From Vermamoeba vermiformis (taxonomy: Eukaryota), in assembly GCA_045837725.1 (NCBI GenBank), contig JBEWZL010000208.1, positions 124,001-188,000 of the forward strand: a DNA stretch of 64,000 nucleotides, written 5' to 3'. Each line of letters begins with the position of its first letter. Position 1 is the stretch's first letter. The notes under the pieces are model-generated. The model saw nothing but the letters and a program-made list of their open reading frames with translations, made no database searches and had not been told where the DNA came from. The position numbers and the translations under genes were made by a program. Positions 1 to 64,000 of the stretch are shown in pieces.

Positions 1-56
1 GGAGAAGAATCAATATTAATGATTTAATTGTGCTTCGTGAATATTGCGTCAACATA

Positions 57-1708
57 ATGGAATACAAAACGTGAGTGTGGATTTGAAGTTTGGGGCTCGC
101 CCCCAAAATATTAATCTTCCTATTTTAATTAAAATAAAATTATTGTGCATTACTATTTTATTAAAGCATTAATTTATAAATATTATCAAAAGAGACACGT
201 TTATTTATTTCTAACGGGTTTTTAGTGCAGATATTCTGACAATTACGGACTCAAAGGAGGCCGATCAATACGATATTGCAGTTAAGGAGCTGCAAGGCCG
301 ACCATTCTTGAAGGCAGTCGTATTCAAAAGCAAAATCGAACCGTCTTATTCCGATTTCGTTACCTTGTGTCATACGATAGGCACTCATCCTCGTGTTGAA
401 TGTTTAGGCCTAGTAGAATATCACTCGGAATTAAAAGAAGCCGAGACTAAGCCGCTCGCCGAGTGGATCAGCAAAACAACAAAGCTGAAAAAACTATGTT
501 TCAAAGATAGACTATTATCAAACGAATGTTGGAAGCTAATGTTCGATACAATTAATAGTAGCACTTCGATAACGAGCCTATCATTCGATTATCAAAATAG
601 TCAGCGATTAGGTTTTCAGCACGAGTTTAATGGTGTCGAGCACTTGATCCAAACCATCAAAACCAATACAACAATTAGAGCGCTGAGTATTTGTATAAAT
701 ACGAAACCTCATCGATTAAAGCCTATTACTGCAGCTCTTTTAGAGAACAAAACAATCACGGATGTCAAGTTATCGAAACTCTTTGACAGCGATTGTAACA
801 CACTTCGGATGATACTCCAGCAGAATGACAAGCTTAAAGCACTTCATATCAATGACAGTATGATTAAGAGTGACGGTGTGAAGATAATATACGATAGTTT
901 AAGAGAAAACAAGTCTTTGACATCCTTCGGATTCATCGGAAATCCTGTCAGTGACGAAGGATGTCAGTGGATCATACGCATGTTAAGCGACACAAAGTTG
1001 ATAGATTTAACGCTAGAAAATGTTGGATTGACGCCAAAAGCCACGAGGTCAATCCTTCAAGCTGTCAAGTGCCATCGATCATTGAAAAAGTTGAGCCTGG
1101 CAAAGAACGAACTCAACTCACTCGCATCACTTATCTGCGATGTACTTAAAGTTAATACGACACTAGAAGAGCTCGATTTGACGAAGTGTAATCTACAAGG
1201 TCAAATGGAGATTATTGCGAATGGACTGAAGGAGAATAGCACCTTGCAAAAGTTGTTGATCGGCGACAACGAACTCCATGTTGACGACGTGGAACACATC
1301 TGCAGCGCCCTTCACGAGAACAAAGGATTAACCTCACTTAATATGTCAAGATCAGCATTCCTTCAACATAATAGTGGCCAGCTTTGTGCTGCGGTTGAAA
1401 AGAACAAAGCTCTCATTGACGTGGAAGCCAACGTGAAAGGTTGGATTTATGGTTACACTACCAGGTTGAAAAATGCGCTACAAGTCAACCGTAAGCATCA
1501 GAATGCAGTGGTCGTTGAACGAGCCATTATCATTCTTAACATTGCTCGAACGAAGCCACGACCACTCTTGCCCGAGATCTGGATAACAATATTCTCATTC
1601 ATCTCGTCTCCTGGCATTCATATCAACTGGGGTCATGTTATCTCGCAAGCATTCGTCAACCCAAATCGCCTGGACATAACAAAGATCGAGAATAAACGTC
1701 AAGATTAG
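57..1708 (+). CDS. RNI-like leucine-rich repeat protein (NLRC3/NOD3-type LRRs) with a C-terminal F-box-like motif
   Basis: Exon 1 ATGGAATACAAAAC (57-70) and an intron gtgagt..tttag (71-225) splice in frame into the 466-aa ORF. Repeats are of the LxxNxxLxxLxLxxNxI type. The C-terminus contains PLLPEIWITIFSFI. Confidence 0.8.
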
Positions 1709-2106
1709 TTTGACATGCAGATGCTGACGTGAGCATCGCCGCTCAACTATTTCCAGGAGGGAATTAATTTATCTATTCATTTACCAAAGGTCAATCAAGC
1801 GAATTACAGCGTTGCCGTGGAAAGCTGCCCGACACTACCAAACTATGGTGACTGTTCATGTGGAGAGAATGCGCCGTCGTAGCCGCAAAACAAATTTAGT
1901 AATATTATTACTAATAATAGGAGTTATAATAGCACGTGTAACGCTGATAGAAGCACCGGATTAGCAAAACTAAAAAAAAGCCGTACTTTGTAAAATTATT
2001 ACTGATAGCAAATAAAAAGGTGACAGCCTTAGTAAATAGTAGACGAGTGGTAGCTTCATTGGCAGGAGGCTCGAGTGTTGACAAGGCAAAAAAGAAAAAA
2101 AATAAT

Positions 2107-2180
2107 TGGCCATTCCAGGGATCGAACCTGGGACCCTCGCGTTATTAGCACGATGCTCTAACCAACTGAGCTAAACGGCC
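2107..2180 (-). tRNA. trnI-AAT: tRNA-Ile (anticodon AAT)
   Basis: Reverse complement GGCCGTTTAGCTCAGTTGGTTAGAGCATCGTGCTAATAACGCGAGGGTCCCAGGTTCGATCCCTGGAATGGCCA folds as a cloverleaf with anticodon loop CT-AAT-AA and GGTTCGA in the T arm. T-tracts (Pol III terminator) lie just downstream. Confidence 0.96.
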
Positions 2181-2841
2181 CAATTTCTTATCCGCCGCTC
2201 GAAAAAAATCGAGCCACACCACTTCGCTGAACGAAAAAGTGACCGACAAACTGGCTTGTGCCTTGTTTTCTCTCTTTGTCGCTCATGAACTTTCCTCGAG
2301 CATCTTTGGGTCTTTCAATCGATGCTTCATCGACGTTTAATGAACCACGGAACTTGGTTTTGGACAACAGTGATGATTTGGACGCGTTCAATACTTCTTT
2401 CCAGATTTGGTTTTAATAAGTAAATGGGTGGCCATATTAATTTTTTTGTTGTTAGCCCTGAGAATCTCCAGCTGTGCTACTTGTGTTGTTCAGGTGTGCG
2501 TGAAAAGTGAAAAACTAACCGTTTTTATTCAATCAATTTTGTCACACGAGTTAACTACAAAAGGTAAACGCAGATTGCAGTATATGTGATTGTTTACGGG
2601 CAGACTCGAAGTGCCTGTTGTTTCCTCCTGCGTTCCGAAACGATTTTGTCAGGAACATCCGAGCGCTTATGAAATATCTTTTTTTAATATTCGTTATTCA
2701 TTATATTTCGATTATTAACATCAATATTATTTATTTCTATACTTATTGCATTTATTTAGATTTTTAGAAACAAAATATTGTAATTACATTTATTTTCCAC
2801 GTCATTGCTTTCGTTAGGAAATACTAACGTGATGCTTTTAG

Positions 2842-5311
2842 ATGGGTAACAAGGGTTTGGCCGGAGAGCTGCATAAAATGCGCAAGAAGGAGGTGATCGA
2901 CCTTCGCAAAATGGGCATCCAAGCCCTTCCTTCTGCTATCGGTGCCTTGCAATGCAAAACATGCATTATCGCCGAGAATGATATCGTAGAAATTCCAGAA
3001 GATATTCAAAAGATGACGAACCTTCAGGTAACGTTCAAAAAGCAAGGCAGTAATAATTTGGATTCGATCCGCCCACTCACTTTATTCTTATCATTCACAT
3101 GAAATACAATTTAATGTAATTATTAACAATTTATTGAAGGTTTTGGAAGCAAATTCAAACCGTTTGAACGGTGTCCCCATTGAGATCGGAAACTGCCCTG
3201 CTTTGGAAGAGCTCAACCTTCGTGATAACAAATTGTTCTTCTATGGTAAGCACCTGTATATTATTTTAGATATTATTGAAAAATTATCACGATTGTTTTT
3301 GCGTTGGTAGATTCTAAATTCTTTTTATCGCGATACCTAACGATTTATATAATACTAACAACTTAATATATAGGTCTTTCACCTGCTCTTGGAAAGCTTA
3401 AAACCTTGAAGAAATTGAACGTTGCAAACAACCAATTGGACGAGATCTGCAAGGAGTTAGGAGACTGCGTGGCCTTGGAGTACCTCGATATTTCTGAGAA
3501 CAATATTAAGGCCTTGCCCGTGCAATTAGGCCAATTGCGTAACTTGCGCTCATTAATTGCCAGAAAGAACCAGATCCAAGCCTTCTCGGCTGCTTTGTGC
3601 GAGATCGCCTCGTTGACCGAATTGAACTTGGAAGAAAACAAGCTGTTGACTGTGCCTGCTGAGATTGGCAAATACTCCGACATGCTCATATTAAACTTGA
3701 GCTGCAACTCGCTGAAGGAATTGCCCGAGACTGTTACCAAGCTCGGCAAGTTGGAAGAATTGAATTTGAACGATAACGCTCTTATTCAAACTCTGCCTTC
3801 GTTCTCTAACTTCCCTAACATCAAGAAGTTGGGCATTCGTAACTTACAGGTACGTCTATTAATTTTTAACTTATTTTTTCTGCGATCCTCGGACTTTATT
3901 TCCAAGATCCGGAGCTTAGTAGTTTGCACAGTCCTAATATAGCATGTTATTAATAGATCACCTTCTTGGACCCGTCTATTGGTACCTTGGTCGGTTTGGA
4001 AGAGTTGGACTTGAGAGCCAATGCTCAAATGGCTTCAGTCCCCGAAGAAATCGGTAACTTGGTCAACCTCAAGCGTTTGGGTACGTATAGTTATTCTCAT
4101 GCAGTAGTGTCATATTAATAGAGTATTTTTGTTGTGGATGATACTTTTTGGGCTTCGTGTAACGAGCAAATTACATTTTCGTTGTAAATTATTTCCATAT
4201 TATTCGTGGCTTTATTATTTGTTTATACATTATTATAACAACTTAAATAGTATCGAATACTCATTTACAATTATGCTAATTTATCCTCGCCTTCAGATCT
4301 GTTCCGTAACAAGTTGAAGACTTTGCCTCATACTATTGGCAAGTTGACCAACTTGGTCTTGCTTGATTTGCGAAACAACTTGTTCACCGTTGAATTGTTG
4401 CCTCCTGAGCTCGGCAACTTGGCCTCATTGCGCAAGATCTTGTTGAGCAACAACAAGCTCACTACTTTGCCTCCTGAGATCCGCTCTTTGACCAGCTTGA
4501 ACGATTTGGACGTTAGCAACAACCAAATCACCGATCTTCCTCAAGAAGTTGGAGAGTTGGAAAGCCTTACCTCGTAAGTATCAAAAAAAGAATAGAGAGC
4601 ATCCGTAGAAAAAATTATAGAATTGTTCTAACATCGTTATAAAATAGATTGAACGTGTCCGGCAACCAATTGAAGAAGTTCCCTAACTCTATGGGAGGTT
4701 TGACTAACTTGCAACAACTCGAAGCTAAGCACAACGAAATTTCTCTTTTGCCACCTGAGATGGGCTTCTTGGTCAAGTGCTCTAAGATGGATCTCTCCCA
4801 CAATATGGTGCGTATACATATATCATATAGAGATAATTATATTCGTTCACTGTAATGAGCCACAGTTCGTTACAATTTTTTTTTGAATTTTGGATCTCGA
4901 TTTAAATACACTAAGCAACACGTTGTTATACTAATTACTAATGTACTATTATAGATCACTGAAATTCCTTGGGAGTTCGGAGAGTTGGAAACTTCGCTCA
5001 GAGTGCTCGACATTAGCCACAACCCCGTCGTTATTCCGCCCAAGGCTGAAATTAACAAGGTAATTGACCACTTCATATCAATAATACTGCTTATGGCGCA
5101 TATAATAAGATCCTAGCTATAATTACTTTTTTAATAAGTTGATCTTTTGCGCGATCGGATCCGCTATGTTTGGATCAAATTTTTAGCGTTACATGAGCGA
5201 TGAACTTAACGATGATATTTGCAGGGTACTACTGCCATGTTGCAATGGTTGAAGAAGAACGAAAAAGAAGGCAAGAAGGCTAAAGTCAGCGGTTTGGGCC
5301 TCAAGAACTAA
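2842..5311 (+). CDS. lrrA: Leucine-rich repeat protein, orthologue-like to Dictyostelium LrrA (SHOC2/LAP-type LRRs), multi-exon
   Basis: The N-terminus MGNKGLAGELHKMRKKEVIDLRKMGIQALPSAIGALQCK and C-terminus GTTAMLQWLKKNEKEGKKAKVSGLGLKN* match the termini of Dictyostelium LrrA as I recall them. About 20 LxxLxLxxNxLxxLP repeats are spread over roughly 8 coding exons. Confidence 0.85.
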
Positions 5312-5547
5312 GCACCACGCAACAACCAATTTTTCCTTTTGAAAATCTTTTATTTATCGGCGAGTATTATTTAATTGTTTAATCTTTGACGAATATTCTT
5401 CTAATTAGCTTAATGTTCGATGAAGACGTTGTTTTTATTATTAGTATGAAATAAAATTTAAATTGAAACGAAGCTCGGATCCAATTTATTTACTTGCTGA
5501 ATTGCTGCGAACCGCTACATATTATATTATACTTAATACTAATACTC

Positions 5548-6144
5548 TTATTTGAATAGTCTAGTCTCTTCGTTAACTTCTGCGTTGCGTTTTTCATTTT
5601 GATGCTCTTCAATAATAGCTCGCATAGCAATATCGTCATTGGTATTAGTGCCATGAAGCTCCTCCATATGACTACTATTGACACTGGCTGCTACAAGCGG
5701 GGCAATTGCATGACTCGTGAGGGCTGCAGATGTGTTGCTGCTATTATTAGGAGCGCCAGATCTCGCTTTCAAATTATCGTTTTCAACTTTAAGATCAAAA
5801 ATGCGTTTCTTAGCTAAGTTAAGAGCCTTGAATTTAGCAGCTGAGGTTCTTGAAATATTGTTCACTTTTGTTTTTCCAAATACGGCAGCCATCAAGCCTA
5901 ACAAAGCGGACAGACCAGCAGCGACAATAGAAAGAGGCTTAACTAGAGATTGGTTATCGGAGTAAGCGCTAATAGCCGCATTAATGCTCGCTAAAGCAAC
6001 GGCCAGGATGCCGTAAGTAATGATCTCGCTTGTTTTCCATCCAGCGATGCCGTCAGGAATTGCATCTTGCGGAGCGTTCGCCGCTGCTTTTTTTACATCG
6101 TCGTCTGATAAATTCTCGACAAGTCGCTTGAGTTTTCCGTCCAT
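5548..6144 (-). CDS. Intronless hypothetical protein with two TM helices followed by a coiled coil
   Basis: 198-aa ATG-initiated ORF with hydrophobic segments IITYGILAVALASINAAISAY and LSIVAAGLSALLGLMAAVF, followed by a heptad-like region. Confidence 0.65.
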   Translation of the reverse strand: MDGKLKRLVENLSDDDVKKAAANAPQDAIPDGIAGWKTSEIITYGILAVALASINAAISAYSDNQSLVKPLSIVAAGLSALLGLMAAVFGKTKVNNISRTSAAKFKALNLAKKRIFDLKVENDNLKARSGAPNNSSNTSAALTSHAIAPLVAASVNSSHMEELHGTNTNDDIAMRAIIEEHQNEKRNAEVNEETRLFK

Positions 6145-6639
6145 TGTTTGATCTTCTACAATTAAGGCGCCTTTTGTTGAAATCGATCAGTATCGCTATA
6201 ATTTTATTACGACGTATTATTTTGGAATATAGCCACTAATATTTCATTTACAGGTCTGAAATAATAAGAGAAAGTTTTCAAAAGTAGATTTAAAATTGCT
6301 CTATTCTTGTTAAGTCTCGCGCTTCAGTCGTAAAGCAAACATACCTCGATTTAGTACACAAAGTAGGTGAAAATCAATGAGCTCACTGGTATGTGGTCGT
6401 GATCTTCAAGCGTAAATCAAAATATCGCGCCATTTTCCGCTGAAACCAAATAAGGCAAGCCATTTATCTTAAAAACGTTGGCGATTATGAACAATTTATT
6501 TATATCTTCGATTTGGAGGCGATGTCAGACGAACAACATTTGTGGGGTAGAGAAATGGGTCGGAAAGGCAAGAACCGCTTCAGTTGTAAATAAATCAGTT
6601 CAATTATTCAAATTAAAGCATCAAACACGAACATACACA

Positions 6640-7874
6640 ATGGAGCACCCTACAGATAACGTCAAAAAGCAAAAGAGAACTTTGGAAACTGAAAAGTACG
6701 AGGATCAGCTCAAAGTAAGTCTGGAAATTAATGTAATTAATTCTGATATTTAATTTGGCTACAAAAAACGTTTAGTAACTATTTTTTGCACTGCTTTTTA
6801 TTCGCACTTGGTATTTAAACAATATTTAGAGGAAATTAACTTTGAAAATTACTAGATCTGGCCTGAAGAGGGACGACATATATTGGCACACTATGACGAA
6901 GATACTATAGTTGTATATCAAGCATTTAAGCCAAGTATAGCGAAATACGCGGTCGAGAATCAGAAATTCGGAGGTACGAGCTGATTAATTCGACTTAACG
7001 GTTTACGACGGGTACTAAAGCTGATATTTTAAGGACCCGAATATAATGCTTCGCGTATGACCTGGATCAAAACAAATTTCTTGTGGATGATGTTCAGATC
7101 CGGATGGGGCTCGAAAAAAGATCAAGAACGAACACTTGCTATATGGTTAAAACGCTCTTCATTCGAATGGATATTATCTCAAGCTGTAGGCAGTAAATAC
7201 CACCCTGAAGTCCATGGCGATCGAGCTAACTATGAGAAATTAAAGAAAGGAAAAGTTCGTTTACAATGGGATCCCGATCACAAGCCTGATGGTTCTAAGG
7301 TAAGCTCTTAATACTATAATATACATCTATTAAGATTCTTTTGATCAATTTTCCAACATTTTCAGACCGGTCTGAGTACAGGTCCAATTTTTTTTATCGT
7401 TGTGTACCACCAGATCCGACCAATTTTTTGCAAGTTCGAGTGCTTGTCGTAAACTTTTTACTAATATGGAGTTAATATAGACGATAAGAAGAGCAATCCA
7501 ATTAGGTCTTAAAGGCCTGAATGAGTTTACTAACGGTGACATGATCGTCAAGATTGAAGACATTTCAGAGTTTGTCGCGGAACAATCAATTAAGGCCAAT
7601 TCAGGTTAGTTTAAGTACATTAATTATATGAACATATATCATTACCCGAGCCAGGTGTATGCTTTAACTGATCGTTAATATCTGACTCAATCGATTTTTC
7701 GCAGGAGCTTGGAACGAGTTAATTGTGCCACGAGAGCGAGTCTATCAACTTATCGATGAAAAAATAGCCAGGAATATTAATTTGCAGTCTTGCAAGACTC
7801 AGCGGCGAATGAAGATGGCGGTGCTGACGACGAGTAATGTAATACGACATTTTGTTACTTCGCAAAGGTATTAA
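6640..7874 (+). CDS. DUF4291 family protein, multi-exon
   Basis: Spliced motifs ILAHYDEDTIVVYQAF, RMTWIKTNFLWMMFRSGWG and VRLQWDPDH, then RRAIQLGL, are characteristic of DUF4291. The exact stop is uncertain (7837-7874). Confidence 0.8.
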
Positions 7875-8055
7875 TGAATAATACGATAAGTTCAATCAAC
7901 TTTGATGTATTTCGCAACTTTTCACTTTGAATGCGCTGTCCCTGGATACTCGGCCCAAAATTATCTCTGGCTTAACAAAACTTTCTTTGCATTCGATGAG
8001 TTTTGGGTTTTAAAGTTGGTTTTTCCATTTCGTAGCAACACGAATGTTACACGCT

Positions 8056-11000
8056 ATGGCTCTTTCATTCCGAACAGCCTCTCGGTTTAGCTGGCTCGTG
8101 AAATGTAAGAAGATCTACGGATCGTGAGCAACTTTCACACCAAACTACTAATGAAAATTAACGGCGTTTACGTAATAATTAATACTGATTTTTGTGAAGC
8201 TAAGGGGCATATCTTGAAGGTGAAAATCGGAAGGAACACAGCCATCTTTGCAACGCAACCAAATTATCGTGATGTCCCCGTAAGAGCCATTACTGGAACT
8301 AGTATCTCGGAAGGTAAGTAATAAACGTTATTATAATAATTTTGGTGGCTAAATTAGTCATCATTAGCAAAAAGTAAACGTAGGTAGCTGCAAAAATATT
8401 TGAAAGCAAACTGACCAGAAAAATAGCAACGAAGTGGCGAGAAGAAATTGCACTCAAAGGTGATACAGAAAGTATCAAACAGAAAATTAAATGGTTGGCG
8501 AGTGGCTCGGCAATGGAAATGAAACCGTTACAATTTTTTGAACAGCTTTGCAACTTTCCAACGCCCCAGCTCACTCGCGTAAAAGAACGAGCGGAACTTT
8601 TGGAACAATTGCGAGACAAGCCCATTGCAAAGTATTTGAATGAGTCCAAAATACCAATTCACCCTATTAATGGAAAAGTGGATTTTCGCTTTCTTCAAGA
8701 GCCGTTCTTTGCAGATGATCCTGTCATTGAAACTCTTCGACTGATGGTCAAACCTAAACAAGGCCAGACAGTCACGCTGGTTGGTCAGTCAGGCATTGGG
8801 AAGATTGGTATGTTCATGGTGTTGTGCTGTAGTTTTGTAACATTGTGTTTTAGGGGCCATCTTTGCATTTGCTCAAAAACAGTATGTTTTGTACATTGAA
8901 GCAAACCCATGCAAAAAACAGAACTCTTTTTCTGAATTTTATCTGCATGGACAAAAGATAATGCAGATAATAGCTCAGATGGGCACAGAATGCTCAAGTA
9001 GCTTGGCTACTGATTTAATGACTTGTCTAACTCAACTGTTGTGGCTTTCACATGCCCTAGTATTGAAGCAACAATGTCCCTTTGTTAGTCCAGTTGGATG
9101 GATTGCTCTTGAAAGTGATGAATGCCAAGACATCAAAGATACAATGAACAAACTAGGCACTTGGTTTATTGAAGATTTGAAGGCCAATAACTGTAACAAG
9201 GATTGGGTGGCTCAAAAGCATCGTGAATTTGATGAGTGCTTAAGAGAGCTCACTCAAGATGTAGTCTTTGTGATTGATGAAGCACATTTAGCTCAAGGGC
9301 TCTTTGAAGAATCATTGCCTACAAATATTAAATTTGTTAATGCATTATGTAATGAAAAGAGGTAAGCTTGAACTTTACATTTTAATTGAATTGAAATTGT
9401 AATGTAGGAATTTTCTAACAATACTGGCACATTATTCATTGCCTAATGCAAGAACACTGCTTGTGGTGGGGACTCAGATAACAAGCTATGATGACATATC
9501 ATTAACTAGTGGGGAGTCCAAGCCCTCCAATAACATTAACCTTACAAGGGTGCAATTTCCACTTGTTCATCCTGAAGATGCAATTAGAATTGCAACAGAC
9601 CTATTTCCCAGTATCAAAGGAAATAAGACACTAGAACAATCAATTGTCAATGCTGCTACAGGACATTTGGGACACATTACTTCATTATTGGAGTTCATTT
9701 GCAACTATTCTCATTGCAGTGAATCAAAGTCCCTATCAGATTTCATTTTGTTGGGCATTGAAGCATGGAAACAGAAGGTGCAATCTGAAGTTCATGAAAA
9801 ACTCAATTCTTTGCACCTACTTTTTAGTACAAATGAGAATAAGAAGCACAATTGTATGTATCTATTTGAAGTTAAAGGTTGTAAAAATCTTACTTGCTTT
9901 GTGATTTAGGGCAACAACTGCTGTTACAACTGTATTATGATGCAGCCATCAGTGGTGAAAGAAGAATACCAGAGCATGAATTCAAAGCACTTGGAATGAG
10001 TTTGGAGGACTTGAGTGTAGCAATGGTGACTGAATGGCTGGTCAAATTGAAAATTGACACTGATAATGAGCAATGTAAGTTATGATAGCAATTTAATAGA
10101 GCTAATTTGTTTGTAGTCTTCAGATACATCAACATTTGTGAGCCATTGGCATTTGAAATATTCAAAAACTGGCTCAGAACAAACTCAGACTTAAAAGATT
10201 ATGTTGATGAGTTTGAAGCACTGCTGGAAGGTGCTGTTGGCACCAGCTTCAATCCAACTCCTAATATTAACGGAGACACCTTTGCAAGACTTCTTGGGGC
10301 TTTGCTGGTATGCCACCAAACACTTCTATTGAGTCTCATTAATTCTATTTAGCTCAATCTATCAACAAAAAACCAGTTGAAAATCAAGCAACTTCCTACA
10401 ATCAATTCACTGGAGCATTTGCCTGATTGGACCAATTCTATTGCCTTCCAAACACCATGGACTTTCTTTGGCAAAGCAACTGAGTGCCAAGAATTGCTTG
10501 ATGCTGTGCAAATTCTTAGTGAGGTTGATGTTGCTGGATCCCCAATTGCTATGCTAAGAAGGCAGTTTAGAGGATCTCCAGTACTCTCATGCCTCTTCAA
10601 AAATCATCATACTATGAAAAAAGAGCTGGAAGCATTAATTGCAATCAAAAGCTGTGACCAGGAATTCCAACCAGAATTGCTCATGATACTAAATGGATAT
10701 GACAAAGTCCTTAGCAATGCCTTCAAGATTTATTGGACCAGACATGATTGGGATCAAAGGTAATGATTACCAGGTAAAATTATTTCATTAGCTGATAATT
10801 TTCTTAAAGGGAATGTGTTGTATTTGGTTGGACTCTATTGCTATTCTTCTCCCACAATCAAAGAACAGTTTGATGCACTGGGCAAAAAGCAAGCCATTCA
10901 ATTGAAAAAATTTAATGTGTTGTACACAAATAGACATGGAGCTCCTTATCCAGCCAATGCAAATTCAACATTGCAACTCATTCTCAAAGCCAAGAACTAC

Positions 11001-11183
11001 CACCAAGTTTGGTTTGATATTAGATTGCCACAAACAAATGCAGATGTGACAAGTGTTGCCAGCGACGATAGACTTCATGTTTTAATCACGCAAGACAACT
11101 TTGGTGAACTTACTTTGAGTCCACAAAAGTGGGCAAAAATTGCAGCAAAATTGGCATACAAAAGCTCTTCAACAATGTATTGA
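8056..11183 (+). pseudogene. Crinkler/RHS-type P-loop NTPase plus degenerate restriction-endonuclease-fold gene; probable frameshift near 10710 (pseudogene, cryptic intron or sequence error)
   Basis: Walker A-like VTLVGQSGIGKI, Walker B VVFVIDEAH, then GDTFARLLG. MPSRFIGPDMIGIK lies in a shifted frame that splices correctly into the last exon. The other introns are phase-compatible. Confidence 0.55.
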
Positions 11184-11305
11184 AGAGGAAGCTAAACTTT
11201 GAAATTTCAAGTAAAGGGGCTTTTGCCAAAAGCCATATTTGAATGAGTGCACTGTACCTGGCTATTTTTTGGCTTGAGTCCATTTCGAGGAATCAACAAA
11301 TCCAA

Positions 11306-13366
11306 TCAGTCCTCGCTTGTACAGCAGATATTTTGCTGTACACAAAAATTAATTGATATTATTAATTAGTAGGTTTTTTTTTGCTTACGTCCATGATCTT
11401 CAATTAAGTACGCAGTCTCTCCAGGTAAAAAGTTGAAGTCATATTTGTCCCTCGAAACATCCTCGCCAGTTGCCACCAAATATTTGTGCCGAGTATTCAT
11501 GCGCACGAATTCTATTCCTCGTTCATTCAATGCTTGCTCTAACGTTGCATAACTTTCGTCTGAAATCTCCGCTTCAAGCTCAACCCGCGTTAAATTCTTG
11601 CAATGACTTAACGCCTTAATAAATTCGTTGACGTCAAGTTGTCCAACGTCTAGTAATAAAACATAAGTATTATTATATTTAGGACCGTTTTGTTTTCAAT
11701 TTGACGAATGAAAAAATTTTTTTTGATTGTTTAAATCTATCAGACTAGAAAATTAGGAGCAGTAAATTTTAATTCCGTAATAATCATAGACTTACTTGCT
11801 AAGGACAAGTACTGCAACGAATTCGGGAAAAATATCGTTTGTAAAGGCACCGGAATTTGCTTCTTGCACGTGACCGAGAGCTCTTTTAAGCGCGAAAACA
11901 CGTCTAATTGGGACCACAACGATTTTTCTTTTGTTTTGATGAATTTCGGCGAGCCGACTGCAAGTGAAGTCAATTGTGTCAATGCAAATATCTTGCTGTC
12001 AACTCGAAACTGATAGAGTTTTTCCAAATTAGTCAATTTGACCAAATTAGGTGCGTCAATGCTGTAAATTTGCATATCTGTGACACGTGTCATATTTGAC
12101 ACGAAACTCGGTTTGACGTAGAACGGAACAACTGTTTTGAACGTTTTGACGTTCAATTTGGCCATATTATCGAGGAAATTATTGTCGTAATACCTAGAAA
12201 ATACTCGCGTTAGTACGTACAATTGCTATTTACGGGCTTTGTTGTATCATCGGTTGATCGGGCTAAAAAACTTGAAGTCTCAGCATTCGTTTTCATTTAC
12301 ACATAAATGAAGTTCCATATGAATGTAATATTGGCAGGTATCAATATAAGGATATTATTTTTGATCGAATGTCAAAATATGGTCAGAAATTTTTCGGATC
12401 CGCAGAAAATTAATTGACCACGTAAATTGCGGGCTATAGTTGCTAATAAAAAACTTTGCAATGATTTATCGCAATGCTTACCACGCATCAAAGCCATATA
12501 AGTACAAATAAGTCAAGTTCTTGAGATATGCCAATGTGTCAATGAACGTGTGATAATATTTCACGACAGTCAGATCTGTTAAACTCTTGCAAAGTCTTAA
12601 ACATCGCTCGTAGGGATATGACAGCGTATCGCATTCGAAACTCTGCAAAATCGACCAATCAGAAACTAGCTCGAAACTTAAACTTCATCCGTGAAAAAAT
12701 TTTCGCATTGAATTATAACCAATTATAATATAATGAATATTTTGATAATATACATATTATTTTCAGCATAATTGAGTCGATTAGAAGTTTTACAATTAAA
12801 GGCAAAATTGTTACCGTTAAATTTGAAGGCAGATCCGCCATAATGCCAGGATTTTCAGCAGTAATGCGCATTCGTTTGTATTTTCTTGCCAAAAATGGTA
12901 ATAATCGGAATAAACTATCAGCTCTGTAGTCCTTGGTTATCTTGACTGTGTATGAATCGACTGTTACGAAGAACCACTGTGCGAATGCTTTCGACGTACA
13001 GCATAGCCTGTAATATTATAATTTGTTATTTATATTATTATTATTTAAATATTGGCCCTTTTACTTGCACGGTAAAGGAGCTTAAAATAATAGCATTTTT
13101 AATTATGAAAAAACAAACGTTCCATAATAGCACCAATAATAAGTTCATAGTATATGCAGAATTATTATATATTTTTCTTACTTGTAAAATACGTTTTCGT
13201 CAACAACAATGAAAGATCCGATCAGCAACAAAACTTCCGTTGGCAATTCCGCCAAGTACCCAAGCCCTTCGTAATTGAGATTGCCTAGATAATAGAGCGC
13301 TACATTGTTAGGATACACATCCATAGGTTCGTCATCGGGAGGTCCTTCATAATCGTGTTCTTCCAT
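11306..13366 (-). CDS. F-box protein with degenerate LRR-like C-terminal region, multi-exon
   Basis: N-terminal LAELPTEVLLLIGSF is F-box-like. Downstream exons have LxxLxxLxL-type segments (LTNLEKL, LTQLTSL, SLQYLSL). The 3' end is approximate. Confidence 0.65.
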
Positions 13367-13418
13367 TTTGAATTTAGTTTTGAATGCATAAGCACGGCGC
13401 TTTCTTTTAATAATATTA

Positions 13419-14267
13419 ATGTCGCTGCTATCATTTCATAAATTAACAAGCTGGGCTTCTATAGCACTGCAAGCTATGGGATGCGCTTACATACTGGAAA
13501 AACATGTCTACATCCGGAAGGTAATGCACTAATTTCCCTCCAAAAAATCTAAAAAAATCAATTATAACCTTTTACGTTACATTCATATACGGAAAAATTG
13601 TTTGAACTATTTCAGACTCAATAACAATTATACTAATATTTTTTACCGGTTTGTTTTCAGATCCGGATCTGACAAATCTTTTGCATCATAGGGTAGCGGT
13701 CAATCAATGCTTCCAACCTTCAATCCATACGATTTTATATTCGGCGAAGCAATTAGCTTCAAATACTTCTCGCGCCCATTAAAAATTGGAGACGTTGTAA
13801 TCTTCACCTCGCCCGTGAATGGACGAGACCTTTATTTAAAGCGAATAACTGCCTTAGTACGTATTATGATAATATTTACTAGTATATTTTCACATTAACT
13901 AAGCTATCATTAATTTTAGGCCGGAGATAAAATTAGACCTGACGAGACTTTCGAATACAATTACGGAGACGATGAGTATTATAGTGTAAGCTAGTCGTAA
14001 GATTATTTAATAGCAATTATGGTGCTTAATAAGGATATTATAGATTCCATACGGCCACATCTGGGTCGAGGGCGATAACAAAACTGAGTCGTTAGATTCA
14101 CGGAGTTACGGACCTGTTCCGGCCAATTTAGTGCGGTACCGTGTTGCAGCAAAGGTATGTTATATACTTATTTATGTAATTAGCGTACTGACGTGGTGCA
14201 GATCGGTTGGCCTTTGCAGTGGGGTTACGATCCGAAAAAAGTAACCAACAGAAAAGTTGACCTGTAG
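13419..14267 (+). CDS. Mitochondrial inner membrane peptidase IMP1/IMP2-like (peptidase S26)
   Basis: Spliced motifs GQSMLPT (catalytic Ser), GDVVIF, YLKRITAL (catalytic Lys) and IPYGHIWVEGDN..SLDSRSYGPVP. Confidence 0.88.
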
Positions 14268-14414
14268 GCGAATGTATGTATATTATGTAAATAGTATTTC
14301 CACCTTGCTCAATATTTCTATTAATCGGGGCCAATCTGTGCCTTGACAAAAACCTCGTTCTCTTTCAGATCTGAAAAATTTATTTCGTAACTTTTAGTGC
14401 TATTAAAGGCAACA

Positions 14415-17400
14415 ATGGACTTATCGGATTGGTTTTCTGATTTTTTAAATAAGAAACTTGAGAGTTCAAAGTTGCAGCCTTGGGAAGAATACGAAGATCG
14501 ACACCGATATGAGGACGAAGCCCCAGTACGCACGTACCTTGATCCTGAATGGTATAAGAAGGAAAGAGATGTGAAGAAATATATTCCAAAATTATCAGCC
14601 ATTGCACTTGGCTCCGTTGTGAAGATGGTGAACGAGATCGCCACATCTGAATCTGGTAAGGTTTATTTCCCAAAATATTATCATAAATATAGCAAAATTA
14701 ATTATTATTGTTCCCCGCGCTATCTCGTATTTTTATCAAGATTTTGAAAATCTAAGTTGAAAAAAATAGGCGCAAAAACTTAAGTTGTACAAAATCTTTT
14801 TTCAGGCTCTGAACAATTAAGATTGCTTCGCAAACAAATGCCCGAGCATTTATTGCACAGATTATTGTCTCAGCTCTCGTTCTCTGCCCTTCGTAATTTC
14901 CTAGAATTGCCCTCCGTATCTTCGTACTTCGAGTTCACGGATCCCAACTTGAATCTCACTACGTTGTTGGGAAGGTACGTTAAATTCATTCATATATTTC
15001 AATCATATTAACCCGATCTTTAGCATTAAGCAAGAAGAAGATTTTTATCGATACCTTTACCATCTGCATCCAGAACACCCGTTCTTAAAGAGGACGGAGA
15101 AAGACGTTCTTATTAATGTCTTTGATAATTCATCTGCTTTTCAATTTGGCAATAATGAGGTATGCACACAATATTATAGCGAAACAAAATTCGTGCTGAT
15201 CCGGATTAGGTTTTAGAAACAATTCCAACGATCACGTGCTCGGAAACTTTGTATACCCGCAACGGATCCTCTTCAATCAATGACAGAAGCACCTTTGATA
15301 AGCGATGGGAGATGATCACGAACGGTTGTTTTGCGAATCTGAATTGGGACAACGTCTTTATTGCCGGTGGCTCAGTCTTGCATTGCTTGAGATCGTTTAC
15401 CGACGAAGAATTCGATTCCGTTATTAATAATGAAGAGGATGCAACTGACGAATATGAGCCTAAGGCTCTACATACTATATTTCCAAAGAGTCTGTTTGAA
15501 TGGGACGGACAGCGCTACAGAAAACTCGATTTCGATTTGTTCATTTACGGATTAAGCGAAGAGAACACTAAGAATAAGGTATAATATCATATTTAATGCA
15601 GAATGTATATTAATGCTGGATCAGGTCCTGGAGATCTACGAAAGTATTTTAAAAGTTCAACCACAAGCTCATGCTGCCATAACGACCAATACAGTTACTA
15701 TATTTGGCCCTAAGGGTTTCAAACCTATTCAAATAATTTTATGCCTCCACAAATCTCCAGCTGAAGTCCTGCTTAATTTCGATCTGAATTGTGTAACGGT
15801 CGGATTCGATGGGCACAATGTACTAGCATTGCCAAAATTCATATTGGCTATGAAGTATGGACGTAATTATTTGGATAGTAATATGAATACTGCTGCTAAG
15901 CTCCAGTATTATCGTCTGCTCAAGTACGCTTGTCGTGGATTTCCTACTGCTTTGCCTGTTCATTTCAGAATGCACGGTTATTTTGGTAAATATTAAACCC
16001 TCGTTGTTGTATATATTACTAATAAGTTAAACAGATCAAGAAATACCCTCTCAAGACGAACTTGCCGAAGATCCGTCGCATCCAGTGTTCTACTACATTA
16101 GCGAGCTTCTGCATTTGGCAAAGAGAGTGCTAATTACTAGCAAGTACGGAGAAGATTCCGTCGAACAATATCATTGGGAAGACCTGTGGCAACGAGGGTA
16201 CGTAGAAAACTCAAAAATTAATAAAATTGATAAAAATTCTTTCTAACGTTCTGTTAGCATTACAATCAACCAGCGCAGACACGCTGGTCCAAATAGAAAC
16301 AAATTCAAGGGCATTGAATTGCCTATTCCAGTAAGTCATATATTTAATTTAATGGTTAATTTCTAATAAATTCTTCAGCTTGAAGAGGATCTGTCCGTCT
16401 TTACTACACGCGCTATGAAACCGTTATACCTTGAACCGCCCAAGTACGATAATTTGCCGGTAGATTTCAATACTGAACTAGAGGATCAAATGTATACATT
16501 AAAACAAATGGCTGGCGGGAAGGTAAAAATCCATTTTCGATTTGCCCGGGAGACGGTTTAATTTATCTTTAATCAACTACTAATCATTCGTATTTGTAGA
16601 TTATTCGTCCTAAAGAACCATCAGCGCTTGTCTCTGGTCTCGCCAACAAAAGGGTTTTATTCTACAACGACGGTACGCGTTCGGATTTGAATAACTAATA
16701 CATGATCCTAATTTACGTATATTTAGATGAAAATTTGCAGCCGTTCTATTTGAACTCATTTGTAGAGACGAAGAGCTGCACGCCGGATGTGGATCACATG
16801 AACAATCCTTACTCAGGCATCAACACGTCTCTGGCTACTGTAGAATATATCACTCAAACTGTTACATTGCATATTGAAGAGTATTCGAACGTAGAATATG
16901 GAAGAATTTACTCGGAGCCATTTGAATTGTCAGGCGCAAAATGGTACGGCTTACGTCAGCTAAAATCCGTCGCTAATATCATACAGGAAATTATCACTGC
17001 AGTCTGGTAAAGGCAAGGCTATTATGTTCGTGTCCTTATCGAAGTTAGCTAAAGAGAGTAAGTATTTTTTTGAAGTCAGATCTGTTCCGAACGAAAACTA
17101 AAACTGTTGTTAGATGAAGATGAAGATGCCTTACTGCCCTCTTTATGCGCAGCCAATTTCTTAATAAGCTTTATCCATAAAGAAGAAGTAACAGAAAGAA
17201 AGAAAAGATTCAAACCGTCAATTAGTCTCGGTACGTTTTGGATCGCATCCAAGAACTAGTTTTTAATTTTTTATATCAGATGGTACCAAGTTGTTTACTG
17301 ATCGTAGTAATACTTGGTCTACTTTCTTGCATGGCGTTTATATCGACGCTGACGCAAAGAATCCGTACCAAGTTCAACTTCCAAAACACAAAATAGAATG

Positions 17401-17476
17401 CATAGAAGAGGATCGTATCAGAATCGAAGTTACTATCCAAGCTCTTAAGATAACTACGCCTTCTATTGCGCTTTAA
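14415..17476 (+). CDS. Nucleotidyltransferase-fold-like protein with a C-terminal MATH/TRAF-like domain, multi-exon
   Basis: Motifs LNWDNVFIAGGSV, LDFDLFIYGL, PIQIIL, LLNFDLNCVTVGFDG and RLLKYACRGF. The C-terminal YSEPFELSGAKWKLSL ... DRIRIEVTI resembles the first and last strands of MATH. Confidence 0.65.
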
Positions 17477-17596
17477 TAATAATAGTTGGATCCACGACTT
17501 TTTCATTTTCATGAACGGATGCCGAGATTTTTTTTGTGATTTTAATCCTTAATAAATTATTTAGCCGTCAGTGGCTTTAATACTTTGATCGCAACT

Positions 17597-20500
17597 ATGG
17601 AGACCACTATTAATCCCAGTACTAATAATATCAAGCTTCAAAATCGAAGTTTGACCGTGAACGATCTGAAGGCTCAACGAGAAGCTGAACTTCGCGAACA
17701 AAATAAAGCAAAATTAGAAGATCAACGTAAAAAATTCAATGACATCGCGGAGGAGAAGGCCAAGGGTATGCCGCTAAATTTGTAATTAATTGATTTTCTA
17801 ACCGTTATTTTGTTTCGGCGGATCAGAGGAGAAAATGCGCATTATTTTCGATAAATTGGATTTAAATAAGGATAATTCGATCTCACCCGAAGAGTTCGAG
17901 AAAATGCTGCTGTCTTGGGGTAACACAAATTGAATTAATTACCCGATCCGTTGCTCAACTTATTTCTTTACCATTGTAGGGTTAGAATTTAGCAAAGAGA
18001 ATATCGAACATATTCTTAAGAGCTTTTCCAATACCAACAAGGCATCATTGAATTTTTCTGAATTTAAAACCATTACCGAGTTCTTAATCAGAATCAAATC
18101 AACTTTTTTGAAGTATGACATGGATAATAACGGCAATATTGATAAACCGAATGTATCCAAAGCGCTCGAAGAGTTAGCCTTCAAACTGCCTTTGGATTCG
18201 CTTAAAAAACTGACCACGCTTTTCGACGTTGACAAGAGGCAAGTATTTTCGTAAAAATCGGCTAAATTATTAAATTTATTAATTTAAATTCAAATTTAGT
18301 GGAGAGACGGAGTTTCAAGAATTTATCTCGCTCATGTTGTACATCAACGATCTTCAAAAGCTATTTTTAGGCGCAGACAAGGACCGATCTAACATCCTCG
18401 GTAAGAATATTACCATAAAAGGCAATGGCTATTGTTATTAACCGAGTGTTAGATGCTGCGGAATTGCACGCTTTACTTCGTACGATGGGCATTGCCTTGA
18501 CACCCTTAGAAATCGAGATTTTTATGTCGAAGATCGCTCCTGAAGCCAAAAAAGGCATTGACTTTGCCGGATTTGTCGATTTGATGCTCAAACTGCGCGA
18601 TCAACGTGAAAAAATCGCCGAAGGTAAGGCCTTGACACAATTCAACAAGAAAAAGTAGTTAAAGTCACGTGCAAAATATCCTAGTACGGCTGGCGATATC
18701 TCCTTTTTGCCGGGCGAGACTCTTGTGATGAAATGAGGTGATTGCTAATTCTTTTGTTTTTGACCAGAGGCTCGCAAACAGCGCGAAGAAAGCAAAAAAC
18801 ACTTGTCCGCCAAGCCACTCAAAGAGACAGCGAACAGTTTGATGGGCGCAACTTCACCGCGCGGCACAATGACTTCGCCTCGTGCTAGCGGTGCTTCTGA
18901 CGGCTACAAAGTGTTGGAGAAGAAGATCGTTGAAGAGTGCGCGAAGAGCAAGAAGTTGTGGGAAGATCCTGACTTTCCTGCTGCCCCTCAGTCACTGTAC
19001 AGAAAGCTCGCTGCTAGTACGTACTCGCTAATCCACTCAAGAGCACAAAAAAAAATTATCAAATTGATATTTTTTATTCGCACTCGAAATTCGGTCAATA
19101 ATTTTTCAACTTTCTAATTCTAACACGACAATTTAACGATTATTGTAGCTAATTTATTCATATCGTTATTTACTCTTATGATAAAAGAATTAAGTTAGAC
19201 GCGCTGAAAGGCTACTTTGCGCGGCGAATTGTACATTACTAATGTTTGAATAATTTAGAATCCAGCGAAGTCAAGTCGTGGAAGAGACCCTCTGAATTGA
19301 GTCCCAAAGCGCGCCTGTTCCAAAACGGCTGTGACGAAGGAGACATCAAGCAAGGTTCACTCGGTGATTGTTGGTTCTTGTCCGCTATTTCTGTCGTGGC
19401 TCAGCTCGGCAATGCTGAAATCGAACATTTGTTTGTCTCGCAGCATCCTGAGTGCGGATTGTAAGTATTATAAGATTTCCTTTTTAGGAAGCCTAGTCTG
19501 TGAAATTTCCAATCAAATTTGATTCTTATGCCGTGAATTTTTATTTGCAGCTATCAAGTTGGATTCTTCAAGGACCGCGAATTCACTGTAATTACTGTTG
19601 ACGATCGTATTCCTTGCGGAATTTCCGGCAGACCGATATACGCTCATTGCGCTGACTGTAAGTCCCACCATCGGAGACACCTCCGAAGTCCATCATTATT
19701 AATACTATCTTTGCAGCTGATGAATTCTGGGTGCCAATCGTTGAAAAAGCCTTTGCAAAAATGCACGGCTGTTACGAGAATATCATTGCGGGCATTCCTT
19801 CCGATGCACTTGTCGATTTGACCGGTGAAAGCGCCGAATCTCAGTAAGCTAGGTGACTTACAAATTAGGAAATAATTGATTTTAATTCGATCATTTTCAG
19901 TGAAATTGAAAATACCGACAAGTTCTGGCGAGATCTGGTGCACTTTACGAAAGAAAAATATTTGATGGGAAGTGCATGCAACAACAGAAAGAAAAGAATT
20001 GACTTGGGCATCATCGATGTAAGTCCTATTAACAATAGATAGTAAGAATTAGATTTTGGTGAAATTTGGGCTATTTTTAGGAACACGCGTATGGTGTATT
20101 TGAAGCACGTGAAGTTGAGGGCCACAAATTAGTTCGCATTAGAAACCCGTAAGAACATTATAAGACCGACACCTATTATTACATTATATACTCACTATGC
20201 TATTTTAATGCTATAGATGGGGTGGAACTGAATGGAAAGGTCGCTGGTGTGACGGATCCAAAGAATGGAATGATTTTCCTCGCGTGAAATCGATTCTCAA
20301 CCATCAGTTCGTTGACGACGGAACATTTTGGATGTGTTTTGAGGACTTTTGCCAAGAATATACCATTCTATATGTCCTCAGGTGAGTTTCAAAAACTCTA
20401 GTGGATGTGGGTCTGATCCGTTTTTTTCACAGAATGTTGACGGACAATTTCGGTGACAAGTACGAGAAGTATTCATTGGTCAGCGAATGGAAAGGCGATA

Positions 20501-21959
20501 CTGCTGGCGGTTGTATTAATAACAACACTTGGTACAAGGTAACTAAGACTAAGATCCAGATCTGACCAATCAGCAACGAGCATGACTAATTAAGCCGGTA
20601 TTTCCTTTTTTAGAACCCTCAATGGCTTATCAGCACAAACGAAAAAGAGTGTGATGTGACAGTGTCGCTGTCATTGCCTGACAGTCGTGCTGGCGGCAAT
20701 GCGACATTCCCAGCTGTGGGCATTATGATCATGGTGCACAAGAAAGGTATTATATTAATATCGGTCATAATATACGTAACATGAACAAAAATAAACAATT
20801 AAATTAACTTTGTCGGTCATTATAGGTGCCAGTACTAAGAAAATGCAATGCAAACCTGAAGAAGTTATTGTCATGCCCAACTTCAAGCCCGCCAGAGAAA
20901 GTACGACCAGCCCCTTAATTAGCCTTGAATAAGATTCTTATTAACAATTTTTTCCTTATTTAGCAACGGCATCGTTCGTGATGGCACCGGGTGAAACTTA
21001 CGCAATTATTCCGAGCACCTTCCACAAGGGCACTGAGTCCAAGTTCTTTTTGAATATTTTCTCAAAGAAAAGAATTGTTGTGAAAGAACCTGTCAGCGAG
21101 GACTTAAGTGGTCGCACAATCAAAGTAAGTCTGATTTCCTTATTTGGAAAAGTCTAACGAGATCTACCAGGGCAAGTGGGTCAAAGCGCAAAACAGCGGG
21201 TGGTTGTGCTAATCACCCGACGTGGGGATTGAACCCGCAATATGTGTTGACTGTCAAGGCAGCCGGCGAGGTCACAATAGCCCTGGAACAATTGACCGAG
21301 AACTTGACGCACATTGGATTCACTGTCATGAAAGGCGATGGCACGCAACGTCGCAGAGCGGAGATGAAAGATGCCGTTGGAAATAGCGGCAGTTTTGTCA
21401 ATTCTGCACAAGTCAGTGCTGACTTCAAATTGACACCTGGAGATTACATTGTTGTTCCGTCGACTTTCAGACCTCACGAAGAACTCGAGTTCACTATGCG
21501 CGTTGAAGGCGATGCTGTGGCCGAGTTCAAGCCCGTGTTGGAATGGGAGACTGTCACTTTCACTGGCAAATACGCCACCAAGTCCGGTGGTTGTCAAAAC
21601 AATCGCGACACTTGGATGAACAATCCCGTGTTCAAATTTGAAGTGCCAAAGAAGACTCGTCTCGGCATCACCGTCGCATTCAATGAGGACGTACAAGGTC
21701 ACCACCACGGCTTTTACATTTTTGGCAAAGAGGTCGTGAGAGGTAGGTTTTCATGAAGGGAAGATTGCCTAATTAGGAAAGTGCTAACTTGTTACTAGAT
21801 TCAATTGGTCGTAGTTCATTCGTGCCAACAACAAACGCAGTCACGCAGTACTTTGAACTCGATGTCGGCACTTATCACTTGTTGGTCTGCTCGTTCAATC
21901 CTGGCTTGGTCGGCAACTTCACCGTGACAATGTTCGCTGACGTTAAAGTCAAAATTTAA
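17597..21959 (+). CDS. Calpain-family cysteine protease: N-terminal EF-hands, CysPc catalytic domain, three calpain-III (CBSW) domains
   Basis: EF-hand loops [36 protein letters not shown] and [12 protein letters not shown]. Catalytic triad motifs [13 protein letters not shown] and IRNPWG. Three GGC..N..TW..NP starts at about 20480, 21171 and 21565. Confidence 0.9.
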
Positions 21960-22028
21960 CTCGATCGAACTATGTACGAGTAATTGTTTGTGGGAAAAGT
22001 TTTTTGTTTAATGCACCGTAGATTCTAA

Positions 22029-25000
22029 TTACAAGTTGGTTTTGGATTTGAATTGCGAGAGTAAATAATTCGCGTAGAACTCTTGATAGTAAGGAGGCAA
22101 TGTCTTCAACGTGGAAATCATTTGGTCTAATTGTTCCATTGCTTTTTCAGCCTGAACCAAGTCCTTGTTGCCATACCTAAATAATGCAACACATTAATTA
22201 CTCTCCACGGGCATAAAAATCTACATTACGTACAAATCTTTTTTAGTGTAAGCCTCGTCCTCTAAGTGCTTGTAGAACACGTTGATGGAGATTGAAGGAC
22301 TCAATGTAATGACGTTGTGCCACCAACAAGCAGGAATGTACAAAATATCTCCGGGCTCCAACACGCACTCCATGGAATTAGCTTTAGCGAACTTGGGGAA
22401 CTTTTCCAAATCGGGATTATCAATGTCCAGCACTTTAGAGGTCGAGCCTAAAAAATTGTTTTTCTGAGTTTCACGTACTATAATTTCCATAAAAGGCAAG
22501 GGCGTACCAGTCACGTAAAGGTGCTTGACTTCTTTAGGCTCCCACAGCACAACTTTCTTGCTGCCCACAACTTGACAGAGAATGTTGTCCATCACGTCGT
22601 AATGAGTCCACATGCGAATGTCTTGTGAGCTGATGCGGAACACGCTCGAGAAGATTTTTTCCTAATTTGGAAATATTAGTCATATTCTTAGTAAAACGTA
22701 AAACCATTCTGTTTTCTAAATTTGGCAATGCGTACCTTGATAATAGCGAATTGCTCGGGAATTTCAAAGTCATTTGCCAAATCAGGGAATGATCTCCAAA
22801 TGTCCGAGACATCTTTGCGCGGGTTCTCGCCAATCGATCTGAAGTAATATCGGTCATTGTTCTCCTCCTTTTGTTCAGTGAAAACTTTGTCCATGAACTC
22901 CGGAAAAGTGACGGTGATGAACTCGTAGTTTTTGTTCACGAAATCTAAAATTGGCTGCTTTGAGATTCGCACAGAGACCTTTGATTCGATGCACTTCGTC
23001 TTCAAATATTCCGCGGTCCATTTTTCCGTGCATTGACCAATCTTGAATCCACGAATCAGAACTGGTCTTCTATTGGCCATCATCTCTTCGATCTTTGCAG
23101 GCGATGGATTTGTTTCGATTGGTACTTCAGATTTGACACCGATCATTTTCACTGAACGAGGGATATTTCCATACCCGGGAATCTTTGACACATCGGGAAC
23201 GGGAATCTCGAACGAAGCACGTGGAGTGATGACATTAGCGTTGAGTGTGAGGACTTTGACGGGGTTCAAATGCGTGCCGAATGAGAAGCACAGCGCGCCA
23301 CCGCCAATGAGAACAATTTTGCGCTCGTTGATGAGACTAGCGGTGTGTTTGACGAAAATAGCTGGCGTACCAACATCATAGTAGAGCTTGGTCCATCGAT
23401 AATTCTATCAGAGGATGTCAGTTAGATAATAGTCATGGCAATTATTAGGCGTTAGTACGTACCTCAAGATTGAGCAAGTACAAGAAAGTGGTGCCTCTCT
23501 TCGAGCAACCACCAATGAGCAGCACACTTTTGCCTTGTTTGGTGAAGTTCACATCAGACGGGTTCATTTGCTCGTTGTCAATCAACACGGCCGAGTGCGA
23601 GAACAAGCTCGTCGGAAGTTGTCCAGTGCCTTTGACAGACGTCCAGTGGTCCGTGTCAAACAAGAACGTGTCACCAAAGTACCGGTTCATTTGATTGGCA
23701 CCTCCACAGACCATCACCTGATTCGGGGCAATGAGCGTAGCTGTGTGCGAGAATCGAGGGCTGGGTGTGAATTCGGATAAAGATAGACTGGAGCTCTTCG
23801 CCTTATACGTGAAGTTGAAGCCCGTGCTTGGGTCACTGTTCGGCTGCATCGTCAACTCGATGATGTAGCTGTCATTCAATGCCGTGATAGCGTTGCTAAC
23901 AACATCAACTACGTAATTATTATGGTTAGCTACTATTTTCTGAAAATTGTAAAAAATAAGTGTCGTACCTCCGCGACCGCCAAACACGAGGAACTTGAAT
24001 ACTTTGCTCTTGTCCTCGGCAACATAATGGGCGAATAATGTTAGAGGAATGTCGCCAGCGAGGAGAAGGTTGGTTTCCTGTAATCTCAATCTGCTTCCAT
24101 CTCATGGTTGGCGATTTCTCCAGGTTCAATCTGGTCTCCAACACGAACAAATCTCCGAACGGCTGCGTCGGGCCTTTAATACAAAACAAGGTTTAAACTT
24201 GGTCTTTACGTGCAATTTGAGTTGTTTTAACTTACTGGCACGACCTCCGAAGAGCAACATTTTGTCGCCATCAAAAACTTCGGCCGCGTGGAACATTCGT
24301 TTCTCGGGTATGTTGCCACTAGCCTCCATCAATTGACACTGAAATAAACGTTAGTAGCTGATCAGCAAGGACGGCTATATCTATCTTACATTGAAAGACT
24401 CGGGTTCTACAAGTACTAAGTCGTTCAATCTTTGTTGCTTTGAGTCACCACCGAAACCACCAAAGATCAGAATTTGATGGCCTGTCACTACTACTGCACT
24501 ATGACCCCATCTCTTAAGTGAAGAAGATCGACCACTCAACTTAGGATCAGAGTAGTGAACAGATTCTGCGAGGTTAAGAAATGGTCAGAAAGAAGTCACG
24601 TGACATTTTTGCAACATACCAAAGGGCTTCATTTCCTTCAACTCGCCGTCGTAAGTCTCATCAAACTCGAGTTTCTTCGGGAAGTATTCGCTCAGCTGAT
24701 CGAACATGGCCCAATCTTTGTTGTGTTCCTTCGAGGCCAAGCTGATCGCGTAATGTCCGCACTTAATGTTCCACTCCTCGTACTCGTCAAAATCCTCCAA
24801 CTGTTCAATTCGCTGAACCTCCTCAAGCCCTATCGAGTGCTTGTAGAACGACAACAAATCCGCGACCGTGCATCGGTCAAACCCAAGCTTGGTGTATCTG
24901 TCACGCATCAACTTGACGCTGCAGTACAGCTTAGTGCCGAACAGAGGTGAGCCACGGCCTTTGAGTGTCTGTAACATCACACGTCCGAACGCGTCCTAAT

Positions 25001-26343
25001 AGCGCTCATTAGCTAATGTCCTTAACATAGCTCGGGTAACACAAGGTTTGAGGCAAAAATTGTACATACCTTGGGCACCACTTGTTCGTAAGTCATAAGC
25101 AGTACGTTGTCAAAGGCACCTGAGATCCATTGAATAATCTTGTCGGAGTCCTCGGGATGAATGTAAGTCAAAACACATTCCGCAAAGATGAGGGTCGGCT
25201 TCTTCCAGTCAATGTTGCAGAACTTAAGTTTCTTCTCTAATGTTGCTATATCTCGCAAATCGCCCTTGAATAAGTGATAGCCGCGTCTGTGAATCTCATC
25301 ATCGGTCGAATACATTTTCAGTTGTTTTTCTAAGTTAACGACGAGGTCTTCGAGTCGTGCTTTGTCACGGTTTAGTTGCCATAGGGCTGCTATTTCTTCA
25401 GACGATAATTCCACTTGTTTTTTGTCACCTTCACCGTTTACTTTTGCCTCGCTATTGTTGGATTGGACAGGTGTTTTGTCTTGGATATTTTGCTTGACGA
25501 GCTGAAGCTTCTCTTTCGTGTCGTTCAATTGCTGTGTCAATTCTTGAATCCACTCTGCGTGTTCTCTATTTTCAATGACTTCCTATTGTGTAATAATTAT
25601 GTTAGTATTAGGTTTCAGAGGCTGTTTAGAACCGCCACGTGCCTTGTCTAAGAGGGAGTGAAGCATGTCATTTTCCATAATTGTCTTAGTCTTTCGACCG
25701 ACGACGCCTTCAAAGTCAACCTAGGTATTTAAATTAATTATGGAATCCATATTAATCGCAAATTAAATTGTAATTTTCAAATAATTTTTCTATATTTTTC
25801 GCTGACCACGCCACGTCGTAAAATATGTATTACCTCATAATACGAGTGTAAAAAGTTGTTAAATATTTTTAAGTCGCCCTTTAATATCCAATACGAGGTG
25901 TCAAAGCCTGAAATTGCAAAAAGACGCGTTAGATCTCGCGGTTTATTTTTAACTTGGTTATTACCTGCTCCAAGGGAAATGATTTGCTTCGGATAATTCG
26001 GGTTCTTCGTTAAAAATTGTCTGTTTAAATTAGAATACTGTTGTAAACAAGTTGGCACGTGCGATCCACCGATCTTACCTAAGAATATCTCTAATAACTT
26101 TACACCGAATATAGTATCCTCTGTTAATCAAAGGTGAACGCCTTGGAGGCTTTGTTACAAAATTTCTTAAATATTCGTCTTGGAAGTAGCCAAATCTAGC
26201 TGCCGAACCTGGATCGCGAGTAGAGCATTAGCCATACACGAAGCCATATGTAATATAATAATATCAATGTACGCACGTTTGCTAACAATGCTGTCATCGT
26301 TCGTTTGCTGCACAGACTCGGGGATCTGGTTCTCTTGCTCCAT
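22029..26343 (-). CDS. TYW4: tRNA wybutosine-synthesizing protein 4 (LCM methyltransferase + Kelch) fused to a TYW5-like JmjC hydroxylase
   Basis: LCM motifs VQQTNDDSIVSK, RSPLINRGY, QIISLGAGFDT, PTLIFAECVL and EDFDEYEEW. Kelch motifs RWGHSA, RMFHAA, PRWRHS and PRFSHTA. JmjC motifs MWTHYDVMDN and LYIPACWWHNV. Confidence 0.9.
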
Positions 26344-26667
26344 CCGCGAGTGTTTAGACTTAGCGGCACTAAATTTTGTTGAGCGAGTAGTGTCGCTGCT
26401 ATGTGATGTATCTGTACAACATGGTGGCCACGTGTGGACCATTTTTGGATTTTGGGCATTTTTTCTTCGGAGCATTTTGGCTGAAATTCTGCAATCGATG
26501 AAAGAAGCAAAATTTAGCGGCCAGAAAAAAGGTAGAATTTGAACACAAAGGGACTCAACAGGAAGAGGAACAATACTCTGACGTGTAATTAAAGTCCCAC
26601 TCTTGTTGCAACCACAGTTCATTTGCAATAAGATCTAGTTAGTAGGTAGTTTACGGCACTAGCGGAC

Positions 26668-29600
26668 ATGGAACAAATACAAGGCGCGCTTATCGAATTA
26701 GTGGCATTATTGCAAAAATTATCACCGAGTCAGCTTCGCGGATTATGCCACTTTCTTAACCCTCGCAATCCAACGGATATCAATTTCTCCCTTATCAACG
26801 ACCTTATTCAACGAAGCTCCCCTCAACAATTAGAGCAATTAATTCAAGCATCATCGAAATTACTACATTTGGACCAACAAGGGGGAGAGGATAAAGAGAA
26901 GAATGAGCTGCAACAGTTTGCGCAGATTTATCACCTTCATCTGCTAAAGCGATTGCTGGCGGATCTGAATCAAATGCAATGGATGAAATTATTCGATTTA
27001 TTAGTGGTAGCCCCTGGCACGCAGCAAGTCGAGCAGCTTCAAGTACTAGGCGAGATTCAGCAATTATTGGCTCAAATACATCCTGAAACTTTGCAAGCCC
27101 TTCGCAGCGAGCTTGAAGATATGCTGAAGAATAACCCACAATCGAATGGTAATTGTTATATTAACATGCAAACGAGAAAATCAAAACAAAAAACCACATG
27201 CGAAAAATCTGCCGAAGCTTGCCAATAGCTTTTGGATGACTTTATTTAACCACGATATAATATATATTTTTTTCAGTATATTTCCATATATTTTGCGGCT
27301 CTACAAAATGAAATAACTGATTTATTTTTTTTTAGTGCTCGAGGCTTTAGAAACAGCCATCCAGCTCCCCGACGACCATTTTTATCTATATCAACCACTC
27401 AGCCTTCTTTTACAAACACCGCAAATGGAGGATTTGTTGCATTTGCAAGAAGTGATACCGAGATGGGAACCCATACAGTTAATCCAGGTTACACGCCTTT
27501 CCGATATTGGAATGTTCGATACCATTAACCTCAAGGAGCTTTTGTGCGGAAAAGAACTGCACAATAACAATAACCAGATGGAGTAAGTAACTTTAGAGAA
27601 CAAATTATCTTTGTTTGCAAGATGCGATTTTACGCAGTCTACCCGTTAATTTAATTCACACCCAAAGCTCGAAATTTCTCTTTTGTGATTCTGTTCAGAG
27701 CTCTCGCTCCGATTCACGGATATCCGCAACTAACAGCGTTTTTAGCTTGGAGGAAGGCGACGAAGGCGACGACGCAGAACCACCACAGTAAGTTTTTTTG
27801 AATTTATTTGCTGCCTATTCCTATTAGTTTGTTCGGTGAATCACACGCTATCTCGTTGTTCATCGATTACAAAACCAATATTCCGATTTTTTTCCGACCC
27901 GCATTTCCTTTTATGACTCATCGCAGCACAACGAAAAATTTAAGCAAAGATCATTCGCATATTATTCTAGGATATTAAAATCGTTTGGACTACCTCCAAA
28001 AATGGCGCATCTTTTACGGACTAATATCCTTTGATCAATATCTGACCTGTTTCTGTAGCACGCTCCAGCTTCAATTCATTGACCAACCCCCCGAGAAATG
28101 CGTGTACAAGCGCAACGTTAAGCCTCCACCAGTACTTATGGTATCAGGCGAGCAAGGCCCGAACGATGGCAACCTCTACATTATCGTCAATCTTATTCGG
28201 TGCGATACGTTCCAAGAGGCCCCCACGCTGCTCACCGGAAACAAGCCCGTCAAGTAAGTTTTTCTAATTTGGTTCCAAAACGCTTGAATTTCCTTTTCTG
28301 GCATGAGATTATAAAAGACAGGATTCAATCAGAATCACATATGTACCGGAAAAATTTCAGATAATAGTATCTTGCCTGCGCTGAGTGCGTGTTTATCGTG
28401 ACTAACGAAAACTTTGTAGGGTCACGGCAAACAGGGTTATTCCTTTCAAGAAGTTGAAGATTATGTCTACTTCCCACCAATTGAACGAGACACTGTTTAG
28501 CTTACGATTTGAGCTGAGGAGATATAACGGAGACGAGTACGAGACACTGCACACGATAACTTCCGATCCTATTTGCGTCCTTTCGCACTCGACCCAATTA
28601 AAACAAAGTAAGTAGATCTGAAGTGGGACTCAACCGTCCCGTCCTGTTCGTACATTTTTGAATCATAGCATTGAACATTTTATTTAACTTGTCATACTAA
28701 TTGTTCTTTAAAAATAGCAAACAAAGATTTGCCGATGGTGGCCGAAGTGATCCCGGTTAGCGGACCTCCATCTGGCTACACCCGCGTGGTTGTCTTAGGA
28801 GCTAATTTTGCTGACAGTCCCACTACGCGAGTGAAGTTTGATGATATTGAAGTGATGCCAATATTCCACGGTCCCAAGACGTTGATCTGCCACACCCCGA
28901 AGCACGAGCCTGGCACCGTGAAGGTGACTGTCTGTAACGATGCCAAGAAGTAAGTGTCCCTTTTATGGTATTTATGACGATGACGTGCGACTAACCTCGT
29001 ATTTGCAGATGGAGCGACACTGCTGGAACATTCACTTACGACGCAGCGATTGAGCAGGAACAGGACCAAGAGGCCGTTAGCCTTGATCAACAATTCAAGT
29101 TAAATATTGGTAAGTTGTTAACTTTTAGTTACTATGACGAGTGCTAACAGTTTTATAGCCGACAGCATTTGGGAGGCAGCTTTCGAGGGAGGCTTTGACT
29201 CCATCCGGATCTTAACCCAACCCGAGAAGTCGAACGAATCAAATACCAATGTTGATTTGCCTGATGACCGAGGGTACACCGCTCTGCACTACAGTGCCGC
29301 CCATGGTTACGACGATATCACCGGATTGTTGCTTGAACGTCACGCACGCTTCGATCTGACCGACCCTCGTCAAGGCAATACTGCCATACACTGGGCTGCT
29401 CAAAATGGCCATAAAACAACCGTCGAACTCCTTCTCAAGCACGAACAAAATCTCTTGTTGCAGTACCTAAGAGCCGTCCGTCGAAGCCAACGTTCAGCAT
29501 GCCGTTTCAACAGCGTGGTGAACTTCCAGAACTACGATGGCAACTCTCCCTTGCACTTAGCTGTGGTGGAAGGCCAGTTTGACATTGTCAAAACGTTGGT

Positions 29601-30366
29601 CACTGCCGGAGCTAACGTGAACTTGCCTAATTTGGACGGACTTTCCCCTCTCCACGCCGCTGTTCAAGCCGGCCGTGTGGATATTGCTCGATTTTTGATC
29701 CTCAACGGAGCTTTCGTCAATCAACAAGACATCGAAGGGGATACCCCAATGCACTGGGCCGTTCGTCATGGTCAATACCAGATGCTGAATCTTCTGTTGG
29801 ATCAAGGTGCCGGATTCGACATTAAGAACAGCGATGCAGAGACTCCTCTTCTGCTAGCTGCTTCTATTAACGAAGAGAGCTTGATGCGTCTTCTCGTTTC
29901 AAAGGTAAGCTTGTCTCTTAATTTTAATTAACCGGCATTCACTTAACGACCTTATCAATTTAGGGCGCAAATGTTGAAGCTCAAGATAAGCTTGGCCTCA
30001 ATGCCTTGCACTGGGCTGCTATGCTGGAAAACGAGAGTATGGCCAAGTTGCTGCTGGAGACCTCAACGAAAAAGCGCCAATTTGTTTTGGATCAAGACAA
30101 GTCTGGTTTGTCTGCGCTTAGCCTTGCTTACGTAAGTGTTCTATCCCACGAACAATGTATATTTGAATGGTCGACTCACCTCTCTGTGTCAACAGATGTA
30201 CGGCAATCAAAGGATAATTTCCGCGTTCCTTGAGGTAGTTGGCAAGCCTGCTATTGACGTTGTTGCGAGTAAAGAAGACGAGTCGTGTCGTTCGACAATG
30301 ATGCACAAGTATCACATGCTCGCAGCGAACAATGGCATGCAGCTGGTAACACCAATGTACCATTAA
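26668..30366 (+). CDS. CudA-like transcription factor with IPT/TIG domain and ankyrin repeats
   Basis: LQFIDQPPEKCVYKRNVKPPP...FKKLKIMSTSHQ...ICVLSHSTQL resembles the CudA DNA-binding core. VIPVSGPPSGYTRVVVLGANF..VKF..LICHTPKH is IPT/TIG. There are 6 or more ankyrin repeats (GYTALH, GNTAIH, GNSPLH, GLSPLH, GDTPMH). Confidence 0.78.
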
Positions 30367-30579
30367 TATTATTTATCAATAACCTCTGTAAAATTTCATC
30401 CTCCTCCCTCGGCCAACGACTCCCACGAGAGATTTCATGTGCCCTCTTGTAAATAAAAGAGCCCAAGTTTTGTGTTAATTGTGTTCTGTCAATTTTGTCG
30501 TTGCTGTGTCAGCTCTTTTTTTCGCGGTTTTTTTATTTTCAATATTGTAATGATCGCTGCATCATGTTAGGCGAGCTCT

Positions 30580-31887
30580 ATGGATTTATTATGTAATCTG
30601 GAGCTGCCCAATGATATTTGGAGAGAAATATTTTCGTTGATCAGCTGTCTCGAGACGCTTGTCCTTCTGCAGCGTGCTTGCAAATTATTTAGGCGTGAAA
30701 TCAATTTAAAAGAAGCGCACAAACTGTTTGAAGATACGAATATGTCGCCAGGTAATTTTACTATTTAATTTTGCAATATAAACTTTCAGATCAAGTTAAC
30801 ACGCTTAACTTCATCGTAAACGCACGCATATATTTCGATATATTTAATACATATATCGTTTAGAAATAATGTTAAGATTTTCTCGACGCAAGAAGTATCA
30901 CGCGACCCATCTACAAGTCAGACAACAGTATGTCCTTACTACAGCGGCTCTAAGGCATAACATAATTCTTTCTAACTATGCTCTATTGCCAAAGCTTCAA
31001 GCATATTAACGGAGCGGAGGATCCAAACATTCCCAAGTTCAAAATTGTTGTAGTCGGTCCAAAGCACTCAGGCAAATCTTCGTTATGCCAAACATTTCTT
31101 GTACGTTGTATTTTGATTCACATTCGTGCTAATTCTATTGTTTTAGTACCAGCATTTTGACCCGGTAGTTCGTTATGACACCTTTGTAAGAGTTGACGTG
31201 CGCAAGGTTGGACGGATTAATAATTGATTTTCAAGGCAACCAGAAGACTCAAGTCGGAGGCTATTGTATCAGAATTAGATATGGTACGTTCCACATGGTA
31301 CACGATGAGACGTGCTAACACGATTTTGTAGTGGGACACAGCAGGAGTACGTAACAATGTCGGACTTGGTAAATGTCAGTTTACTGACTATTTATCAGCA
31401 TGAGAAGTACTCGGAGGCTATAGCAAATTCATATTATCGCGAGGCATCTGCCGTTCTAATATGTTTCAGTCTAATCGATCGAAACACGTTCATTCAAGCG
31501 TTGGATCTGTTCGTGAAACACTGTCTCAAGTACGAGAATCTGTTAACAAATACGGTTTTCTATCTTATTGGCAACAAATCTGACTTGGAGAGTGATCGCC
31601 AAGTTCGCAAGTGCGAAATAGAGGTAAATTCCTCATCGATGGTAATCAGCCAAAACTAATCTGCTAATCCAGTGGGCATCTACCGTATTAAAAATGAAGT
31701 ATTTCGAGTTAGCAGCTACAAATGTTGGCGTTGTAACATCAGCGTTTAGAAAAATTGCTGAAGAGTTATTGCAAGTTGCTTGGTAAGTCGTTGGATCCAA
31801 CTGTTTGACAACGTAGCTTACCTTCATAACAGCTGCACTACGAATCCGCCAAGCATTTCAAGCTCACGGTGGTGTTCATTGATGTAA
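30580..31887 (+). CDS. F-box plus Ras/Rab-like small GTPase fusion with a C-terminal CAAX motif
   Basis: F-box LPNDIWREIFSLI..L..LQRACKLF. G1 VVVGPKHSGKSS, G3 WDTAGHE, G4 GNKSD, G5-like ELAA. The protein ends RWCSLM*. Confidence 0.78.
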
Positions 31888-31988
31888 TTTGGATGCTTAC
31901 CTTCAATGGCCTGTTTTTCACCACGTGCCTTTCAGTGAAAAACAGGCAGCTTTAATCCAAATAGTAATAGTAACAACACCACAACCCA

Positions 31989-33284
31989 ATGTCCTACGCA
32001 AATTTGAGCAATATGAACGCTGCTCCTAGCAACGAAATGCAAGGCGCTTATGAAGTCTCCTCTGCAATGCTTCGTGATCGGATGAAAAACGAAGATCAAG
32101 GTGAAGAAAATCTTAAAATTCTGGATCAAATGGTTGCCGAAGATATTATCGTAGTTCCTGGTACTTATGATCATATCCACAACGTTTTATCTGCGTTGAA
32201 AGTAAGTCTTTAATTTTAGTACGAAATTTCTACAACCGTAGAATTCTGATCTATCGATTCACTTTCTATTGAAATCAAAACAAATTATGAATTCATTCTA
32301 GTTTAATTTGTTTACCTCTACAAAATTTGAATAATTAATATTAAATTCCATGACGTAGATGCCATTTAAAATCGTAGACGCAAAGCAGATTCCGCACACA
32401 ACTTTCCGCCCAGATCAAACCGTTTACGTTAATTGCGCTAGCCACTTCCCTTCAGAGGTAATGACCTATATATTATGCGTGCGCGAAGCGTAAGCTGATT
32501 CACGTATCCACATCTCTCAGGCGGCCATCAAATTGTCTGGCTTTGTCGAAGCTGGCGGCATGTTGATCACTACTGATTGGGCCTTGAAGAACGTGCTCGA
32601 AGTGGGATTCCCTGGCACTGTCAAGTACAATAACATATCCACTCCCGATTGCGTAGTATGTATTTGGACGCAAGTTCTTCGTCTTCTTTGGCACGTGATC
32701 TAAATTTCACTTGTAGGTCGGTATTGAGCTTATTGACAAAGAAGATGAAGTAGTGAAGGGCTTTATGGACGAGGATAAAGAAGCTAAACCCCAATGGTAC
32801 GTGATGATTGTCTTCAGAACCCACGGATCTGATATTAATCTACCTGTAGGTGGTTGGAATCATCGAGTTATCCTATTGAAATCCTTGATCACGAACGAGT
32901 TAAAGTGCTAGTGAGATCTGAAGAGTTAGGAAAGCAATACGGAGCTGATCCAGTCATTGTGCGCATCACTTGGGGCAAGGGTGTGGTGTATCATATGATC
33001 TCGCATTTCTATTTGCAAAGATCCGAGACCAAGTAAGTTATGATACGAACGTATAGTGGCCGTCGGGCTTAATTAATTGGACCTATTTTAGGAATATGAA
33101 GCAAACTACCAACGCGGCAAATTACATGCAAACTAAAGGTGTTAGCATGGCTACGATCAGTGAAGTTAATTCCAATGCTAATTATGCCAACTTGAATTAC
33201 GCGCAAGTGCAATCAGCTTACACTTCGACTGACTTTGTCTCGCGTGCCGCCATCAAACAAAAGAAGAAATTCCAGCAACAATAA
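31989..33284 (+). CDS. Conserved hypothetical protein, possibly class I glutamine-amidotransferase-like fold
   Basis: Six phase-compatible introns. Motifs IIVVPGTYDHI, VYVNCAS, FVEAGGMLITTDWAL, WWLESSSYPI and GKGVVYHMISHFYLQ. Confidence 0.7.
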
Positions 33285-33360
33285 TTTTGTTTTGGTTTTT
33301 TGTCGCTTGTTTTATTAGTATTATTAAAGAGAATGCATTTAACCATTATACGGTATACGT

Positions 33361-33670
33361 AACCAAAGAAAAGAAAAGAAAGAAACCCGCAGGAAAGAAA
33401 AACAGGCACCGGGGGGGGGGAGGAAAAGAGGGGGGAGTCGGCGAAAAACATAGAGATAGAGAGAAGTTTGGGGACGAAAATCAGGGAGAGGTGAGGGGGG
33501 GGGGGCAAAAAGAAAGGAGGGATCTGGCAGCTGAAGGGGCGAGGGGGAGGGAGGAAGCGCGCGTACCGGGGCCGCCACAGAGAGCAAAAGATGTCCGGCC
33601 GGGAGTCCCTGCGGCAGGCGGGAGGGGGGGAAGGGGGGAGAAAAAGGGCGAGGCAAAAGGGGGGGGAAGT
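33361..33670. repeat. Purine-rich, G-run-rich low-complexity island
   Basis: The plus strand is dominated by A and G with many G5-G10 runs and very few T, unlike any other intergenic DNA in the window. Confidence 0.75.
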
Positions 33671-33877
33671 TTTGGCCCTAGTGCACTCTGATACCTTTAC
33701 AACTGGCTCGAAGGACATAGACGAAGAAGTCAATTCTTGGAAATTCGTGTTTGGCTTTGAAAAGTTGTGAACTATTCGCCTTGCCGTGGCCGCCAGAGAG
33801 TTGGCGTTAAATAAACTAAAATTCGTATTGCCTCCCACGCCAAAAGAATCTTTTTTGCTATCGAATTTACGATTTTA

Positions 33878-36800
33878 ATGTCAAACAGAAAAACAGGCAA
33901 ACGAAGACTTGCAGATGAGGCAGATCCAAATCTACGCCCAGCCAAACGAGCAAAATGGGAAACAAAAAATCAACTTCATGACTTGCCTGATGAATTGATC
34001 ATCAACATATTGGGATACTTGCCAACCGCACGGCTTCGTACGATCTCTTGCAAAAATATTCTTTTAACTGTTTGGAATTTAATAATAATTATTGTATTAA
34101 TTATCGTCTATTAAATGCGTTTGAAAAATTTTTATTAAATATTCGAATTAATTATTAATTGCCTGTATTTTAGTGACTGCAACGCTCGTGTGCAAACGCT
34201 GGCGTGATCAATTAACCAAGCAGGAATTTTGGAGAATGAAGGCATCAAAAACCTGGAGCACTTTGTTGCCCGACACTTTTAGGCATGACGAATCCGGATC
34301 TGTTCAGATTGATCGCGCTGAGCATTTGATCCCCTTGCTAAACAGTACGATAAAAGTACAATGCTCGATAAATTAATTCTAATTTTCAATATTTATAGTT
34401 GGTAAGAAGCAAGTAGTTGATTGGCGGCGCTACTTCAAGATCCGGCAAGTTTTGACTCAGCGATTAATTCTGCTGCAAATTCGCTAATCTCATATTTAGG
34501 ATGCTACTCGACCGCATAAGAGGTTTCAATAGTTTGTATAAAGTTACAGATAGCTCTTCCAGTAGCTCCGAGGAGGACAGTGAAGAGGAAGTCGTCAACA
34601 TCGATGAAAGTTCGTCAACGAGTGCTTCGAGTGACAGTAGTTCGGCTGATAGTGGCTCAGTAACAACGTCCAGTAGCTCTTCAAGTAGCTGGTCAAGTAG
34701 TTCTTCAAGTAGCTCATCAAGATGGTCATTTAGTTCTTCGAGTAGTTCTTCCAGCAGCTCATCAAGCTCTTCCGAAAGTAGTGTCAGTGAATCGAGTCAA
34801 GTGCCAAGCGTCAGTTCGTCTAGTTCGTCAAGTTCGTTGGATAGCTCATTGCCGTTTAGCCCTTCACAAGTAAGTTTACCTTTGATTGTCGACGAAACTG
34901 AACGCTTCGTAGAGCACCGATGATTTTTCACCCAAATCCATTGTCAGTGTCCTCAGTGAAACACCATATGCGATGAACGGACTTGGTGGAGTCAAAGATA
35001 CCACCCTCGCAATGATTTTTGAAGTGCTTCCTTTGTTGGTGGAGGCTAATCATGGCGAACTAGCAGAGCAAGCCGCTAAATTTCTCAAAACCCGCGTCGA
35101 ATCTTTAGAAAACCGTCTCGATTCCTTAGAATAGTATGTGAAATTTTATTCCCAGGTCACTACCTAATTTGTTTTTTAGCTATGCGTTGAAGTATCTCGA
35201 AGCTAGTCAAGTCATGCGGCAATTTCCGAAAATCTCGTACTCCCTCTTCAAAAGATCTCGTTTGCTATTTTCTAAAGTTCAAACGTGGAGCAAGTGGTCA
35301 GACTCTGTGTTCAAGAAACTCTTGCAACACATGCTCGACTTTACCAAGGTCCTAGACAAAGACACTCCAGTCCAAGCTTCTTTTAGCGGAAGTTGGTTAA
35401 AAAATCCGGCGAACTTCAATTTGCTGAACGAGGAAGATGAAGTTTTTCAAAAGCATGACTTTGCTCAGTTCCGCTATCCAATTTTAGAAATCAAACAAAA
35501 AGCTCCTTACATCAAAGAACCAATCACAAGTTTCCTGCCTGAGTCAAAAGCTTCTCGTACGTTTTAAATCTGAAGTCTTGACACTAACTAATGTTGTTTA
35601 GATTACCGTGGGACATTGGCCGATTTCATCGTTGAAGCTTACAACAGCTCAGATAGCCCGGTAACGAAGGCTATGGCTCTTGCCTTATCCGATGTATCAT
35701 TGTCTACAACGTCTAGTTTTTGCTCGAAGTTGGTCAAGTACGTAGCGGCTGCATCAACGGCAAGTTTTTAATATGTAAACTTGTAGGACTGCACTTGACG
35801 CTACAAGGCACCAAAGTGAAGAAGTGGCCATCGCTGGTTACACATTTTTATGGAAATTTGCACTCGGAATTGGTTTATTGGAGAACGACCTTAAGAAAGT
35901 GATTTTTGACGTCGCTCTCAAGGGCATGAAACGATTTCCCTCTTCATCGTAAGTCTAGTTTCACCATTTCAGCGTCGATTCATTCGTTCATTAATTACAT
36001 GCTGTAAGGTTGTATGCGATTGACATTATTGTGAAGATTTTGGGTGACACAAATGGTGGTGCTCTAATCACCGATAGAAAGTTCGAGAGAATGAATAAGC
36101 GAATACTCAAGCTGTTGAAGTCAAAGCCCGATCACGTACTTAATGCTTATGCTATGGAAACAAAAGTCCATGCAGAACTGTGGCGATTAGGAGAAGTATT
36201 TGGTGATAGACTCGTCAAGGCAAGTGTTTGCAAGAGACACAATTTGAATTAACACTAATTGATATTGTAGCATTTGCCTGCGTACAAGGAAGTTATATTA
36301 GGTTTGCCATTTTCATCGTCGCTTAAGATTACTGAGTATATGCTACAACAGTACATTCGACTTGGTGCGGCTAATATCCAATCAATAATGAAAATTCTGA
36401 CCATGTTACCAGGTTACGCATGTCAAGGTGAACTATTCAAAGCTGAAGCAGAAAGCTACACAACTCATATTTTGAATAACCGACAACTGTATCGAGTCCG
36501 TGACCCGCAGTTTTATGCGATGTTCAGCACGGAATTATATCGTTCCAATCAAGGCAACGAAGAGGAAGTTAAGGTTATTACAACCAATTTATTGAGCGTC
36601 TACGACAAGGATATGCTTGGATGGGGCGTTAGTAACGTTATTGTGGATTGGGATAAGAACGTCTATGATTTCCTGTACGTGCCGTGGAATGCTGGGCAGT
36701 TCAAAGCACTGCAAAAGTACAAAAGAAAACTCAATGGAAAGTTTAGTATTCCGGAATTTTTCAAGAGCCCTTACCGAGGACTTGACGTAGTCAAATCTGA

Positions 36801-38053
36801 AGCTGACGCAGTGCTTGCGGGAAATACTTTTCAATACAGAAACTGTACTCAACAAAAGTTAACAGAGGTAGATATATTCTCCGCTTGAAAACTCAGTCAC
36901 TCACAAACCTTTGCTTTAGATATGCAATCAAAAGAAGATCATCTTTGCCACAGAAGGGCTGTTAAGATTTCGTGACATCATTCCTGATGACTGCGTTCAA
37001 ACCACGCTTCAGGTAATGCTGGCCCAATTACGACTGACCAAGCAAGTTGAATATCTCGAAGCAGCGTACGATCTTTTCAAGCGATTGAAGCCCGAGTTAG
37101 TTCCGTATCACCACGACTATTACATCGCAATTATGGTCGATGTCATGCAAACATGGAGCAAACAATTCGTCAAAGAGCACAAGAGAACGCTTTATCCTAT
37201 TTGGCAACAGGTACGTCAAATCAAAGCTCGAGCTTGGAATTAATTTTGAATGCAGATGGTGGAAGACTACTTTAACAGCGGACACATGACATTTTGTGTC
37301 GCTGGATGGTTATTCAGATTCGCACTTTGCTTTGATTCCGTAACTCCGTCAAAGAAATATCCTTTGACGGTAAGTATCGACTATTCGATCTTTTCATATT
37401 AAGTTATTCGTAGGCATTCAGTTTCATTCAGCGGTTGATCAAGGCATGCCCTAGGGCAGCAATTATTGCTCTCGGTAATGTGGATATAGCGTATCTCTTT
37501 GAAGACGAGAACGATGACGTACGAAAGAATGACTTGACACTCATTTCAAATCTAACTTTTGATTAATAGAGACAACGCTTCATTGAGCGCTTAAATACGG
37601 TCTCATTAATTGCATATTATTTTGGCATTCTATTTATCGAGGTACAAACTAAATGTGATCGCCGATCCACATGCTAACATTTTGTAGAAGCGAAGAAGGG
37701 CGGCAGAAGGTGCCGATGAACTTCTTGACACAGAAAGTAAGTCACATTACAGTCCACAATCCAAATAAGTACTTATGATTATAGAGCTCTTTGATAAGGC
37801 AGTTGAGTACCTCAAAGCGAATGCGGATCTGGATCCCGAAGAGAAGTTGCGAATCTCACGTTTTATTGTTCAAAAAAAATTATCCGCAGCGGGGCCGTAC
37901 GGGTCTGTTGGGTTGGTTAATGCAATATACCTGGCGGATACCTACGAAGAAATTATGAACGTTATCAAGTCACGCAAATTTAAGACAGGCCTCAAAGCGT
38001 TGGACAAAGAAGTGAAGTCTTGGTCATCAATATTTGATTTCGATCAGCTGTAA
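33878..38053 (+). CDS. Tandem F-box family, copy A (basic NLS-like motif, F-box, Ser-rich linker, helical domain)
   Basis: RPAKRAK; LHDLPDELIINILGYL...VCKRWR; poly-Ser exon 34501-34869; ends EVKSWSSIFDFDQL*. Intron positions are shared with copies B and C. Confidence 0.8.
34550..34855 (+). repeat. Coding low-complexity poly-serine tract (AGT/AGC/TCN mosaic)
   Basis: About 100 codons dominated by Ser inside F-box copy A. Confidence 0.85.
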
Positions 38054-38194
38054 AACATGCTTCAAACCAGCGAAATTTCGTTTTTTGGCGCTTCATTTTT
38101 GTTGAGACCAATGATCTTTTAAATATATACTTATGTAAATGGAAACTACCACTCATAATAATAAAATTCAGCTGTTAAAAATAGCAGTACTGAA

Positions 38195-41100
38195 ATGTCG
38201 AAGAGAGAAAGAACGGATGGCGAGACTGACCCAAACAAGCGACCAACCAAGCGAGCAAAAGAGACTAAAGCAAAGTCAGAGAATAATGCTAATTTGTTTG
38301 ATACGTTACACGATGAGTTAATTCGAAATATACTCGCCTTACTTCCGATCGAAGAACATGGTAATTTGTTTTTAATCCCAAAAAATGTCAGCTAATTTAT
38401 TTACATCGAATTGCAAAAAATTACGTAATTAATTAATGGCGTCCGTCATATCAGGCATTATTTAATTTTTGATAATTCTTTTGGTAATTTTTTTTTTTCA
38501 GGTAATTTTGGTGTAGTTTGCAAAATCTGGCATAGCCAACTATTAGGACAGGTATTTTGGAGAGAAAAAGTATCAAGGACATGGAAGTCATCAATCGCTG
38601 AAGGTCTACGAACCGGTGAATCTGGATCTGTCAAACTCAATCAAAGGAAACTAATTGTGCCTACGTTAAAAGGTGGGATAAATTTAACGATAAAATATAC
38701 TGCACTTAATAACGAATTTAAGTGGGAAGCAAAGAAGTGGTTGATTGGCGCCGGTACTACAAGATCAGGTCAGAAAATACCGTTCGCAAGAATAATGTTT
38801 CCTAATTTATCAAATAGATTGATGATGAATAGAGCAGCTAAAATTATTAGATTGTATTATAAGGACGATGGTAGATCAAAAAGCTTTGATAGTTCGGGCA
38901 GTACGGAATATTTTTATCGGGTAACACTCGAAGACGAAGATGATGGCAGTATTTCATATTACGATTCGAGGATATTAGCAAGTTGGCGTAGTTAGATTAG
39001 CTAAGAAGTTACTATTATTGACCGTACTTTTCGCAGTTTGTGGCTTGGAACGACTTACTGTGCGATACAGTCGTTAACATTTTTGAAAATCTGCCGCAAC
39101 GCCAGGCGTTTATTAGCTCTTATGAGAATGGCGAACAAATGGCAAAGCTACTGGTCAGAATCTTGTTCGAGCTTGGTATCGAGATTTTGCCACTCGTAAT
39201 GGAAGGAAAATTGTTTTCGAAAGCGAAGAAAATTGTAGAATACCTTGTTAAGTATACAAAGGGCTTGAATATTAAAACGAATCCACGGTAAGTCTAGCAG
39301 AGTTGAAACGCGATTTGGGTTTAACTTCTTTTCAGATACACTATCAAGTACTACGAGGCCAGTCAAGTAATGCGAAGTTTACCAAAATGTTGCTACGAGT
39401 TATTTTCAAAGTCGTGTCGCATATTTGCTTGCATCGAAACTTGGAACGCAACGTTAGAGGGGTTATTTATCAATCTATTGAAGCAAATGCTCGACTTTGT
39501 GCCAATGTTCTTGAATTACGACCCCTCACAAGATCAAAGCGACGAAGAAGATCCAGCAATGCGTGGTAGTATTAAGGAGTCAGCGGATAAAAATTGCAGA
39601 AATTTGGTGCAGTTGACGTATGACGAAAGCCAAGACCTACGAAGAGGAATGTTTTCGGAGTTCAGATATCCTGTTCGCGAATATGAAACTCAAGGCGATT
39701 TTTTTCGAGCCAATACAATTCATCATCGATTCATCGTTTTACGAAGTGCAACGTAAGTCATATCATAATACATTCTTAATTATTGATATTAACAAAGAAT
39801 GCAATAAACTGTTGGCTGACTTCATCGTCGAGACTTACAACAGCACTGATGATCCGGTAATGCAAGCAATGGCCTTGGCGCTGTCTGAAGTGTCAGGCTT
39901 CAAGTCGCACTATTTGGCCACGAAACTCACACCGTACGGCGAGCCCGTAATTAATCTTTTAACTGTCTAATTCGTCTTTTCAGGCTTGCTTGTGCTGCTA
40001 CAAAGCATTCGCATGCAGGCGTTGCATTAGCTGGCTATGTTTTGCTATGGAACCTGTCTTGGCAAATTGGATTTCAGAGCGAGGGCATTCTCAAGTTACA
40101 AGTCTTTGATTTAGCTATAGACACGATGATCAAATACCCGTCTGCATTGTAAGGTTTATCCGTTAATTTTAGTCAATTGACACCTTCCGTTTTGTAGATT
40201 TTTTGCCATTTATATTGTTGCAGCATTGTTCTCGTTTGGTCGCGACGCTGAACAAGTTACTGATGAAAAACTGGACGAGTTAAATAAGGCTATTTTTAGC
40301 TGTCTCAAATCGGAGGGTCCCTTCGCGGGCTTTATGAGCTTGGATGCGATTAAAGAAAGACTTCATTTGCGGTTGTGGCGATTGGGAGCATCTTTCAAAG
40401 GCCGATTCAAGAAAGTAAGATTATCTTATTTACAACAAATAGTCCATTTCTTATTCTTTTGTTAGTATTTGCCGGAATATGAGGCAATTCTTCGAAGAAT
40501 GGTGGTTGGTGGTTTGTGGGACATTATTCCTAATGAATGCGTACAAACCGTACTGCATCTCGCGTTAGTTCACCTTCGTGTGAAGCACTGTTCAAACCAT
40601 CTCGAAGCAGCGTACGATTTGTTCATGCGGTTGAAGGACCAGTTGGTGCCGTTTCATCAAGAGTACTACATTAATATTATGGCCAAGGTCATGAAAGGAA
40701 TTAACAAAGAAATCGTTAAACGTGAAAAGCACAAATTTCACCAACTTTTCAGTAAGGTAACTCCTACCAATGAGGAATGTTACACACTAAAATAATTTTA
40801 GTTGGTCGAAGAATACTTTGCTATTGATCGCATGTCATGTTGTGTTGCTAAGTGGCTGCTCACATTTGCGCTTCGCTTTGACGTCATCGTAAAATCGTCA
40901 AAGTATCCGTCCACAGTAAGTGATAGCATTTACCCAAAGCAATTGAATAATTATTCTATTGACTTGATACTTTCAGGCGTTCATTTTCTACAAGCGACTC
41001 GTTGAGCGTTCTACTCTTGTTGCTAAGCTTGTATTGAACCGTGATAATTTGAAAATTTTGTTTGAGCAAGAATACGACGATGTAAGTTGAAACAGATTGC

Positions 41101-41654
41101 CCCGCAAATGATGGTTGAACTTAAAAATTATCCGTAGAGCCAACGATTAATGGAGAAGGTGGATTTAATTGCGTTGCTCATTTACTACTTTGGGCACGAT
41201 TTTATTGAGGTAAATGGATTCTGCGATTGATTAATTCAATTTTACTAATTAAGCGTTAATATACTGAACGTTTTTCGTAGGCTATGTTGCTCGAAATACC
41301 TCCCTCTTCGCGCATTCTCTCTGGAATTTCTGGTTTGTAGTCTTATCAAACACTTAACCTGAAAATTAACCAAAGACAGAGGTTAAAAACCGAGCAGTGG
41401 CGCACATACGGCAGCATCCAAATCTGGATCCAGGGATGAAATTAAGACTCACCCGATTTATTGTGATTGAAAAGCTTGTCGAAAAAGATGCGAAGTTAGG
41501 TCGTTTAGGACTTGGTTATGCGAAGTATTGGCCTCAGGAGGAACACGACAACTTGATGGATCTGATCAAAGCTGAAGATTTCACGACAGGTGTTGACGAG
41601 TTAGACGAAGAAATATCATCGTGGACTTCATTATTTAATTTTGATAAATTGTAG
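38195..41654 (+). CDS. Tandem F-box family, copy B (internally shortened)
   Basis: KRPTKRAK; LFDTLHDELIRNILALL...VCKIW; ends EISSWTSLFNFDKL*. Colinear exons with copy A. Confidence 0.8.
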
Positions 41655-41778
41655 AATAATAAAGAATTGAAAACGCAGCCGAGAGAAAATTCCGCACATT
41701 TTTCGGATTTTGTTGCACCGACCATAATCCAGAAAATTTAATATTGAATATATAAAAACAACAATCCTCTTCTTAACT

Positions 41779-44700
41779 ATGGAAAAGAAAGGAGGAAGAG
41801 GAAAGCGGCAACGTAAGGATAACAACAATGATCCGAATAAACGACCTGCAAAAAGAACCAAGACGCAAAAAAATGAAGAAGGCCTATTTGATACCTTACA
41901 CGATGAATTAATCATAAACGTGTTGGTTCAGATCCCGATGAAATATTTTCGTAAGTAATCAATAAATCAATTTTTATTATTATCCCCGTACGAAAAAATC
42001 CTAATAACCCAGATTTATAAATAAACGCATTAATATATTAGATATTACCTTGTATTAATAGCAACAAAATTTTCTGATTAAATTTTACAGCGGATCTAGC
42101 AAGAACGTGTAGAGCGGTGGTCCCATTTATCCCAAAAGCAAGATTTCTGGCGATTATATGCAATAAGACAGTGGGGACCCAATATATTACCAAATCAACT
42201 TATAAAGAGTACTACTGGTTCAGTTGAAGTCGATCTCTCGAAGCATTTGATCCCAACAATTCAGAGTAAGTTTTCTATAAATAGAAATATTCATATGAAT
42301 AATACTCTAACGAACAATTCATCAGTTGGCGGGCAACAAGTTGTCGATTGGTTCCGTTATTGCAAGATCAGGTAATATTTTTTGTTCGATCCAAAATTCA
42401 TTTGTTACGCAGCATAGCTAATGCCTTATATTTAGAATATTATTTGCACATGTTAAGAAAGGACTAAAACAAAACCATAATTACGAGTTGGAAGACGACT
42501 GGAACGATTTATTTGATGATGGCATTGATGACGACTATGAGTTTGGTGATTATGATTATGATCTCCAATCATTGGAAGACTATTTCGGAGATGAGCCCGA
42601 TATGTATAGTGAAGAACAAGAAGAATTGCAAAATTTGCTAGATGACTTACGGAACCCAGATCTCGATGATCTGAACGAAATTGACCAAGCTGAGATCTCC
42701 ATGAACAGAAATAATAATAATAATGCTAACCAAGCGAATAATAATAATGATACGAGCAATAATAAGAAAAACTTCATAGATTTTACGGACGAAAAGGAGT
42801 TAGAAAAGCTAAGCGAGCTCTTTAACAGCGCCAGTATGGACGAGGAAGAAGAATCTTTCAATGATTATGACGATGACGAAGAGTCGTTTCGCGAGGCAGT
42901 GCAAGAATTGGTGGATCAACACAAGCGAGAGACCGACTCGCACGAGAATCAGGTACGTCTCAAAAATTATTATATTTTATTACGCGAAAATGAGAAATTA
43001 TTTTTAGAAATTGATTATTGGAAAATTGTTAACGAGCTCCAACTTGAATAATTTCCGAATTTAAATTCAGTTCAATTATCCTCATGTATAATATTAGGGA
43101 AATGTAGCGGTTCTAATTGTGGTTATTAGGCCAATTTCGAGCTGACAAACGAAAATGTGAAGAATTTCATCGTGGATCTGCCGATCAATCCAGGCTTTGA
43201 TTTCTCACAACCGCATTACTTGCCTAAAGTCCTATTCGAATTCTTATACGAATTGCTCCCTATGGTCTTTGGAGCTAGCAACTTGAGCATGACTTCGAAG
43301 CACATGACCGAAGCCTTCAAAAACGTTTGCGACTATTTAGAAGAAAAAGGAGAACGGTACGTGCCTATTTTATTAAGAGACCCTAAATAATATTGTTAAT
43401 ATTTTTAAATTAATCTTATAATTGGGTTCGATGAGAACAATCAAGATCCGCTGTGAAAAAATCCGTGATTAGAAAAATATATAGGACCGTACTAATAATC
43501 TTATCTTTTTACGATAGATTCGCAGAAAAATATTACGAGCGAATGTTAGTGGTGCAAAGCAAAACAAAACAGATGTTCGACATGTTCATGTGTTCGTGCA
43601 AAATGTTTTTGCAACTCCAAGGGGCCGACGAAAGGAAGAAAATTTTGTTCAAGAAATTATTGCAAACAATGTTGGATATTATTCCGCTGCTATTGAACTT
43701 CGATATCGAGCTCGAATTGAAAGATTTGTTGAAAAATGAATTCACCCCCGAAGAAGCCAATCAAGAAGACGTTGTCGGACAATTAATCCCGGAGATTAGA
43801 AACGCGTTAAGATCTACCCGAAGTTTGCACGACAAATTGCCGAAGACATGTGATATGACCAAATTTAGGTATCCTTCGCGCGAGATTGCCGAGAGATCAC
43901 TTACGTCAAAAGATCCTATTGCAACTATAATCACACCAAATTCGAAAGATTATGCAAGTAAGCTCAGTCACTTTCCTAATTTAGTATTATCATCTATCGC
44001 GGTGAAAATTTTCATTTGAATTTAGACGCCTAATTTCCTACTATTTATGACGCTAGTTCTAACGGTCTGATTAGACCGCTTTTTCCATAATAATAATAGC
44101 TGCACTCAATTTTTTTTGGGCACTAATGAGTTTTTTCTAGTCTTCAACGAGATCTTGGGCCACTTTATCATTGACAAGTTCATCTCAGTCGATGATTTGA
44201 ACGTCAAAGCCGCAGCATTAGCATTACTTGACGTGTCATTACAGCGCACTTATGAACTATGCACCAGTGTTCTACCGTACGTGCCTTAGTATAGATTGAT
44301 AGTATGACTCACCGTTATTGCTTTAGTATTATTTTTGAGGCCACGCAACACGACTACGAAGAAATTTCGTTCGCTGGATTCGTCGCGCTGCATAAATTTT
44401 CAACGGACAAAGAAATCGTGCAGAAATTGACTAAGAAACAAGTCACTATGGCTGTTGAAGCTGTCGTGAGAGGAATTGTGAAATTTCCGCATAGCACGTA
44501 AGTACCATCCTCTTTTCCTTATTTGGTAAAATTTCCTTTCAAAGCTTCGAAAAATTATTTTTCTCAGATCCAACCAACTAACGTTATTATTTTTGTGAAG
44601 ATTTTATCTAGTGAATATTCTCGTACGACTATTGAAAAATAGAGGCGAGTTCATGTCTGACAACGCTCTTCGACGAGTTCAACGAGCGGTTGTTGAATAT

Positions 44701-47065
44701 GATCATTGACCAACCGAAAGTAGTGCTCAATCCGATTGTCAGCAAAGAAGCGAAAATATTCGAACGATTTTGGAAGCTAGGATTGGTGTTTAAAGAACGA
44801 CTGGAAAAGGTACGTTAATATTCGACGTTCAACGAACTAGATCTGTTCTAAACAATCACATCCGGATCACAATTTTGTTTGATGTTTTGTTCTTTATACT
44901 AATATATGCACTACATTTGCAGTACTTGCCTAAATATCGTGAAGCGCTCCTACAGTTGGCCACAACAAAGTTCGAGACTTCAGTCGTGATTGCGAACATC
45001 GAAGCACATCCGAGTGTCATTCCTGAAGAGCAGCGATTAATACAATATGTATTATTAGGTAATAGCGCATACATTCTTATTGAAGTTAATTATCACATCC
45101 GGATAATGCATTATCTTCACTGTGAAATTTTTATTCAGATCCGGATCTAACTCATCGGCGCAACTAAGACATTATTTAATATAATATATCATTATTAATA
45201 TTATTAGGAAATGCCTGTTTGGGTGAAAAATTCAACGCCGAAGCAGAAGATTTCGTGAAGTATTTGCAGAAACAAAAAAAGATCAAAATCGGCAAAGACG
45301 CATTCAACGCCCTATTTGGTGACATTCTGTGTCGCATCAATCAAAAGAACAATAAGAAGCTTAAAGAGATATTGAAGAACATCTTGGACTCGTTCAGCCT
45401 GGATCTGTATGATTTCGGCATCCGGCCTGCTGTTGAGCGGTACACGACTATCGGCGAAGATTGGCAAACTTTTAAGACTATTCCGTATACCTACAAACAG
45501 TTTCAAGATGCTGTGAAAGTTTTCAAAGCCAAAAAAGGAAGGAGGAGCGGAAAAAATATGGTGTTGGAAAAAATGTTCGAGTACGAGCCGCCAACGGTGA
45601 AAAAAGACAAGAAAATTAAGAAATCTGACAAAGTGAGATACGAGCTGAATAATCTTGGTACTGATGGCTACTCTTCTTATTTTGGAATTACCTACACGAA
45701 CCGCCCGAACGTAAAGAAGGTACGTACAAATCTTTGCAAAAATTTGCTGCGTTCACTGAATTTGGCGATATATATCGCAGCTTGATTGGATTCGCTTTTT
45801 TTCAAACTCGAGGTTTTTCTGATTTTTCCTTTTTAGGAAATCACTTCATTGGGTGGCACCATCGCCGTTAAAAATATGCTGCTCGTGTTGGAATGTACGA
45901 CAGACGAAGATCTTTTGGACCTGCAAAGAGCTTTTCACGTGATTTTGGCGTTTTTACGTGATGGCGCAGCACCAGCGAGTTACTTTGAAGTAGCGATGAA
46001 ACTCTTTGCCAAATTGAAGCCGGATCTGGTCCGTGAAATTCAAATGCGGTACATGCAAATCATGGCACTTGTCATTTCAGTACGCATTGACAGCAAAGAA
46101 AAAATGACCGACGAACTGAAACAAGTGTTGCTTAGCATCTACGATCAGGTAAAACCAAAACATTCCAGCACTTTCCAAATAAGGAAAAAATGCATTTATA
46201 TGGATTATTTTGTTGTATATAGCTTATTGCGTTCTACGAAGAAAATCTGGACGACAGACACATGATTGAATTTTTGCTGACTTTTGCCGTGCGATACCAA
46301 GACCAATTCCCAAACGAAAAAAATATGATGGTGCGTCCGAATCAATAATAATACCATCTTGATACAACGTTCTTATTTCCTTTTTAGGTATACAACCTTT
46401 TGAAACGGCTTGTTTTTGCTTCGCCAAAAGACACTCGTCGCGCACTGATGTATTGTCATGCTGTTGGAAAATTCTTCGTTGAGCCTCCAAATGATGATTG
46501 TAATGTAAGGAACAGCTACAAATTTGGAAATAAGTTTTCGTTCGAGCTAACAAGGAAACTTTCACAGAACCCTTGGTTCATTGAACGAGTGCACATCATA
46601 GCCTTTATTGGATACCATTTCGGCCCCTCTTTTTTGAACGTACGCGGACTATAATGTGCTCATTAATACTAGTAGGTAAAACTAACTTTGTTTCCGCAGC
46701 GGATCAGCCATTTCCGCGCTCATACAGCTGAAATGACGTTCAATGCAACAGGTAAGGATAATGAATCCTTATAGTGCTCAGGCAACGACTAACGATTATC
46801 GTATTCAGAAATGTTCAGCAAGTGCGTGGAGTACTACAAAAGTGCCGAAGAAATGGATCCCGAGCTACAAAATTTGATGAAACGGTTTATCGTGCTATTC
46901 GCCGTCTTTACTACGACAGACATACACAACTTGTGTCTATACAACGCGTTGTTCAGCGATGAAGCAGCGAGAGTAATGGCAGTAGTGCGCAGCAAGAAAT
47001 TCGACACCGGGATCAAGGACCTGAACAAAGAGGCCAAGTCCTGGGATAATATTTTTGATTTGTAA
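41779..47065 (+). CDS. Tandem F-box family, copy C (acidic/Asn-rich linker)
   Basis: KRPAKRTK; LFDTLHDELIINVL...TCRA; Asp/Glu/Asn-rich exon 42438-42952; ends EAKSWDNIFDL*. Confidence 0.78.
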
Positions 47066-47534
47066 ATAGGACTAGCAGTCCAAACCAAGAAAGTGCAGAG
47101 CCAGACAAAAACGGTCTACACGCTGAACAATAACGTATTTTCTGTGCTGCACAGAAAAACCGAAAACAAGCCAAAGGAGGCGACCAAAAGCAAGTCCAAC
47201 TGCTCGTAATACGTGCATTCGCGAGCCTTCTAATATGGTTCACAGCCGGCTTGTTTGTGGTGTTTTGGAGGATCCAATAGTTCGTGATCGTTTGTGAATG
47301 TGAAAGTTCGCTTTCCATCCACTTCAAACACTAAAAATAATCAAAGGTATTTAAATCTGATTAACTGCTCGTAGCTTGTTCCAAAGTGACCGTGGGCACG
47401 GAAAAATTTAGAGTTGCCGCAATAAATAATTTCTGTGTTTAGCACAAAAAATTTTTTGTTTCTCCAGATCTGGATCCGATTCAACGCACCATGCCAAGAA
47501 ATACCTTACAAGCGCCGTAGGAGATGATGCTTAA

Positions 47535-47607
47535 ATGCCAGTAGCTCAGAGGTACGAGCGTTGGCCTCCGGAGCCAAGGGTCGTGGGTTCAATCCCCACC
47601 TGGCATG
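47535..47607 (+). tRNA. trnR-CCG: tRNA-Arg (anticodon CCG)
   Basis: ATGCCAG/CTGGCAT acceptor stem, GCTC/GAGC D stem, TTGGC-CT CCG GA-GCCAA anticodon arm, GTGGGTTCAATCCCCAC T arm, followed by a T-run terminator. Confidence 0.92.
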
Positions 47608-47730
47608 TAATTTTTTTTCGGATCAGGACAGGTTCTTTACAGTAATAGAAAGCCCTTTATTAAATCCCAAAACAAAAAAAAAGTGGAGTAAAAAATTGAA
47701 CCTTTTACTACTCGATCAAGATCAGTTTTC

Positions 47731-48791
47731 TTAAGGGAACCAGTTCAAATCGGTGTCGTAGCCACACAAAGTGTAGTCACCTGCGTTTTTAAACTATTAT
47801 TAGCCTTTGAGCAGAAATTAAAGTGGGTCTAACGTACCAAGGTATTGCTTCATGGTGGGTTTCTTCCATCCACCAAAAGGAGAGAAGTCACCTGCACGCA
47901 CATTAGTATGGAATCATACTTAATAGTAGAGCTACTTACTGTATGAGTGCTTGCCATTGTAACGAGCGTACCACAACGGGAAAGTAGATCCGGCGTGCCA
48001 GTCGCCCATGATCGGCTTCCATTGGACGAGACTTGTGTAAACACCGATGTTAAGGCCTAATTAATTGTTAACGTGGATTATTTTAGCTTAATCTTATTTA
48101 CGTACCCATAGATTGAGCTTGTTGGACCAATCCGTTGAAAAAGTTTCTGTTTGAAGCTTGATCTGACCAGTATTCAGTTCCTTCAATATCGAGCCTATGA
48201 AATACACCATAAGCTTTTCATATTTCCTATTCTAAACATTCTTTGAACGTACCAGAGAGTGCCAAAGTTCGCGCCATTGAGGTTTGTGATCATGTCGCTA
48301 ACTTGCTTGGCGGGATTGCCGCAAGACGGGCAGGGGAACCTTGATCATAGTTAGATTTAACTATTTAGCATAGAATTAAGCGTAAACTTACATGTAAATA
48401 TCAACAGAGTTCATGCCTGTCAAAAAAATAAAAAAAATGAATCAAATTACCCGGCGAATATTTCAAATGTGATTACCTGCGCTCCAAGCACTACAATCGT
48501 ACGTTAATATCAAGTTAAATAAAAAAATAATATGAACTTACTTGGCGATATTTTGGGCAGCGTTCGTATCCACTTTTCCGTTGCTGCGGTAAGCCTGAAT
48601 AAGCGTTAATAATCTATTTTTAAGTAATTTATCTCGTATTTAAGGCCTACTCTAACAATAGCAAACGTATAGTTCTTTCCAAGCATGCATTGGAAGCCAG
48701 ATACGGAAACTGGAGTGGCTACGTCCACGCCGAGTGTAGCGTAAGCGACAGTAACGCAAGCAAATAGGACTAATAAATACTTAACGTTCAT
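47731..48791 (-). CDS. Secreted GH25-type lysozyme (amoeba/nematode Lys family), about 9 exons
   Basis: Signal peptide, then LGVDVA, FAIVRAYRSNG, YMFPCPSCG, LWLDIEG, GVYTS..QW..IMG, LWYARY, FSPFGGW and MKQY..D...CG...DLNW. Confidence 0.9.
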
Positions 48792-48978
48792 TTGTGGTGT
48801 AGATAAGATAAAAATAAATGGGTAATGCAATTGTGATTTTTAGGGAGCAATGGCCTTTCAAAAACGTCAAAAAACGAAATCTCTACAACGAGAAGCGTCA
48901 TTTAGAGTGACTGATTGACAGCCGAGATAGCGCTAGAAGCCTATATATTTATTGTGCGAGCAACGATGTACAATCGGT

Positions 48979-51900
48979 TTAATAAGAAATGTTGTTAAAG
49001 GCCTCGTGGAACTCGTCGGTTACAGCAGTAAAGGCCGAGTACAACGGATCGTAAACATTGTCCGAGGTCAATTGCTTCAATGCAGCCGTCAATTTGCGCA
49101 AGATATTGTCCCATTGCTTCAACATGGCATAAGCGTCGTAATCAGTCATGTTGTTGTCCTTGACGAGGTTCTTGACCTGTTTGTTCTTGTAGAAATTGAA
49201 CGCGTAGCCGTTGCATTCTCCGTCCTTGCACGTGTCAATAAGAGGACTCAATGAAGGGTCAATAGGCGCAAGTTTGAGTCGCTCAAAGGCATGATTGACA
49301 CTTTCGTTGACACGTGTCACAATCGCGTTGTAACTTTCCATCACCGCACGAACATTGGCGGGCAAAGTCGGTGCTGATTTGGTCTGCGTGTCACCGGTGA
49401 TCTTTCTGGGCAAGATCAAGTAGCTCAATATAGTCATCAAGTTATCGTTGGCAGCGGATCTCTCGCTGGCGATCTTCTCCTTGGTCATGGTAGCAGAAGG
49501 CAAGAGATTGTACGCGGCAACAATGTTATCCAAGGCACCGCAGTGAATGAGGAAGCCAAGGGGGTAATTGTAGGGCGAGATCTCTATTGAATGTGCTGCG
49601 AGCCCAGCAAGGCCAATAGGACGGGCCTTGTCATCGATCAATTTCAATCGATACAAGAACTCCACACAGTAGCGAAGTGATCTCGATGCATCAATTTCAG
49701 CTTGTTGGCTGGCGTCCTTGGTGAATGTGGGCGATAAGGGCGCTACCTTAAGGTGTGAAATCTTGTTGTGAGCGAGCGTCTTGTCCTTGGCTTGGTGGTG
49801 CAAGATGAGACAGTCAAGAGTCGTATCAATGTCAATCAAGTTAGGGGTCACGAGCTCTTGGATTGGCGAGTAGATCAAGTCCGCAATGCGGCTGTTGTTC
49901 ATGTAGAAGTAGACCACATTGCCGAGGTTGTCAAAGCCACGACGACCAGCACGACCTTCCATCTGAACAGCGTCGAGTGCTGACAAGTTGGGCGAGTTGC
50001 GCAAGAACACGGTGGTCTTTGAAGGCATGTTGAGACCTAATGACAGAATAGGCGTGCCGACAATAACTGTCAAAGCACCAGCTCGGAAGAGAGTCTCGAC
50101 CAAGTCACGATAAGGCTTTGGCAAAGCTTGACTGTACGAGGCAATACCACGAGTCAGTGCCAGAACGAGCGGGTGACGAGAGCTCCAGCCAGTCTTCTCG
50201 AACAAACGGCGCATCCAGAAGATGACGTCTTCGTGCGAGAACAACTCGCGAGCCAAGAAAGAGCACTTGTCTGAGACGTTCAACGAGTACTCGCGCACTT
50301 GTTGGAGCTTGGCGTTGATCGCGTGGTAGCGCCACATCTTGGCGAGTTGTTTGCGCGAGATCTTGGTTTCTTCGTTCGGATCCTTCTTGTCGTTGACAAC
50401 CTTCTTGTCTTTCTCGACTTTAGGCAGCTCAATGTACTCTTTCTTGGGCTCCATGGCCTCGAGATGTGCTGCGACTTGTTCGACGAGGTCAACGACAAAT
50501 CCGCCTTCGTACCAAAAAGCAATTGTAGGCAACAAAGTTCGTTGCTTCATCAACTGCAACAAGTCAATGAATTGCACGGCAACTTCTTTCGTTGATTGGG
50601 TCTCGGCACTGCCGTCTTGGTCAGCGAAACGTTGCAAAGATTCAGCGACACGTTTTCGTTGTTCGGCGTTCAGATCTTCAATGTACACGCGGAACAACTC
50701 TTGTTGGAACTTGCGAGAGTCATCGCGCTTGATGAATCCGTGTTGCGAAAAGAATTCATCGCTCTTAAGGAGGCTCTTGAGCTTGTCCTCGCCGAGTTCT
50801 TTCTTCAAAGCAGACCAGATCTCGTGCACTTCTTCGGGTCTCAAGTGCAAGTGCGGCAAGAACTGCAATCTCTCAGGCTTGTCGGCAAGCACGATCGGAT
50901 TCATCTTGACTAATTGACTCGACTTGTCTTCCTTGGGAGGCACGAATTGGTATCTAAATATGTTACTATTAGTTCATCGTCAAGTTATTAATCTTTTTCA
51001 AGGCTTACCGCTGAATGTCGTTCCAAGGCTGGATCGGGGCCTTGGGCAACAAAGCAACTTCTTGAGAGGTCACGGTTTCGAGCCACGATTGAAGCTTGGC
51101 AGGATTCTGAACAGTGGCTGAGAGTGCCAAGAAGGGGCAAGGCACAAAGGCCAAGGACTTGGCATAGCTTGAGCGCAACGACGATTCATCATCTTGCGTG
51201 CCAATGCAATGAATTTCGTCAAAAATGACGTATTGCAATCGACTAGCCCATTGTTGAGATGCAGGTGAGATCAACAAGCTGAACAAGATTTGAGGCGTGC
51301 AAACGAGAATGTCGCAATTGTCTACGTTTTCGCGGTACTCGCTCGTGAAGAGACCAAAAGTGACGTTCTCTCCCTTGTATCTCTTGTAGATATTGGCGCC
51401 CATTTGATTGACCAATGGGGTGCTAGGAGCCACGAAAACAATGCGAGACTTCATGTCCGTGTCCATTGACTTAGCCTTAGGATCGGCTTTCGTCTTCTCC
51501 AAGACACGCGTGATAGTGTAGAACGAGATGAAAGTCTTGCCCGTGGAAGTAGGTGCCACGACCAACGCAGACTTGTCTTGTTTGATGCGCTGAATGACGT
51601 CGTACTGCCATTGATCGGGGAAAAACTTGACGTCCTTGTGTTCTTCGAGTCTCGGAGCAATCTCACGAACAAAGTTCTCGCCAAGGTGCAAGAACTGGAA
51701 GTCAATGTAGTTCTTCGTGAAGACCTCTTTGCCGTCTTTCGACTTCACAACCTTGTGCAAGACGTTGTATCCAGCAGCACGGATCTCGTCGGTGTTCTTG
51801 TCACTGACTGCTACATTCAACGATTGGCTAATAGGAGTGAAGCCAAGCGTGTCCAACGTGTGTGCCATGAACGCATAAACGGTGTGGTGCTTGGACAAGT

Positions 51901-53447
51901 GTCGCTTGAAGTTCATGTACAGGTCATGAATGCACTGAAACACTGCGGCTACATTCTCTGCGCTGGGCTCTTTGTTGCAGTCATCGATGCTCCAAGACAA
52001 CGAGATCGCTAAGATTTTGATGCACGTGTCTGCTTTGAACTGCTTTGACATGTTGCGGTCTTTGAGCACGGAGAACAGCTCACGGCGCAATCTCAATTGT
52101 CTGTCAGGCGTGTTGCGAATGTTATTCAACGCTGCAACGTCGTACAGGTCTTGCGGGACTGTTTAAAAATTAGGTCAGATCTGACCATTGACAAAATGAC
52201 ACTTTTTGACACTTACAATTAACCTTCTTGCAACGCGCGCAGAACTTCCAATCAGGTTTGTTTTTCTTTCCGCATGCTGCGCAACAGTCATTGCCTAAGG
52301 AAATAATTAATAAACGCGTTTCATCCAAAATTTAACACATTAAATTTTACCTTCGCCTTTGGCTGCCTTGCATTTCGGGCAGTTATCTTTGCCTTTCAAA
52401 TCTGCGCCGCATTTCTTGCAGAAAGAAACTTCGGGCTCTGAAAATTAACGGTTAAAATCGAGTTTAAGACGGTAAGATTGCAACCTGAAAAAGTTTTCAG
52501 GGTTGATCTGAAGTTATCTTACCTTTAATATCATCGCCTTCAATAAAGATCTCGACGTAGATACGCAGATTTTGCGAGAATTCTAAAACTTCAGGGGCTC
52601 GCTCCACCGAAAGAGATTCGGCGGTTTTGTCCATGAATAAGGTCCAGGACTGCTTGTTACCTCTATGATCATTCTTGTCGCCGATTATAGAGGCGTTTAG
52701 TAGCTTGCCGTTGTTCCAATGGAATTTTTGCTGAAATAAGAAATTGAAAGGAGATCCAGCGGTGTTTCCATCTGGGGACACGACTTTCAACATCCGCTCT
52801 TCAAACACTTCTTCTTCAGCAGCAAGCAGGTTGTGACCCATAATTTGATCTTTATGAAGGTCTTTGACCAAAAATGATTCCAGAAGCGGGGAATCAATGG
52901 CTCCGAGTCGAAGATCAAAATCCGATCTTGGCACGATTAATTCTGCGGACTCGTAAAACTCTTTGACAAGTTGCTCTACTTCTTTGGCAAATAGGGCACC
53001 CTTTCTGTCATATTCTTTAAATTTTTTGGTCACTTCTTTTACGGATTCTTCAAGACTTTGCTTTTCTTGAGCTTGTCTTGTTTTGAGCGAACTGAGCTCG
53101 GTCTTCAAACTGGCATTATTCTTCTTATATGCACGTTGCTCTCTTTCTTCAAGTTGCTCTTGTAAAACATTCTTATCCGGGATTTGGGCTTCCAATATTT
53201 TTCGCCACCAGGCCATGACGGAATTGAAGTCCGCTTCCTTGGATCTAGTAATTTCTTCTTCGCGTAGTTTGTAAAGTAGATCAAGATCTTGTAATCGCTT
53301 CTCAGCAGATTTGATCTGAATCTGCAGCTTGACAGCTGCGACCAGATCCTCTGGGGTCCAGGGTTCGTTGACTACTTCTTGTACTACAGGTTCGTCTAAT
53401 GCTGTTTCCCAGTCATCGTATAATTGTTCTTGTGTGTTATCGTTCAT
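48979..53447 (-). CDS. DDX60: DDX60-like Ski2-family DExH RNA helicase with an N-terminal coiled coil and CxxC..CxxC motif
   Basis: FFPDQWQ..SALVVAPTSTGKTFISFY, VIFDEIHCIG, CPFLALSATVQNP, LSLGLNMPSKTTVF, QMEGRAGRRGFD..GNV. Joining of the 52497-53447 exon is inferred. Confidence 0.78.
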
Positions 53448-53569
53448 TATTCAGAATAAAAAATGGATCAAGAAAATTTTTTGCTTTTTATACCGCCCAA
53501 TGTCCCTTTGCCCTGGCATAAACACGGCAATCATAAATTACAAAGAAGTAAATAATTTTGCATGGCAGA

Positions 53570-55143
53570 TTATAGTATCATGCTCAATAGAGGTAGCAAT
53601 GACAGTTGGATCGCGAGTTTTAAAGTGCTAGATCTCGAAGTTCGTGATGGAGTTGTATTTTCATTTTCAGAGGGGGTATTGCTACCAGTAGGAGATGTTG
53701 ACGGGCCGTCCGCAGGCACAGTGTAGCTACCTTTAATGGCCGCGTCGATGTCTTCCCTTACGCTGTTCACTAGCAGGGCGCTCACGCCACCCTGTGAGCC
53801 AAAAGTTGACAAGACACCGTAGAAGTTGTGCGTGCGATCAATGAATGGGTAGAAACCAAAGGCTCCTGGACTAGAGCGCACGTGATACTCATCTGTGCCA
53901 CAGATTGGCAAAAATACGGACGAATTGCATTCAACCCAATGACCGAAGGCTGTCGTTGTGGATTAGTACAGCCAAGCATTCATCAATATTACAAGTGGTT
54001 GTCTTCTTACCGTAGTGCCATTCGAGATCAAAAGCAGTTGCCGCCGAGTAACCGATCGTCACGTTAGTTCGATCCAGTTCCATGTTGGTGATGGTCTCGG
54101 GCTTCAAGTATTGTTTCAGGTACAATGCTCGCACTAACTTGCCGTAGTCGTAAGCACTTGCAAAGATGCCACCTAAGAGCGTCGAGCCAATCAGAATCAA
54201 GTACACGGTATTACGTGTGTTTACCTGTTGAACTGTTACGTACCAGCCATTCGTGGGTTCATTTGACCACCGTAGCGCATTGCTAATTGCAACGGCTTGG
54301 TCAGGTAAGTTGCGAACAAAACCTTCCAGTCAATGCCTGTCTTGTTTTGCGCAATATAACCCAGCACTTGCATGTGGTTGCCTCTATACAACAACGTTAA
54401 TAAGTACTTAACTACAATGTACAACACGAACCCATAGTAGAAAGTAGATCCAGGCTCAGTAGAAACATTCATGTTGTAGATCACCTTCACACAGTCCTCT
54501 CTGGTTCAAAATTAGGTCCAAATGCTGCTACGCAGCTACCATAAAACCAATAACTTACAGTGAGATAGAATCTTGATTGTTAAGACAACCAGCTTCGTCG
54601 TTGAAACCACTCTGGAAGGTTAGCAAGTGATACACTAGAAACATCGGACATTAGCGCTGCATTATGGTGAAATTCAGTCACAATATTTACCTGTGACACG
54701 AGAGCGTGGGTCATTGGGATCGTTGGTCCACCATGGAATGATATCTTGGGGTCGGGTGGACAAATCCAGAATTCCCTACGCGATGGGTTTGGGTGATTTG
54801 CTTTTAAACTTTACTCGTATCAAAATAAGCATACCTCTTCTAAAAGTCGCTGTATTACGACGCTCATAGGCCATTTTGAAGCACTAGCGATCTGCAGGAC
54901 ACTTGAACCGTTAATCGAGCCTAATCAAATATGCAATTAATTTAGAGTAAGAATTAATCGGCGATAAGTACCTTTCTGAAATGTGTAGATGATGCCAGAT
55001 TCGTTGCCAATAAATAAGAAGAAATTGTCGTTTACGGTAGTAGCACTTAACTTATCGGTGACCACTTGCCAAGGGTCTTCTGTCGTCTGTGCTCGTGCAC
55101 AACCGAGCGCAGTCAATAACAATAAACAAATTATGGCTTTCAT
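53570..55143 (-). CDS. Secreted, probably GPI-anchored beta-lactamase/PBP-family serine hydrolase, copy 1
   Basis: Signal peptide; IASASKW (SxxK); TVYHLLTFQSG; PGSTFYY; SSPGAFGFYPFID; Ser/Thr/Pro stalk and a hydrophobic tail. Confidence 0.82.
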
Positions 55144-55215
55144 GAGCTAATGTATTCATAAATCAAACTCAAGTTACTTTCTAGTGTATTCATAACCAAA
55201 ATTGCCGAAATAATG

Positions 55216-55235
55216 AATCACACGAATGGATCACG
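55216..55235. promoter_or_regulatory. Conserved 20-bp upstream element of hydrolase copy 1
   Basis: AATCACACGAATGGATCACG is identical to 57159-57178 upstream of copy 2, although the surrounding sequence has diverged. Confidence 0.55.
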
Positions 55236-55317
55236 TCAAAACGTTAAAATTTTGATTCTTTGGGCCAGGTTAACGGTCCGTTTATGGGACAAAGAACAAA
55301 AGCATTTTAATGACTTA

Positions 55318-56992
55318 CTAAAGCGTAAAGCTAACGAGAAAAACAACCAAAAGTTGGAGCGTCAGCGCTAAGGTGCTAGATCCGGAGGTTCGTGACGGAG
55401 TTGCGAGAGCAGGTGCATTGGTAGTAGGAGAGCTGCTGCCAGTAGGACTGCTGCTCGGCACCACACCACTGTTCGCGCTCTTGATGGCTGCATTGATATC
55501 GCTTTTCACGCCGTACAGAATGTTCACGCTCACGCCACCCTGTGATCCAGAAGTTGACAAGACGCCATAGTAATTGTTCGTGCGATCGAGGAATGGATAG
55601 AAGCCAAAGGCACCAGCACTCGAGCGTACGTGATACTCATCCGTTGCGCAGCTAGGCAAAAATGTCGCGGAGTTGCATTCAACCCAATGACCGAAGGCTG
55701 AATAAGAGCTAGTTAGCGTAAATTTATATGATATCATATCATTAGCAATGCTTACCATAGTGCCATTCAAAACCAAAGGCGGTGGCTGGCGAGTAAGTGA
55801 TTGACACGTTAGTTCGATCCAGTTCCATGTTGGTGATGGTCTCGGGCTTCAAAAACTGCTTCAAGTACAAGGCTCGCACTAACTTGCCGTAGTCATAAGC
55901 ACTTGATATGAGACCGCCTACATGCCAAAAGAGTTAGAACTCGGATCTGCAACCAAATCATCGGACACGTGCCACTTTGTTGATAGGATTTATCAAAATA
56001 GTGCTCGTAGTGCTACATACCAGCCAGTCTAGGGTTCGTAGTGCCGCCATATCGGGCAGTCATATTCAACGGCGTTGTCAGATAGTTCGAGAACAACGTC
56101 TTCCAGTCAATGCCTGTCTTGTTCTGTGCCATGAAGCCCAGTATCTGCATGTGATTGCCACTGACAGTATGACATTAATATTGAACAGATAGTAGTGCAC
56201 GAACTCACCTGTAGTAAAAGGTGGAGCCTGGTTCCGTTGAAACATTCATGTTGTAGATCGCCTTTGCGCAATCCTCCCTGGTTTGATATTAGTATACTAT
56301 AGTTAAATATTAATAGGCTTACAGTGAGATGGACAATTGATTATTGAGACAGCTAGCATCGTTATTGAAACCGCTTTGGAAGGTCAGCAAGTGATACACT
56401 AAAAACGTCAGATGTTAGAGCTGTATAAGTTGAGATGAAGACGTGATTTATACCTGTGACACGAGAGCGTGGGTCATTGGGATCGTTGGTCCACCATGGA
56501 ATGATATCTTGAGGTCTCGTGGACACATCCAAAATTCCCTACCAATTCCGAATTAGAATCTGACCGACTTGATAAAACTGAATCATATCAAAATAAGCAT
56601 ACCTCTTCAAAAAGTCGCTGTATTACAACGCTCATAGGCCATTTAGAAGCACTAGCGATCTGAACGGAAGACGAGCCGTCGATCGAACCTGGACAACGTT
56701 AATAATTACGGCGCTATAAATATTGCGTTAAATTATTATATTATAAAGATATTCGAGAAGGAAAAGAACAAATTGAATCATTTTGGCGGATGTTATTCAA
56801 TTAAAATTTACCTTTCTGAAATGTGTAGACAACGCCGGATTCGGTGCCAATAAATAAGAAGAAATTATCATTGGTCGTCGTGGCATTTAATTTATCCGTG
56901 ACCACTTGCCAAAGCTCTTCAGTCGTTTGTGCTCGTGCGATTGTTGCGCAGCCGAGCGCAGTAAATAAAATAATACAAATTATGGCCTTCAT
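55318..56992 (-). CDS. Secreted, probably GPI-anchored beta-lactamase/PBP-family serine hydrolase, copy 2
   Basis: Tandem paralogue with the same exon structure, SASK motif, SSAGAFGFYPFLD, a Ser/Thr stalk and a hydrophobic C-terminus. Confidence 0.82.
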
Positions 56993-57158
56993 TGGTTCTT
57001 GTAAGGTGTTGCTGTATTATTGAAATAGACAAATAAGCTACAGTGCGTCCAACCTTCTTTTGTTACAAGATGGGACATGAAAAGAGCCCGAAGGACGTTC
57101 AATAAAACTATTTATGCTTGACGTGTGTCGACCAAAGCAGCCGAAACATTAAAAAATA

Positions 57159-57178
57159 AATCACACGAATGGATCACG
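57159..57178. promoter_or_regulatory. Conserved 20-bp upstream element of hydrolase copy 2
   Basis: Identical to 55216-55235; both copies have a GCCGAAA nearby on the gene-proximal side. Confidence 0.55.
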
Positions 57179-57304
57179 CCAACAACACTTCAAAACAGGT
57201 TAAATTTGGAAGCACTTAGAATTAACTAATTTAACGACATAATGTTAAATTGGTTACAAATAATTAGATATAAAACAATTTATTAGTAAAGACAGTGCGC
57301 CAGA

Positions 57305-59213
57305 TTAATATTTACAGTTAATATTCGTGGTCAAGGTCGGGTTCGCAGGACGAGACAACACCATTTGAACGTCTCCCAAAAATCTCGTCTTGAAGCCAGC
57401 CTCGCAATAAGTGAAGTAATATTTCCATTTGCGAATGAATTCGTTATCAAAGCCCATTTTCATAAACTCGTCTTTGTGGCTCATAAAATTTCGTTCCCAC
57501 ATCTTCAAGGTCTTCGCGTAATGGAAGCCAATATTTTCCAACTCTTCGAGCTGTAAATTGCTCGATTTGGCCATAGCCTCAGCGAGCGACGTAATCGAAG
57601 GGCAAAGGGATCCAGGGAAGATGTATTTTTGAATGAAATCAACGCTCTTTGAGTACTCAGGGAATCTATAATAATAATATCCTCGTTAGAGCTTATTTTA
57701 TAACGCAATTGTAACGAAATAATCGGTGCCGCTATTGGCGGGAAGTTTTCAGTGGACTAACGGCTGGTACACAAGCAACGCTTACCTGTGATCAGGAGTG
57801 GTAATGACTTGGATGACAGCAAGGCCTTCGGGCTTCATCAATCGGTCAATAGAAGCAAAGTAGTTGTTGAAGTTTTCTTTGCCGATGGCTTCAAGCATTT
57901 CAATCGAGATCACCTTGTCGTACTGATGGATAAAGCGTTATATAATTGTCAATATAAGTAAATATAGTTACAATAAGTGATGGCATAGCGAAATGATTAT
58001 AAATAAGGAAATTGCGGAGGAATTTGAGTTTCAGATCTGCTGTTTCAAGACTTACTTGGCCTTCCATATGTCTGTAATCGCTAAAAACGACGTTGATTTT
58101 GTCGTTAAGTCCATTTTCCTCGACGCGCTTCTTGGCCTCTTTGTACTGTTCTTCCGAGATCGTAATCGTTGTGATCTTGCAACCCGTTTTCTTGACGCAT
58201 TCAATGGCAAAACCTCCCCATCCACTACCAATCTCGAGCACGTGATCAGTCTTCTTAATTTGGCCCTAATTCCAAAAGTTGATTAGAATTTCTTGTTTCG
58301 GTTCGGATTGCGCTTTCAAAAATAAAATAAATCGAATGCGACCGTTAAATTGCACTCGTGAAGGGTAGGAATAAAATTGCAATAATTGTTTAAATTGCTA
58401 TTCTCAACTTTGTCCGTAAGGGCTCCAGTCCAAAGTTAAAGATATTTTTGGGATCTGCTCTCGCGACTTAAATTTGCAAAATTTTCGGTAATTTATTCAA
58501 CCAAATTGAAGTCATTATTAAGTATTAATTATGTAAAACAAAATTCGAGCATTATTGCTGAAACCGAAGCAGATCAGGAAAATTTGGATTTGCCCGACCA
58601 GAATTTCGGGCCAAGACAATACTTGCAATTTCAAAATGAGCTATTTATATGGAGTACTTCCTACCTTTTCAATCATTTTGTGGATTTTGTTGCGCTGGGC
58701 TTCCTCCAAGGTCTCATCGGGGCGCTTGAAAAAGGCGCAAGAATACATCATTGTAGGGTCCAAAAACTTCATAAACATGTCGTTGGAGAGGTCGTAGTGG
58801 TCGTGAATGTTCTTGCGAGCATTCTTGATGGTATTCGTGCGAGTTATGACGTAAACTAAGCGCCCGAACCATCGCGTGAGGGCCGATGTGATCGCATTCG
58901 TGTCTGCAACCTGACGGTTGGCCATCATTACCTCAAAAAATTTAGTGAGATCATCGACGTCAATGTCCTCGGCCATATAAGCCTCAGCAAAGCCAAGATC
59001 CCAGCCAGTAATGACTTTCCAGTAGAAAGATAGTTCTCTGTTGACCGTTACAGTGACGCGCAGGTTACGTTCTTTTTCGTCGCCAATAATTATCTCTTCT
59101 CGAGGGGTCTTAAAGACGATGCATCCGGCTTTCAACGTGCGTAAATACGAGAAAAAAATATAGTGAAGCAGAGAAAGGACCAGATTCGACAAAAAATAAA
59201 TAGGAGCAGCCAT
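57305..59213 (-). CDS. cfa: Cyclopropane-fatty-acyl-phospholipid synthase (SAM-dependent methyltransferase)
   Basis: LGFAEAYM, NIHDHYDLSND..FLDPTMMYSCA, LEEAQRNK, VLEIGSGWGG, DKVISIEMLEAIG, FIQKYIFPG, HYAKTL..W, RKWKYYFTYCEAGF. Confidence 0.93.
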
Positions 59214-59845
59214 TTTAATAAATAATAGTTGCTCTTGTGGTCGTTATAAATACAAAGCGTGAAGAAAAGTGCTAAAAAATCAGTTCTTGTTTTGGCTTTA
59301 AGTCCCAAAAAGGAAATAAACATCCGACGAGGTCACGCGAGAAAATATCCGAGGCACGCGATTAAACGACGTGGCAGAACAGACCAATGGGCATTCAGGA
59401 ATGCAATTTTCCCCGTTCCGTGTGACGCAGATCGTGCTCCTCCGGCCTCAGTTCTGTTACCGCGCGGCTCGTAATTAGTTTATTCGTTAAATACATTGAA
59501 AATGGCCGCTGCAGTTAAATTAATCCGCCACTCAGGCAACAAATGAAGGGAACCACCATTGAGATCGTTTTCAAATCCAAAATCAAAAGACCCAAAAAAT
59601 ATATGCATTTATTTAGCAGAGTAAATGTGACTAACACTGCTGTATGGAGGCAAACTCAAATCAAACACTATTAAAATAGTAAATGCACTTTAAAGCGCGC
59701 AAGTAGTCCCATCCGAAGTAGTAGGTGAGACTAATCGAGACAACTCAAAAGGGGACGCGTCGTCCATAAAAGTATCAAGCGACAATTTCTAGTAATTTAA
59801 TTTCATTGTAATCGGTAATCGAGCACAACACATGAAATATTTGAC

Positions 59846-61945
59846 ATGGAGGTAGCAAATCAGGTGGGCCTATAATATTAAAATTGCCGCTAAAGCTTAC
59901 CGCATTAATTATATAAAATTACTGAACAACTAATTACATGTTTCTTTATTAATACAAATAGCAACTCATAATTAATTTAAATCAGATCGTATTTTTTTGT
60001 GTTAATTGATTTAACCACAGATTTCTTCGCTGAATAACGACACCTTAATCCATGTGCTCGATTACCTCGACGACACAAATGCTATTGTAGCCTTCTGCTT
60101 GACAAGCAAAGGATTTCTTGAACAACTCGTGTCTGTCATACAACCCAAACTGCACAACGCATTGCCCTTTTCGTACGACAAATGCACTTCGTTGATTAAG
60201 AAGGTCAAAATATACCGCTCATTAATCTCAGCACGAGATACGGCACCTGGTCTTCAATTCTTCGAGTTTGAGTGTCCTAGAGCCTCTTCCCAGGTTCGTT
60301 TGGAGGCGTACCAAGTGATTACGAAAATGCTGCCGTGGAACTCGAAAATGTTCGTGGAAATTTCAGTGGCGCAGTCATTAGTCCAGAAAGGTCCAGCTTA
60401 TTTCTGCGTCTATTCGATGGATCAAGCCGCACCGATCTTCACTACTGACTTGTTGAACGGAAAAGACCCTAATAAGTCTGTGCTAGTATTTGAGGCTCTA
60501 GCATTCAACTCGAAATGTAAGTTGGTTCGCGTGATCTGCATCTCTGACTCAAATCTAACAGAATTTTTTAGTGAAATACTTCGCGTTAGCATATCGTTAT
60601 ATCTATGATTCACAATCCGTTAAGCAGGTTGTACGCATATATTCTATTAAAGGAGAGAATTCAGTAGAGTTGATATTAAATGAAGAATACGAAAAGATTA
60701 AGCGATCCCCACCCACCTTTCCTGATATTTCAATGGCTATTACTGGTAACATCAAATAGATCACATATACTATTTGAGTTCGTATTAACTATTTCCGTAG
60801 ATCAAGGTGAATTATGGATCTCGCATTTTTACGACGGACCTGCTTGTATTTCAATTGCCGACAAGAAGATTATGAAGCTTGATGTGGATCCAGCAATGAA
60901 AGATTTAAAGTTCATAGAACACAAAGGCAAAGCTTTATTAGTTGGTGGTAAGTAGATCAAACACACGCATTGACGAACAATAATTAAGGAAATACTTCTT
61001 GTAGAAATCGAAGAAGAAGGCGCATTATGCATTAGAATTGATGACGTGGCACAAAACATTACGACACAACGTCACCAAATAACGAATATGCGATTGTTCT
61101 TGGTTGGAGTGAAAGGAGATCTGCTCGTCTTCAAGGCATTCATATATGGCAAAAAGATGGAATATTTCGCAATAGACTTGGAGAAGAGAACGCGTGTTAA
61201 TATAGGAGAAGCATCTGTATCGTTTTCTGGAAAGTACTTGCTTGATCAGAAACTGGATCAGATCTCGATAATGAGCTTAACGAACGGTGCTAAATCAGAC
61301 GAATTAAGCGCCAAACTGTCCTATAATATGACTAATAGTGGTTGTATATTTCAATGGAGCTCTAATAGCGATACCGTTGTCGCATCTGTCCCGTACAAAA
61401 GATGCCTCGTTGTTGGACAAGCTCCTAACACTCTTAAGCATTTTATGGAACCGTCGAAGAAACCTATAGTTTAGACAATGGTAGTACTTTAGTCAAATTT
61501 CAGCACAAAAGCAGCGTGGATCGTGCCATACAGCAACTCTCTGCTGCCTCGCAAAAACAGGGAGGACAATCAGTATGGACAGGCTTCGGAACCGCATTCT
61601 TTGGATTCGAAAATATTAAGCTCGGAGATAATATCACTGAGAATAAGCGGGTAAGACAAATAATATGAACAGATCCAAAATGAATTAAACTAATACTTTG
61701 TATTTATAGCCTGGACTAGGAGTAAGATAATATTGCGATTTTAATGCACCGTTAATGATACAAATGAATAGATATTGCACCTTGAGTCAACAAAGAAAAG
61801 AAGAACCGCGGAAGTGCCCAGTTTCGATTTGGCATTCGACTCAGAGCTGGTGATTACCGACTGCGTAGTTTCTGACGATCAGAAGCATTTGTTCGTCGCT
61901 GGTACTTGTGGTCTGCAAACTATTGTACTGAAAATGAGGCTCTAA
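59846..61945 (+). CDS. F-box protein with beta-rich (propeller-like) C-terminal region, multi-exon
   Basis: MEVANQ|ISSLNNDTLIHVLDYL..IVAFCLTSK is F-box-like. Coding-like exons continue past the ORF stop at 61474 to ITDCVVSDDQKHLFVAG...RL*; the junction near 61340-61475 is uncertain. Confidence 0.55.
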
Positions 61946-62112
61946 AGCAATTGTTGGCCTAACTCCTATTAATAAAACTTTAGATACCGTTTTGCACGTG
62001 CGTTTGTGAGTTATTTTTCGTAACCATGTTTTTTTATGAGGGACCAAAACAGTTGCTTTAAAATGATATTATTCTTTTAAATGAAGTAGATAGCACGACG
62101 TATTTAATTTCA

Positions 62113-64000
62113 ATGGCGTGGACGCTGAATTTTCTGCTACTTGCTGGTGCCATCGTTCTCGTGACTTATTTACACCGCACCATTCAAAAAATACGAAGAA
62201 ATGCATTTGTATATCCATCAGAAGCGATTATCGATCAGACTCTGCCTCCTGTAAGTCTTTGATCTGTGCACAAAATCCAAAAATCACAAATTCCATTCAA
62301 TTAACTGACCGCTCCGTAATTTATCCAATATTATGCTAAATTTATAAAAATTATTCATGATTTTTAGTCGTTTTATAGACATTTTGCGAGTAAACCAACC
62401 AGATGCATCGTGTCAAAAATAAACTTAATTAGTTAATAACTAATAATCTTTTAGGAAATAATGGAGCATATATTTCTCAATCTAGATTATAGTTCTATCA
62501 TGGCGTGCTCAGAAGTGAGCAAATACTGGCGCCATCATGCGATTAAAGAGCAGATCCAAGATTACATCTTCCGCAATGAGTAAGCATCTATATTTCTCGC
62601 GATTGCTCCATTATCATTTATCAACCCTAATAATATTAGTACTTCGTTGAGCCTAAATGTCGATCGATTGAACGAAGCACTAAACTCGGAAACATTTAAG
62701 CTGTCTCGTGACACGAAACTGCTCTCTTACCCGGTAATGAACAACTTATACTAATAGTAGGTATATATTAACATTATTGTGATTAGGCCATTTATCCACC
62801 ACAATGGAGATTAGCAGATCAACTCTTCGCAAAAAATTTGGGCAAAGAACTGATCGAGACGGATTTGACAGGAGCGCGGCAAATTTACAACGCTTTGAGG
62901 GCAAAAAATACGACAGAAGCTAACTCAACTGATATACATGTAAATAAGTAAGTATATTTTCATATGCGGTACATTTGTTGACGATCCGGAATTTTAGGTA
63001 TTTGCTGAAGCTGCGAGGAAGATTAGAGTACCATTATAATCATAATTGGAATATTAGAGACACTGGCAAGAATGTATTACAGATTAATATGAACGAGTAC
63101 AAAGATGGCCACAAGTTCTACATGAATCCAAGAGAGGATTGCGAAATGATCGTTGAATTTAACAACTTAGTCACTCGAAGCTCACCTAATTTAACGAGCA
63201 ATTTACTGAAATTTCGCTTGCTGGATTATAGACCACAGATTGCCGGTACTTAACGAAAATATGAAATTTTGTTTAATTACTCAAAAACAATTCTAAGAAT
63301 TTAGACTTGATATGCAGTTCGTTTATCATAACTTAGCTTTTATCAACGAGTCCCTATACTATTTTTGGTATTAATTTGCGGTTTTTATAGGATTTCCAGC
63401 CGGTCCACCATTAGTACAATTAGCGTTCTTATTCCTCCTACCGTGCATCATCATAGATTACCGAAATAGTCCTGATAGTGAAGCGAAATTTTATGCCAGT
63501 GTTATCTTGCATGCAATCTACGAAATAACAGGGCTAATTCTGGCATTTGCTGGACAAGTGCCTTATCCGGGACCAAGTTCACCACCGGAAGCCAGAAAAA
63601 AATTCAACATTGCCGTGAGCGTTACAATAGTATTAGCATTAATAGGCCTAATATTCTATCGATGGAGTTTGGAGTTGACGAATTATATTTTAATGTTGGT
63701 GGCTTGCACTGTTTATTTCTTTTTATGGCAAGATTTCGCGTCTGCGAGTTATCGAAGAGCAAAATTAGTAGCATTTATACTAGCATGTTTGATAGTCTCA
63801 ATGAACGATTGGAAGTTGACAGTGGATGCGGTCAAAAACGGTCAAATATTTTATACGCTAATGTACAATTTACTCATGCACTTGCAGTTCGGAGTTTTGA
63901 TAACGTTGCATAGTATCATGTTGAATTACTTCTACAAGTCCCCCCGAACTCGAAAGCAAGATCTGTTCAAGTGGCGCTCTTCGTTCGGAGAGATGTATCT
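62113..64000 (+). CDS. Membrane protein with N-terminal hydrophobic anchor, F-box and C-terminal multi-pass region (3' end outside window)
   Basis: MAWTLNFLLLAGAIVLVTYL; LPP|EIMEHIFLNLDYSSIMACSEVSKYWR. A stop-free frame from about 63391 to the window end has several hydrophobic helices and is phase-compatible with the donor at 63246. Confidence 0.6.

Follow-up and report, generated by a model that had tools for sequence, protein, structure and literature searches.

Within the 64-kb window (the whole stretch of DNA that was analysed), the body of a single forward-strand gene has lost nearly all of its CpG dinucleotides, and the best reading of this loss, which we put forward with moderate confidence, is heritable methylation of cytosine at CpG, restricted to the body of this gene and followed by deamination. 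The core CpG desert (8778..11061, no strand assigned) spans 2284 nt and contains 2 CG against about 80 expected (79.7 from base composition at 37.4% GC; CG o/e 0.03), while TG and CA are raised about 1.5-fold. The nearest flanking CGs are at 8775 on the 5' side and 11063 on the 3' side. This recount agrees exactly with the preliminary description, made from the letters alone, which had reported two CG in 8777-11062 (at 9222 and 10271) and abundant TG and CA. The first surviving CG (9222..9223, + strand) is found in an Arg CGT codon, the sole CGN among 17 Arg codons of the desert, and the second (10271..10272, + strand) spans the boundary between the codons AAC and GGA.

Extent and limits of the depletion

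The surroundings of the desert are rich in CpG. The whole window contains 2907 CG (2595 expected), the CG o/e of the 64 kb outside the desert is 1.15, and the 25 other long ORFs have values of 0.90-1.60, none of them below 0.90 (0/25). Only one depleted gene was thus found, and not the many affected genes of a bimodal CpG o/e distribution, within these 64 kb. The desert contains the three longest CG-free gaps of the window (1049, 792 and 447 nt); the fourth (197 nt, 11089-11286) lies in its 3' tail, and the longest elsewhere is 152 nt. With 89 CG expected at the window's own o/e, the Poisson probability of observing two or fewer is 7e-36. In a sliding-window comparison within the 64 kb, a check that the preliminary description had proposed genome-wide, the desert falls far outside the background (z = -9.1 against 1125 windows of 2284 nt, o/e 0.89-1.50).

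The depletion is found in exons (2 CG versus 74.4 expected) and introns (0 versus 4.9 expected) alike, as had been noticed at first reading, and because the introns are depleted too, the effect is at the level of DNA and not of codon choice. The TG o/e is 1.58 in the desert and 1.05 outside, and the CA o/e is 1.53 and 1.07, respectively; GpC shows a smaller shift (1.39 in the desert, 1.21 outside). In the desert exons, the deficit of 79 CG is accompanied by an excess of 59 TG and 58 CA, and since the two excesses are nearly equal, both strands have been affected equally. Judged by dinucleotide composition, a CpG-specific loss with a symmetric gain of TG and CA is what deamination at methylated CpG would be expected to leave behind.

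The 5' part of the gene (8151..8777, + strand; exon 1, intron 1 and most of exon 2) is CpG-normal, with 15 CG (16.9 expected) over 8384-8777, and the desert begins 627 nt downstream of the ATG. The sparing of the gene's 5' end and of ordinary genes, also part of the preliminary description, is therefore borne out. The 5' edge is a step, with 8 CG in the final 200 nt upstream followed by 447 nt without any; the 3' side is graded, with a weaker CG-poor tail (11062..11285, no strand assigned) that takes in the final 40 codons with the stop codon and ~100 nt downstream and contains 3 CG (8.0 expected; three or fewer occur in 0.1% of 2415 background windows of 224 nt). The depleted domain thus extends ~100 nt beyond the stop codon. 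No terminal repeats are present at the edges of the desert, only short chance matches.

Sparing of the 5' end and extension to the 3' end of the transcript, as given by the predicted gene model, fit a gene-body profile. Germline CpG methylation would be laid on the body of one transcription unit, from ~630 nt past the ATG to ~100 nt past the stop codon, and deamination of 5-methylcytosine to thymine would erode CpG to TpG/CpA over time; the promoter-proximal part and the neighbouring genes would stay unmethylated and retain their CpGs, and selection would keep the reading frame while CpG transitions accumulate gradually. Nothing here indicates the silencing proposed at first, since sparing of the promoter-proximal part is the pattern of gene-body methylation. 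Going by these sequence features, methylation most likely acted as the mutagen at this locus. Against this reading, equilibrium at the observed CG count would by our own arithmetic need a per-cytosine decay ~100x the ordinary transition rate (lower bound ~29x).

Codon usage and selection

CpG loss at the codon level follows synonymous routes where these exist. NCA accounts for 68 of the 134 NCN codons in the desert (0.507, versus 0.244 in the 25 background ORFs); a model with only synonymous NCG to NCA changes predicts 0.469 and fits (P = 0.39), whereas a model of unfiltered change predicts 0.402 and is rejected (P = 0.014). The ratio of NNT to NNC codons followed by G is 99:1 in the desert and 504:488 in the background, while the desert codons followed by H show a ratio of 122:109. 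Arg CGN codons cannot be replaced synonymously via a transition, and one is left in 664 desert codons. None of the ~5.8 expected CGA codons has become a TGA stop (P = 0.018 without selection). The Arg content is lower in the desert (2.6% versus 4.6%, P = 0.012), and the four residues that CGN transitions produce (Cys, His, Gln and Trp) together make up 12.8% versus 8.7% (P = 4e-4). By these codon counts, the CpG losses are real substitutions filtered by selection, gradual transitions during which the reading frame was preserved.

An attempt to polarise the changes against protein homologues, also proposed beforehand, gave no enrichment: over exon 3, reverting TG/CA to CG brings the sequence closer to the homologues in 7/54 cases, compared with 22/142 for other transitions, so ancestral states are not polarised by this comparison. 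Among columns of the homologue alignment with an Arg majority (counted without P0008, a near-duplicate of P0003), 0/3 retain Arg in the window, with one change from Arg to Cys, a count over very few columns.

RIP in Neurospora, MIP in Ascobolus and CpG hypermutation of repeats in basidiomycetes produce sharp limits and near-total removal of a dinucleotide by C-to-T and G-to-A changes, and the desert is alike in all of these respects. A homology-guided modification or hypermutation (of the RIP/MIP kind or guided by small RNAs) that was restricted to a stretch common to another copy would explain the sharp limits; 97% CpG removal with such limits is rarely reached by spontaneous decay, and the gene is a member of a family. 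We nevertheless consider this distinctly improbable, as we do the RIP-like system of the preliminary description: CpG and not CpA has been targeted (CpA is raised, not depleted), no duplicate is found in the window or indicated by read depth, and the absence of stops together with the synonymous bias means that this was not an unselected burst.

The gene and its product

The host gene (8151..11183, + strand) was predicted from ORFs and splice motifs as 8 exons (+ strand: 8151-8313, 8388-8807, 8854-9361, 9408-9853, 9910-10074, 10117-10307, 10353-10759 and 10810-11183) separated by 7 GT-AG introns of 42-74 nt, and the introns on both sides of the 5' edge are of the same short GT-AG type. The reading frame is open for 766 codons through exon 7, after which the window allele is out of frame by one base in exon 8. 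One base (10711..10711, + strand) is missing in a variant contig of DNA run X1; with the base at 10711 removed nothing interrupts the CDS before its stop at 11181-11183, whereas the window allele carries a frameshift between exons 7 and 8. Two RNA runs with the same species label have 0 reads anywhere on 6500-13500 and are thus uninformative for the gene.

Two motifs were recognised in the predicted product: a Walker-A-like GQSGIGK (8780..8807, + strand), seen by eye at the end of exon 2 just past the 5' edge of the desert, and a Walker-B-like DVVFVIDEAH (9262..9291, + strand) in exon 3, which is the best-conserved stretch among the homologues. Sequence searches of Pfam, PADLOC and PDB with the exons and the homologues gave no significant match to any family, and do not bear out the earlier assignment to a CRN-like nuclease. 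An AlphaFold model of one homologue (P0007, 10-row alignment) has a pLDDT of 63, and half of its residues score below 50. A HMMER search with exon 3 retrieved 7 exon-sized homologous fragments, which represent divergent family members; a word-based search of exon 3 against proteins of similar length found P0001 only, and word-based searches of exon 3 against longer proteins and of exon 4 against similar lengths found no match. The homologous fragments stop at the end of exon 3, so the intron positions are common to the gene and its homologues. We rejected a metagenome locus (L001) as a relative, since it shares only a 34-35 aa Walker-B-like match and has an ordinary CpG content. No match to the gene was found in viral contigs, a Rfam search returned two tRNAs and nothing else, and no second copy or paralogue was found within the window. 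To judge from its sequence, the product is an orphan protein with P-loop-like motifs, encoded by a native, single-copy and lineage-restricted gene. The transposon origin suggested earlier finds no support: read depth indicates a single copy, the edges of the desert carry no terminal repeats, and the window contains no paralogue. Import from another genome, offered as an alternative, is disfavoured by the homologue-matching intron positions, by introns of the host type and by native codon usage independent of CpG (no difference from background in the choice of third base among codon classes free of CpG, P = 0.076).

Read support and haplotypes

Contigs of run X1, which may be the sample behind the window's own assembly, match the desert exactly by 31-mers (9130-9766 and 9997-10386, 0 differences) at depths of 400-690, not raised over the 300-850 of the flanks. 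The desert DNA is real and single copy. In the water-metagenome run X5, which is very sparse (depth 2.7-5), 5 short flank pieces were found and 0 in 8372-11881. An artefact, be it base calls that fail systematically at modified CpG or a chimeric or contaminating insert within the assembly, could be entertained because the sequencing platform is unrecorded for the assembly and for runs X1-X4 and because X1 is possibly the source sample of the window; we regard such an artefact as extremely improbable, given the exact contig matches, the reading frame and splice sites that continue over both edges, and the native codon usage. Random miscalls would also yield stops, and NTG as often as NCA, which is not seen. 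The chimeric contaminant that the preliminary description had named as a possible refutation is just as improbable. Together, the codon and read results speak against miscalled bases, against DNA of foreign origin and against a single RIP-like burst.

The variant contig of X1 has 9 listed base differences and the 1-nt deletion over 10677-10818, with one more difference at 10964. No CG is created at any of the 10 listed differing sites, so the other haplotype or copy is also CG-free at those sites. Further upstream, X1 variant contigs are ~10% different over 8263-8460 and abruptly identical over 8461-8805, and one contig tracks the gene to 9365 and then enters unrelated sequence.

As a pattern in the sequence, the step at the 5' edge resembles a recombination junction more closely than it does a long-held chromatin boundary, which counts against the methylation reading. 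A CpG-free tract could have been copied by gene conversion or unequal recombination from a CpG-poor paralogue or a divergent allele, with the edges of the desert as the ends of the tract and with a donor that lost its CpGs elsewhere, e.g. in a methylated region. The step within an exon whose reading frame runs on uninterrupted is as expected of such a tract, the gene family has divergent members (7 representatives), the switch of X1 contigs from ~10% different to identical means that mosaic haplotypes exist here, and the contig leaving the gene at 9365 points the same way. We still judge this origin unlikely, if worth serious attention: no paralogue lies within the window and the read depth of the desert is not raised, the 3' limit is graded and located at the end of the transcription unit, neither of which a random tract end would predict, and CpG erosion elsewhere in the same lineage would still be required, so that the cause is moved and not replaced.

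Comparison with known systems

For methylation of the gene body, the closest counterparts are the footprints of invertebrates (Ciona, honeybee and cnidarians), in which the same CpG to TpG/CpA change extends over transcribed exons and introns, with the 5' end likewise spared, the neighbours unaffected and the coding sequence under selection. Known mosaic-methylated animals (PMC3827831 and PMC2975444) have a large share of genes affected, typically housekeeping genes. Here, to the disadvantage of the methylation reading, one gene only is depleted (0/25 other long ORFs), and it is an orphan restricted to its lineage; its loss of CpG also goes far deeper (o/e 0.03), and the 5' edge is a step. The vertebrate-type arrangement also has a CpG-rich 5' end (here 0.6 kb) followed by a depleted body; here, however, the surroundings are CpG-rich and the depleted body is the exception, not the rule. 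The o/e values known for methylated invertebrate genes are much higher than that of the desert. Among the listed titles and abstracts on CpG methylation, depletion and deamination in rotifers and invertebrates, none mentions a single-gene desert in a CpG-rich animal genome.

Acanthamoeba, Naegleria and others are described in outline (PMC12344493) as having repressive 5mC on virus-derived or transferred genes, which resembles the present case in that methylation is aimed at genes within an otherwise sparsely methylated genome. Unlike the targets described there, the gene here has no viral or foreign signature (no match in viral contigs, native codons) and its promoter side is spared.

The 4mC deposited by bdelloid N4CMT is, as summarised in PMC8885841 and PMC10406627, a CpG-preferring, locus-selective modification of cytosine in freshwater animals that marks silenced elements. 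If the host is a bdelloid rotifer, the gene could have shed its CpGs under selection, evading CpG-directed silencing or recognition such as that by N4CMT/SETDB1 4mC. One of the two surviving CGs is in ACGG, a site mentioned in these accounts as disfavoured, which is anecdotal at n=2. We hold this explanation to be very improbable, since selection per site would be far too weak for ~85 sites, 5 of them expected in introns, Arg codons have been sacrificed, and the assignment of the host to rotifers is no more than a lead. As a mutagen, 4mC is not expected to erode CpG, because its deamination gives uracil that is rapidly removed (as outlined in PMC10406627) and no deamination signature is noted for Adineta vaga in the account of PMC8885841. 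Rotifera, to which one Atlas hit points as the sole lead on the taxon of the host, are reported to lack genomic 5mC, in the summaries given by PMC13012060 and PMC8885841, which also speaks against the methylation reading. It is a rather remote prospect that the host belongs to this animal group deemed to be without C5 methylation and has a present or recent heritable CpG-specific modifying or mutating system with base-pair-sharp gene-body targets, be it cryptic 5mC or mutagenic 4mC, of which the gene would be a fossil record.

Implications

Where sequence alone is available, CpG erosion serves as the standard proxy for methylation of germline DNA. The erosion here is nearly complete (97%) yet limited to one gene body in CpG-rich DNA. 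If the desert is instead a conversion tract, it would point to a CpG-poor compartment that lies hidden in another part of the genome. Were methylation the cause, very few genes would be targeted, with borders fixed over long evolutionary time, and the mutational load would have rewritten the protein, with Arg halved and Cys, His, Gln and Trp increased. The gene would then be a clean natural system in which to study how methylation is recruited to one gene alone, and if the host belongs to a phylum supposedly free of methylation, the question of methylation there would be reopened.

Extent of the CpG desert

The preliminary description had reported only two CG dinucleotides (at 9222 and 10271) in 8777-11062, a count that proved exact, as compared to 79.7 predicted by base composition; across the whole 64-kb window, 2907 CGs are observed and 2595 expected. 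The CGs nearest to this stretch (the desert) lie at 8775 on the 5' side and 11063 on the 3' side, and the three longest CG-free gaps of the 64 kb (1049, 792 and 447 nt) all fall inside it, the maximum gap outside the desert and its 3' tail being 152 nt. If the desert had the CpG density of the window as a whole, a Poisson model would give it at most two CGs with a probability of 7e-36; all 1125 background windows of equal length have a CpG observed/expected ratio (o/e) of at least 0.89, which places the desert at z = -9.1. CpG o/e is 0.90-1.60 in all 25 other long ORFs of the window.

Both transition products of CpG are enriched in the desert (TG o/e 1.58 vs 1.05 outside; CA o/e 1.53 vs 1.07), and GpC o/e shifts less (1.39 vs 1.21). 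Taking the window's other long ORFs (n = 25) as reference, the desert exons show a balance of -79 CG, +59 TG and +58 CA. On the 5' side the drop is a single step: the final 200 nt upstream contain 8 CGs, the next 447 nt none. The 3' tail (11062-11285) is likewise CG-poor (3 vs 8.0 expected, a poverty seen in 0.1% of 2415 background windows), so the 3' limit is graded and reaches about 100 nt beyond the stop codon. This confirms the earlier observation and, with the tail, slightly extends it.

We note that, in contigs from the DNA sequencing run X1, a 3-nt indel (one CGA of CGACGA) occurs in about half the depth at 11062-11068, precisely where the core desert ends on its 3' side; the repeat contains two of the first three CGs downstream. 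At the other extreme from the desert, CpG o/e is unusually high (1.49-1.60) in some ORFs at 11740-12225 and 42422-44019.

The desert gene and its neighborhood

The desert is the body of a single plus-strand gene, which ORFs and splice motifs predict to run from an ATG at 8151 to a stop at 11181-11183 in 8 exons, with seven putative GT-AG introns of 42-74 nt (28% GC). Depletion starts 627 nt downstream of the ATG, within exon 2. The window allele has 766 open codons, with exon 8 out of frame by one base; 10711 (exon 7) is a single-base length polymorphism, and an X1 variant contig without one base here has the full CDS open. The translation contains GQSGIGK and DVVFVIDEA, which resemble Walker A and Walker B motifs. 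An exhaustive HMMER search of exon 3 against 1.84 billion representatives returned only seven proteins (27-82% identity to exon 3), all unnamed and exon-sized; most terminate at the end of exon 3, indicating that intron positions are common to them and the desert gene.

The gene had been called a transposon-derived NTPase-nuclease. Searches of its exons and homologues against Pfam, PADLOC and PDB sequence families gave no match, leaving 'CRN-like' and 'nuclease' unsupported. The transposon origin fares no better: no second copy was found within the window and no terminal repeats at the desert edges, and X1 depth in the desert (mostly 220-850, with one bin at 46) is comparable to that of the flanks.

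The neighbors are ordinary eukaryotic genes, including LRR genes on both sides (215-1708, 3367-3942 and 11366-13000) and genes for an ankyrin protein, a calpain domain-III protein, an LCM-Kelch-cupin protein and a DEAD-box/DDX60-like helicase. The nearest Atlas cluster of the helicase has Rotifera as its commonest known phylum, and those of the calpain piece are animal calpain-7; these two results hint at an animal host, possibly a rotifer. A DUF4291 ORF (7033-7311, plus strand, E = 1e-33) and a cyclopropane-fatty-acid-synthase-like (CMAS-like) ORF (58641-59243, minus strand, E = 4e-20) belong to families that are mostly bacterial or fungal, and may have entered this animal-like genome by horizontal transfer. 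The sole Rfam matches in the window are tRNA genes at 2107-2180 (minus) and 47535-47607 (plus). Small shares of the desert flanks are present in water metagenomes.

X1 contigs also differ from the window in structure. They omit 65, 250 and 113 nt at 7323-7389, 12204-12455 and 12695-12809, pointing to length polymorphisms in flanking genes and intergenic DNA. From 8263 to 8460, a stretch of about 200 nt that covers intron 1 and the adjoining parts of exons 1 and 2, one contig has 19 base differences and 9 gapped positions; it is then identical over 8461-8805, showing that haplotypes are mosaic here. Another tracks the gene to 9365, 4 nt into intron 3, followed by 255 nt of unrelated sequence; another haplotype may carry an insertion there, or the contig may stem from a second copy that continues differently.

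Codon changes filtered by selection

Over 9130-9766 and 9997-10386, X1 contigs (depth 400-690) are identical to the desert sequence. Since X1 is possibly the source sample of the assembly, codon evidence weighs more than this match against an artefact, which ranks lower as an explanation. Under random miscalling or an unselected burst of mutation, NTG and NCA should arise equally often from NCG, and TGA and CAA equally often from CGA. Of the 134 NCN codons in the desert, 68 are NCA (0.507), consistent with the synonymous-only expectation (0.469, P = 0.39); the unfiltered expectation (0.402) is rejected (P = 0.014). Third-position T:C is 99:1 before G (504:488 in background) and, before other bases, unchanged at 122:109. 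No TGA codon occurs, even though the expected number of CGA codons is about 5.8 (P = 0.018). The changes are substitutions filtered by selection. These patterns speak against sequencing errors and against the RIP-like one-shot event also proposed earlier; the desert is not of the RIP kind.

For arginine CGN codons, no transition offers a synonymous escape. Only one CGN (CGT at 9222) is found among 664 desert codons, with about 20 expected; arginine falls to 2.6% vs 4.6% (P = 0.012), AGR codons are slightly up (P = 0.047), and Cys, His, Gln and Trp, the residues to which CGN transitions lead, jointly reach 12.8% vs 8.7% (P = 4e-4). Mutation pressure was evidently sufficient to overcome selection at many arginines. 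Polarization against homologues did not reveal the anticipated CpG-specific excess: of 54 nonsynonymous sites, 7 agree better with the homologues once TG/CA is reverted to CG, and for other transitions the figure is 22 of 142. Among just three Arg-majority columns in distant homologues, none is retained in the window, one having changed from Arg to Cys.

Origin of the depletion

Part of the earlier interpretation stands, namely decay of CpG by transitions, whereas methylation as its cause we infer. The best-supported reading from the sequence is that the gene body would have carried heritable CpG methylation over a long time, and that deamination of 5mC would then have eroded its methylated CpGs. 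CpG specificity, strand symmetry, inclusion of introns, sparing of the 5' end and reach to the 3' end of the transcription unit all argue for it. Against it, a single gene is affected, and by our own arithmetic an o/e of 0.03 (416 TG+CA sites vs 2 CG) implies CpG decay some 100-fold faster than ordinary transitions (lower bound about 29-fold). A further point against methylation is the step-like 5' edge, the form expected of a recombination junction. The main rival is accordingly a mosaic, in which gene conversion by a CpG-poor paralogue would have produced the desert; it would still need a CpG-eroding process elsewhere in the lineage. Homology-guided modification and selection against CpG rank lower.

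Import from another genome, also raised earlier, is unlikely: third-base usage in codon classes immune to CpG changes is not significantly different from that of the window's other ORFs (P = 0.076), introns are of one type whether or not they lie in the desert, the reading frame is unbroken across both edges, and no relatives were found in viral contigs. An X1 variant contig shows 9 listed base differences and 1 deletion over 10677-10818 and 1 further difference at 10964; a CG is created at 0 of 10 sites, so the CpG loss is older than, or common to, that haplotype or copy.

The desert resembles the footprints of invertebrate gene-body methylation (PMC3827831, PMC2975444); unlike them, it lacks the 'many genes' feature and its depletion is far more extreme. 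In the literature searched, supplements aside, we found no CpG-rich animal genome reported to have a CpG desert limited to one gene. The known CpG-preferring modification in bdelloid rotifers is 4mC (PMC10406627, PMC8885841), whose deamination product, uracil, is rapidly removed (PMC10406627); no deamination signature is reported for Adineta vaga (PMC8885841), and rotifers, nematodes and tardigrades are listed without genomic methylation (PMC13012060). If the host is a bdelloid rotifer, such a CpG desert would be unexpected.
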